A stretch of DNA of 64,000 bases from NCBI GenBank assembly GCA_964016885.1, contig OZ024740.1:424576001-424640000 (forward strand), written 5' to 3'. This document shows positions 1-64,000 of this stretch, piece after piece. Origin of the DNA: Eledone cirrhosa (taxonomy: Eukaryota). The translations under genes were made by a program, and so were the position numbers. The notes beneath the pieces are model-generated. The model searched no databases and had not been told where the DNA came from. It saw only the letters and a list, made by a program, of their open reading frames with translations. Each line of letters begins with the position of its first letter. Within the stretch, counting starts at the first letter, position 1.

Positions 1-1720
1 CGGAACCCATGTTGGTTGGAGTTCAGCAGGCCGTTGCTTTCAAGAAAGTGGGTTATTCGTGATCTCACCACCCTCTCAAATACCTTGATAATATGAGAGG
101 TGAGTGAGATCGGACGGTAGTTCACTGCAAGGGACTTATTTCCCTTTTTGAAGACTGGGACAACGGACTGGGACAGAAGGTTTTCAGGAATATAGCCAGT
201 GTCCAGTGAGTTCCTCCACAGATTAGCAAGAGGAGATGCAAGTTAGTGTCGCACACCTTCAGGACACAAGCAGGGAACCTGTCGGGGCCTACTGCTGAAT
301 TGTGTTTAATTTCGTTTATTGCCGCAACGACATAAGGGGCGCCAAACGTTATGTCTGATATAGTGTGTTGGGGGTTAACATCACTGATACGGCCCAGATC
401 TGCCATATCAGGATTGTTGAAACCAGAGCAGTATTGTTTCTGCAGTATCTCTCCCATGGTTTTGGCATTGTCTTGGAGTGTGCCATTTCCATCAACTAGG
501 GGGCTAACAGTGGAGACAGTGACCATGTGTTTTTTAGCAAATGAAAAGAACACTTTGGGGTTGAGTTTGATTTTCTCAATGGCCGACCTCTCTTCAGCTG
601 TTCTCTGGTTATTGGTGATGGTCTTCATGCTTTGTGGGAGGTTATATTTTTTTTTATTCAAGTAGGGCGATAGCCGTCGAATGTGTGTGTTGCTGTTGGC
701 AGTATTTTAGTGTGTTAATTTTTCTGTTTGTTCTTTTTATTTTTCTGATAATTGTTTTTCTGTTTTTGGGGTACTGCACTTAGTTTTGTTCACAGGTTTT
801 GGTGGGGTGTGTTTTGTATATATATTTGTGACAGTGTCTACAAAGATCTGCCAAGATGTTTTGATGTTGGTGGAAATGTGTGCATGTGTAAAAGACCAGT
901 CAACATGTGATAGTTCGTTTATAATTGCATCCCAGTTGGCATTATAGAGATCCATGTTTCAAATAGGTGGGCTGGAAAGGGGTCCCTAGGATTAGCTTTT
1001 GGCTGGTGGAATCTCAGTTTACAAAGAACCATGTCATGGTAATATTATGTATAGTGTTAGTGTGGTTACTAAACACTAGATCCAGAATGTTCTTCTGGTG
1101 CCTTGTTGGTGCAAGGGCAAGATGGGACAAGAAAAACTCATTCATAAAGTCAAGAAGTGACTCGACTTCTTCTTTGTCAGTGGTAGAGGTTGGAGTGACT
1201 GGTTTCAAACTTATTGTAGACCAATCGACACAGGGTAGATTAAAGTCTCCCATCAAAAGTATGTTGCTAGAATGGCACTGTTGAATAAAGCATTTAATGC
1301 TGTTGAGGCATTCTTTGAAGCAGATTATGGGTGTTTGTGGTGGCCTATAGAGCCCAACTAATATCAGGTCATTGGCTTTGTTGTGCACAGTGACTGATTC
1401 ACAGTAGCTATTGGAGAATGTTGTGTTACCATCTGCTGTAAAGGAATGCAGGAAAAGGGCAGTTCCACCCTTCCTTCTGCCAACACGATCCACGCGGATA
1501 GTTGTGAAATTCCTCACTCTTACTTCGGCCTCCAAGTGGGAGTTGTCAAGGTGGGTCTAAGTAAGAATGAAGAAGGGGGTGTGAAATGGATGACTACCAA
1601 CCCAATCCTCAATGAATTGGATCTTCCATTTCTGTGCATTGATGGATGGGCTGATACCTTGTGTATTGAGTAAAAATGTGGAGGCTAGTGTGGTGGCTGG
1701 TTTTGACTGTTGCAGGGGGC
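1..1720 (-). mobile_element. Decayed CR1/L2-like LINE ORF2 (APE endonuclease and start of reverse transcriptase), running off the window start
   Basis: Minus-strand translation gives LLNTQG..K, FILT*THL, RVDRVGRRKGG, GLYRPP, LMGDFNLP, NILDLVFSN (APE endonuclease), then KHNSAVGPD and NYRPISLTSHIIKVFERV...NQHGFR (RT) at 1-126. Several stops and frameshifts. Confidence 0.92.
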
Positions 1721-1986
1721 TTGTTTTGAGATTGTGTGTTAGTGTCAGTATGGATGGTGTTGGGTGATGGCTAAAATGTTTTTCTGTATCTCTTTTGCCA
1801 GGTTCATGGCTAAAAAAGAAAAATGTTCTTGTTCAGGGAGCAGTTTTTGATTGGATTTGTGGTTACACCATTGGATAGGTTTGCAGTTCCCTCTTTTGTT
1901 GTTGTTGTTGTTGTTGAACGTATTGTAATTGTGTCTTTGTGAAAAGACTGGAGCAGCATTACTTTTGTTGTTGTTGTTTTTGTTGT

Positions 1987-2141
<155 letters not shown>

Positions 2142-2640
2142 ATAACTGTAATTTGACGGCTGCAGCTTGAAAACGTCCGTCTTCCCCATACTCATATTTA
2201 GAGCGGGTTAGGGGTTAAAAGATATAGATGGTGTTTGAAGTAGGGATTATGGGGGATGTCTCAAATATAGACAGTTCATGATTGGCGGCTTTGTTTTTAC
2301 GAATATTAAAAAAAAACTAGTTTGGAATCCGATGGTCGTATCCTCTAGAGGTTTTGTTTGTTGTTGACTTTTTTTTTCTGAGTGTATTATTTACATATAG
2401 GGGATTCGAGGATTGCGTCTGTTCAAGGTATATCTACGTTCGGAGTTGTGTGACGGTCCTACTTGCTTGTTTCACACATACACACAGACACACACACACA
2501 CACACACACATACACACATATATATATAGTCATACACACACTCACACACATATATATATATATATATATAGTCATACACACGCACACACACACACACGCG
2601 CACACTCACGCGCACACACACACACACACACATATATATA

Positions 2641-2935
2641 TGATCATGGTTTTGCAGTTAGAAATTCCCCTCCGAGGCATAGGTCTTGGCAAGGGTGTTT
2701 GTGGAAGACCAGCAGTCGTCCGTGTATACCAGTCTCCCCTCTCTACACAACTGATGTTGTCCAAGGAAAGGCAAAGGCAATACAACTTAGCATGTCGTCA
2801 TTTATTTCTACAGATCCGTGAATTGGAACAACGTTAAATAAATGTCTTTCTCAAGAACACTACACATTACCCAGTCCGAAAATGACAACCTTCCGATTGC
2901 AAGCCCAACGCTCTAACCACTAAGCCATGTGCTTT

Positions 2936-2936
<1 letters not shown>
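2641..2936 (-). mobile_element. tRNA-derived CORE-like SINE
   Basis: Reverse complement begins catggcttagtggttagagc (A box) and contains a ttcttgagaaagaca core, homologous to copies at 5337, 36920, 39902 and 61263. Confidence 0.75.
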
Positions 2937-2970
<34 letters not shown>

Positions 2971-3039
2971 TACCTTCTAACTTTTTGTCGATAGGTTGAG
3001 GCCATGCTGGGGCATCGCCATGTGTGTAACAGTTTCTAC

Positions 3040-3430
3040 TGCAATTTCCCATTTGTGCTTCTTGCCCCTCTTACACTCATCAGAGATCTTAGACAACAGA
3101 ATGTCGAGATGCTTTAAAAAACATCTACATCCACCATTTGGAGACCTTTTTTGTACGTGGGACTTCATACTAAGGAGTTGTTGGCCATAGAACACCATTC
3201 TATTTCAGTTAGTGGTTCTTATTGTTGGTGTTGCGGTCGGGATATTTGGCAGTATGCAGTAAAGTCCTCTTGAAAGGTTGGTCCATTTCTCAGTACCAAA
3301 GTTTGATGCTAACCCTTCCAGTATATTTCATATATATATCATTGCGTATCTCCCCCGGCTATGCCCCAGAGAGTAGATAGAGTCCTAATTCTTTCACCCT
3401 CTCTCAGTAGGTCATTGAGGCAATTTTGTT
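3040..3430 (-). mobile_element. CR1-like LINE 3'-end remnant
   Basis: Minus translation Y*ERVKELGLY..SLGHSRGRYAMIYI*NILEGLASNFG and FLKHLDILLSKISDE resembles the LYSLERRRERY / FKxxLDxxL C-terminus of CR1-type ORF2. Confidence 0.7.
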
Positions 3431-3444
3431 GGTGTACTTTTGTG

Positions 3445-3910
3445 TGTGTATCCTGGGTTCAATCGGGGATCACCACAGTAAGTAAAGTACTCAATACATA
3501 GCAGAGTATAAATATTTAGAAACAGATCTAGGCATGTAGAAACAATTTCTATATTAAATATATATGTATATATATATACCTGTGTTTGTACGTATATATT
3601 CGATATACATGTGCTGTTCAAGACACAACTTTCCAGTTTAAATTTCTTTATTATAATATTTTCATATTTGATATTAGTATTGTGATACAGGTATTCTTTG
3701 ATTGATAACCTACTTTTTTCTGGGTTCTGTACAATACAGTCGTATTGTCCGTTAATGTAGCCCTAACTTTGAATCGTGGTAAGTGGTGTAATGTGTTGCA
3801 ATTGTACCTTGTTGTAAATGTTGTGAGATTTCGAGAGAGTAGAGTACTTGTTGGTCTCTCTTACAATTGCTTCCTTGCAGTTTACAACTTTCATTTTTAC
3901 ATATAGCTAA
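3445..3910 (-). mobile_element. Penelope-like element remnant: degenerate GIY-YIG fragment plus terminal segment
   Basis: Frameshifted minus translation ICKNESCKLQ..TSTLLSRNL.QHLQQGTIATHYTTYHDSKL..DNTTVLYRTQK.RLSIKE. Segment 3445-3545 matches the element end at 14446-14520. Confidence 0.45.
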
Positions 3911-4856
3911 TTAACTCTATAATTAAGTTTCACTGAGTTTTTTTTCTTTGTTCTGTGTCTAACAATTTTACACAGAAGCATACAGCACATAACCTTCTTG
4001 ACAATTAACACCTTGCTCACGCTACCAAGACAATCCTCAAACGAACAATAATAATTACATCTATTACAATCTGTTTCTCAAACCCGCAGTGTAACAATTA
4101 TTACTATTTCATGATAAGGGAGGTGTAGTGAGATGAATGAAACTATTTTAATTTGTGTCTAATATCACTCCAGTAGTAATATAAAACATATTCTTCCTCA
4201 TTTTAGACTACGCTGCTTATCTATCAATATATGTAAATAGCGTCCGCCATTGTATAAATAAAATCCTTGTTACATACTGCTGTCTTGGTCAACATTACGA
4301 AACAACACAGTTTATAGATTTCTTCAATAGTAATTATAGATAATATCAGTATCATCGAACACCACAACACCCACTGAATAAGGAAATTATTTTATTGATA
4401 TGTGTTACATTCACAAAACTGTATCTAACACTTATTGAGAAATTGTGTATTCCATAATTCAGTATATTTAAATCACGACAGACCCACTTGGTAAATACCA
4501 TGGATGACACACTCTCTAATCGGCGTAAAACAGTCGATGTGAGACAGAAATTTCAGCGAAATTGCTTTCCAAACTTTGAACTTTATCAGTGAATTGTCTA
4601 CGGGTTCAAACAGAAGCTATGTGAGACCACAAAACAGTGAAAATAACCACAACAAAGGTCATATTAGATAATATACTTCTACATACATTATTACTAGAGA
4701 AACTAAACAACCCATCCCACTCCACACAAATAAATTATAAATAAATAAAATGGATGTTTACAGTTAAACCACCATTGATCGTGGCTCAATGGGATTAGAA
4801 TCACGTGAGACTAACTGACCAATGAACAACAAGAACAACATACGTACATGCATGTA

Positions 4857-4898
<42 letters not shown>

Positions 4899-5336
4899 CA
4901 AGAATACATGTGTACATATATGAATACATACATACAGTCATACATATATACCCACGTACACACATGAATACATGCATACATACATACATTCATGCGTACT
5001 ACATGAATATATACATACATGAATACATATATACATACATACAAACATACATACATATATACATACATATATATATACATATATACATATACATATGTAT
5101 AGATACATATATCCACACATACACGAGCCACCGTGGGTGTTTGTACAAGTTGACATAATCTGTGTGAAATAACAAATAAATCGCATTCAAATTACATTCA
5201 AATTACATCTAAAACAAATAAAGTAGGAAAGTTTACATATTGTTGTCACTAGTAAATAGAAAATGATGTGATGGTCATGACCAGAATGTCTTTGATCTTA
5301 GGTCTTCTCAATCAGGGATGACCTGTACCTAAACAA

Positions 5337-5578
5337 CATGGCTTAGTGGTTAGAGCATTGGGCTTGCAATCGAAAGGTTGTGAGTTCAATTCTCAGACTG
5401 GGTGATGTGTTGTTTCCTTGAGCAAGACACTTTATTTCACGTTGTTCCAGTTTACTCAGCTGTAGAAATGAGATGCTAGGACTGGGGTCCCTATCATTAA
5501 ATTACCCAAGACATCTCCAACGAGATATACCTTGGAGGAGGCCAGCTAAACCTGCATAGGTGTGAGCTGTAACAACAA
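5337..5578 (+). mobile_element. tRNA-derived CORE-like SINE
   Basis: A box tggcttagtggt, B box gagttcaattc, core ccttgagcaagacactt, (aac)n tail. Confidence 0.85.
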
Positions 5579-5689
5579 TAAAGCAACAGTAGCCTCATTA
5601 TTAAGGGTTTCCAGAGTCGAATGATTTCTTTTTTTAGTATGACAGAAGTTTTCGAAACAAAATGATGTGTAAGACGACTATACAATTTT

Positions 5690-6017
5690 GAGGATTATCT
5701 CTCTCCCCTTTCAAGGGAGGTAAATCCCGGGACGCGACGCGCAGCGACTCGTTCTAAATCTCCAACTTTGTCCGGAAGATAGTTAAATACCGGGGCCTGA
5801 CCAACAGCTGCCTCTTTGTACCCGTCTCTGGCGATAACTCTGCCCCGCACTATTGATATTTTCCGTAAAATCAGAAAAACGGCGGCTCGCTTGAGGAGGG
5901 TGTCCCGTGAGGTGGGGTGGCTGATGCAGAGGATGTCTTTGGTTATTTTTCGCAGTAATGCCTTTGCCATTTTGTCAACGGGGCGCGGCCGAGACACTGC
6001 TCAGACTGGGGTGTAAT
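5690..6017 (+). mobile_element. CRE-clade non-LTR retrotransposon 3' fragment (restriction-like endonuclease)
   Basis: GLSLSPFKGGKSRDATRSDSF...KIVKYRGLTNSCLFVPVS...REVGWLMQRMSLVIFRSNAFAILS matches the CRE RLE pattern GLTL.P..GK...D.T..D / K..KY..L / WL.QR.S....GNA..IL. Confidence 0.75.
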
Positions 6018-6544
6018 GTATGTCTGTCCCTCTCCATTTCGCTTTCTGTGCTTGATCCTTTTTTTCTTTTTCTTCTTTTCATTTCCTATTTGTCCCCTTT
6101 AATATTGTCTTGTTTTTGCCAGATACTGCTCAATTATTGTCATGTTATTATATCCTAGAAATAAAGTCTTCACTATTGTAATAGAAAAAAACATTAAAAG
6201 TAAATCTTGTATATATTGGATCCATAACACCGCATCTAAGACCTCCGTCTACGGATGTTTGACACATAGACGCCCTCTCCTGCGGATACAGAACCAGAGG
6301 GCGGCCAAAGACAAAATGTCCCGACGATTTAACACAATACATCAGCTCCACATGGCCCAATATGGTCAGAGATGGGAAGTGTTAGAGGTCAACCCGGGAG
6401 GGTTTCCTCCATCAGAGGTGAGAAGGCCCTGAACTTTGGATTTTGGAAAACCAAAATATTGCGTTCTTTTTATTTTCGTCTCTTTACGTTGTGAGTTCTG
6501 AGCTCAAATCCGACCGATGTTTAATTTTCATTGGATTGCTTGGA

Positions 6545-6907
6545 CTGTGGTCATTGTGGCCGTAGAGAGCTGACACTGTGGTCATTGTGGCCGTAGAGAG
6601 CTGACACTGTGGTCATTGTGGCCGTAGAGAGCTGACACTGTGGTCATTGTGGCCGTAGAGAGCTGACACTGTGGTCATTGTGGCCGTAGAGAGCTGACAC
6701 TGTGGTCATTGTGGCCGTAGAGAGCTGACACTGTGGTCATTGTGGCCGTAGAGAGCTGGGATTGTGGTCATTGTGGCCGTAGACTGCTGGGACTGTGGTC
6801 ATTGTGACCGTAGAGAGCTGGGATTGTGGTCATTGTGACCGTAGAGAATTGGCACTGTGGTCATTGTGGCCGTAGAGAGCTGGGATTGTGGTCATTGTGG
6901 CCGTAGT
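6545..6907. repeat. 31-bp minisatellite, about 11.7 copies
   Basis: Unit ctgtggtcattgtggccgtagagagctgaca. Confidence 0.95.
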
Positions 6908-7121
6908 AAAATTCTTAAGTTCTTAAACACATTCCCCCTTTTGATTTAGTTCCCTATATCGATGTCTCTGTCTACATTTGATTTGATATTCAATCATAGA
7001 TTAGTCATCGAAATCACAAATCAATGTTGATCATAGTACTACATTATCAGGGCTAAAATAGGGGCTAAACAAGTAGGGGGCTAAAGTAGGGGCTAAACAA
7101 GACTAACACTTTATCAAATAT

Positions 7122-7164
7122 CTTTCTTTCTTTCATTAATTCTTTCTTTCTGTCTTTCTTTCTT

Positions 7165-7223
<59 letters not shown>

Positions 7224-7256
7224 ATCCTTCTTTCTATCTTTCTTTATTTTTTCCTG

Positions 7257-7288
<32 letters not shown>

Positions 7289-7290
7289 TC
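7122..7290. repeat. (TTTC)n microsatellite
   Basis: Directly visible. Confidence 0.95.
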
Positions 7291-7669
7291 ATTTTCGATC
7301 TTTATCTTTCTTTTATTTCTTTTACTCTTCAATAGTTTTCCTTTTTCTTTTTGTTTGTTTTTTTCTTTTCCAGCTCCATACTTACTTCCGGTAGTAGAAT
7401 ATTTCTTGATCACGTGATTTGTGTTATGACACTGTCTTCCGTCACATCTGGGAAAGAACTTTCTACCTGTGAGTGATTGTCTTCATTGTCAACTGAAAGT
7501 AAAAATTAGAGTCTAATTAATCAGAATTCTGTTATCTAATAGAATGAGAGGAGACTTCGCGAGGTTACATCATATGCTGAAGATAGCAGCTAAATCTCCC
7601 TCAAGCCACACAACCTACCTTATTAAACAAGACAGAATTCTCGTTGGATAATATTATTTTGCCACTTAG

Positions 7670-7850
7670 GGGCGGTGAATTGGCAGTATCGGTCGGACGC
7701 CATGCTTTGCAGCAAAGAGTTACGGCCCTTTATGGGCTGACTTCACATCCCGCCGAGGTTAACTTTGCCTGTCATCCTTACAGGATCGATAAAATAAAGT
7801 ACCAGTAATGCACTGGGATAATTGCTGGCCTTGTGCCAAAAGTAGAAACA
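7670..7850 (+). mobile_element. SINE with Meta-like central domain, flanked by a 17-bp TSD
   Basis: ccgccgaggttaactttgcctgtcatccttacaggatcgataaaataaagtaccag core. TSD attattttgccacttag on both sides. Confidence 0.85.
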
Positions 7851-8340
7851 ATTATTTTGCCACTTAGTAAGGGAGGAAAAGATAACTCCTATGACACTTT
7901 ATTTAGATCTCTGAGATCGGTCAGATGTAAGGAGGAAGGGAGACTTAAACTGGAGTTATGGTCCGAATGCCTGCGAAAGAGTGAACTCAACTAAAGACTG
8001 TGTTGTTGTTAATCTGGGTGACGATATAAGTTTATCACCCAAGAATTTGGAATGGAAAGAATGGTGTCACATACCTCAAGGTATCACGTCTGATGTTCTG
8101 ATAATTTCATTAATAAAATGTCCTGGACTGGTACTTTATTTTATTGGCCCAAATTTGATAAAATCAAAGTTGAATTCTGCTGGATTTGAACTCAGGTCGC
8201 AGAGAGCCAGAACAAATACTGCAATGCAGCTTGTTGAAGGCTCACACGATTCAGCCAGTTAACAATTGACCATGGGCTAAAGAACAGTATCATGCTATCA
8301 ACTAATGTTTGATTATTACTATAGAACGGAATGTTGTGGT

Positions 8341-8620
8341 AAAAGTCTGTCTGGAGCCCGCGGGCTTATCTGGCCGCTGTTTGTCCCGGTTTTCGTGACG
8401 TTAAGCAACTGAGAGTAAAAGACTTTCCCCGGACAGGAGGCCCGTCCATCGCAGGGTTAAACCTCCAGTTATCGCTGGTACTCATTTTCAGCTAAATATA
8501 CTGGAGCAACGGGAAATGAAATGTTTTTGCTCAAGGACACAGCATACAACTCAGTCTAAGAATCGAACCCATGACGTTATGATCGTAGGCCCAGCACCCT
8601 TCCCACTAGGAAACGTTCCT
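8341..8620 (-). mobile_element. CORE-like SINE, long-tail subfamily
   Basis: Reverse-complement homolog of 38090-38367. Confidence 0.75.
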
Positions 8621-9014
8621 CAATTGTGTACAGTGTGGTGAGAATGTTATCATACCCCCACCTAAACTTTGAGAACAGTAACAAGTCTTAATTACATTGC
8701 CAGAATTAACAGCTATGACGAATGAACAAGAAAGCCCTTACTTGCATGCGCGATTTGATAGAAATAGCACCTACATTTCCCTCAAATTCGTCTTAGAAAA
8801 TAATACATAAGGTGTTATGGCAGTGGATAAATAAGATGGAATGGTCACGACTAGAGCGCATTTGTGGGATGTTCTGTCCCGTTTAGCTCGGGGTCAGTAC
8901 TAATTCATACGAACTCTGTGTTCAAATCCCAGCAAGGTCAACTTTGCCTTTCGAGGTCGATTAAAAAAGTACCAGTCTAGTACTGGTGTCAATTCTATAT
9001 CTCTTTCTCACTTC

Positions 9015-10228
9015 CAATCTCTCCCCTTGCTATCCTTCCACTCTCTCTCCCCCTTGCTATCCTTCCACTCTCTCTCGCCCTTGCTATCCTTCCACTCTCT
9101 CTCGCCCTTGCTATCGTTCCATTCTCTCTCCTCCTTGCTATCCTTCCACTCTCTCTCCCCCTTGCTATCGTTCCATTCTCTCTCCTCCTTGCTATCCTTC
9201 CATTCTCTCTCCCCCTTGCTATCGTTCCATTCTCTCTCCCCCTTGCTATCCTTCCATTCTCTCTCCTCCTTGCTATCCTTCCACACTCTCTCGCCCTTGC
9301 TATCCTTCCACTCTCTCAACACCTTGCTATCCTTCCACACTCTCTCCTCCTTGCTATCCTTCCACTCTCTCTCCCCTTGCTATCCTTCCATTCTCTCTCC
9401 TCCTTGCTATCCTTCCATTCTCTCCCCCTTGCTATCCTTTCATTCTCTCTCCCCCTTGCTATCCTTCCACTCTCTCTCCCCTTGCTATCCTTCCACTCTC
9501 TCTCCTCCTTGCTATCCTTCCACTCTCTCTCCCCTTGCTATCCTTCCACTCTCTCTCCTCCTTGCTATCCTCCCACCCTCTCTCCCCCTTGCTATCCTTC
9601 CACTCTCTCCCCCTTGCTATCCTTCCATTCTCTCTCCTCCTTGCTATCCTTCCACTCTATCTCCTCCTTGCTATCCTTCCACTCTCTCTCTCCCTTGCTA
9701 TCCTTCCACTCTCTCTCCTCCTTCCCTTGCTATCCTTCCATTCTCTCTCCCCCTTGCTATCCTTCCATCTCTCCCATTGCTATCCTTCCACTCTCTCTCC
9801 CCCTTGCTATCCTTCCACTCTCCCCCTGCTACCCTTCTATTCTCTCCCCCTTGCTATCCTTCCACTCTCCCCCTTGCTATCCTTCCATTCTCTCCCCCTT
9901 GCTATCCTTCCATTCGCCCCCTTCATATCCTTCCATTCTCTCCCCTTGCTATCCTTCCACTCTCTCCCTTGCTATCCTTCCATTCTCCCCCTTGCTATCC
10001 TTCCATTCTCTCCCCCTTGCTATCCTTCCACTCTCCCCCATGCTATCCTTCCAGTCTCTCCTCCTTGCTATCCTTCCATTCTCTCACCCTTGCCATCCTT
10101 CCATTCTCTCCCCTTGCTATCCTTCCACTCTCCCCCTTGCTATCCTTCCATTCTCTCACCCTTGCCATCCTTCCATTCTCTCCCCTTGCTATCCTTCCAC
10201 TCTCCCCCTTGCTATCCTTCCATTCTTC
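9015..10228. repeat. 24-27 bp pyrimidine-rich minisatellite
   Basis: Unit ccttgctatccttcca(c/t)tctctctcc. The ORFs here are repeat translations. Confidence 0.95.
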
Positions 10229-10253
10229 ACTGGAAGAAATCTGTTGTATTCAG

Positions 10254-10384
10254 ACCTGGAGAAGAGATGGGCCCTGCCAGGGTTTACAGAAATGTCCTAG
10301 AAACGCCGTATCTCACGGCACCCCTACCACTCTCTCAGGGGTTACCCGGCCATTCATACAATATAGTCAGATATATTATTTATG
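10254..10384 (+). pseudogene. Candidate exon 1 of a possible degenerate FGF/beta-trefoil-like gene
   Basis: Unique sequence between two satellites, bounded by tattcag| and G|gtaagt. Open frame PGEEMGPARVYRNVLETPYLTAPLPLSQGLPGHSYNIVRYIIY(G). Confidence 0.3.
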
Positions 10385-10479
10385 GTAAGTGTATAGTTTA
10401 AGGGACATTTTCACTATTGGTATCTTTTTGGGGGAGAGCGTCTATGTAGATACTCCATTGTACTACCACCATGATATTG

Positions 10480-12946
10480 GTGGTGGTGTAGTGGTGTGGC
10501 GGTGGTGTGGTAGTATGGTGGTGTGGTGGTGTGGTGGTGATGTGATGGTGTGGTCGTGTACTGGTGGTGTGGTGGTGTGGTGGTGTAGTGGTGTGATGTG
10601 GTGGTGTGGTGGTAGTGTGGTGGTGTGATTGTGTAATGGTGTGGTGGTGTCGTGGTGTGGTGGTATAGTGGTGTGGTGGTATAGTGGTGTGGTGGTGTGG
10701 TGGTGTGGTGGTGGTATAGTGGTGTGGTGGTGCGGCGGTGGTATAGAAGTGTGGTGGTGTGGTGGTAGTATAGTGGTGTGGTGGTGCGACGGTGGTATAG
10801 TGGTGTGGTGGTGTGGTGGTGGTATAGTGGTGTGGTGGTGCGATGGTGGTATAGTGGTGTGGTGGTGTGGTGGTGTGGTGGTGGTATAGTGGTGTGGTGG
10901 TGTGGTGGTGGTATAGTGGTATGGTGGTGCGACGGTGGTATAGTGGTGTGGTGGTGTGGTGGTGGTATAGTGGTGTGGTGGTGTGGTGGTGGTATAGTGG
11001 TGTGGTGGTGTGGTGGTGGTATAGTGGTGTGGTGGTGTGGTGGTGGTATAGTGGTTCGGTGGTGCGATGGTGGTATAGTGGTGTGGTGGTGTGGTGGTGG
11101 TATAGTGGTGTGGTGGTGTGGTGGTGGTATAGTGGTGTGGTGGTGTGGTGGTGGTATAGTGGTGTGGTGGTGTGGTGGTGGTATAGTGGTGTGGTGGTGT
11201 GGTGGTGGTATAGTGGTGTGGTGGTGTGGTGGTGGTATAGTGGTGTGGTGGTGTGGTGGTGGTATAGTGGTGTGGTGGTGTGGTGGTGGTATAGTGGTGT
11301 GGTGGTGTGGTGGTGGTATAGTGGTGTGATGGTGCGACGGTGGTATAGTGGTGTGGTGGTGTGGTGGTGGTATAGTGGTTCGGTGGTGCGATGGTGGTAT
11401 AGTGGTGTGGTGGTGTGGTGGTGGTATAGTGGTGTGGTGGTGTGGTGGTGGTATAGTGGTGTGGTGGTGTGGTGGTGGTATAGTGGTGTGATGGTGCGAC
11501 GGTGGTATAGTGGTGTGGTGGTGTGGTGGTGGTATAGTGGTTCGGTGGTGCGATGGTGGTATAGTGGTGTGGTGGTGTGGTGGTGGTATAGTGGTTCGGT
11601 GGTGGTATAGTGGTGTGGTGGTGTGGTGGTGGTATAGTGGTGTGGTGGTGTGGTGGTGGTATAGTGGTGTGGTGGTGTGGTGGTGGTATAGTGGTGTGGT
11701 GGTGCGATGGTGGTGTGGTGGTGTGGTGGTGGTATAGTGGTGGTGTGGTGGTGGTATAGTGGTGTGATGGTGCGACGGTGGTATAGTGGTGTGGTGGTGT
11801 GGTGGTGGTATAGTGGTTCGGTGGTGCGATGGTGGTATAGTGGTGTGGTGGTGTGGTGGTGGTATAGTGGTTCGGTGGTGGTATAGTGGTGTGGTGGTGT
11901 GGTGGTGGTATAGTGGTGTGGTGGTGTGGTGGTGGTATAGTGGTGTGGTGGTGTGGTGGTGGTATAGTGGTATGGTGGTGCGATGGTGGTATAGTGGTGT
12001 GGTGGTGTGGTGGTGGTATAGTGGTGTGGTGGTGTGGTGGTGGTATAGTGGTGTGGTGGTGTGGTGGTGGTATAGTGGTGTGGTGGTGTGGTGGTGTGGT
12101 GGTGGTATAGTGGTGTGGTGGTGTGGTGGTGGTGTAGTGGTGTGGTGGCGGTATAGTGGTGTGGTGGTGTGGTGGTGGTATAGTGGTGTGGTGGTGTGGT
12201 GGTGGTATAGTGGTGTGGTGGTGTGGTGGTGGTATAGTGGTGTGGTGGTGCGATGGTGGTGTAGTGGTGTGGTGGTGTGGTGGTGTGGTGGTGTGGTGGT
12301 GGTATAGTGGTGTGGTGGTGTGGTGGTATAGTGGTGTGGTGGTGTGGTGGTGGTATAGTGGTGTGGTGGTGCGATGGTGGTGGTGTGGTGGTGGTATAGT
12401 GGTGTGGTGGTGCGACGGTGGTATAGTGGTGTGGTGGTGTGGTGGTGGTATAGTGGTGTGGTGGTGGTATAGTGGTGTGGTGGTGGTATAGTGGTGTGGT
12501 GGTGTGGTGGTGGTATAGTGGTGTGGTGGTGCGATGGTGGTATAGTGGTGTGGTGGTGTGGTGGTGGTATAGTGGTATGGTGGTGTGGTGGTGGTATAGT
12601 GGTGTGGTGGTGTGGTGGTGGTATAGTGGTGTGGTGGTGTGGTGGTGGTATAGTGGTGTGGTGGTGTGGTGGTGGTATAGTGGTGTGGTGGTGGTATAGT
12701 GGTGTGGTGGTGGTATAGTGGTGTGGTGGTGGTATAGTGGTGTGGTGGTGCGATGGTGGTATAGTGGTGTGGTGGTGTGGTGGTGGTATAGTGGTGTGGT
12801 GGTGGTATAGTGGTGTGGTGGTGTGGTGGTGTGGTGGTGGTATAGTGGTGTGGTGGTGGTATAGTGGTGTGGTGGTGCGATGGTGGTATAGTGGTGTGGT
12901 GGTGTGGTGGTGGTATAGTGGTGTGGTGGTGTGGTGGTGTGGTGGT
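10480..12946. repeat. 27-bp GT-rich minisatellite
   Basis: Unit tagtggtgtggtggtgtggtggtggta. Confidence 0.95.
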
Positions 12947-13088
12947 GATAACAAACGCTAACAACCAACTAACCCTAGGCTGTACATCAGTTGATCCTGA
13001 GCAAGGCATGGGGTACTTTTATTAATAATTAAATAAACTAGAAACGAAAAAAAAGATGAATAAATCATGTGAGGCAAGTAAAGTAAAA

Positions 13089-13508
13089 TAATAGTTGACA
13101 TGTATAGAAGCTGAGAAATGTATGTATATATATATATATACATGTAATTTAGGTGTGTGTATACATCTGTAAATATATATGTTTATATGTATGTGTGTAT
13201 ATTCACACAATAATAGTTGACATGTATAGCAGGTGAGAAGTGTATATATATATGTATATGTAATTTAGGTGTGTGTATACATCTGTAAATATATATCTTT
13301 ATATGTATGTGTGTATATTCACACAATAATAGTTTGCATAAAAAAGGTGGCAAGTGTATATATATGTGTAATTCATGTGTGTGTATACATCTATATATAT
13401 TTAAATATATTTATATGTATGTGTGTATTGTTACATAATAAGAGTTGTCATGAGTATAGAAGATGGAAAGTGTATATATCTATATATGTAATTCAGGTGT
13501 GTGTATAC
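13089..13508. repeat. Diverged ~115-120 bp tandem repeat, about 3.6 copies
   Basis: Repeated ataatagttgacatgtata...tgtaatttaggtgtgtgtatacatct... Confidence 0.8.
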
Positions 13509-13517
13509 GGCTCCCCC

Positions 13518-13570
<53 letters not shown>

Positions 13571-13573
13571 AAT

Positions 13574-13605
<32 letters not shown>

Positions 13606-13659
13606 TCTTTTCATAGCCCCACCCAACATCAAAATAAAAGCAAACCAATAGAAACAACC

Positions 13660-13965
13660 CTCCCACCACCACCACCACTACAACCATCACCACTATCACC
13701 ACCACCACCAACACTACTACCACCACTACAACCATCACCACCATCACCCTTCGCCACTGCCTTCACCCCCGCCACCGCCACCACCAACACTACTACCACC
13801 ACCACATCCACCACCACCACCACTACAACCCCCCCCCCCCTGCGACACCACCATCATCACCACCACTACCACCACCACCACCACTACCACCACCACCACC
13901 ACTACAACCACCACCACCATCACCCCCGCTGCCACCACCACCACCACTACTACCACTACAACAAA
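13660..13965. repeat. (CAC)n-rich low-complexity tract
   Basis: Directly visible. Confidence 0.9.
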
Positions 13966-14445
13966 ATACAATTACTCAGGTAAAAACCCACAACGTTGAA
14001 CATAATAGAAGAATGTCCACTGTAAGCAAAAATCATCCACCATATACTTCATGCTTAATCAACAAAACTTTCAGACCGTAGCTCGCCTTGCTGAACACAC
14101 AAACCGAAACCGCTTGGTACCGCGGTCGGGGTTTTACACACACACACATATACATGTACATAGAGAAATACACACAACCCAATTGTGTTCCAAATCGTTA
14201 CCAAGATTACCTGACGGTTTGTCTTGTTTTCACTCTTCATTTTCGATTTTTTTTCTTTACACGGACCTTATTTCTGTTTCCCCATTGTGATCCTGTCTCT
14301 ATTTTATATTCCTGAAGACGGGCTTAAGCCCCGACACGTCGAACTTTCTTTCCTCTTTCCATTATAAAGCGGGAAACTAATAAGACTTTTTGTACCTCTG
14401 TTTGTTGTTTCCTTGAACTATAAATATATATATATATATAAATTT

Positions 14446-14632
14446 ATCCCGGGTTCAATGGGAGGTAACCACAGTAAGTAAGGTACTCAATACAAAGCAG
14501 AGCATAGATATTTAATATAGAAAGGCTTCTACAGGACTAGAACTGTTTTATTCGGGAGAAATCACCAGGAAGCTCCTGATGCTTTCTGTCGAATGAAACA
14601 GTTACTAGTCCTGTAGAAGCCTTTCTAGATTC
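14446..14632. mobile_element. Short foldback Penelope-like terminus with a degenerate hammerhead, inserted in (TA)n
   Basis: Inverted arms tagaaaggcttctacaggactag.../...ctagtcctgtagaagcctttcta. The right arm has CTGATGC..GAAACAGTTA (core mutated). Confidence 0.6.
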
Positions 14633-14736
14633 AATATATATATATATATATATATATATAGTAGAATGTATAAGTTAAATTAAATGTTAGATAACTATCT
14701 GACTGCTAAGATAGTCTCGTATATTCCATCTTACAG

Positions 14737-14909
14737 GTCGGACAAGACGACAACACAGATATGCAGCAGCTAAAGCAGGCAAAATCTATTGAAATAACCT
14801 TAATCGATGGCGAGGAAATTGCATGTGGATATTGAAGCTCGATGATTCTGAAGTCAATATTAGAAATCTAATCAAAAGATCGATATCTGTGTCTGATTGA
14901 TGAGTACAG
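14737..14909 (+). pseudogene. Candidate exon 2 of a possible degenerate FGF/beta-trefoil-like gene
   Basis: Acceptor tattccatcttacag|, donor ag|gtttgt. Phase-compatible with the 10254 exon: (G)RTRRQHRYAAAKAGKIY*NNLNRWRGNCMWILKLDDSEVNIRNL, frameshift, then [11 protein letters not shown]. Confidence 0.28.
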
Positions 14910-15039
14910 GTTTGTTTAAAGGAGTGTATGTTTGTAAGTACATACAATTACAAACACGTGTCTGTACGCGCAGACGCACACACATATATACATATGTCTC
15001 GATTTACAAGCGAATGAGAAAAAAGACGCCATACATGCC

Positions 15040-15082
<43 letters not shown>

Positions 15083-15185
15083 AAAAGGGTCAGGACCCCG
15101 ACGGCAGAGCTCAAGCCGTTTCGACGGAAGTATCGAGTACTCTGGTACGTTATGGTTCACCTGGTATCTTGTCACACTTCATTCG

Positions 15186-15346
<161 letters not shown>

Positions 15347-15356
15347 ATATATATAT

Positions 15357-15387
<31 letters not shown>

Positions 15388-15416
15388 ATATAACGAATGA
15401 AGTGTGACAAGATACC

Positions 15417-16023
<607 letters not shown>

Positions 16024-16069
16024 ATATATATATATATATATGTATATATATGTATATATATTTTATATA

Positions 16070-16119
<50 letters not shown>

Positions 16120-16149
16120 GTATATATATATTTATATATATAATATATA

Positions 16150-16223
<74 letters not shown>

Positions 16224-16232
16224 ATATTATAT

Positions 16233-16313
<81 letters not shown>

Positions 16314-16723
16314 TAATATAATATAATATAATATATACACAAACTCCTGGAATGTTTTTAATCACATATATATTGTTTATATTTCTCTTCAGATATTATA
16401 CTAACGAATGTCAGATGATAATTCAGTGATGTCACAGGCCATCTGGAGCAATGGGGAGTCACAGACACAATCTTCCTCAGTCCAGGTATCAAATCCACAA
16501 TATTATGATCTTGGCGCCAATCACCTAAACAGTGGGTCACTTGCCTTCACATACATACATTCATACATACGTGTATTCGTAGACACAGATAGACATATAC
16601 CAATACATACATACATACGTACATGCGTAGACACAGATAGATATATAGACATATATCAATACATTCATACATATCTATATACGTACATACACAAATGCAT
16701 AGATCTGCAAACACACATACACA

Positions 16724-16763
<40 letters not shown>

Positions 16764-17139
16764 AATATTTATATTTAATATATTAATTCATTACCGTCGA
16801 GAGTAAACACAACAGTTAAAAACTATGACCCCAAGTAAAACGACTGAAGGCAGTGGCGTGGCCATATATATACCACAACAATGATAAATACAGAAAAGTT
16901 GAAATTTAATCTAGACTTTCTCTTATTGATTAAACTCAATATATTCGATAACAAATTTCAGATAGGTTTCTGGTATATATCTGGAAGTTATATAACAAGT
17001 TGCATAATGTCTATGCAATATGTGTGCCCTTCCACGATGGAACTGGTGATCCTTTCGTTAGCAAGGTTTATTCCTTGTATCCAAATTTCGGTCTGACTAC
17101 AGAAGCATTCTAACCATTGTAGTAATCCTGGCTGTGTTG

Positions 17140-18280
17140 TCACATAACCTTTTTCAAACGAGGGAGGTCACGCTGACCGAAGTTTTGGCAATTGTTTACA
17201 GCGTGTGAAAACAAATGGATATTCACCGCCTCAATACAAAAGTTCTCAACTTGTGTGAAACAATAACGGAACCGCTATCGATCTCATATATGTATAGATA
17301 TTCAGGCAATCTCAACATTGGCATCACCAAGTTCAATTGAAACAAGTGAAAGATTTAAAGTCCCCAGGGAATATTTTCACTCAAGATGGAAGACTGGAGA
17401 GCGAGAGAGAGAGATTAAGACCCGGGTGTAGAAGGTTAATAGCATCAGTTGCCAGATCTTGCCCGCTCTCTAAACTCCCTAATTCATTGTGATGTTAAAT
17501 AGGGTATAACACCCATGGCACGTGTCATAGGCGCCACTTGGACTAGGAACTCTTTCTATTTAAGTCAGATAAGCTATCGTTGGAGAGTGAAATAAGCAAC
17601 TCATTCAGATGTATGATCTGTCTTTGATTATCGTGGGTGAGAAACACTATGGTGGCTGGATCATTAAACCATTTATATGAATTATTAAGTTCATAGGTAA
17701 AAATACAGTGCTGGGAACTACATGACTACATAGGCATACCTCATAGTATTACTTGCCTAATATTTTAATAGGGTCTAATATTTGTCAAATATTACACAGA
17801 TTGCACCCTTTAAATACTCCAAAACTTTTGCAAATACTTCACATATACTTAAGTGTAAAGGATACTTGTTTGGGCAGGGGTGTGATTTCATTGCTTGCCA
17901 AAGGTGATATTTTTCCTGGTTATGTCTCTGGATGTTAAGGTGTTTTAGGGTGGAAATCTGTCAGTTGATGATGTCACTGGCCTTCTATATTCTCGTCTCA
18001 ATGAAAACTAAAGATAAGTTGATCATCTGAAACTTCATTCTGACACTGTCATATCAATGCCAAAACTGAACCCTGTCTAACTTAGTCTCTAGAGTACAAA
18101 GCCACGACCTGCTAGGTGTAGGCGTGAAAAGACAAGACAGGGTAGGATATGGCAGGACGGGGTCAGGAAACTGGTAGGGACCAATCAGTCATCACATATA
18201 ACAACAAAACAAACACTACGATTGTTCGGACATATCACGAGAATGTCACTCCACTCGCCAGCTCATCGTACCTATAATAT
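17140..18280 (+). mobile_element. Decayed RTE-clade LINE RT and C-terminus, interrupted by other repeats
   Basis: QLKQVKDLKSPGNIFTQDGRLESE..IKTRV*KVN at ~17335-17450; SYQCQN*TL, GVKRQDRV and LRLFGHITRM at 18050-18270. Confidence 0.75.
17518..17700 (+). repeat. Unclassified dispersed repeat
   Basis: Homologous to 57228-57402 (cagataagctatcgt...gggtgagaaacactatggtggctggatcatta). Confidence 0.75.
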
Positions 18281-18289
18281 ATACACATT

Positions 18290-18408
<119 letters not shown>

Positions 18409-18667
18409 TATGTATGTATGTATATATGTGTGAATGTAAATATTTATATGAATATGTGTATGTATATATATATGTATATATTTAAGTATGTATGTGTGTA
18501 TGTGCGTGCGCATGTACCTATGTATGTATGAAGATAGGTAGATAGGGCTCAATATATGTACCAATGTACGTACTAATATGAATGTATGTGTATGTATTAT
18601 GTATACATAAATATAATCCCACATAATGCCTAACTCTCTCTCACACACACAAATACACACAAACACA

Positions 18668-18700
<33 letters not shown>

Positions 18701-18830
18701 AGAAACATTAAACGAGATAACATTTCATGTAGTTTTCCTAAATCACAATTTATTGTCGATATTCATTTCCTCCATAAACTAAGGAACAATAACAATAAAA
18801 GGTGAATCTTTAATGGCGTTAGTCGTTCAC

Positions 18831-19063
18831 TCTAATCTATCTAAAAGCTCCCTGGTTGCGTAGGGCCCTTCCTAACCACACAACTACCTCACAAGGTATT
18901 TGTGTAATTGACCCAGAATCCTACTTCAGTATACAGAGATTAGGATTAAGGTTTTAAGGTTAGGATTAGGGTTTACAGTTAGGGTTAAACGTGAAATGGG
19001 AGATAAAAAAAAAATTGTAAAACGTTTCTACTTCGGCCCGGGCAACGACGGGTAGCTCTCCAG
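18831..19063 (+). mobile_element. Non-autonomous Helitron-like element with internal TTAGGG-like repeats
   Basis: TC start, degenerate ttaggg run at 18940-18987, 3' hairpin cccg-ggcaacga-cggg followed by CCAG|T (CTAG-like). Confidence 0.55.
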
Positions 19064-19107
19064 TATAATCATTATCATCATCATATATATATATATATAT
19101 ATATATA

Positions 19108-19291
19108 GGAACGAGTAGGACCCCGACGGCTGAGCTCAAGCCGTTTCGACGGCTAATTCTGGACTACTCTTAGTCCAGAATTAGCCGTTGAAACGTTCCT
19201 ATTACTCGTTCCTATTACCCACTCTACTACCCTAAGTATTGAGTACTTTGGTGCGTTATGGTCCATCTGGTTCCTTACCACATTTCCTTCG

Positions 19292-19293
<2 letters not shown>
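19108..19293 (+). mobile_element. Foldback half-hammerhead element in (TA)n
   Basis: Same family as 20869, 34149, 15081 and 19603; right arm partly deleted. Confidence 0.75.
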
Positions 19294-19339
<46 letters not shown>

Positions 19340-19476
19340 TATGGATAATTAGATTAGTCACGAATATATATGTATCTCAATGAAAAGAGATCGTTAAAAT
19401 ATCCTATTCGGAGAAGTATATATATACATATATACATACATACATATATACATACACACACACACACACACACACC

Positions 19477-19547
<71 letters not shown>

Positions 19548-19655
19548 ATATATTTGAATTTCGTATTTATAAATAAATACGTTATGTTTATGAATAAACA
19601 TTTCCCAGAAATAGCCGTCGAAACGGCTTGAGCTCTGCCGTCAGGGTCTTGAGCA

Positions 19656-19742
<87 letters not shown>

Positions 19743-19745
<3 letters not shown>

Positions 19746-20361
19746 ACCGATTAAACTTCGTTCCCTAGGGATATACACAACCTCAAGCAATTTAAACATA
19801 AGGAGCCTGGGCATAATCCCTGACCGTCAAAACAATCTATGAATTGAAATATAAATAAGTCAGACCACTTCAATAGATTGAGATGGTCATTATTAGCAGG
19901 TTAACTTTGCCTTTCATCCTTACGGGGTCGATAAAATAAAGTACCAGTAATGTACTGAGTAATTGCTGGCCTTGTGCCAAAAGTAGAAACAATTATTAGC
20001 AAATCAAATTCTTCGACTGTATTTATAGTTTGTGAATCCGAGAACAAATCGAACCATATCAATAGATATGGCCATCATTAACAGAACCAATTCTTCATGG
20101 GAGGGTGTTTCAGAATCGTATAAGAACAATAGATAGATACCTGTTAAGAGAGATTTTTTTTATCCCTCATCCATTCAGCATGGTACGATAAAATTAAAAA
20201 TCATAATATCGCACGCATGGAAAAAGACAGGCCTAAGATACTGCTAGAAATAGCAGTCAATACAGGTTGTCTAATCAGGAGCAGGGATTTGGGTCAGGCT
20301 CCTTATGTTTAAGTTGCTGGAGGTTGTGTATATCCCTAGGGAACGATGTTTAATCGGCCCT
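19743..20361. mobile_element. MITE/foldback element with ~80-bp TIRs and an internal SINE fragment
   Basis: 19743-19822 is the reverse complement of 20282-20361 (ccgattaaac.tcgttccctagggatatacacaacctc...). SINE piece at 19897-19996. Confidence 0.8.
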
Positions 20362-20517
20362 TTATTGATATGTATAAGATATTCTCTCTCTGTCTCTGTG
20401 TGTATATATATATAGAGAGAGAGGTAGAAGACTGGAAGGTAATATCCGTAGTGGTAGAGTACTCAGTCCATGGGACGAGTTTGATAGATGTGGTAACACA
20501 ACAGTTAGTTGACCATA

Positions 20518-20557
20518 CCGAGAACAAATGTTTCACCTTAGCGGATCTTCAGCTCGG
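20518..20557 (-). ncRNA. Type I hammerhead ribozyme inside a foldback (arms 20484-20549 and 20564-20629)
   Basis: Minus: ccgag CTGAAGA t-cc-gctaa-gg-t GAAA CATTTG TT ctcgg. The other arm shows the palindromic ACAATTGT stem III. Confidence 0.7.
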
Positions 20558-20690
20558 ACTCCGGAGATCCGCTAAGGTGAAACAATTGTTCTCGGTATGG
20601 TGAACTAACTGTTGTGTTACTACTTCTATATATAATATATATATATATACGTATACTGAGGTGTCGGTAAGCAACCAACATATACTCAAA

Positions 20691-20735
<45 letters not shown>

Positions 20736-20868
20736 TATTATATCAGTTTAAACTAGTAAGACCATGCTTGGGATAGTGTGTAAATATAGTAGAGAGTCAA
20801 GGATGGCACGCACGGCGGCAAGAGCTCAGCAGTTGGTTTCTGACACACACACACATATATATATATAT

Positions 20869-21169
<301 letters not shown>

Positions 21170-21607
21170 TATTACAAGATGGTGAGTGTGGTCAGTCTTC
21201 TACCACACTTCTCACACCATAAAATACCCGGTTCAGTCAGCCAAACAGTCACAAAGCTGAGGTCGACACTAATGTATAATATAAGTCACTGGCTTTATAT
21301 CTGAATTGCTGTAGGGACATCGGATGTTTCCTATGTGGGGTGTATAGGGCTTATTGCTAAAAGGGTAGCTTTAGTCCCACTCTTAGACATAGTGAAGCAC
21401 GTGTGCTGCCAACGGTAGTAAAGCTAAAACTAGTAGAGACCTGAACAACCGGCAGACTTGAAGTGTAGTACTGTCGGGGTGGACAGTTGAGTATTAAGTA
21501 TATGTCAGGTTATCACACCACGGCAGTATTTAGAAGACCTGTTGGGGGCTGAGATTTTTTTTGTCTGAAGGATGGCTAGGCTTGGAGGTGAGAAAGAGAG
21601 CGAAGTA

Positions 21608-21775
21608 CCATATTTCCCGACGCCGAAGACGCTTCGTCCTCGAGGACGCACCCTCATTTTGACAACAAAAATTTGAAAAAAAATAATAAACAACCTTCGG
21701 CCTCCAGGACGCATGGTAGATTTTTGAGACTTATTTTAGGAAAAAAGTCGCGTCTTCGACGCCGGGAAATAATGG
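21608..21775. mobile_element. pogo/Tigger-like MITE
   Basis: ~25-bp TIRs ccatatttcccgacgccgaagacgc / gcgtcttcgacgccgggaaataatgg, with TA at the left flank. Confidence 0.75.
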
Positions 21776-21779
21776 TTAC

Positions 21780-22272
21780 TTATTTAGACACAAGACCAAC
21801 AATTTTGGGAGAAGTGGAAGTCGATTAAATCAACCCCAGTGCGTTACTGGTACTTTATGTTATCGACTCCGTAATGATGAAAAGCAAAGTTGACCTCGGC
21901 GGGATTTGATCGTATATAGTAAAGGGCTGTAACTAAATGCTTCTATTCATTTTGTCCGGCGCTCTAACAATTCCGCCAATTCACTGCCCTTAAGATCGAA
22001 GTAAATAATGAGAGATGCACACATACAGGCATACATATTTACACAGATACACATTTATACACACACATTCACATACATACACATTTACACATACATACAT
22101 TACTTATTATCATTATATGTTTGCTTTCCAGCATAGTTACGTCCCTTTACGGTCTGAGTTCAAATCCCGTCGAGGTTAACTTTGCCTTTCATCCTTACGG
22201 GGTCGATAAAATAAAGTACCAGTAATGCACTGGGATAATTGCAGGCCTGGTGCCAAAAGTAGAAACAATTAT
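21780..22272. mobile_element. Two Meta-like SINE copies in opposite orientation (21780-21990 minus; 22125-22272 plus)
   Basis: Core actttgcctttcatccttacggggtcgataaaataaagtaccag and its reverse complement. Confidence 0.8.
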
Positions 22273-22766
22273 ATGTTGATGTGTTTGTATCAGAGTATAG
22301 TAATGATAGAATGTATGCGTGATTGCATTGTGTATATGTATATATATATATTTGTGTGTGTATGCGTGTGGGTCTGTGGTGTGTATATGTCTGTGTGTGT
22401 GTGTGTTTCTTCTGCGTTTATTTAACCCTTTAAATTATCTTATAGTTGTAATATATAATGTTCATGTTCCCACGTATATATATAGAGAGAGTATATGTGT
22501 GTGTGTTGAAGTTTCCGTGGAAAAAGTAAAAGGAATGAAGAGTGCTCTATGTAAGTAACAGAGCTAAATATTTAATGTATAATAAACAACATTACCTTAT
22601 CTGACGAACGAATGCGGACGTCTCTTGTGTTCGTCCTGTTCGGGAAATCTCGGGTAATGAGGTAATTATACTTATTATACATTAAATTATATATATATAT
22701 ATATATATATTGACAAAGTTATACACCTCAACAACATGTGTACTCGTCTCTACCACACTAATTCGG

Positions 22767-22821
22767 ACTGCCTGAAGAGGTCACAGCCAAAGATGGCTGT
22801 CACCGAAATATATATATCAGT
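22767..22821 (+). ncRNA. Type I hammerhead-like motif with a mismatched stem I closing pair
   Basis: actgc CTGAAGA ggt-c-acagcca-aaga-tggctgt-c-acc GAAA TATATA TA tcagt. Confidence 0.6.
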
Positions 22822-22877
22822 AATAAACGAAGCCAAATTTTAAACATTTGACTTATTTATTTTATTTTATTTTATTT

Positions 22878-22908
<31 letters not shown>

Positions 22909-23129
22909 GTGTATATATATATGTATTTGGAATATTTTGTATATTTTGTGACCCTTGTGGCTAATAAATAAAAAAATATAACTATTTTTATTGTTATTAT
23001 CATTATTATTATTATTGCTGTTGTTGTTGTTATCGTTATTGGATGATTTTGAAAAGAAAAATGAAAAATAGACTGGTTAAATAGATTGGTGAAAGTGTCA
23101 CTTGGGAGTCTCGGTTTTAAAAATTAACG

Positions 23130-23186
<57 letters not shown>

Positions 23187-23374
23187 AGATAAATCTACCA
23201 AAAGTTTACGGTAGTGTCCAATCCGTATGAAGAACTCAATGTAATCCGGATATCATGAAAAGAGAAGATGCATTCAAAAACTACTTTCGGTGAAAAATAA
23301 ACGGAAAACAGAGTGAAGATAAATTAATAAAATAATGAATAAACAAAGAAACAGTTCCTTATATTAAAAAAATT

Positions 23375-23523
23375 CATCATTTTACGATCGTTTCTAGGAT
23401 ATATATGTGTTAGAGTTGGTATGCATATTCTATAGATCTATGTACAATATTTACAATATTTATACAAACTATCAGAGGGAATATACATACCTACACATAT
23501 ATATGCTGTCTTCAGAAATAATG
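23375..23523 (-). ncRNA. Type I hammerhead ribozyme with a 114-nt stem II
   Basis: Reverse complement of 25168-25316. Confidence 0.75.
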
Positions 23524-24215
23524 ATATTTGTTTATTGAAAAAAACAAAGATTCAATACAATAGGTCTGTTTGGGAACAGGTTTTGAATTGACCAATAGAT
23601 AGATAGTGAGGGTCAGGATAGTAATATAGTAGTAGAAGAACCTTAAATTATGGGTAGAGGAAGGTAGAAGATAGTTTTGGATGGAAAAGAATATTATGAA
23701 TGAAGGATTATTTTAGGGAAGAAATAGGTCTTATGTTGACCACAGAAATAATTTTATTTTTTCATTGAATAAAACCAACAAAGATCTAATATATTCTGTC
23801 TGTTTGGTAAGAGGTTTAGAATTAACCAATAGAAAGTTAATAATTGGCCAAATGGTAAAACAGTAGTAATTGAAGCTTATTTTAGGGGTGAAAATAGGTC
23901 AGGTGGTCAGTAAAAGGTATACAAGCAGGTGCTGTTATAAAATAGTAATGCCAATACAAATATCAAAGGTGACTAAATTTTTAAGATAAGAATGTTAGTG
24001 AAAAAAATACATCTATGAAAAGAATATAAATTAATTTAATTGATGGGTATATTTATATTGATAAAATTATACTAATACATATAGATATGATAAATAAGAG
24101 TTAGATGCAGTTGAAAAGTGCTGTTAAAGATGAGGGGAAATTAAAAGAATATAAAAATAAAAAAATAAAAATAATATATATATATATTTATACATATATA
24201 TATATACACATATAT

Positions 24216-24271
<56 letters not shown>

Positions 24272-24343
24272 TTATATATATACACATATATACACATACA
24301 CACACATACACACACATATATATATATACATATACATATATAT

Positions 24344-24384
<41 letters not shown>

Positions 24385-25167
24385 GATATATACATGCATA
24401 TATACATACATACACTTACATATACACACACATATACACTTATATATACATATAATTATTGGGGGGGGGGGGATTAAATTTATTAGTGAGAAATAGTAAA
24501 TATATATAGTTTTCAAGGAACATAGAGTCATAACCTGAAGTTAAAGCATTATATATGTATACTTAATGGTATCAGTTTTAGGAAATGATATTTGTAAGAA
24601 GGAAAGCAAAATTATGTAGTTCATCAGTAGTAGAATATTAATTATAGGTTAACTAAATTAAAAATAATTTATAAATTAATTTCTAAAGTGTATATTAATT
24701 AGGTTTATAATATTTAAAGGTTTTTCTCAGCTTATGATTGAACGATATTATTAATTCCTGTCGCTTATTTAATAGGATATCCTTAGATTTCATTATTCAA
24801 AAAGTTCTTGGGAACATAATCTACATTCATTTCTACTATTTTGATAAGGGGTGGCCCTTTTGAGCACACTCCAGGTCAGGTCATATTCTATATTCCTCTT
24901 TCTATAACTATTTATTATTTCAGCTAGAGATGTTGTATTAATGGACAGTTTGCCTTGTTTCTACAGTTACAACTTTTCGTGAATCCTTCATTCATAATAT
25001 TCTTTTCCATCCAAAACTGAAATCTACCTTCCTCTACCCATAATTTAAGGTTCTTCTACTACTATATTACTATCCTGACCCTCACTATCTATCTATTGGT
25101 CAATTCAAAACCTGTTCCCAAACAGACCTATTGTATTGAATCTTTATTTTTTTCAATAAACAAATAT

Positions 25168-25316
25168 CATTATTTCTGAAGACAGCATATATATGTGTAG
25201 GTATGTATATTCCCTCTGATAGTTTGTATAAATATTGTAAATATTGTACATAGATCTATAGAATATGCATACCAACTCTAACACATATATATCCTAGAAA
25301 CGATCGTAAAATGATG
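25168..25316 (+). ncRNA. Type I hammerhead ribozyme with a 114-nt stem II
   Basis: cattattt CTGAAGA [long hairpin] GAAA CGATCG TA aaatgatg: 8-bp stem I, palindromic ACGATCGT stem III, GUA site. Confidence 0.75.
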
Positions 25317-25402
25317 AATTTTTTTAATATAAGGAACTGTTTCTTTGTTTATTCATTATTTTATTAATTTAATATATATATATATATACTTAGTGATTTA
25401 GT

Positions 25403-25522
25403 GAAGGCGTGTGGCTGAGTGGTTAGAGAATTTGGATTCGCAATCGTAAGGTTGTGAGTTAGATTCCTGGACCAGGTGATGCGTTATGTCCTTGAGCAAG
25501 ACACTTTATTTCACGTTGCTCC
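25403..25522 (+). mobile_element. CORE-like SINE, 3'-truncated
   Basis: tRNA head and ccttgagcaagacactttatttcacg core. Confidence 0.8.
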
Positions 25523-25636
25523 TTCTACCTGGAGTTGCGACCGATAGATAGTATTAGCAATTTTAAAGACCAACGGAAACATTGTTCCCTCGGTCCGATT
25601 TGACGAAAGTCGATCGTTCTTTCTTCTTCTTCTATA

Positions 25637-25687
<51 letters not shown>

Positions 25688-25801
25688 TTTCTGGATTTGT
25701 TTAGCAAGATTCTTTATCTGAAAACGTGTGTTGAAACCGATATGGTGCGTGTGTTTCTTATTGGCAACATGGCCCTCCCAAAGTATAACAATATATATAT
25801 A

Positions 25802-25848
<47 letters not shown>

Positions 25849-26328
25849 AATGAAGAATTAGAAATAGAAGTTAGGAATATCCATCATCAGTTGTCTACCA
25901 GGCACCATAGGTATTTCTTCGCATTACAGACAATATACCTCCAGCTAGGGCGATACAATCACTAAAATAAATTATTGGGATAAAAAGAGTTGGGTGGAGA
26001 AAGAGAAAGACAGGTAAACAGACACGAATGGTGAGGCAACGTAAAGAGAGGAGAAAATGAAAAAATCAAGTCAATAATTCATTTCGAACATAAGAACGGG
26101 CGAATATTGACGAGAAGGCGAAAGACACATCTTGGCCGTATGGATGTGAGCGATGAAAAGGATTGCGTACGGTGTGGGACGATGGAGGAAGTGAGAGAGA
26201 GGGTGAGTAGCAGAGAATGAGTGAGTGAAAGTGCGAGGAAGAAGGTGACTAGCAGAGGGGATGAGTGAAAGTAAGAGGGAGAAGGAGAGAGAAAGAGGAT
26301 AGCAGGGAAGAGAAAAAGGACAGGTCAC

Positions 26329-26426
<98 letters not shown>

Positions 26427-26428
26427 GC

Positions 26429-26510
<82 letters not shown>

Positions 26511-26563
26511 GTATATATATATATGTACATATATGTATATATATATATGTATATATATATATG

Positions 26564-26637
<74 letters not shown>

Positions 26638-26746
26638 GAAAAAAATGAAAACGAAATTTCATTTCTCACTCTTAGTATGGCACTTACTTAAATGTAAGTA
26701 TGTATGTATACGTACATACATATATGTATACAGACGTACAGTAGCA

Positions 26747-26829
<83 letters not shown>

Positions 26830-27744
26830 GCATACAGGTACACATACATATATGCACGCATCAGTTTAGCCGACGTTTATTATAACGCCGGCCGCTTTGT
26901 TCGTTTGTTTGTCAACAAAGCGAACAGCCTGAATTTATGCCATACGGTGTTAAGGCAACCACGTCACCTTTTTGTTCAACACTGACACAGGAACGATGTA
27001 CTAGTTTCAAACTTGTTAGCTATCATCAGCACCGTTTACCCATCTGCCAGATAGTTGAACGTTCGAAAGTATATACTTTCCTTATGAAAATTAACGGTTG
27101 AGCAGCCTAATTTGCATATTGAGTGAGTTAAATCGGTCAGGCATACCGAAAACGATAAGTTGAAAAAAATGAAAACGAAATTTCATTTCTCACTCTTAGT
27201 ATGGCACTTACTTAAATGTAAGTATGTATGTATACGTACATACATATATGTATACAGACGTACAGTAGCATGCATATATATATATATATATATATACACA
27301 TATGCATACAGGTACACATACATATATGCACGCATCAGTTTAGCCGACGTTTATTATAACGCCGGCCGCTTTGTTCGTTTGTTTGTCAACAAAGCGAACA
27401 GCCTGAATTTATGCCATACGGTGGTAAGGCAACCACGTCACCTTTTTCTTCAACACTGACACAGGAACGATGTACTAGTTTCAAGCTTGTTAGCTATCAT
27501 CAGTACCATTTACCCATCTGCCAGATAGTTGAACGTTCGAAAGTATATACTTTCCTTATGAAAATTAACGGCTGAGCAGCCTAATTTGCATATTGAGTGA
27601 GTTAAATCGGTCAGGCATACCGAAAACGATAAGTTGAAAAAAATGAAAACGAAATTTCATTTCTCACTCTTAGTATGGCACTTACTTAAATGTAAGTATG
27701 TATGTATACGTACATACATATATGTATACAGACGTACAGTGGCA

Positions 27745-27817
<73 letters not shown>

Positions 27818-27820
<3 letters not shown>

Positions 27821-29811
27821 AAGACAAACATAGAATATTCGAAAATATTCTGTATGTTTATAATAAACATTTTGAAGACCCAATCGCTATAGAATAGAAT
27901 ACGTCACGTATTACAATTTGAGATTCTCGATAAAAGCAAGGGAAGTAACCTACGCGTTTCATTCTTATTAGAAATCATCAGGATTACATATCCAATGCTT
28001 TTATCGAGAACGACACAGCTAGAGACTTATAGAATACTTAGCTGTGTACAGGAACTGGTTTGAAAGAGCGGTTGCCGGTCCGGCAGAAATTAGAATTTGG
28101 ATTTAATGCTCTGAAATAGCGATATATATGTGAAGACAAACATAGAATATTCGAAAATATTCTGTATGTTTATAATAAACATTTTGAAGACCCAATCGCT
28201 ATAGAATAGAATACGTCACGTATTACAATTTGAGATTCTCGATAAAAGCAAGGGAAGTAACCTACGCGTTTCATTCTTATTAGAAATCATCAGGATTAAA
28301 TATCCAATGCTTTTATCGAGAACGACACAGCTAGAGACTTATAGAATACTTAGCTGTGTACAGGAACTGGTTTGAAAGAGCGGTAGCCGGTCCGGCAGAA
28401 ATTAGAATTTGGATTTAATGCTCTGAAATAGCGATATATATGTGAAGACAAACATAGAATATTCGAAAATATTCTGTATGTTTATAATAAACATTTTGAA
28501 GACCCAATCGCTATAGAATAGAATACGTCACGTATTACAATTTGAGATTCTCGATAAAAGCAAGGGAAGTAACCTACGCGTTTCATTCTTATTAGAAATC
28601 ATCAGGATTACATATCCAATGCTTTTATCGAGAACGACACAGCTAGAGACTTATAGAATACTTAGCTGTGTACAGGAACTGGTTTGAAAGAGCGGTTGCC
28701 GGTCCGGCAGAAATTAGAATTTGGATTTAATGCTCTGAAATAGCGATATATATGTGAAGACAAACATAGAATATTCGAAAATATTCTGTATGTTTATAAT
28801 AAACATTTTGAAGACCCAATCGCTATAGAATAGAAAACGTCACGTATTACAATTTGAGATTCTCGATAAAAGCAAGGGAAGTAACCTACGCGTTTCATTC
28901 TTATTAGAAATCATCAGGATTAAATATCCACTGCTTTTATCGAGAACGACACAGCTAGAGACTTATAGAATACTTAGCTGTGTACAGGAACTGGTTTGAA
29001 AGAGCGGTAGCCGGTCCGGCAGAAATTAGAATTTGGATTTAATGCTCTGAAATAGCGATATATATGTGAAGACAAACATAGAATATTCGAAAATATTCTG
29101 TATGTTTATAATAAACATTTTGAAGACCCAATCGCTATAGAATAGAATACGTCACGTATTACAATTTGAGATTCTCGATAAAAGCAAGGGAAGTAACCTA
29201 CGCGTTTCATTCTTATTAGAAATCATCAGGATTACATATCCAATGCTTTTATCGAGAACGACACAGCTAGAGACTTATAGAATACTTAGCTGTGTACAGG
29301 AACTGGTTTGAAAGAGCGGTAGCCGGTCCAGCAGAAATTAGAATTTGGATTTAATGCTCTGAAATAGCGATATATATGTGAAGACAAACATAGAATATTC
29401 GAAAATATTCTGTATGTTTATAATAAACATTTTGAAGACCCAATCGCTATAGAATAGAATACGTCACGTATTACAATTTGAGATTCTCGATAAAAGCAAG
29501 GGAAGTAACCTACGCGTTTCATTCTTATTAGAAATCATCAGGATTACATATCCAATGCTTTTATCGAGAACGACACAGCTAGAGACTTATAGAATACTTA
29601 GCTGTGTACAGGAACTGGTTTGAAAGAGCGGTTGCCGGTCCGGCAGAAATTAGAATTTGGATTTAATGCTCTGAAATAGCGATATATATGTGAAGACAAA
29701 CATAGAATATTCGAAAATATTCTGTATGTTTATAATAAACATTTTGAAGACCCAATCGCTATAGAATAGAATACGTCACGTATTACAATTTGAGATTCTC
29801 GATAAAAGCAA
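27818..29811 (-). mobile_element. Tandem array of 312-bp HHR family B monomers (6 full plus 1 partial), retrozyme-like
   Basis: Units start at 27818, 28130, 28442, 28754, 29066, 29378 and 29690. Each full unit carries an HHR on the minus strand. Confidence 0.92.
27945..27987 (-). ncRNA. Minimal type I hammerhead ribozyme (family B), repeated every 312 bp to 29505-29547
   Basis: Minus: gtaatc CTGATGA t-ttct-aata-agaa-t GAAA CGCG TA ggttac. Stem I is extended by ttctcgataaaagca/tgcttttatcgagaa. Confidence 0.88.
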
Positions 29812-30739
29812 TATATATATATACACATATGCATACAGGTACAGATACATATATGCACGCATCAGTTTAGCCGACGTTTATTATAACGCCGGCCGCTTTG
29901 TTCGTTTGTTTGTCAACAAAGCGAACAGCCTGAATTTATGCCATACGGTGTTAAGGCAACCACGTCACCTTTTTGTTCAACACTGACACAGGAACGATGT
30001 ACTAGTTTCAAGCTTGTTAGCTATCATCAGTACCATTTACCCATCTGCCAGATAGTTGAACGTTCGAAAGTATATACTTTCCTTATGAAAATTAACGGCT
30101 GAGCAGCCTAATTTGCATATTGAGTGAGTTAAATCGGTCAGGCATACCGAAAACGATAAGCTGAAAAAAATGAAAACGAAATTTCATTTCTCACTCTTAG
30201 TATGGCACTTACTTAAATGTAAGTATGTATGTATACGTACATACATATATGTATACAGACGTACAGTAGCATGCATATATATATATATATACACATATGC
30301 ATACAGGTACACATACATATATGCACGCATCAGTTTAGACGACGTTTATTATAACGCCGGCCGCTTTGTTCGTTTGTTTGTCAACAAAGCGAACAGCCTG
30401 AATTTATGCCATACGGTGTTAAGGCAACCACGTCACCTTTTTGTTCAACACTGACACAGGAACGATGTACTAGTTTCAAGCTTGTTAGCTATCATCAGCA
30501 TCGTTTACCCATCTGCCAGATAGTTAAACGTTCGAAAGTATATACTTTCCTTATGAAAATTAACGGCTGAGCAGCCTAATTTGCATATTGAGTGAGTTAA
30601 ATCGGTCAGGCATACCGAAAACGATAAGTTGAAAAAAATGAAAACGAAATTTCATTTCTCACTCTTAGTATGGCACTTACTTAAATGTAAGTATGTATGT
30701 ATACGTACATACATATATGTATACAGACGTACAGTAGCA

Positions 30740-30820
<81 letters not shown>

Positions 30821-31439
30821 TGCATACAGGTACACATACATATATGCACGCATCAGTTTAGCCGACGTTTATTATAACGCCGGCCGCTTTGTTCGTTTGT
30901 TTGTCAACAAAGCGAACAGCCTGAATCTATGCCATACAGTGTTAAGGCAACCACGTCACCTTTTTGTTCAACACTGACACAGGAACGATGTACTAGTTTC
31001 AAGCTTGTTAGCTATCATCAGCACCGTTTACCCATCTGCCAGATAGTTGAACGTTCGAAAGTATATACTTTCCTTATGAAAATTAACGGCTGAGCAGCCT
31101 AATTTGCATATTGAGTGAGTTAAATCGGTCAGGCATACCGAAAACGATAAGTTGAAAAAAATGAAAACGAAATTTCATTTCTCACTCTTAGTATGGCACT
31201 TACTTAAATGTAAGTATGTATGTATACGTACATACATATATGTATAGAGGCGTACAGTAGCATGCATATATATATATATATATACACATATGCATACAGG
31301 TACACATACATATATGCACGCATCAGTTTAGCCGACGTTTATTATAACGCCGGCCGCTTTGTTCGTTTGTTTGTCAACAAAGCGAACAGCCTGAATTTAT
31401 GCCATACGGTGTTAAGGCAACCACGTCACCTTTTTTAAT

Positions 31440-31820
31440 TAAGTGCCATACTAAGAGTGAGAAATGAAATTTCGTTTTCATTTTTTTCAACTTATCGTTT
31501 TCGGTATGCCTGACCGATTTAACTCACTCAATATGCAAATTAGGCTGCTCAGCCGTTAATTTTCATAAGGAAAGTATATACTTTCGAACGTTCAACTATC
31601 TGGCAGATGGGTAAACGGTGCTGATGATAGCTAACAAGCTTGAAACTAGTACATCGTTCCTGTGTCAGTGTTGAACAAAAAGGTGACGTGGTTGCCTTAA
31701 CACCGTATGGCATAAATTAAGGCTGTTCGCTTTGTTGACAAACAAACGAACAAAGCGGCCGGCGTTATAATAAACGTCGGCTAAACTGATGCGTGCATAT
31801 ATGTATGTGTACCTGTATGC

Positions 31821-31895
<75 letters not shown>

Positions 31896-32336
31896 TGCTA
31901 CTGTACGTCTGTATACATATATGTATGTACGTATACATACATACTTACATTTAAGTAAGTGCCATACTAATTGTGAGAAATGAAATTACGTTTTCATTTT
32001 TTTCAACTTATCGTTTTCGGTATGCCTGACCGATTTAACTCACTCAATATGCAAATTAGGCTGCTCAGCCGTTAATTTTCATAAGGAAAGTATATACTTT
32101 CGAACGTTCAACTATCTGGCAGATGGGTAAACGGTGCTGATGATAGCTAACAAGCTTGAAACTAGTACATCGTTCCTGTGTCAGTGTTGAACAAAAAGGT
32201 GACGTGGTTGCCTTAACACCGTATGGCATAAATTCAGGCTGTTCGCTTTGTTGACAAACAAACGAACAAAGCGGCCGGCGTTATAATAAACGTCGGCTAA
32301 ACTGATGCGTGCATATATGTATGTGTACCTGTATGC

Positions 32337-32413
<77 letters not shown>

Positions 32414-32469
32414 TCCTACTGTACGTCTGTATACATATATGTATGTACGTATACATACATACTTACATT
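31440..32469 (+). mobile_element. Inverted array (2 units) of HHR family A
   Basis: Reverse complement of the preceding units, with HHRs at 31616-31656 and 32132-32172. Confidence 0.9.
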
Positions 32470-32497
32470 TATATATATATACATATATACATATATG

Positions 32498-32529
<32 letters not shown>

Positions 32530-33034
32530 CATATATATATACATATATATATAGACATATATATATACATATATACATATATATATACATATATATATAC
32601 ATATATATATATACATATATATATACATATATATATACATATATATATATATAAATACATATATATACATACATATATATACATATATACATATACATAT
32701 ATACATATATATATACATATATATGCTTTCCCCTTCGCTGTGACCTGTCTTTTTTCTCTTCCCTTACTGCTATCCTCTTTCTCTCTCCTCCCTCTTACTT
32801 TCACTCACCCTCTCTGCTAGTCACCCTCTCTCGGCTAGCCTCTTCCTTGCACTTTCCATACACTAGCTCTAGTAAATGATGTACTCACCCCCAACTTTCC
32901 CCTGGCATATACACGCTATGGAAGCAAGCACAAGCGTGTTTATACTCATACAAAACATCTATTTTCATGCCACCTCAAAGGACAGCGTTTTCACCTTCCC
33001 TTCAACTATTTCTTTTCTCTGTCTTCTAAACAAT

Positions 33035-33275
33035 GGTTTCTGAGTTAGGCAGAAGGCCAACAATTTTCAGGGAAGGGAAAGTCAATAAAATCAACCCCAG
33101 TGCGTTACTGGTACTTTGTTTCAACGACCCCGTTACTAGAACTTTATTTTATCGACCTCTAAGGATGAAAGTCAAAGCTAACCTAGGCGTGATTTGAACT
33201 CAAAACGTAAAGGGCGGTGACTATATGCCACCAAAATGTCCGACGCTTTACCGAAACTGCCAATCCACCACCATT
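33035..33275 (-). mobile_element. Meta-like SINE
   Basis: Reverse-complement core. Confidence 0.75.
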
Positions 33276-33459
33276 CCGTCTTCTAAATAATGCACCTAAT
33301 TTATTCTTTCCCATTCTTTTTTTCATGTTATTGTCTCCAATTCTATCATCTCCTCCCTTTTGATGAAGGACTGATGTGCGAAACGTTAACTGCATTTATT
33401 TATTACATTGAAGAGTTAATATAAACCCACTATGCTTTTGGATTTTGACTGTTGTTTTG

Positions 33460-33783
33460 CAATACGCATACATACACGCACACACACGCACACATACACA
33501 CGCACACACATACATACACACGCACACACATACATACACACGCAAACACACACACGCTCACACTCAGAGACACACACAAACACAGAGACACACGCTCACA
33601 CACACACACACATAACACATACACACGCGCTCACACATACTCTCACACACACACGCACACATACACACATACATATAACATACACATACACACGCAAACA
33701 CACACACGCTCACACACACACACACGCGCACACAGTAATACACACGCACACACACACTCACTCTCACACAAAAAACACACACA

Positions 33784-33851
<68 letters not shown>

Positions 33852-33903
33852 CACACTCACACTCACACACACATACACACACACTCACTCACACAGACAC
33901 GCT

Positions 33904-33934
<31 letters not shown>

Positions 33935-33940
33935 ACACAC
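33460..33940. repeat. (CA)n-rich microsatellite
   Basis: Directly visible. Confidence 0.95.
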
Positions 33941-34148
33941 AAGCAGCTGTACATAGATTACTAGGGATTAATAGTACCTAAAAACCAATATAATCAGAAT
34001 AATTTATTTTATTTTCGGATAAATTGTATTTAAAAGATCCCGCCATTGTTGGTCCAGCAATGTTGAGTCATTCAAAACCGTTGTTCCAATTCAAAATATG
34101 CAGCAACTGGAATTTCTTAAACAATATATATATATATATATATATATA

Positions 34149-34350
34149 TGAAAAGGTATGACCCCGACGGCAGAGCTCAAGCCGTTTCGACGGCTATTTC
34201 TGGACTACTAGTCCAGAAATAGCCGTGGAAACGGCTTGAGCTCTGCCGTCGGGGTCATACTTTTTCCTATTTCCCACTCTACTACCCTAAGTATTGAGTA
34301 CTCTGGTGCGTTAATGGTTCATCTGGTTCCTTACCACAATTCCTTTGTTA
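34149..34350 (+). mobile_element. Foldback half-hammerhead element in (TA)n, best-preserved copy
   Basis: Near-perfect ~57-bp inverted arms centred at ~34207, plus tail. Confidence 0.85.
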
Positions 34351-34375
34351 TATATATATAAATATATATATATAT

Positions 34376-36413
34376 ATTATATCTTAAGGTTTGTTGGTTC
34401 ACCACTGGATAGAACTGGTCATTCCGTATGGTCAATCCTGGTGTAATATTGTGAAGAGTACTCAACGCAGTGCAGTTCACCCATCTTCATTTGTGTAGTT
34501 GGTGGTGCGAATACGGAGTTAATTATAAATGAAATAACAGGAGGCTGGACTGGTGTAAATCCTTGAAAGGTTTATTATACTATGATCATTTCAATGACCG
34601 GGTTCCATATGAATCCGGTGATATCATCAGGTATTGGAATATAACAAAGGAATATGTAAAAAGCCATAGGTCCCAAAAACCATGGGTCCGAGAAACCAGA
34701 GACAGAGAGGGCGGCTGACCAACTAGCCCCGCTCAAAGTGTTGGCAACCGAAAACTACCAGTGAATATCTGGTAAGGGGGCGCAGGCCTATCATGTACTA
34801 CCACCACTCCGTCAAAGAAGAAGGGGAAGAAAGAAAGGGATAAAGAAGTGTAGTCTAAGGGTCAAACTACATTCATGTCAGAAAAAACCGCGAAAAAAAT
34901 GCTACCCAAAGAATCTATAGTGGGTATCTGTATGGTTTAATGTGTGAACCGAAGATTGGAACGCTAAACTTATGTTGCGAGTTATAGGATGAAATAAATT
35001 AAATTAAAAATATTATATTGCAAAATGGTAAATTGAAAAATAGAGGTAGCGAGATTTATTTATTTAACGAACTTACAGAGAGAGTCTTATATGAAAAACA
35101 TTTTTTTTATTGAATTCGATAAGATATTAGGATGGGATATAGAGTAAAGATTTCGATTGGGAGTCCCAGCCAGCACACCCACCACCATGAGTCAACCAGT
35201 CTCGAGTGGTATCGTCCAACGAAAGAAATGGAAATTAATTTTTCCGAGTACTCTAGGAACGTAGCTAACTTTGGCCCCGGGATCGCTAGCGGGAACTCCA
35301 CAATTTTGACAGGCCATCGTCTATACCACGAATACTATTAAATCACACATTAGGGGTTTATTTACGTGTCAATAGAGGTATGATACAGCTAATAGTTGTG
35401 CCCAACGTGGAGTTTGTAGGTACAGGTATAATTAGGCGGCCAAAACAGGCGGCGCGGTGGGACTGGGGCAGAGCAAGCCACTCCGAGTAATTTCATTTAC
35501 CGAAAGAGGACAAATTATTTTTCCGAGCACATAAGGAAGGCTGAACTTTCCGAGTGCCGAGCGCGCAGCCGGGAAAAAGCCACCACACAAGTCGTCAAAC
35601 AATGAAAAGTGCAAATAGATCAAAATTATTTTAAATTATTTTAAAGTCCCAGTTAGTCCGGGTTATAGGTAGTGTGGTTCTTGGGTGGGTAGGGGGCTAT
35701 GAAGGTGCATAATGACCTGAGTAAGGAAAAGTTACAAAAAAATACCAATGCATTGATAAAAATACATTAATAAAATAACAGAAAATAATAAAATAATAAA
35801 ATATACATTAATGAGATAGTAAATTTCATTTATAATTAACTCCGTATTCGCACCACCAACTACACAAACGAAGACGGGTGAACTGCACTGCGTTGAGTAC
35901 TCTTCACAATATTATACCAGGATTGACCATACGGAATGACCAGTTCTATCCAGTGGTGAACCAACACACCTTAAGAAATAATGCTCCTATAATGTTGAGC
36001 ACTTCCAGATGTAATATTGAACAGCGGCACTGACTTCAGTGTACAGCTGTTACCAGCATGGGATTAACTGATCTACCGCCACCTGATACCACTTCCTTGT
36101 TGGGATGATTCCGATTCCGACAAAACTACGTATTATACTAAAATTTGTATTGTATTGACTGTATTCTCTACTCTATACCTCAGGACTTTTTGTGACTCGC
36201 ACTGAATTCGGAACCCGAACTTTACACTAGGTACAATCTGTTACCATTCCATCTCCTCCATCCTCTATATCTGTATCTATATGTACAACTTATATTATCT
36301 TACTACAACTTGATCTATATTGACTCTTATTTACCTTTATTAATTTTTTTACTATCTCATTAATGTATATTTTATTATTTTATTAATGTATTTTTATCAA
36401 TGTATTGGTATTT
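34376..36413. mobile_element. Penelope-like deletion derivative with an internal inversion
   Basis: Inverted repeats 34382-34535/35823-35976 and ~35740-35823/36348-36413; HHR at 34577-34634. Confidence 0.7.
34577..34634 (-). ncRNA. Type I hammerhead ribozyme
   Basis: Minus: atac CTGATGA tatc-accggattc-atat-ggaacccggt-catt GAAA TGATCA TA gtat, with palindromic ATGATCAT stem III. Confidence 0.75.
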
Positions 36414-36919
36414 CTGGACTAAATTAGAATTTTTAGCGTGGTAATAAATAGCCGAACTTTTCAAGGGGTAATTCCTTATATGGGAAGTACAATCTTAAGC
36501 TATGTACCCAGACATCCTTTATTATATTCTGAAATTGACGTACTAATTTGCATATAATTATCGCTCGTGTTGGTAATTAAATAAAATATATATCATCTGC
36601 ATATTTTGAAACTTTAAATCAAACAAAATTTATTTTAGAGATAAAATTATTGATATACAAAAAAAATGTCATAACTTTCATTAAATGTTAGTGAAAGACA
36701 CCACATCTTTCTGAGCCCCAGGATTTTCTGTGGGGAAACAATGATCTATAATTGTTGCAGGTCTTTATAGATTGAAGAGTAGAAATAAAGGTCCATGCCC
36801 TTGGGAAGTATATATAAGAACTATAACATAAGAAGTGCAGCTTGGTAGAGGAAGTATTTGGTGGCCAAAGTTATTGTTGTTGTCTAATACATTTTAACCT
36901 AGTCAACAGTGTTGAAGGT

Positions 36920-37159
36920 GAAGGCGCATGGCTTTGTGGTTAGCGCATTGAGCTTGCAATTGAAAGGTTGCGAGTTCAATTCTCAGACCGGGTGATGTGT
37001 TGTTTCCTTGAGCAAGACACTTTATTTCACGTTGCTCCAGTTTACTCAACTGTAGAAATGAAATGATAGGACTGAGATCCCTATCATTAAATTACCCAAG
37101 ACACCTCCAACGAGATATACCTTGGAGGAGGCTAGCTAAACCTGCATAGGTGTGAGCTG

Positions 37160-37237
<78 letters not shown>
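36920..37237 (+). mobile_element. CORE-like SINE with (CA)n tail and TSD
   Basis: A/B boxes and core; TSD acagtgttgaag. Confidence 0.88.
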
Positions 37238-37240
<3 letters not shown>

Positions 37241-37889
37241 GTTGAAGCTGTTACAATCACATTCCCCCCTTTTTTTCACACATGGTATTAAGGACTGTAT
37301 GCTCCAATGTATCTCCTTGTTTAAAACAGAATGGTGTGATATGTTGGTAATTTAACTGCTGTGTCCAAAAAGATACAGTGTTTTTTATGTTAACTATGGT
37401 GGTTGGCTGAGCTGCGCCGATGACTCTATTTTTCAGGGCCTCCAAAACTGGTGGACGAAAGGATAGAAGTTATCCACAAACAAGAACCTGGCCTCAATGC
37501 TTGCAACCGACTGAACTTTCTCAAAGACATCCACAGACTAGGTGGTGACAGGTTAAGTCTATCACTTAAGACACCAGACGAAATTATCTGGTCTGGTGCT
37601 ATAATTCCACCAATTCAACACCCAGGTACTTTATTTTATTGACCCGAAACGATGAAAGTTAAAATTGAACTCGGCGTGATTTAAACCAACAATGTAATGA
37701 GCTGGTGAAGTGGAACAACCGTAAGGTATATTTTGTTCTCACGACTTTATTAGAAATCGTGAGGTCTTCAGGAGGTTAGATGGAAGTAGTCATCAGTAAG
37801 AAATTTTAGAAGATTTGATACTGTTTTTAACTGTAAAACAGACATGGAAAACAAAATGACACATTAGTGGGAAAATACATATGGTGTGA

Positions 37890-39760
37890 CTGTATATATT
37901 TTATATAGTCCTGTATACAGTTTTATATACTGTCGTGTATATATTTTTATATACAGTGTAGTATATATTTTATATATACAGTCCAGTATATATTTATATA
38001 CAGTCTAGTATATATTTTACAGTACTGTATATAGTCTATATATACGGTCTAGTATATATTTTATATAGGGTGTAGTATATATTTTATATGTGGAGGCACG
38101 TGGCCTAGTGGTAAGGGTGTTGGACTTACGATCATAATGTCGTGGGCTCGGTTCCTGGGTTGCCTGTTGTGTTCTTGAGCAAAACACTTCATTTCACGTT
38201 GCTCCAGTATACTCAGCTGAAAATGAGTACCAGCAATAGCTGGAGGTTTAACCCTGCGATGGACTGGCGTCCTGTCCAGGGGGGAGTCTTGTACTCTCAG
38301 TCGCTTCCGGCCATAAAACCGGGATAAACTCCGGTCAAATGAGCCTTCTGGCTTAAGACAGACTTTAGATATTTTATATACAGTCCAGTATATATTTTAT
38401 ATACAGTCCAGTATATATTTTATATACAGTCTAGTATATATTTTATATACAGTCTAGTATATATTTTATATACAGTCTAGTATATATTTTATATAGAGTC
38501 CAGTATATATTTTATATACAGTCCTATATATATTTTATATACAGTCCAGTATATATTTTATATACAGTCTAGTATATATTTTATATACAGTCCTATATAT
38601 ATTTTATATACAGTCCAGTATATATTTTATATACAGTCTAGTATATATTTTATATACAGTCCTATATATATTTTATATACAGTCCAGTATATATTTTATA
38701 TACAGTCTAGTATATATTTTATATACAGTCTAGTATATATTTTATATACAGTCTAGTATATATTTTATATAGAGTCCAGTATATATTTTATATACAGTCT
38801 AGTATATATTTTATATACAGTCTAGTATATATTTTATATACAGTCTAATATATATTTTATATACAGTCTAGTATATATTTTATATACAGTCTAGTATATA
38901 TTTTATATATATAGTCTAGTGTATATTTTATATACAGTCCTATATATATTTTATATACAGTCTAGTATATATTTTATATAGAGTCCAGTATATATTTTAT
39001 ATACAGTCTAGTTTATATTTTATATACAGTGTAGTATATATTTTATATACAGTCTAGTATATTTTATATATACAGTCTAGTATATATTTTATATAGAGTC
39101 CAGTATATATTTTATATACAGTCAAGTATATATTTTATATACAGTGTAGTATATATTTTATATACAGTCTAGTATATTTTATATATACAGTCTAGTATAT
39201 ATTTTATATACAGTCTAGTATATATTTTATATACAGTCCTGTATATATTTTATATACAGTCTAGTATATATTTTATATAGAGTCCAGTATATATTTTATA
39301 TACAGTCTAGTATATATTTTATATACAGTGTAGTATATATTTTATATACAGTCTAGTATATTTTAAATATACAGTCTAGTATATATTTTATATACAGTCT
39401 AGTATATATTTCATATACAGTCCAGTATATATTTTTTATTCAGTCTAGTATATATTTTAAATACAGTCCTATATATATTTTATATACAGTCCTGTATATA
39501 TTTTATATACAGTGTAGTATATATTTTATATACAGTGTAGTATATATTTTATATACAGTATAGTATATATTTTAAATACAGTCTAGTATATATTTTAAAT
39601 ACAGTCTAGTATATATTTTATATACAGTGTAGTATATATTTTATATACAGTGTAGTATATATTTTATATACAGTATAGTATATATTTTAAATACAGTCTA
39701 GTATATATTTAAAATACAGTCTAGTATATATTTTATATACAGTCATGTATATATTTCTAT
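37890..39760. repeat. 23-bp AT-rich minisatellite
   Basis: Unit cagtctagtatatattttatata, interrupted by a SINE at 38090-38367. Confidence 0.95.
38090..38367 (+). mobile_element. CORE-like SINE, long-tail subfamily
   Basis: tggcctagtggt A box and ttcttgagcaaaacactt core. Confidence 0.85.
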
Positions 39761-39901
39761 ATATGGTTTCTGATTTAGGCACAATGCCAAAAGGGAGGGG
39801 GAATTCGATTAAATCGATCCAGTACATGGCTGGTACTTTATTTTAATGACTCCCTGAGACCAGCCCGAGTTCATAGATGTTATCTAACCATATTGCTCGG
39901 T

Positions 39902-40148
39902 GAAGGCGCATAGCTTAGTGGTTAGAACATTAGGGTTGCAATCGAAAGGTTGTGAGTTCAATTCTCGGACTGGGAAATGTGTTGTTTCCTTGAGCAAGAC
40001 ACTTTATTTCATGTTGCTCTAGTTTACTCAGCTGTAGAAATGAGATGATAGGACTGGGTTCCCTATCATTAGATTACCCAAGACACCTCCAACGAGATAT
40101 ACCTTGGAGGAGGCCAATTAAACCTGCATAGGTGTGAGCTGTCACACA
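39902..40148 (+). mobile_element. CORE-like SINE
   Basis: Close homolog of 5337 and 36920; TSD attgctcgg. Confidence 0.88.
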
Positions 40149-40788
40149 CATTGCTCGGGGTTCTACCCCCGGCTGTCCAGCTGGTTGGTTTTGACCGTAA
40201 AACCTGTCTCATCAAAGAATCACTGGACAGACAGATGCTGATTGTACTGCCCCAAATATCAGAACAATTCTCTAAAGTAGAGCACCACTACAGCATTAAA
40301 TAGAGTCGTCCGAATCTGAGGAACTATTCTACTAATAAATTACAAATATTTCTAATACCGATAGGTTGTGTCACCCTTATTTTGCTGGTCGCCATTTTTT
40401 CTTCCTTGGTATTGTTACAGTCTTCACTGTATTATTAGCTGATTCTTTGATCGTCGCCTCTTTTCAATCAATGTCTCGCTTGGCAAATACTATCTCTTTG
40501 TTAGCCGTTTCTCTAATCTTCTCGCCTCTTCAACTAATATCCTTCTCTGTGATGTATGTATGTGTGTTCGTTTGTGTGTGTGTGTATGTATGTGTATGTA
40601 TGTATGTGTCTATGTGTGCATGTATGTCATATATATATATATATGGAGAGAGACATATACACACACACATACATACATATATATATGTAATATATATATG
40701 TATATATATATATATGTTTATATGTATGTATATATATATATGTATATATATATAAGTATGTATATATATATGTATGTATATATATATG

Positions 40789-40845
<57 letters not shown>

Positions 40846-41069
40846 CTGCCACGCTTTTCTTAAATTCCCTCTTCTCTATATTTGGTGCCGTGTGCAAATT
40901 TATCGTTCGGTTCAGTTTCGTCTGAACTCTACAATTGTCTCCTCGTGTCGCCTTTATCGCTTCTATTATCATGTCTTCCTTCATTTCCACTATTCTCTCC
41001 ATGTGTTATTCTAGCAGGTTCTCCATCAGTTTGTTACGGTTTTCTTTGATGATCAGCATGTAACTGACC

Positions 41070-41252
41070 CTCCGTCAGTTACGACGACGAGTCTTCCAGT
41101 TGACCCGATCAACAGAACAGCCTGCTCGTGAAATTAATGTACAGTGGCTAAGAATTCCACAGACACGTGTACCCTTAACGTAGTTCTCAGGGAGATTCAG
41201 TGTGACACAATATGTAACAAGGTTGGCCCTTCGAATTACAGGTACAACTCAT
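41070..41252 (-). mobile_element. SINE fragment, possibly Nin/Deu-like domain
   Basis: Minus gtgtctgtgga...taatttcacgagcaggctgttctgttgatcgggtcaactgg. The family assignment is from recall only. Confidence 0.45.
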
Positions 41253-41539
41253 CTTTATATATTTAAAAAAAAACACATTATACATAACAAAAAAATAAAT
41301 TTCTAAAAATCCCATATGTTATCAAATAAATAGGATGGGGGGGGGGGGTGTCTCAATATGTAAACTAAACGAGTAATTCTGGTTTTAAAAAAAAAATCAA
41401 CGGAGACAACCTAAAAAAATTACTGATTACTCCTACCTCCACCCCCACTTATCCCGATACCCACTTCAATTATTTGTGACCCAAGAGTATATAAATTCTG
41501 AAATGTGTTCTTCCTATTTATAAACCTAGCTGTGTTACG

Positions 41540-41705
41540 GGTCGGGCGCCATGCTTTGCAGCATAGAGTTACGCCCCTTTACGGTCTGAGTTCATATCCG
41601 GCCGAGGTTTACTTTGCCTTTCATCCTTACGGGGTCGATAAAATAAAATACCAGTAATGCACTGGAGTAATTGCTGGCTTTGTGCCAAAAGTAGAAACAA
41701 TTATT
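41540..41705 (+). mobile_element. Meta-like SINE
   Basis: Core and agtagaaacaattatt tail. Confidence 0.82.
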
Positions 41706-42279
41706 TCAGGAAGACTTATCCGTAGTTTCTTGTAGAACGTAAGATCTCGTAGAGATTTCTTTCGTTGGGTCAGCTATAATCATTTAATCTCTTTGGACAT
41801 CAGTGAAATATTTATCTCGCTGTTATGCCTGTTGCTATTGTTGTTTAGCCCCTGGTCATACATGGTTGAACAAACAGATCGATGATCAAAAGTGTTTTCG
41901 TTGGGGTTATCTTGTCTTTGTTTAAAGTGTGTAATGTTTTCAGGATTACACACTTTAAACAAAGATGAGATAAACACTATTAGAAACGTCTTTGATCGTA
42001 GGGCTTTATATTGGATGCATATGTCTCTATAAGATATGTGTGTAGCTTGAGGGAGATTTGGCTGCTATTTCTACAACGTCTATTTTATAGATGGTGATTG
42101 GTTTGTTGATGTTATTGTTGTTCAGTGTGAGGTCAGTTGTGATTAAAGCAATCTCTAATAAAAAAGAGGTCCTATCATAACTATAGTGTTTTTCTTATTC
42201 TTTAATCTACTAGAATGCTATATAGAGGGTGTTTGGCTGCTTGTTCTAGCAGATCACCCAGCAAACTTGACGTGTTAGG

Positions 42280-45200
42280 GTGGTTGTAGGTGTGGTTGTT
42301 GTAGTGATGGCGGTGGTTGTAGTTATGGTGGTGATTGTAGTGATGGCGGTGGTGGTTGTAGTGTGGGTGGTAGTTGTTGTAGTGATGGTGGTTGTGGTTG
42401 TAGTGACGGTAGCGGTGGTAGTAGTGTGGGTGGTGGTTGTTGTAGTGATGGTGGTGGTGGTTGTAGTGATGGTGGTGGTGGTTGTAGTGATGGTGGTGGT
42501 TGTTGTAGTGATGGTGGTGGTTGTTGTAGTGATGGTGGTGGTGGTTGTAGTGGTGGTGGTGGTGGTTGTAGTGATGGTGGTGGTTGTTGTAGTGATGGTA
42601 TTGGTGGTTGTAGTGATGGTGGTGGTGGTTGTAGTGATGGTGGTGGTGGTTGTAGTGATGGTGGTGGTGGTTGTAGTGATGGTGGTGGTGGTTGTAGTGA
42701 TGGTGGTGGTGGTGGATGTAGTGATGGTGGTGGTTGTTGTAGTGATGGTGGTGGTTGTTGTAGTGATGGTGGTGGTTGTGGTAGTGATGGTGGTGGTTGT
42801 TGTAGTGGTGGTGGTGGTTGTTGTAGTGATGGTGGTGGTTGTTGTAGTGATGGTGGTGGTTGTTGTAGTGATGGTGGTGGTGGTTGTAGTGATGGTGGTG
42901 GTGGTTGTAGTGATGGTGGTGGTGGTTGTAGTGATGGTGGTGGTGGTTGTAGTGATGGTGGTGGTGGTTGTAGTGGTGGTGGTGGTGGTGGATGTAGTGA
43001 TGGTGGTGGTTGTTGTAGTGATGGTGGTGGTGGTTGTAGTGATGGTGGTGGTTGTTGTAGTGATGGTGGTGGTTGTTGTAGTGATGGTGGTGGTGGTTGT
43101 AGTGGTGGTGGTGGTGGTTGTAGTGATGGTGGTGGTTGTTGTAGTGATGGTATTGGTGGTTGTAGTGATGGTGGTGGTGGTTGTAGTGATGGTGGTGGTG
43201 GTTGTAGTGATGGTGGTGGTTGTTGTAGTGATGGTATTGGTGGTTGTAGTGATGGTGGTGGTGGTTGTAGTGATGGTGGTGGTGGTTGTAGTGATGGTGG
43301 TGGTTGTTGTAGTGATGGTGGTGGTTGTTGTAGTGATGGTGGTGGTGGTTGTAGTGATGGTGGTGGTTGTTGTAGTGATGGTGGTGGTTGTAGTGGTGGT
43401 GGTGGTGGTGGATGTAGTGATGGTGGTGGTTGTTGTAGTGATGGTGGTGGTTGTTGTAGTGATGGTGGTGGTTGTTGTAGTGATGGTGCTGGTGGTTGTA
43501 GTGATGGTGGTGGTGGTTGTAGTGATGGTGGTGGTTGTTGTAGTGGTGGTGGTGGTTGTTGTAGTGATGGTGGTGGTGGTTGTAGTGATGGTGGTTGTGG
43601 TTGTAGTGATGGTGGTGGTGGTGGTGGTTGTAGTGATGGTGGTGGTTGTTGTAGTGATGGTGGTGGTTGTTGTAGTGGTGGTGGTGGTTGTGGTAGTGAT
43701 GGTGGTGGTTGTTGTAGTGATGGTGGTGGTTGTTGTAGTGATGGTGGTGGTTGTTGTAGTGATGGTGGTAGTTGTTGTAGTGGTGGTGGTGGTTGTGGTA
43801 GTGATGGTGGTGGTTGTTGTAGTGATGGTGGTGGTGGTGGTGGTTGTAGTGATGGTGGTGATGGTTGTAGTGATGGTGGTGGTGGTTGTAGTGATGGTGG
43901 TGGTGGTTGTAGTGATGGTGGTGGTGGTTGTAGTGATGGTGGTGGTGGTTGTAGTGATGGTGGTGGTTATTGTAGTGATGGTGGTGGTTGTTGTAGTGAT
44001 GGTGGTGGTTGTTGTAGTGATGGTGGTGGTGGTTGTAGTGGTGGCGGTGGTTGTTGTAGTGGTGGTGGTGGTTGTTGTAGTGATGGTGGTGGTTGTTGTA
44101 GTGGTGGTGGTGGTTGTGGTAGTGATGGTGGTGGTTGTTGTAGTGATGGTGGTGGTTGTTGTAGTGATGGTATTGGTGGTTGTAGTGATGGTGGTGGTTG
44201 TTGTAGTGATGGTGGTGGTTGTTGTAGTGATGGTGGTGGTGGTTGTAGTGATGGTGGTGGTTGTTGTAGTGATGGTGGTGGTTGTAGTGGTGGTGGTGGT
44301 GGTGGATGTAGTGATGGTGGTGGTTGTTGTAGTGATGGTGGTGGTTGTTGTAGTGATGGTGGTGGTTGTTGTAGTGATGGTGCTGGTGGTTGTAGTGATG
44401 GTGGTGGTGGTTGTAGTGATGGTGGTGGTTGTTGTAGTGGTGGTGGTGGTTGTTGTAGTGATGGTGGTGGTGGTTGTAGTGATGGTGGTTGTGGTTGTAG
44501 TGATGGTGGTGGTGGTGGTGGTTGTAGTGATGGTGGTGGTTGTTGTAGTGATGGTGGTGGTTGTTGTAGTGGTGGTGGTGGTTGTGGTAGTGATGGTGGT
44601 GGTTGTTGTAGTGATGGTGGTGGTTGTTGTAGTGATGGTGGTGGTTGTTGTAGTGATGGTGGTAGTTGTTGTAGTGGTGGTGGTGGTTGTGGTAGTGATG
44701 GTGGTGGTTGTTGTAGTGATGGTGGTGGTGGTGGTGGTTGTAGTGATGGTGGTGGTTGTTGTAGTGATGGTGGTGGTGGTTGTAGTGATGGTGGTGGTTG
44801 TTGTAGTGATGGTGGTGGTTGTTGTAGTGGTGGTGGTGGTTGTTGTAGTGATGGTGGTGGTTGCTGTAGTGATGGTGGTGGTTGTTGTAGTGATGGTGGT
44901 GGTGGTTGTAGTGATGGTGGTGGTGGTTGTAGTGATGGTGGTGGTTGTTGTAGTGATGGTGGTGATGGTTGTAGTGATGGTGGTGGTGGTTGTAGTGATG
45001 GTGGTGGTGGTTGTAGTGATGGTGGTGGTGGTTGTAGTGATGGTGGTGGTGGTTGTAGTGATGGTGGTGGTTATTGTAGTGATGGTGGTGGTTGTTGTAG
45101 TGATGGTGGTGGTTGTTGTAGTGATGGTGGTGGTGGTTGTAGTGGTGGCGGTGGTTGTTGTAGTGGTGGTGGTGGTTGTTGTAGTGATGGTGGTGGTTGT

Positions 45201-48200
45201 TGTAGTGGTGGTGGTGGTTGTGGTAGTGATGGTGGTGGTTGTTGTAGTGATGGTGGTGGTTGTTGTAGTGATGGTATTGGTGGTTGTAGTGATGGTGGTG
45301 GTTATTGTAGTAATGGTGGTGGTAGTTGTAGTGATGGTGGTGGTGGTGGTTGTAGTGATGTTATTGGTGGTTGTAGTGATGGTGGTGGTTGTTGTAGTGA
45401 TGGTGGTGGTTGTTGTAGTGATGGTGGTGGTGGTTGTAGTGGTGGTTGTGGTGGTTGTAGTGATGGTGGTGGTGGTTGTAGTGATGGTGGTGGTGGTTGT
45501 AGTGATGGTGGTGGTGGTGGTTGTAGTGATGGTGGTGGTGGTTGTAGTGATGGTGGTGGTGGTTGTAGTGATGGTGGTGGTGGTTGTAGTGATGGTGGTG
45601 GTTATTGTAGTGATGGTGGTGGTGGTTGTAGTGATGGTGGTGGTGGTGGTTGTAGTGATGGTATTGGTGGTTGTAGTGATGGTGGTGGTTGTTGTAGTGA
45701 TGGTGGTGGTTGTTGTAGTGGTGGTTGTAGTGATGGTGGTGGTTGTTGTAGTGATGGTGGTGGTGGTTGTAGTGGTGGTTGTAGTGATGGTGGTGGTGGT
45801 TGTAGTGATGGTGGTGGTGGTTGTAGTGATGGTGGTGGTGGTTGTAGTGATGGTGGTGGTGGTTGTAGTGATGGTGGTGGTGGTTGTAGTGATGGTGGTG
45901 GTGGTTGTAGTGATGGTGGTGGTTATTGTAGTGATGGTGGTGGTGGTTGTAGTGATGGTGGTGGTTGTTGTAGTGATGGTGGTGGTGGTTGTAGTGATGG
46001 TGGTGGTTGTGGTAGTGATGGTGGTGGTTATTGTAGTGATGGTGGTGGTGGTTGTAGTGAGGGTGGTGGTGGTTGTAGTGATGGTGGTGGTGGTTGTAGT
46101 GATGGTGGTGGTGGTTGTAGTGATGGTGGTGGTTATTGTAGTGATGGTGGTGGTGGTTGTAGTGATGGTGGTGGTGGTTGTAGTGATGGTGGTGGTGGTT
46201 GTAGTGATGGTGGTGGTGGTTGTAGTGATGGTGGTGGTGGTTGTAGTGATGGTGGTGGTTATTGTAGTGATGGTGGTGGTGGTTGTAGTGATGGTGGTGG
46301 TGGTTGTAGTGATGGTGGTGGTGGTTGTAGTGATGGTGGTGGTTGTTGTAGTGATGGTGGTGGTGGTTGTAGTGATGGTGGTGGTGGTTGTAGTGATGGT
46401 GGTGGTGGTTGTAGTGATGGTGGTGGTGGTTGTAGTGATGGTGGTGGTGGTTGTAGTGATGGTGGTGGTGGTTGTAGTGATGGTGGTGGTTATTGTAGTG
46501 ATGGTGGTGGTGGTTGTAGTGATGGTGGTGGTGGTTGTAGTGATGGTGGTGGTGGTTGTAGTGATGGTGGTGGTGGCTGTAGTGATGATGGTGGTGGTTG
46601 TAGTGATGGTGGTTGTAGTGGTGGTTGTAGTGATGGTGGTGGTGGTTGTAGTGATGGTGGTGGTGGTTGTAGTGATGGTGGTGGTTGTTGTAGTGATGGT
46701 GGTGGTTGTTGTAGTGATGGTGGTGGTGGTTGTAGTGATGGTGGTGGTGGTTGTAGTGATGGTGGTGGTGGTTGTAGTGATGGTGGTGGTGGTTGTAGTG
46801 ATGGTGGTGGTGGTTGTAATGGTGGTTGTAGTGATGGTGGTGGTGGTTGTAGTGATGGTGGTGGTGGTTGTAGTGATGGTGGTGGTTGTTGTAGTGATAG
46901 TGGTGGTGGTTGTAGTGATGGTGGTGGTGGTTGTAGTGATGGTGGTGGTGGTTGTAGTGATGGTGGTGGTGGTTGTAGTGATGTTGGTGGTGGTTGTAGT
47001 GATGGTGGTGGTGGTTGTAGTGATGGTGGTGGTGGTTGTAGTGATGGTGGTGGTTATTGTAGTGATGGTGGTGGTGGTTGTAGTGATGGTGGTGGTGGTT
47101 GTAGTGATGGTGGTGGTGGTTGTAGTGATGGTGGTGGTGGTTGTAGTGATGGTGGTGGTTATTGTAGTGCTGGTGGTGGTGGTTGTAGTGATGGTGGTGG
47201 TGGTTGTAGTGATGGTGGTGGTGGTTGTAGTGATGGTGGTGGTGGTTGTAGTGATGGTGGTGGTGGTTGTAGTGATGGTGGTGGTGGTTGTAGTGATGGT
47301 GGTGGTTATTGTAGTGATGGTGGTGGTGGTTGTAGTGATGGTGGTGGTGGTTGTAGTGATGGTGGTGGTGGTTGTAGTGATGGTGGTGGTGGTTGTAGTG
47401 ATGGTGGTGGTGGTTATAGTGATGGTGGTGGTGGTTGTAGTGATGGTGGTGGTGGTTGTAGTGGTGGTTGTAGTGATGGTGGTGGTGGTTGTAGTGATGG
47501 TGGTGGTGGTTGTAGTGATGGTGGTGGTTGTTGTAGTGATAGTGGTGGTGGTTGTAGTGATGGTGGTGGTGGTTGTAGTGATGGTGGTGGTGGTTGTAGT
47601 GATGGTGGTGGTGGTTGTAGTGATGGTGGTGGTGGTTGTAGTGATGGTGGTGGTGGTTGTAGTGATGTTGATGGTGGTTGTATTGATGGTGGTGGTTATT
47701 GTAGTGATGGTGGTGGTGGTTGTAGTGATGGTGGTGATGGTTGTAGTGATGGTGGTGGTGGTTGTAGTGATGGTGGTGGTTGTGGTAGTGATGGTGGTGG
47801 TTGTTGTAGTGATGGTGGTGTTTGTTGTAGTGATGGTGGTGGTTGTTGTAGTGATGGTGGTGGCGGTTGTAGTGATGGTGGTGGTGGTTGTTGTGATGGT
47901 GGTGGTGGTTGTAGTGATGGTGGTGGTGGTTGTAGTGATGGTGGTGGTGGTTGTAGTGATGGAGGTGGTTGTTGTAGTGATGGTGGTGGTTGTTGTAGTG
48001 ATGGTGGTGGTGGTTGTAGTGATGGTGGTGGTGGTTGTAGTGATGGTGGTGGTGGTTGTAGTGATGGTGGTGGTGGTTGTAGTGATGGTGGTGGTTGTTG
48101 TAGTGATGGTGGTGGTTGTTGTAGTGATGGTGGTGGTGGTTGTAGTGATGGTGGTGGTTGTTGTAGTGATGGTGGTGGTTATTGTAGTGATGGTGGTGGT

Positions 48201-50272
48201 TATTGTAGTGATGGTGGTGGTGGTTGTAGTGATGGTGGTGGTGGTTGTAGTGATGTTGGTGGTGGTTGTAGTGATGGTGGTGTTTGTTGTAGTGATGGTG
48301 GTGGTGGTTGTAGTGATGGTGGTGGTGGTTGTAGTGATGGTGGTGGTGGTTGTAGTGATGGTGGTGGTTGTTGTAGTGATGGTGGTGGTTATTGTAGTGA
48401 TGGTGGTGGTTATTGTAGTGATGGTGGTGGTGGTGGTGGTTGTAGTGATGGTGGTGGTTGTTGTAGTGATGGTGGTGTTTGTTGTAGTGATGGTGGTGGT
48501 GGTTGTAGTGATGGTGGTGGTGGTTGTAGTGATGGTGGTGGTGGTTGTAGTGATGGTGGTGGTGGTTGTAGTGGTGGTTGTAGTGATGGTGGTGGTGGTT
48601 GTAGTGGTGGTGGTGGTTGTTGTAGTGATGGTGGTGGTGGTTGTAGTGATGGTGGTGGTGGTTGTAGTGATGGTGGTGGTTATTGTAGTGATGGTGGTGG
48701 TTGTTGCAGTGATGGTGGTGGTTATTGTAGTGATGGTGGTGGTTGTTGCAGTGATGGTGGTGGTTGTTGTAGTGATGGTGGTGGTTATTGTAGTGATGGT
48801 GGTGGTTCTTGTAGTGATGGTGGTGGTTATTGTAGTGATGGTGGTGGTTGTTGCAGTGATGGTGGTGGTTGTTGTAGTGATGGTGGTGGTGGTTGTAGTG
48901 GTGGTGGTTATTGTAGTGATGGTGGTGGTTGTTGTAGTGATGGTGGTGGTTGTTGTAGTGATGACGGTGCTGGTTGTAGTGATGGTGGTGTTTGTTGTAG
49001 TGATGGTGGTGGTGGTTGTAGTGATGGTGGTGGTGGTTGTAGTGATGGTGGTGGTTGTGGTAGTGATGGTGGTGGTTGTTGTAGTGATGGTGGTGGTTAT
49101 TGTAGTGATGGTGGTGGTGGTTGTAGTGATGGTGGTGGTGGTTGTAGTGATGGTGGTGGTTGTGGTAGTGATGCTGGTGGTTGTTGTAGTGATGGTGGTG
49201 GTTATTGTAGTGATGGTGGTGGTGGTTGTAGTGATGGTGGTGGTGGTTGTAGTGATGGTGGTGGTTGTTGTAGTGATGGTGGTGGTGGTTGTAGTGATGG
49301 TGGTGGTTGTTGTAGTGATGGTGGTGGTTGTTGTAGTGGTGGTGGTTATTGTAGTGATGGTGGTGGTTGTTGTAGTGATGGTGGTGGTTGTTGTAGTGAT
49401 GGCGGTGCTGGTTGTAGTGATGGTGGTGGTTATTGTAGTGATGGTGGTGGTTATTGTAGTGATGGTGGTGGTGGTTGTAGTGATGGTGGTGGTGGTTGTA
49501 GTGATGGTGGTGGTGGTCGTAGTGATGGTGGTTGGTGTTGTAGTGATGGTGGTGGTGGTTGTAGTGATGGTGGTGGTGGTTGTAGTGATGGTGGTGGTGG
49601 TTGTAGTGATGGTGGTGGTTGTTGTAGTGATGGTGGTGGTGGTTGTAGTGATGGTGGTGGTTGTTGTAGTGATGGTGGTGGTTGTTGTAGTGATGGTGGT
49701 GGTTGTTGTGGTGATGGTGGTGGTGGTTGTAGTGATGGTGGTGGTTGTTGTAGTGATGGTGGTGGTGGTTGTAGTGATGGTGGTGGTGGTTGTAGTGATG
49801 GTGGTGGTTGTTGTAGTGATGGTGGTGGTGGTTGTAGTGATGGTGGTGGTGGTTGTAGTGATGGTGGTGGTGGTTGTAGTGATGGTGGTGGTGGTTGTAG
49901 TGATGGTGGTGGTGGTTGTAGTGATGGTGGTGGTTGTTGTAGTGATGGTGGTGGTTGTTGTAGTGATGGTGGTGGTTGTTGTAGTGATGGTGGTGGTTGT
50001 TGTAGTGATGGTGGTGGTGGTTGTAGTGATGGTGGTGGTTGTTGTAGTGATGGTGGTGGTGGTTGTAGTGATGGTGGTGGTGGTTGTAGTGATGGTGGTG
50101 GTTGTTGTAGTGATGGTGGTGGTGGTTGTAGTGATGGTGGTGGTGGTTGTAGTGATGGTGGTGGTGGTTGTAGTGATGGTGGTGGTGGTTGTAGTGATGG
50201 TGGTGGTGGTTGTAGTGATGGTGGTGGTGGTTGTAGTGATGGTGGTGGTGGTTGTAGTGATGGTGGTGGTTG
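42280..50272. repeat. 8-kb 21-bp minisatellite
   Basis: Unit tgtagtgatggtggtggt(g/t)gt, open in three frames. Confidence 0.95.
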
Positions 50273-50279
50273 TGGGGAT

Positions 50280-50690
50280 AATAATTGTTTCTACATTTGG
50301 CAGAAGTTCAGCAATTTGAAAGGAAGAGTAAAGTCGAATAATTCGACACCAGTACATTACTGGTAATTTATTTTATCGACCCCGTCAGGATGAAAGGCAA
50401 AGCTAACCTTGGGGCGGCATCTGAACTCAGAACGCAAATGGCCGTAATTCTATGCCACAAGCATATTGTTCGACGCTCTACCCATTTTACCAAGCAGCCG
50501 CTCTAATCGTTAAAACTGATTGTTTTTACTTTTTGTACAAGGCTAGTAATTTGAAGGGAAGAGTAAAGTCGAATAAAGGACACCAGAGCGTTACTGGTAC
50601 TTTATTTTACCTACCCCGTAAGGATGGAAGTCTAAGCTAACCTTGGAGGAACTTGAACTGAGAACGGAAAGGGTCATAACTCTATGCCGC
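50280..50690 (-). mobile_element. Two tandem Meta-like SINE copies
   Basis: Reverse-complement cores at ~50355-50435 and ~50590-50665. Confidence 0.78.
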
Positions 50691-50809
50691 ATGGTGATAA
50701 TGATAATAGTTATGGTATCCCTTTATAATGTGTTATTTTCGGTATATTTGGTCGTTATTTCTAGCAGTTAAATGACCATGTAGTGCTTCCCTTATGGCGA
50801 TATAAAATG

Positions 50810-53800
50810 GTGGTGGTAGTGTCGGCTGTTGTGGTAGTGGTAGTGTTGGTGGTTGTGGTAGTGGTAGTGCTGGTGGTTGTGGTGGTGGTAGTGTTGGTTG
50901 TTGTGATAGTGATAATGTTGGTGATTGTGGTAGCGGTAGTGTCGGGGGTTGTGATGGTGGTAGTGTTGGTTATTGTGGTGGTGGTAGTGTCGGCTGTTGA
51001 GGTAGTGGTAGTGTTGGTGGTTGTGGTAGTGGTTGTGTTGGCTGTTGTGGTAGAGGTAGTGTTGGTTGTTGTGGTAGTGGTAGTGTTGGCTGTTGTGGTG
51101 GTGGTAGTGTTGCTGGTTTTGGTGGTGGTAGTGTTGGCTGTTGTGGTAGAGTTGTTGGTTGTGGTAGTGTTAGTGTTGGTTGTTGTGGTGGTGGTAGTGT
51201 TGGTGGTTGTGGTAGTGGTTGTGTTGGTTGTTGTGGTAGTGGTAGTGTTGGTTGTTTTGGTGGTGGTAGTGTTGGTTGTTGTGGTAAAGGTAGTGTTGGC
51301 TGTTGTGGTAGTGGTAGTGTTGGTTGTTGTGGTAGTGTTGGTGGTAGTGGTAGTGGTAGTGTTGGTTGTTATGGTAGTGGTAGTGTTGGTGATTGTGGTA
51401 GTGGTAGTTTTGGTTGTTGTGGTAGTGGTAGTGTTGGCTGTTGTGGTAGCGGTAGTGTTGGCTGTTGTGGTGGTGGTAGTATTTGTTGTTGTGGTAGTGG
51501 TAGTGTTGGCTGTTGTGGTGGTGGTAGTGTTGGTTGTTGTGGTAGTGGTAGTGTTGGTTGTTGTGGGGGTGGTAGTGTTGGCTGTTGTGGTAGTGGTAGA
51601 GTTGGTGGTTGTGGTAGTGGTAGTGTTGGCTGTTGTAGTGGTGGTAGTGTTGGTTGTCGTGGTAGTGGTAATGTTGGTTGTTGTGGTGATGGTAGTGTTG
51701 GCGGTTGTGGTAGTAGTAGTATTGGTTGTTGTGGTGGTGGTAGTATTATTGTGATAGTCGTAGTGTTGGTTGTTGTGGTATTGTTTGTTGTTGTGTGGTG
51801 GTAGTATTGGCTGTTGTGGTAGTGGTTGTGGTTGTGGTAGTGTTGGCTGTTGTGGTAGAGTTGGTGGTTGTGGTAGTGGTAGTGTTGGTTGTTGTGGTGG
51901 TGGTAGTGTTGGTGGTTGTGGTAGTGGTTGAGGTGGTTATTGTGGTAGTGGTAGTGTTGTTTGTTGTGGTGGTGGAAGTGTTGGTTGTTGTGGTACTGGT
52001 AGTGTTGGCTGTTGTGGTAGTGGTAGTGTTGGTTGTTATGGTAGTGGTAGTGTTGGTTGTTGTGGTAGTGGTAGTGTTGGTGGTAGTGGTAGTATTGGTT
52101 GTTGTGGTAGTGGTAGTCTTGGTTTTTGTGGTGGTGGTAGTGTTGGTTGTTGTGGTAGTGGTAGTATTGGCTGTTGTGGTAGTGGTAGTGTTGGCTGTTG
52201 TGGTAGTGGTAGTGTTGGTTGTTATGGTAGTGGTAGTTTTGGCTGTTGTAGTGGTGGTAGTGTTGGTTGTCGTGGTAGTTGTAGTATTGGTTGTTGTGGT
52301 GTGGTAGTATTGGCTATTGTGATAGTGGTAGTGTTGGTTGTTGTGGTGGTGGTAGTATTGGCTGTTGTGGTAGTGGTAGTGTTGGTTATTGTGGTAGTGG
52401 TAGTATTGGTTGTTGTGGTAGTGGTAGTATTGGTTGTTGTGGTGGTGGTAGTGTTCGTTCTTGTGGTACAGGTAGTATTGATTGTTGTGGTAGTGGTATT
52501 GTTGGTTGTTGTGGTAGTGGTAGTGTTGGTTGTTGTCGTAGTCGTAGTGTTGGTTATTGTGGTAGTGGTATTGTTGGTTGTTGTGGTAGTCATAGTGTTG
52601 GTTGTTGTGGTAGTGGTAGTATTGCTTGTTGTGGTAGTGGTAGTGTTGGTGGTTGTGGTAGTGGTAGTGTTGGTGGTAGTGTTGGTTATTGTGGTAGTGG
52701 TAGTGTTGTTTGTTGTGGTGGTGGTAGTGTTGGTTGTTTTTGTGGTGGTAGTGTTGGTTGTTGTGGTGGTGGTAGAGTTGGCTGTTGTGGTGGTGGTAGT
52801 ATTGGTTGTTATGGTAGTGGTAGTGTTGGTTGTTGTGGTGGTGGTAGTGTTGGTTGTTGTGGTAGTGGTATTGTTGGTTGTTGTGGTAGTGGTAGTATTG
52901 GTTGCTGTGGTAGTGGTATTATTTGTTGTTGTGGTAGTGGTAGTGTTGGTTGTTGTGGTAGAGTTGGTGGTTGTGGTAGTGGTAGTGTTGGTTGTTGTGG
53001 TGGTGGTAGCGTTGGTGGTTGTGGTAGTGGTTGTGGTGATTATTGTGGTAGTGGTAGTATTGGTTGTTGTGGTGGTGGTAGTGTTGGTGGTTGTGGTAGT
53101 GGTAGTATTGGTTGTTGTGGTGGTGGTAGTATTCGTTGTTGTGGTAGTGTTGGTGGTTGTGGTAGTGGTATTATTGGTTGTTGTGGTAGTGGTAGTATTG
53201 GTTGTTGTGGTAGTGGTATTGTTGGTTATTGTGGTAGTGGTAGTATTGGTTGTTGTGGTAGTGGTAGTGTTGGTTGTTGTGGTGGTGGTAGTGTTGGTTG
53301 TTGTGATAGTGATAATGTTGGTGATTGTGGTAGCGGTAGTGTCGGGGGTTGTGATGGTGGTAGTGTTGGTTATTGTGGTGGTGGTAGTGTCGGCTGTTGA
53401 GGTAGTGGTAGTGTTGGTGGTTGTGGTAGTGGTTGTGTTGGCTGTTGTGGTAGAGGTAGTGTTGGTTGTTGTGGTAGTGGTAGTGTTGGCTGTTGTGGTG
53501 GTGGTAGTGTTGCTGGTTTTGGTGGTGGTAGTGTTGGCTGTTGTGGTAGAGTTGTTGGTTGTGGTAGTGTTAGTGTTGGTTGTTGTGGTGGTGGTAGTGT
53601 TGGTGGTTGTGGTAGTGGTTGTGTTGGTTGTTGTGGTAGTGGTAGTGTTGGTTGTTTTGGTGGTGGTAGTGTTGGTTGTTGTGGTAAAGGTAGTGTTGGC
53701 TGTTGTGGTAGTGGTAGTGTTGGTTGTTGTGGTAGTGTTGGTGGTAGTGGTAGTGGTAGTGTTGGTTGTTATGGTAGTGGTAGTGTTGGTGATTGTGGTA

Positions 53801-56000
53801 GTGGTAGTTTTGGTTGTTGTGGTAGTGGTAGTGTTGGCTGTTGTGGTAGCGGTAGTGTTGGCTGTTGTGGTGGTGGTAGTATTTGTTGTTGTGGTAGTGG
53901 TAGTGTTGGCTGTTGTGGTGGTGGTAGTGTTGGTTGTTGTGGTAGTGGTAGTGTTGGTTGTTGTGGGGGTGGTAGTGTTGGCTGTTGTGGTAGTGGTAGA
54001 GTTGGTGGTTGTGGTAGTGGTAGTGTTGGCTGTTGTAGTGGTGGTAGTGTTGGTTGTCGTGGTAGTGGTAATGTTGGTTGTTGTGGTGATGGTAGTGTTG
54101 GCGGTTGTGGTAGTAGTAGTATTGGTTGTTGTGGTGGTGGTAGTATTATTGTGATAGTCGTAGTGTTGGTTGTTGTGGTATTGTTTGTTGTTGTGTGGTG
54201 GTAGTATTGGCTGTTGTGGTAGTGGTTGTGGTTGTGGTAGTGTTGGCTGTTGTGGTAGAGTTGGTGGTTGTGGTAGTGGTAGTGTTGGTTGTTGTGGTGG
54301 TGGTAGTGTTGGTGGTTGTGGTAGTGGTTGAGGTGGTTATTGTGGTAGTGGTAGTGTTGTTTGTTGTGGTGGTGGAAGTGTTGGTTGTTGTGGTACTGGT
54401 AGTGTTGGCTGTTGTGGTAGTGGTAGTGTTGGTTGTTATGGTAGTGGTAGTGTTGGTTGTTGTGGTAGTGGTAGTGTTGGTGGTAGTGGTAGTATTGGTT
54501 GTTGTGGTAGTGGTAGTCTTGGTTTTTGTGGTGGTGGTAGTGTTGGTTGTTGTGGTAGTGGTAGTATTGGCTGTTGTGGTAGTGGTAGTGTTGGCTGTTG
54601 TGGTAGTGGTAGTGTTGGTTGTTATGGTAGTGGTAGTTTTGGCTGTTGTAGTGGTGGTAGTGTTGGTTGTCGTGGTAGTTGTAGTATTGGTTGTTGTGGT
54701 GTGGTAGTATTGGCTATTGTGATAGTGGTAGTGTTGGTTGTTGTGGTGGTGGTAGTATTGGCTGTTGTGGTAGTGGTAGTGTTGGTTATTGTGGTAGTGG
54801 TAGTATTGGTTGTTGTGGTAGTGGTAGTATTGGTTGTTGTGGTGGTGGTAGTGTTCGTTCTTGTGGTACAGGTAGTATTGATTGTTGTGGTAGTGGTATT
54901 GTTGGTTGTTGTGGTAGTGGTAGTGTTGGTTGTTGTCGTAGTCGTAGTGTTGGTTATTGTGGTAGTGGTATTGTTGGTTGTTGTGGTAGTCATAGTGTTG
55001 GTTGTTGTGGTAGTGGTAGTATTGCTTGTTGTGGTAGTGGTAGTGTTGGTGGTTGTGGTAGTGGTAGTGTTGGTGGTAGTGTTGGTTATTGTGGTAGTGG
55101 TAGTGTTGTTTGTTGTGGTGGTGGTAGTGTTGGTTGTTTTTGTGGTGGTAGTGTTGGTTGTTGTGGTGGTGGTAGAGTTGGCTGTTGTGGTGGTGGTAGT
55201 ATTGGTTGTTATGGTAGTGGTAGTGTTGGTTGTTGTGGTGGTGGTAGTGTTGGTTGTTGTGGTAGTGGTATTGTTGGTTGTTGTGGTAGTGGTAGTATTG
55301 GTTGCTGTGGTAGTGGTATTATTTGTTGTTGTGGTAGTGGTAGTGTTGGTTGTTGTGGTAGAGTTGGTGGTTGTGGTAGTGGTAGTGTTGGTTGTTGTGG
55401 TGGTGGTAGCGTTGGTGGTTGTGGTAGTGGTTGTGGTGATTATTGTGGTAGTGGTAGTATTGGTTGTTGTGGTGGTGGTAGTGTTGGTGGTTGTGGTAGT
55501 GGTAGTATTGGTTGTTGTGGTGGTGGTAGTATTCGTTGTTGTGGTAGTGTTGGTGGTTGTGGTAGTGGTATTATTGGTTGTTGTGGTAGTGGTAGTATTG
55601 GTTGTTGTGGTAGTGGTATTGTTGGTTATTGTGGTAGTGGTAGTATTGGTTGTTGTGGTAGTGGTAGTGTTGGTTGTTGTGGTGGTGGTAGTGTTGGCTG
55701 TTGTGGTAGTGGTAGTATTGGTGGTTGTGGTAGTATTGGTGGTTGTGGTAGTGGTCGTGTTGGTTGTTGTGGTAGTGGTAGTGTTGGTTGTTGTGGTAGT
55801 GGTAGTATTGGTGGTTGTGGTAGTATTGGTGGTTGTGGTAGTGGTCGTGTTGGTTGTTGTGGTAGTGGTAGTGTTGGTTGTTGTGGTAGTGGTAGTATTG
55901 GTGGTTGTGGTAGTGGTAGTATTGGTGGTTGTGGTAGTGGTAGTATTGGTTGTTGTGGTAGTGGTATTGTTGGTTATTGTGGTAGTCGTAGTGTTGGTGG
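50810..56000. repeat. 24-bp GT-rich minisatellite with an internal 2400-bp duplication
   Basis: Unit gtggtagtggtagtgttggttgtt; ~50876-53297 is repeated at +2400. Confidence 0.95.
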
Positions 56001-56918
56001 TGGTGGTGTTGGTGATCGTGGTAGTGGTTACAGTGGCGGTTTGCTGGTGGTGGTGTTGGTGATGGTGGTGACAGTGGTGGTGGTGGTGGTGGTGGTGACA
56101 GTGGTGGTTGTGGTGGTACAACATTCTAACGGTGGCGTTGGTGATAATGGTAGTAGTGATGGCGGCGGCGGTGGTGTTGGTGATAATGGTAGTAGTGATG
56201 GCGGCGGCGGCGGCTGTAGTGTTGGTTGATGGTTGTGATGATGATATGGGACATGGTGGCGGCGGTGGTGGTGTGTGTGTTATAGTGGCAGTAGTGATAG
56301 CAGCAGCGGCGTCGGGGCTGATGGTTTGATGGTTGTGATGAGATGTCTAGCAGAATGCGTTAAACATCAGCGATATGTCTTATTAGCAAATATGCATGCT
56401 GTGTGCCTCAGCAGGTATTGGAGTCTTTATAACATACGTAACATGCCTTTGTAGGAGGTCTTTTACAACACCGTAGAAAGAGAGAGGGGTGTGTGGGTGT
56501 GGGTGTGTGGGTGTGGGTGTGTGGATGTGAGTGTGTGAGACAGAGGGTGTGTGTGTGTGTGTGCGCGCGAGAGAGAGATAGTGTGTGTGTGTGTGTGTGA
56601 GAGAGAGAGGGTGTGTGTGTGCGTATGTGTGTGTGTGTGTAGTATATGTGTATCAGTGTTTGTGTGTGAATCTGAAAGAAATGAAGAGCATTGTCAGAAA
56701 CACATTTACGAGTTAACCAACAGCTATTATCACATTGCCATACATGCATCGCTAGTTCGATAAATACACCATAGAGGCTTGTACACACACACACACACAC
56801 ACAGACTCTGACACACAGACTCTGACACACACACAAACTCACACATATGCACACGTTAATATTCAAAGAAATACACACTCATGTACATACGTGTGTGTAT
56901 CAGATTTAGAGAGATAAT

Positions 56919-57091
56919 TGTTTCTACTTTAGGCACAAGGCCAGCATTACTGGTACTTTATTTTATCGACCCCGTAAGCATGAAAGGCAAAGTCAACCTC
57001 GGCGGGATTTGAACTCAGATCGTAAAGGGACGTAACTATGCTGGAAAGCATGACGTCCGACCCTCTACCGATACTGCCAATCCACCACCCT
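56919..57091 (-). mobile_element. Meta-like SINE with TSD
   Basis: TSD atttagagagataat. Confidence 0.85.
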
Positions 57092-58844
57092 ATTTAGAGA
57101 GATAATATAATAATAATATATAGCGATGGCTCAAACGAATAGAAATTCTAAAATAAAGCATAAACATAGATGAGATAATAAATAGATGTAAGTAATTACG
57201 AGGCGTAATTAGTGTATTACAAGCATAGCACGTGCCATGGGCGTCACTTGGACTAACAACACTTGCTACTAAATTCAGATAAGCTATCGTCGGAGAGGGA
57301 AAAAAAGAAATTTCTTCAGATGTATGATCTGTCTTTTATTATCACGGGTGAGAAACACTATGGTGGCTGGATCATTATATAAATTATTAGGCCCATAGGT
57401 AGTAAAAAACTCACGCATTGTTTTCAAATAAAAAATTAACGAACGCAATTGATATTTCTGAGTTAGTTTTATAGTTATCTGAAAGATGGGTGTCAGATGT
57501 TTGATCTCCCGATTTGGAAAAGCAGCGGCTCTACATGGAGCGAAGCTCTGATCTCCGAGCTACGCACTCTACCGAGTAACGTTACTTCGAAGATCCTTCA
57601 GAGGAACCCAGTTTCGACCGCTTGTATTCATCATTGACGCTAAGGAGCAAAAATCGGAAAATACCGAAAGTAGCCGAAATATCGAGAATTCAATTACGCC
57701 CTTTCCGGTTCTAAAAAAATACATTTTCCTGAAAGTGTTCAAATCGCTGAAATTAATTGTAACAATGGTGGCAGTGCCCCAGCATGGCCTCAGCCTCACG
57801 GCTGGAACACGTAATAAAATAATAAAATAATGGAACTTAAAATCAAATTACAGAGATGAGCTGCTATTATAATAATAGAAATATCTAATTTAAATAACCT
57901 GCTTTTTAGTGTAATGTTGTAGCAAAGAGCTCAATAAAAATGAATGATTTCAGGTTTAGTGGGGTATAATATCTCGAAAATAAAACATGTTAAGTATTTT
58001 AAAAGATATTTGTTCCCCAGAAGAAAATATACGGAATATATTCGTCTATTTATATAAATATTTATATAATATCTATATCATGTCTATAATACTGAGTGTT
58101 TTTTTCGTCCTCTCTAAATACTATCACTGCACTAAACCTGGTTCGTTTTCGTTGATCCCTTTGTTTAAACACTTTATACAAAACATATTTGGGAAATATT
58201 TATTACATACAAATACTTGACTGTTTCAAGGTTAAAGTCCTTGGGGCAACAAGTATATGGATATTACTTTCGAGTGTTTGAAATTCACACGACAATCTAA
58301 AACACCGCATAGTTAAACAGAAGCCGAAAGGAACTAGAAATGAATAAATAACAATAATATAAAAACACAACAATGAACTACAGTAATAATAGCAATGTTT
58401 CTACGCATTAAAATATATATAAAAATAGTCCATGTTATGACGTGAAACAAGAGCAAAGCGTTAATAAATGAAGAAAAGGAAAAATAAATAGCAGGTTAAT
58501 ATTGTTTTATTTAAAAAGTTTTGACAACTAGGTTTGTCATCGTATCAAATTGTAAGTTGAAATTATTATATTTGAGAGAATGGGGTGTATAATGTAGTGC
58601 TAATATAGGGTGTTGAATATCTAGACACCGGATCCAATGTACAGTATGTATAGTGTGTATGAATGAATGTATGGAGTTATGTATATTTGTATGTGGACGG
58701 TTTGAATACTCCTGTTATTCCTGGGTCAAGCGAAATAAGAATATTACGTGTGCCGACAATGAAAGTCGTATTGTTTTTCCTCTCACATATCGTTTACCCT
58801 TTCATCAAGGTCTTTAGAGTTAAACTACTTTCATTCATAGATAA

Positions 58845-58975
58845 TTGTTTCTACTTTTTGCACAAGGCCAGCAATTACCCAGTGCATTACTGGTACTTTA
58901 TTTTATCGACCCCGTAAGGATGAGAGGCAAAGTTAACCTCGGCAGGATTTGAACTCAGATCAGAAAGAGGCGTAA
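58845..58975 (-). mobile_element. 5'-truncated Meta-like SINE with TSD
   Basis: TSD actttcattcatagataat. Confidence 0.85.
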
Positions 58976-59019
58976 CTTTCATTCATAGATAATGAATATG
59001 AGAAAGAATGAATATGAAA

Positions 59020-60060
59020 ACTTCTATATAAAAATTTGTTTTCATTACTTTAGAGAGAAAACATTAAGTTATTGAAAGATATGAATATGGTGTAAGAAAC
59101 AAATCACACTTTTGGAGCTCTTTTGGGATGGAGGAAGCAAAAATACGAACTATTCTGAAACAAGTTGATGATAATAAGAAACAATAGTCAGAACAGAATT
59201 AATATTATTGAGAAAACTGCAATTAGAACAGAATTCTGTTATCAAAAGAAAAACTTTAAATCTTTTTCTCTTTTTGAAAGGAAACAATGAAATAGTAGGC
59301 GAAAAGGGTTTTATAGGTTGCTCTATCTGTATGAAAAGTTTAAATAGAAGATTGCATTACACAAAGCTAGAATTCAAAGGAAATCTGCAAGTTCTGTTCA
59401 AGAAGTTACAAAATATTCAAACAAACAAGAATTTTTAAAATGAAGAGGAAGGCTATGATGACAGGAAGATATTTAATGTTGAAGAAACTTCGTTATTTTA
59501 GAAGTGTATCGTGCAAAACATGCCCGAAACAGAAACAAACCTGCTTTTAGTTATAAAGACTTAGATATGAAATTTAACAAGATTTTAATGGGAGGGAAGG
59601 TTGGAAACGATTTTAAACTAGAATTATAAACCACGAAATGGTATAGTTCTCGAAGGTTACCGTGAAATGGTAGGGTTCTCGGAGGTTACCATGAAATAGT
59701 AGAGTTCTCGGAGGTTACTATGAAATGGTAGAGTTCTCGGAGTTACCATGAGATAGAGTTCTCGGAGATTACAGTCAGCAAACATCACCAGACATCTATC
59801 GCTCAAATAGAACATACCTAGCTAACGAAATTGTTTTTTGAAGATTGGTTCAATACCTAGTTGTGTCAATCAGTAAATGGATATTGTTGCTCCCTGGTCA
59901 CCCTCCTGCTGTAGGTGACTCTCAGACTATATCCCTGGTCACCCTCCTGCTGCAGGTGACCAAAGAACAACTTACATCCCACATACGGTTTTTAATGTAT
60001 TTATACACCAGTTATTACTTCAATTCATTGATATCAGTGGTTGATGTTACAGAATGATCA
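59020..60060 (+). mobile_element. Decayed pogo/Tigger transposase
   Basis: FITLERKH*VIERYEYG...EAKIRTILKQ (HTH), YEKFK*KIALHKARIQRKSAS, EGYDDRKIFNVEETSLF*K, LTKLFFEDWFN and PGHP (DDE domain). Confidence 0.82.
59630..59772. repeat. ~29-bp tandem repeat, about 5 copies, inside the transposase remnant
   Basis: accatgaaatggtagagttctcggaggtt. Confidence 0.85.
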
Positions 60061-60064
60061 CACA

Positions 60065-61195
60065 AAATACATGTGGTATTGTACCATATTGTAATACATG
60101 TGGTATTATACCATAGTCCGTGTCATACATAATACAAGTGGGATTACACCTTTGTGTCATACATGTGGTAATACACCACAGTCAGTGTCATACATGTAGT
60201 ATTACACCACAGTGCCATACATGTGGTATTACACCATATTGTCATACATAATACATGTGATATTGCACCATAGTGCCATACATGTGGTATTACACCGTAG
60301 TCAGTGTCATACATGTGGTATTACACTATAGTCAGTGTCATACATGTGGTATTACACCATTGCCATACATGTGGTATTACACCATATTCCGTGTCATACA
60401 TAATGCATGTGGTATTACACTATAGTCAGTGTCATTCATGTGGTATTACACCATGGTCAGTGTGATACAAGTGGTATTACACCATAGTCAGTGTCATACA
60501 CAATACATGTGGTATTACACCATACTCAGTGTGATACAAGTGGTATCACACCATAGTCAGTGTCATACACAATACATGTGGTATTACACCATAGTCAGTG
60601 TCATACATAATACATGTGGTATTACACCATAGTCAGTGTCATACACAATACATGTGGTATTACACCATAATCAGTGTCATACACACTACATGTGGTATTA
60701 CACCATAGTCAGTGTCATACACAATACATGTGGTATTACACCATAGTCAGTGTCATACACAATACATGTGGTGTTACACCATAATCAGTGTCATACACAA
60801 TACATGTGATATTACACCATAGTCAGTGTCATACACAATACATGTGGTATTACACCATAATCAGTGTCATACACAATACATGTGGTATTACACCATAGTC
60901 AGTGTCATACACAATACATGTGGTATTACACCATAATCAGTGTCATACACAATACATGTGGTATTACAACCCAGTCCTTGTCATACATAATACATGTGGT
61001 ATCACGGCATAGCCAGTGTCATACATGTGGTATCACACCACAGTCAGTGCTATACATAATGCATGTGGTATTACACTATGGGCTGTGTCATACATGTATT
61101 ACACTATAGTCAGTGTTATACATGTGGCATTACACCATAGTCATTATCATACATGTGGCATTACACCATAGTCAGTATCATATATAATACATGTG
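60065..61195. repeat. 38/31-bp minisatellite
   Basis: Unit tacatgtggtattacaccatagtcagtgtcatacacaa. Confidence 0.93.
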
Positions 61196-61262
61196 AGTGA
61201 ACTCACAAAGTTGCCTTAAAAACCATTGATAATTGTTGTTGTTGTTGTTGTTGTTGTTGTCA

Positions 61263-61503
61263 CAGCTGACACCTATGCAGGTTTAGCTGGCCTCCTCCAA
61301 GGTATATCTCGTTGGAGGTGTCTTGGGTGATTTAATGATAGAGACTCCAGTCCTATCATCTCATTTCTACAGCTGAGTAAACTGGAGCAACGTGAAATAA
61401 AGTGTCTTGCTCAAGGAAACAACACATCACCCGGTCTGAGAATTGAACTCACAACCTTTCGATTGCAAGCCCAATGCTCTAACCACTAAGCCATGTGCCT
61501 TCA
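61263..61503 (-). mobile_element. CORE-like SINE with (AAC)n tail
   Basis: Reverse complement of the 5337 family. Confidence 0.9.
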
Positions 61504-61564
61504 CTTTGTAGATAAAAGTGGATAAACGGGAGTTCCGACTGTACCGGGCATATATCATTATTAA

Positions 61565-63497
61565 TTTGGTGGATTTAGAGGGTCGGACGCCATGCTTTGA
61601 CGCATAGAGTTACGGCCCTTGCCATTCTGAGTTCAAATCCCGCCGAGGTTAACTTTGCCTTTCATCCTAATGGGGTCGATAAAATAAAGTACCAGTAATA
61701 CACTGGGTAATTGCTGGCCTTGTGCCGAAGGTAGAAACAATTATTAATTTGGTGGATTGGCAGTATCGGTAGAGGGTCGGACGCCATGCTTTCCAGCATA
61801 GTTACGTCCCTTTACGGTCTGAGTTCAAATCCCGCCGAGGTTCACTTTGCCTTTCATCCTTACGGGGTCGATAAAATAAAGTACCAGTAATGTACTGTGT
61901 AATTGCTGGCTCTTGTGCCAAAAAGTAGAAACAATTATTAATTTAAAATATCGTTTGTACACCTTTGTTGTTTCTTTCTGTTAACCAAATATGGTATTTC
62001 TGGCTGCTCTAAATATGTTTGTGTACCATTGTGGTTCCATGCGCCTTCATAAATATGAAACAGAAAGATGAAAACAAAATTAAGAAATAAGAAGAAAGGG
62101 AGAAGGGGTAAAGAAGGGGAGATCTGGCGGCATGAGAAAGTAGAGGAAAGTAGATGAAAGTAGAGGAAAGTAGAGGAAAGTAGAGGAAAGTAGAGAACAG
62201 GAGAGGAAAGGAGAGGAAAGTTAGAGGAAAGTAGAGAACAGAAGAGAAAAGGAGAGGACAGTAGAGGAAAGTAGAGGAAAGTAGAGGAAAGTAGAGAAAA
62301 GGAGAAAAAAGGAGAGGCAAGGACTTGTTCTCAGAAGAATCATAGTGGTTTCTTATATAGGCACAAGGCCAGCAATTTTGGGGGAGGGGTAAGTCGATTA
62401 AATCGACCTCAGTGCGTGACTGGTACTTTATTTTATCGACCCGGTAAGGATGAAAGGCAAAGTTAACTTCGGCGGGATTTGAACTCAGATCATAAAGGGC
62501 CGTAACTCTATGCTGCAAAGCATGGCGTCCGACCCTCTACCGATACAGCCAATCCATCGCCCTCTCTCAGAAGAATCATAGTGGTAGTGATCAGCATAGC
62601 TGCAATATAACGCTTTCTTAATTTCTAGAAAGTTTTCAAGAACATCCACAGAAATAAGATGAGAATTGAGAATTATTTGTGCTTATGGAATACAAGAGCA
62701 GTTTGTGACCCCTAAATGGGGACTTTTTTTCAATAGGTGAATAATGTGGCCTCTTATCTCTTCACAGTTATAATTCGTTTATATATACTTTAGATATGTT
62801 GTAGATTTATTTGTGTGTTTAAAAAATAAGCTACAGTGTGGTGAAATTCCAGCCAAACTACTGTAAATTCTTTGGATTGGCAGAATCGGTAGAGCGTCGA
62901 AAAAGATGCTTTGTTACATATAGTTACAGGCTTTTACGTTCTGAGTTAAAATTCCGCCGAGGTTAGCTTTAGCTTTCTTGCTTACAGGGTCGATAACATA
63001 AAGTACCAGTAACACACTGGGTCGATTTAATCGACTTTCCCTTCCCCCCAAAATTGTTGGCCTTGTGCCTAAATCTGAAATCATTATTATTGCTGCTATT
63101 TATGCTAGGAAAATTCTTGGAGTGTTTGTTTCGATATAAATCTTTTCTCTTTGTCTTTATTTAAAATAATGTTTGTCTTTTTGTAAACTGATTTCAGTAT
63201 TTTTATCGAGTATTGCAGTGGTTTGTCTTGATTCAGCGTCTGTCACGCTACTTTCTCATTCGTTCATACCTTCCGCTGGACCTCGTCGCATCAACAGGTC
63301 AGATTTTTGTAATAATTGTTTCTACTTTTGGCACAAGGCCAGCAATAACCCAGTGTATTACTGGTACTTTATTTTATCGACCCGTAAGGATGAAAGGCAA
63401 AGTTAACCTCGGTGGGATTTGAACTCAGAATGGCAAGGGCCGTAACTCTATGCGCCAAAGCATGGCGTCCGACCCTCTACCGATACTGCCAATTCAC
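61565..63497. mobile_element. Cluster of five Meta-like SINEs (61565-61745 +, 61748-61940 +, 62350-62563 -, 62870-63085 +, 63310-63497 -)
   Basis: Shared core; 21-bp TSD tctcagaagaatcatagtggt around the 62350 copy. Confidence 0.85.
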
Positions 63498-63844
63498 AAT
63501 AATAGTAATATAGAACCACAAAATTGAAAAACAAACGAAAGACCTACACTTACTTGGGGAACTAGAAAAAAACAAAAGACCAACACTTACTTGGGGGACT
63601 AGAAACAAAAAAAAAAGAAAGAAATAACGGATTCAACATGAAAAAATAAACGATCTAAATAGCAAAAATAAAACAAATAAAAAAGAGATCTTGGAAGCAA
63701 AACAACTCAGACGGATCATAGCAGAAAAAAGTCATGGTATCTTATGTATATATATATGTAAAAGGTAAACAGAAATATCAACACAATCGGTACTGTATAT
63801 GGAAGGGATATATTAGGTTAACGCTTGATATAGTAGGAAGAGGG

Positions 63845-63879
63845 TCTTAACGTTTCGGACGCTAGTCCTTCATCAGAAA
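63845..63879 (-). ncRNA. Minimal hammerhead-like motif in a probable Penelope-like terminus
   Basis: Minus: ttt CTGATGA a-ggac-tagc-gtcc GAAACGTTA aga. A degenerate relative lies at 33357-33392 (+). Confidence 0.6.
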
Positions 63880-64000
63880 AAAGAATTATGAATAAGATAG
63901 ATTGAGGGGGCGGGCGGGATGGAATTTGAAAAAATGTCTTTAGATAAAAATAACAGGTCCATTCATGTTGACATCTCTTGCAAAACTGTTGGTGCTGGCG

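Follow-up and report, generated by a model that had tools for sequence, protein, structure and literature searches.

A 312-bp tandem array nested within a second retrozyme

The 64,000-nt window of the Eledone cirrhosa genome analyzed here contains an array of 312-bp tandem units, each full unit carrying a minus-strand hammerhead ribozyme, that lies inside a larger array of a second retrozyme (Table 1). TRF places the repeat at 27810-29811 with a period of 312, 6.4 copies, 99% matches and no indels. A previous reading made from the sequence alone (the sequence-only reading) had described six tandem monomers with an exact 312-bp period; the period is indeed exact and there are six full units, but these are 99% alike rather than identical, and a further 122 bp accompany them. 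Units 1, 3 and 6 are the same, units 2, 4 and 5 differ by two, four and two positions respectively, and at unit positions 170 and 256 the array is slightly mosaic. The tandem 312-bp units and the GC content of 0.35 (over 28001-30000) both fall within the range of retrozymes, which have units of approximately 150-450 bp and less than 50% GC. The same reading had seen no ORF, and in a circularized unit the longest ATG-started frame is just 34 aa, with stops in all six frames. The ORF for reverse transcriptase (RT) and GIY-YIG of an autonomous Penelope-like element (PLE) is absent from the 312-bp unit.

Table 1. Coordinates of the array, its ribozyme, its ends and its host.
Feature	Position in window	Strand	Remarks
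312-bp retrozyme array, one-armed insertion	27818..29811	- (hammerhead RNA sense)	6 full units plus 122 bp
Type I hammerhead of unit 1	27945..27987	-	Core 27981-27951; six copies, every 312 bp
15-bp stem I extension	27924..28010 (27996-28010 with 27924-27938)	-	Compensatory changes in sister families
Outer (3') end, located at the fixed start site A of reverse transcription	27810..27826	-	Site placed by the ends seen in relatives
35-nt stretch from start site B (unit position ~278) to A	28095..28129	-	
Inner end, 5'-truncated (unit position 122) and abutting (TA)6 of host array	29800..29822	-	
(TA)35 target tract; it makes up the left portion of the ~470-bp array's split spacer	27748..27817	.	
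Host: two-armed array of second retrozyme, unit ~470 bp	26631..32471	.	Type I hammerhead, variable (TA)n spacers

The array interrupts a (TA)n spacer of its host, leaving 70 bp of the tract to the left and 12 bp to the right, and at the outer end an internal (AT)4 of the unit merges with the target (TA)n. This copy is a single arm with an A end only, and the inverted second copy is absent; the 35-nt segment between start sites B and A, which forms a PLE-type 'tail' at one end of two-armed relatives, is therefore internal here. The host hammerhead, with a U.U in stem II and the palindrome ACUAGU, is built like that of the 312-bp unit, and its cores lie at 27029, 27503, 30030, 30498 and 31021 on the minus strand and at 31621 and 32137 on the plus strand, with the inversion near 31435. 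The ~470-bp retrozyme is also present at 15416-16025; its own two ends are approximately 58 nt apart, and it supplies targets for nested insertions.

Several other features of the window were noted. Isolated hammerhead-like cores at 14312(+), 20552(-), 22601(+), 22772(+), 63876(-) and 33370(+) are probably the ends of other PLE families, and two near-identical partial tRNA matches (5337-5400 and 61436-61493) are probably the heads of a tRNA-derived SINE. A 14-kb GT-rich array with 21-bp and 6-bp periods and extreme strand skew occupies 42279-56117. Another short family inserted in (TA)n is found near 15186 and in the flanks of three other loci (L110, L029 and L043), and its ~80-nt tail resembles that of a Hydra-type PLE (20/1000 shuffles).

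The hammerhead and its predicted folding

The minus-strand core, CUGAUGA...GAAACGCGUA, is present in all six full units, starting at 27981, 28293, 28605, 28917, 29229 and 29541, which agrees with the earlier description of a type I hammerhead with a 15-bp stem I extension in every unit. Cleavage is predicted to occur after GUA, between 27951 and 27950, recurring every 312 bp. Stem I is 6 bp, shortened to 5 bp in units 2 and 4, and continues through an internal loop into an extension of 15-16 bp; stem II pairs over 3 bp on a U.U mismatch and has a 6-nt loop, and helix III is the palindrome ACGCGU. The additional hairpins named in the sequence-only reading are present. Its label of a 'minimal' hammerhead was considered and rejected: helix III and loop 3 are absent from the minimal (PLE-type) form, whereas here helix III is present, and the 6-bp helix I, the 3-bp helix II with U.U and the palindromic ACGCGU are those of the canonical metazoan type I hammerhead as it is defined in the available text of PMC4209133, where this form is described as working as a dimer.

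The monomer, folded from cut to cut, reaches -74.8 kcal/mol (z = -4.4) and none of 100 shuffles is as stable, confirming that it is highly structured. Folded alone, the active hammerhead is 10 kcal/mol less stable than the minimum. In the dimer, the double hammerhead (-112.8 kcal/mol) is close to the minimum free energy (MFE) of -113.5 kcal/mol, and two single hammerheads reach -94.2 kcal/mol. Because the double hammerhead lies near the MFE and the lone one is poorly formed, multimers are predicted to cut and the monomer circle to persist, and these modeled energies favor the dimer dependence proposed earlier. A hammerhead profile search, put forward as a check in the sequence-only reading, finds no Rfam hammerhead in the window at gathering score, and the sole match below that threshold is a weak HH9 at 27931-27996(-) with 20.6 bits (E = 0.035).

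A dispersed family with two-armed insertions

Searching the 3.0-Gb genome identifies the array as one insertion of a young dispersed family, with 612 occurrences of the exact hammerhead core of the window variant (control 0), and the 312-bp family is scattered over many chromosomes. A sister subfamily with units of 310/311 bp, approximately 95% identical, is present in at least 15,309 units (counted as exact 23-mer copies), and its exact end junctions number 1,208 for one type, a count that internal variants partly inflate, and 1,041 for the other. In public sequencing data, no RNA run was listed as containing the sequence; three runs of unrecorded kind contain it and point to the sister subfamily, with no bearing on expression.

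We surveyed 66 insertions of the window variant, with one segmental duplicate and one sister-subfamily fragment dropped. Fifty-three of these are two-armed, with the arms placed back to back and the RNA 5' ends meeting inside; 109 of 118 arms have (TA)n at the outer end. Because the ends sit in (TA)n, any target-site duplication is unreadable. The outer ends cluster within the unit at either site A (unit 305-9) or site B (272-281), the latter approximately 35 nt further 3'. Forty-seven insertions have one end of each kind (A+B), one is B+B, none is A+A, five are two-armed with one odd end, and 13 are one-armed, seven of them ending at A (including the window copy) and six at B. An unbiased subset, the 35 loci listed on contig C1, has 23 A+B, nine one-armed and three odd insertions.

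For the sister subfamily, 80 stretches were picked for their lack of an exact partner junction, a choice that should disfavor A+B. All 61 of the fully seen two-armed insertions are nonetheless A+B; besides these there are ten insertions with an arm that extends past the stretch, seven one-armed and four unclassified. Together, 108 of 109 classifiable two-armed insertions are A+B (47/48 for the window variant and 61/61 for the sister). The two ends of one insertion thus almost always use different start sites, which is an addition to the known PLE signature. The sequence-only reading mentions neither these paired A and B ends nor the family size and the nesting in the ~470-bp array. One sister insertion (L284) has captured between its arms, at 1299-1570, a 272-bp GC-rich sequence.

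Links to Penelope-like elements and candidate helpers

Insertions of PLEs are reported to carry an inverted 5'-truncated copy and a tail of 30-40 bp at one end, and to prefer (TA)n (PMC8557442); two RT start sites bound the tail, and cutting and extension by the enzyme take place on both strands (PMC11167929). Tested for this signature, the retrozyme insertions have a one-end tail of ~35 nt in addition to the inverted copies (53/66 loci) and (TA)n ends (109/118) described above, and the autonomous PLEs of this genome have a two-end pattern like theirs. Mobilization by PLEs, suggested in the sequence-only reading, is thus supported by the PLE-type ends of the relatives, with their A+B pairing and (TA)n location.

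Two young, active full-length autonomous PLEs in this genome are candidate helpers. The first was assigned to the Hydra type by the motifs given in PMC8557442, having RWR, DKT, CxCX5C, plus GIY-YIG at the C terminus, in a 758-aa open frame. It is present in at least 150 copies at 96-100%, its ends lie 22 and 91 nt past the hammerhead cut, and its tail is approximately 69 nt. It is very active (L170, 496-2772, and L073): many of its 758-aa frames are intact, its 3' region is long and rich in microsatellites, and its pLTR contains a canonical hammerhead. The second, of Neptune/Nematis type (L232, 1952-5674), is also very active and has a 1240-aa frame; both of its start sites precede the same six letters, which are found likewise after site A of the 312-bp unit.

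The helper comparison covered these two types, and no extended homology (pLTR) of the retrozyme to either of the two PLE families was found. The 312-bp unit and the Hydra-type PLE have a 17-nt hammerhead stretch in common and no more, and their tails differ. Similarity to the Neptune/Nematis-type tail is weak (13/1000 shuffles; 358/1000 for the sister family). One locus (L086, 1199-2492) contains a retrozyme A-arm fused to a Neptune/Nematis-type B-arm with no (TA)n between them, an arrangement that fits the A+B rule. A second chimera of this kind was not found in 160 other retrozyme loci or in 79 stretches, some overlapping, around the Neptune/Nematis-type PLE, and because the two families often lie in the same (TA)n tracts, a deletion between neighbors could explain L086.

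Variation among units and the nature of the template

To compare haplotypes we used 211 full units of the window variant at 60 loci, and a sister set of 74 of 95 loci with at least three units each. For the window variant, units of one arm diverge by 0.70%, those of opposite arms at one locus by 0.56% and those of different loci by 1.41%, and in 33 of 34 loci an arm is closer to its own opposite arm than to other loci. In the sister set, 596 of 694 units carry the majority haplotype of their locus; there are 32 haplotypes, 23 of them seen once, and 51 of 57 loci have two identical arms, as against a frequency of 0.089 for identity between two random loci. Sixteen sister loci have a haplotype that is unique in the sample and yet identical in both arms, reaching 16 of 16 units. 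For a new variant to become fixed throughout an array, a bottleneck of a single monomer followed by repeated copying is needed, and since 258 passes over the cut site contain no indel, a ligated circle is a better fit than a cut linear monomer with repeated jumps.

A second haplotype is present in two or more units at five of the 74 sister loci, and unit positions 170 and 256, which look like hot spots, vary within five and nine loci respectively. Mosaic loci count against a single-monomer template, unless they arise from error hot spots or later conversion. The variation at 170 and 256 recurs on different haplotype backgrounds and could reflect RT error hot spots, RNA modification or conversion. 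The inner breakpoints do not fall at the cut site significantly more often than expected (4/119, p = 0.07; sister set 2/129), so they give no genomic trace of cleavage. Inner ends are in excess at unit positions 182-190 (13/119), which was found after looking and is probably a hairpin effect.

We think it probable that the array is a young non-autonomous retrotransposon, a non-LTR retrozyme, whose multimeric transcript self-cleaves to 312-nt monomers that are likely circularized and likely copied round by the RT/endonuclease of a PLE. The multimer is predicted to cleave through paired hammerheads, and the monomers would presumably circularize, the circle being stable since a lone hammerhead forms poorly. 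A PLE enzyme would then cut both strands of a (TA)n tract, and both DNA ends would prime on a single RNA, with site A used by one of them and site B by the other. Each cDNA would roll for a variable number of turns before the two are joined at random inner points, and extension of one end only would give a one-armed array such as the window copy.

More specifically, the insertions may be a record of coupled twin rolling-circle target-primed reverse transcription, with A and B starts on a single circular RNA that is cleaved as a dimer and stable as a monomer, a proposal to which we give even odds. If true, it would explain the one-step birth of animal retrozyme arrays, as well as the inverted copy of PLEs and the presence of a tail at only one of their ends. 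On the same proposal, the circle population would be a variable swarm under ribozyme selection and retrozymes with internal (TA)n would nest in each other; here too we see the case for and against as balanced.

The same element and PLE enzyme could instead use an uncut linear read-through multimer as template, with circles, if any, being by-products. In vitro, a PLE used unprocessed RNA, which was its main substrate, and needed no hammerhead (PMC11167929). The mosaicism of the window array and of the five sister loci suits a linear multimer, as does the lack of a breakpoint pile-up at the cut site, and a homogeneous multimer would yield identical arms in any single event. However, copying such a template can neither make arrays longer nor bring a new variant to fixation in all units, and haplotypes unique in the sample are nonetheless fixed across both arms, up to 16 units. 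Variants shared solely by matched units of both arms are also missing from the sister set (0 of 8,428 site pairs at nine loci). The 312 set gave 30 matched-unit rows, nearly all of them artefacts with one or two other units to compare, with one to three that look genuine, compared with 79 discordant pairs. We therefore consider the linear template unlikely.

It is less likely still, and in our view quite improbable, that short PLE-made insertions of a unit or a dimer were expanded later in place by unequal crossing-over or conversion, in the manner of a satellite. Local amplification of retrozyme tandems has been suggested (10.64898/2026.07.22.740005), and we see a 23-unit locus (L045) with recurring variants typical of local exchange and a duplicated pair (L088/L089) that differs by whole units. 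Very young sister loci, however, already have many units in both inverted arms and hardly any divergence, with most units showing the locus majority haplotype, and at most loci both arms would need to have grown independently.

Sister families and possible selection on the ribozyme

Related families with units of approximately 320 bp match the 312-bp scaffold along its whole length, and 425 motif copies are present besides the window's own variant. Among these relatives are older sister retrozyme families (L113, L118, L131, L133 and L136) with ~320-bp units, a U3-A8 core and a longer helix III. We examined covariation in 16 hand-picked sequences from the family and its sisters, with a mean column identity of 65%, and excluded helices I and III because the alignment is offset there. 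Fifteen of the 20 tested pairs change on both sides, including the core pair C3-G8, which becomes U3-A8, a core variant that is already known (PMC4209133), and 96.8% of cells pair. None of 500 shuffles reaches the observed value for cells paired, cells changed on both sides or covariation score, although the sequences share kinship and this count is therefore no probability; slid controls drop to 36-51% paired. The helices of the 312-bp hammerhead thus covary across sister families, and this covariation supports the retrozyme identity given in the sequence-only reading.

The core is intact in 73 of 74 sister-subfamily loci, and core variants occur at the free core position, in loop 2 and at the base of stem II. 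That the motif is a chance resemblance or dead relic in an ordinary tandem repeat, as Rfam scores under the gathering threshold might suggest, is scarcely credible given this conservation and the compensatory changes that keep the core across families.

Comparison with known retrozymes and Penelope-like elements

The 312-bp element has every retrozyme feature that can be tested on sequence, as these are set out in the available texts of PMC7229834, 10.64898/2026.07.22.740005 and PMC7761336; among them, a complete hammerhead in two or more consecutive units (here six of six) defines an 'active' retrozyme. It is a known kind of element, a non-LTR retrozyme, in an undescribed form. Our literature search found no description of the 312-bp family or of two-armed retrozyme insertions; supplements, repeat databases and subscription journals may hold relatives. 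Mobilization by PLEs and rolling reverse transcription were proposed earlier, with the partner and mechanism left open (PMC7761336; 10.64898/2026.07.22.740005; PMC7229834), and the origin of the tandem and inverted structures of PLEs has been said to need study (PMC8557442).

The family offers thousands of very young insertions with fixed start sites, a near-strict one-A-one-B rule and clonal arms, and with candidate helpers in the same genome, both rolling-circle and coupled two-end models can be tested using the existing in vitro PLE assay. A compact RNA directing multi-copy insertion into (TA)n is also of interest for RNA-templated genome writing.

The closest retrozymes in kind are those of corals, mussels and axolotl (Cervera and de la Pena 2020, PMC7229834), which are alike in their tandem units of 150-450 bp, low GC, lack of an ORF, single canonical type I hammerhead per unit, and co-occurrence with PLEs. 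The two axolotl ribozymes also match the 312-bp unit: their helix III is palindromic and weak, and stem II has a U.U at its base. They differ in being arranged as direct tandems, with large target duplications where present, and the available text of that report describes no two-armed inversion, pair of fixed start sites, 35-nt tail or (TA)n targeting. Expression and cleavage were shown for those retrozymes, whereas the 312-bp family is known here from its DNA. In vertebrates (Li, Clavereau, Pollet 2026, 10.64898/2026.07.22.740005), the same definition of 'active' is used and a link to PLEs is proposed; for the Xenopus retrozymes this link comes from co-occurrence and pLTR homology, and here it comes from the anatomy of the insertions. 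Eight of nine Xenopus retrozyme dimers failed to cleave, according to the same source.

The EN+ PLEs Hydra, Neptune/Nematis and Naiad (Craig et al. 2021, PMC8557442; Frangieh et al. 2024, PMC11167929) resemble the 312-bp family, as far as the available texts describe these elements: one copy is inverted and 5'-truncated, only one end has a tail (30-40 bp), (TA)n is preferred as target, and a hammerhead lies upstream of the two RT start sites, which are internal. In contrast to them, the 312-bp family is without an RT/endonuclease ORF, its hammerhead is of the canonical type, and its arms are composed of many identical short units.
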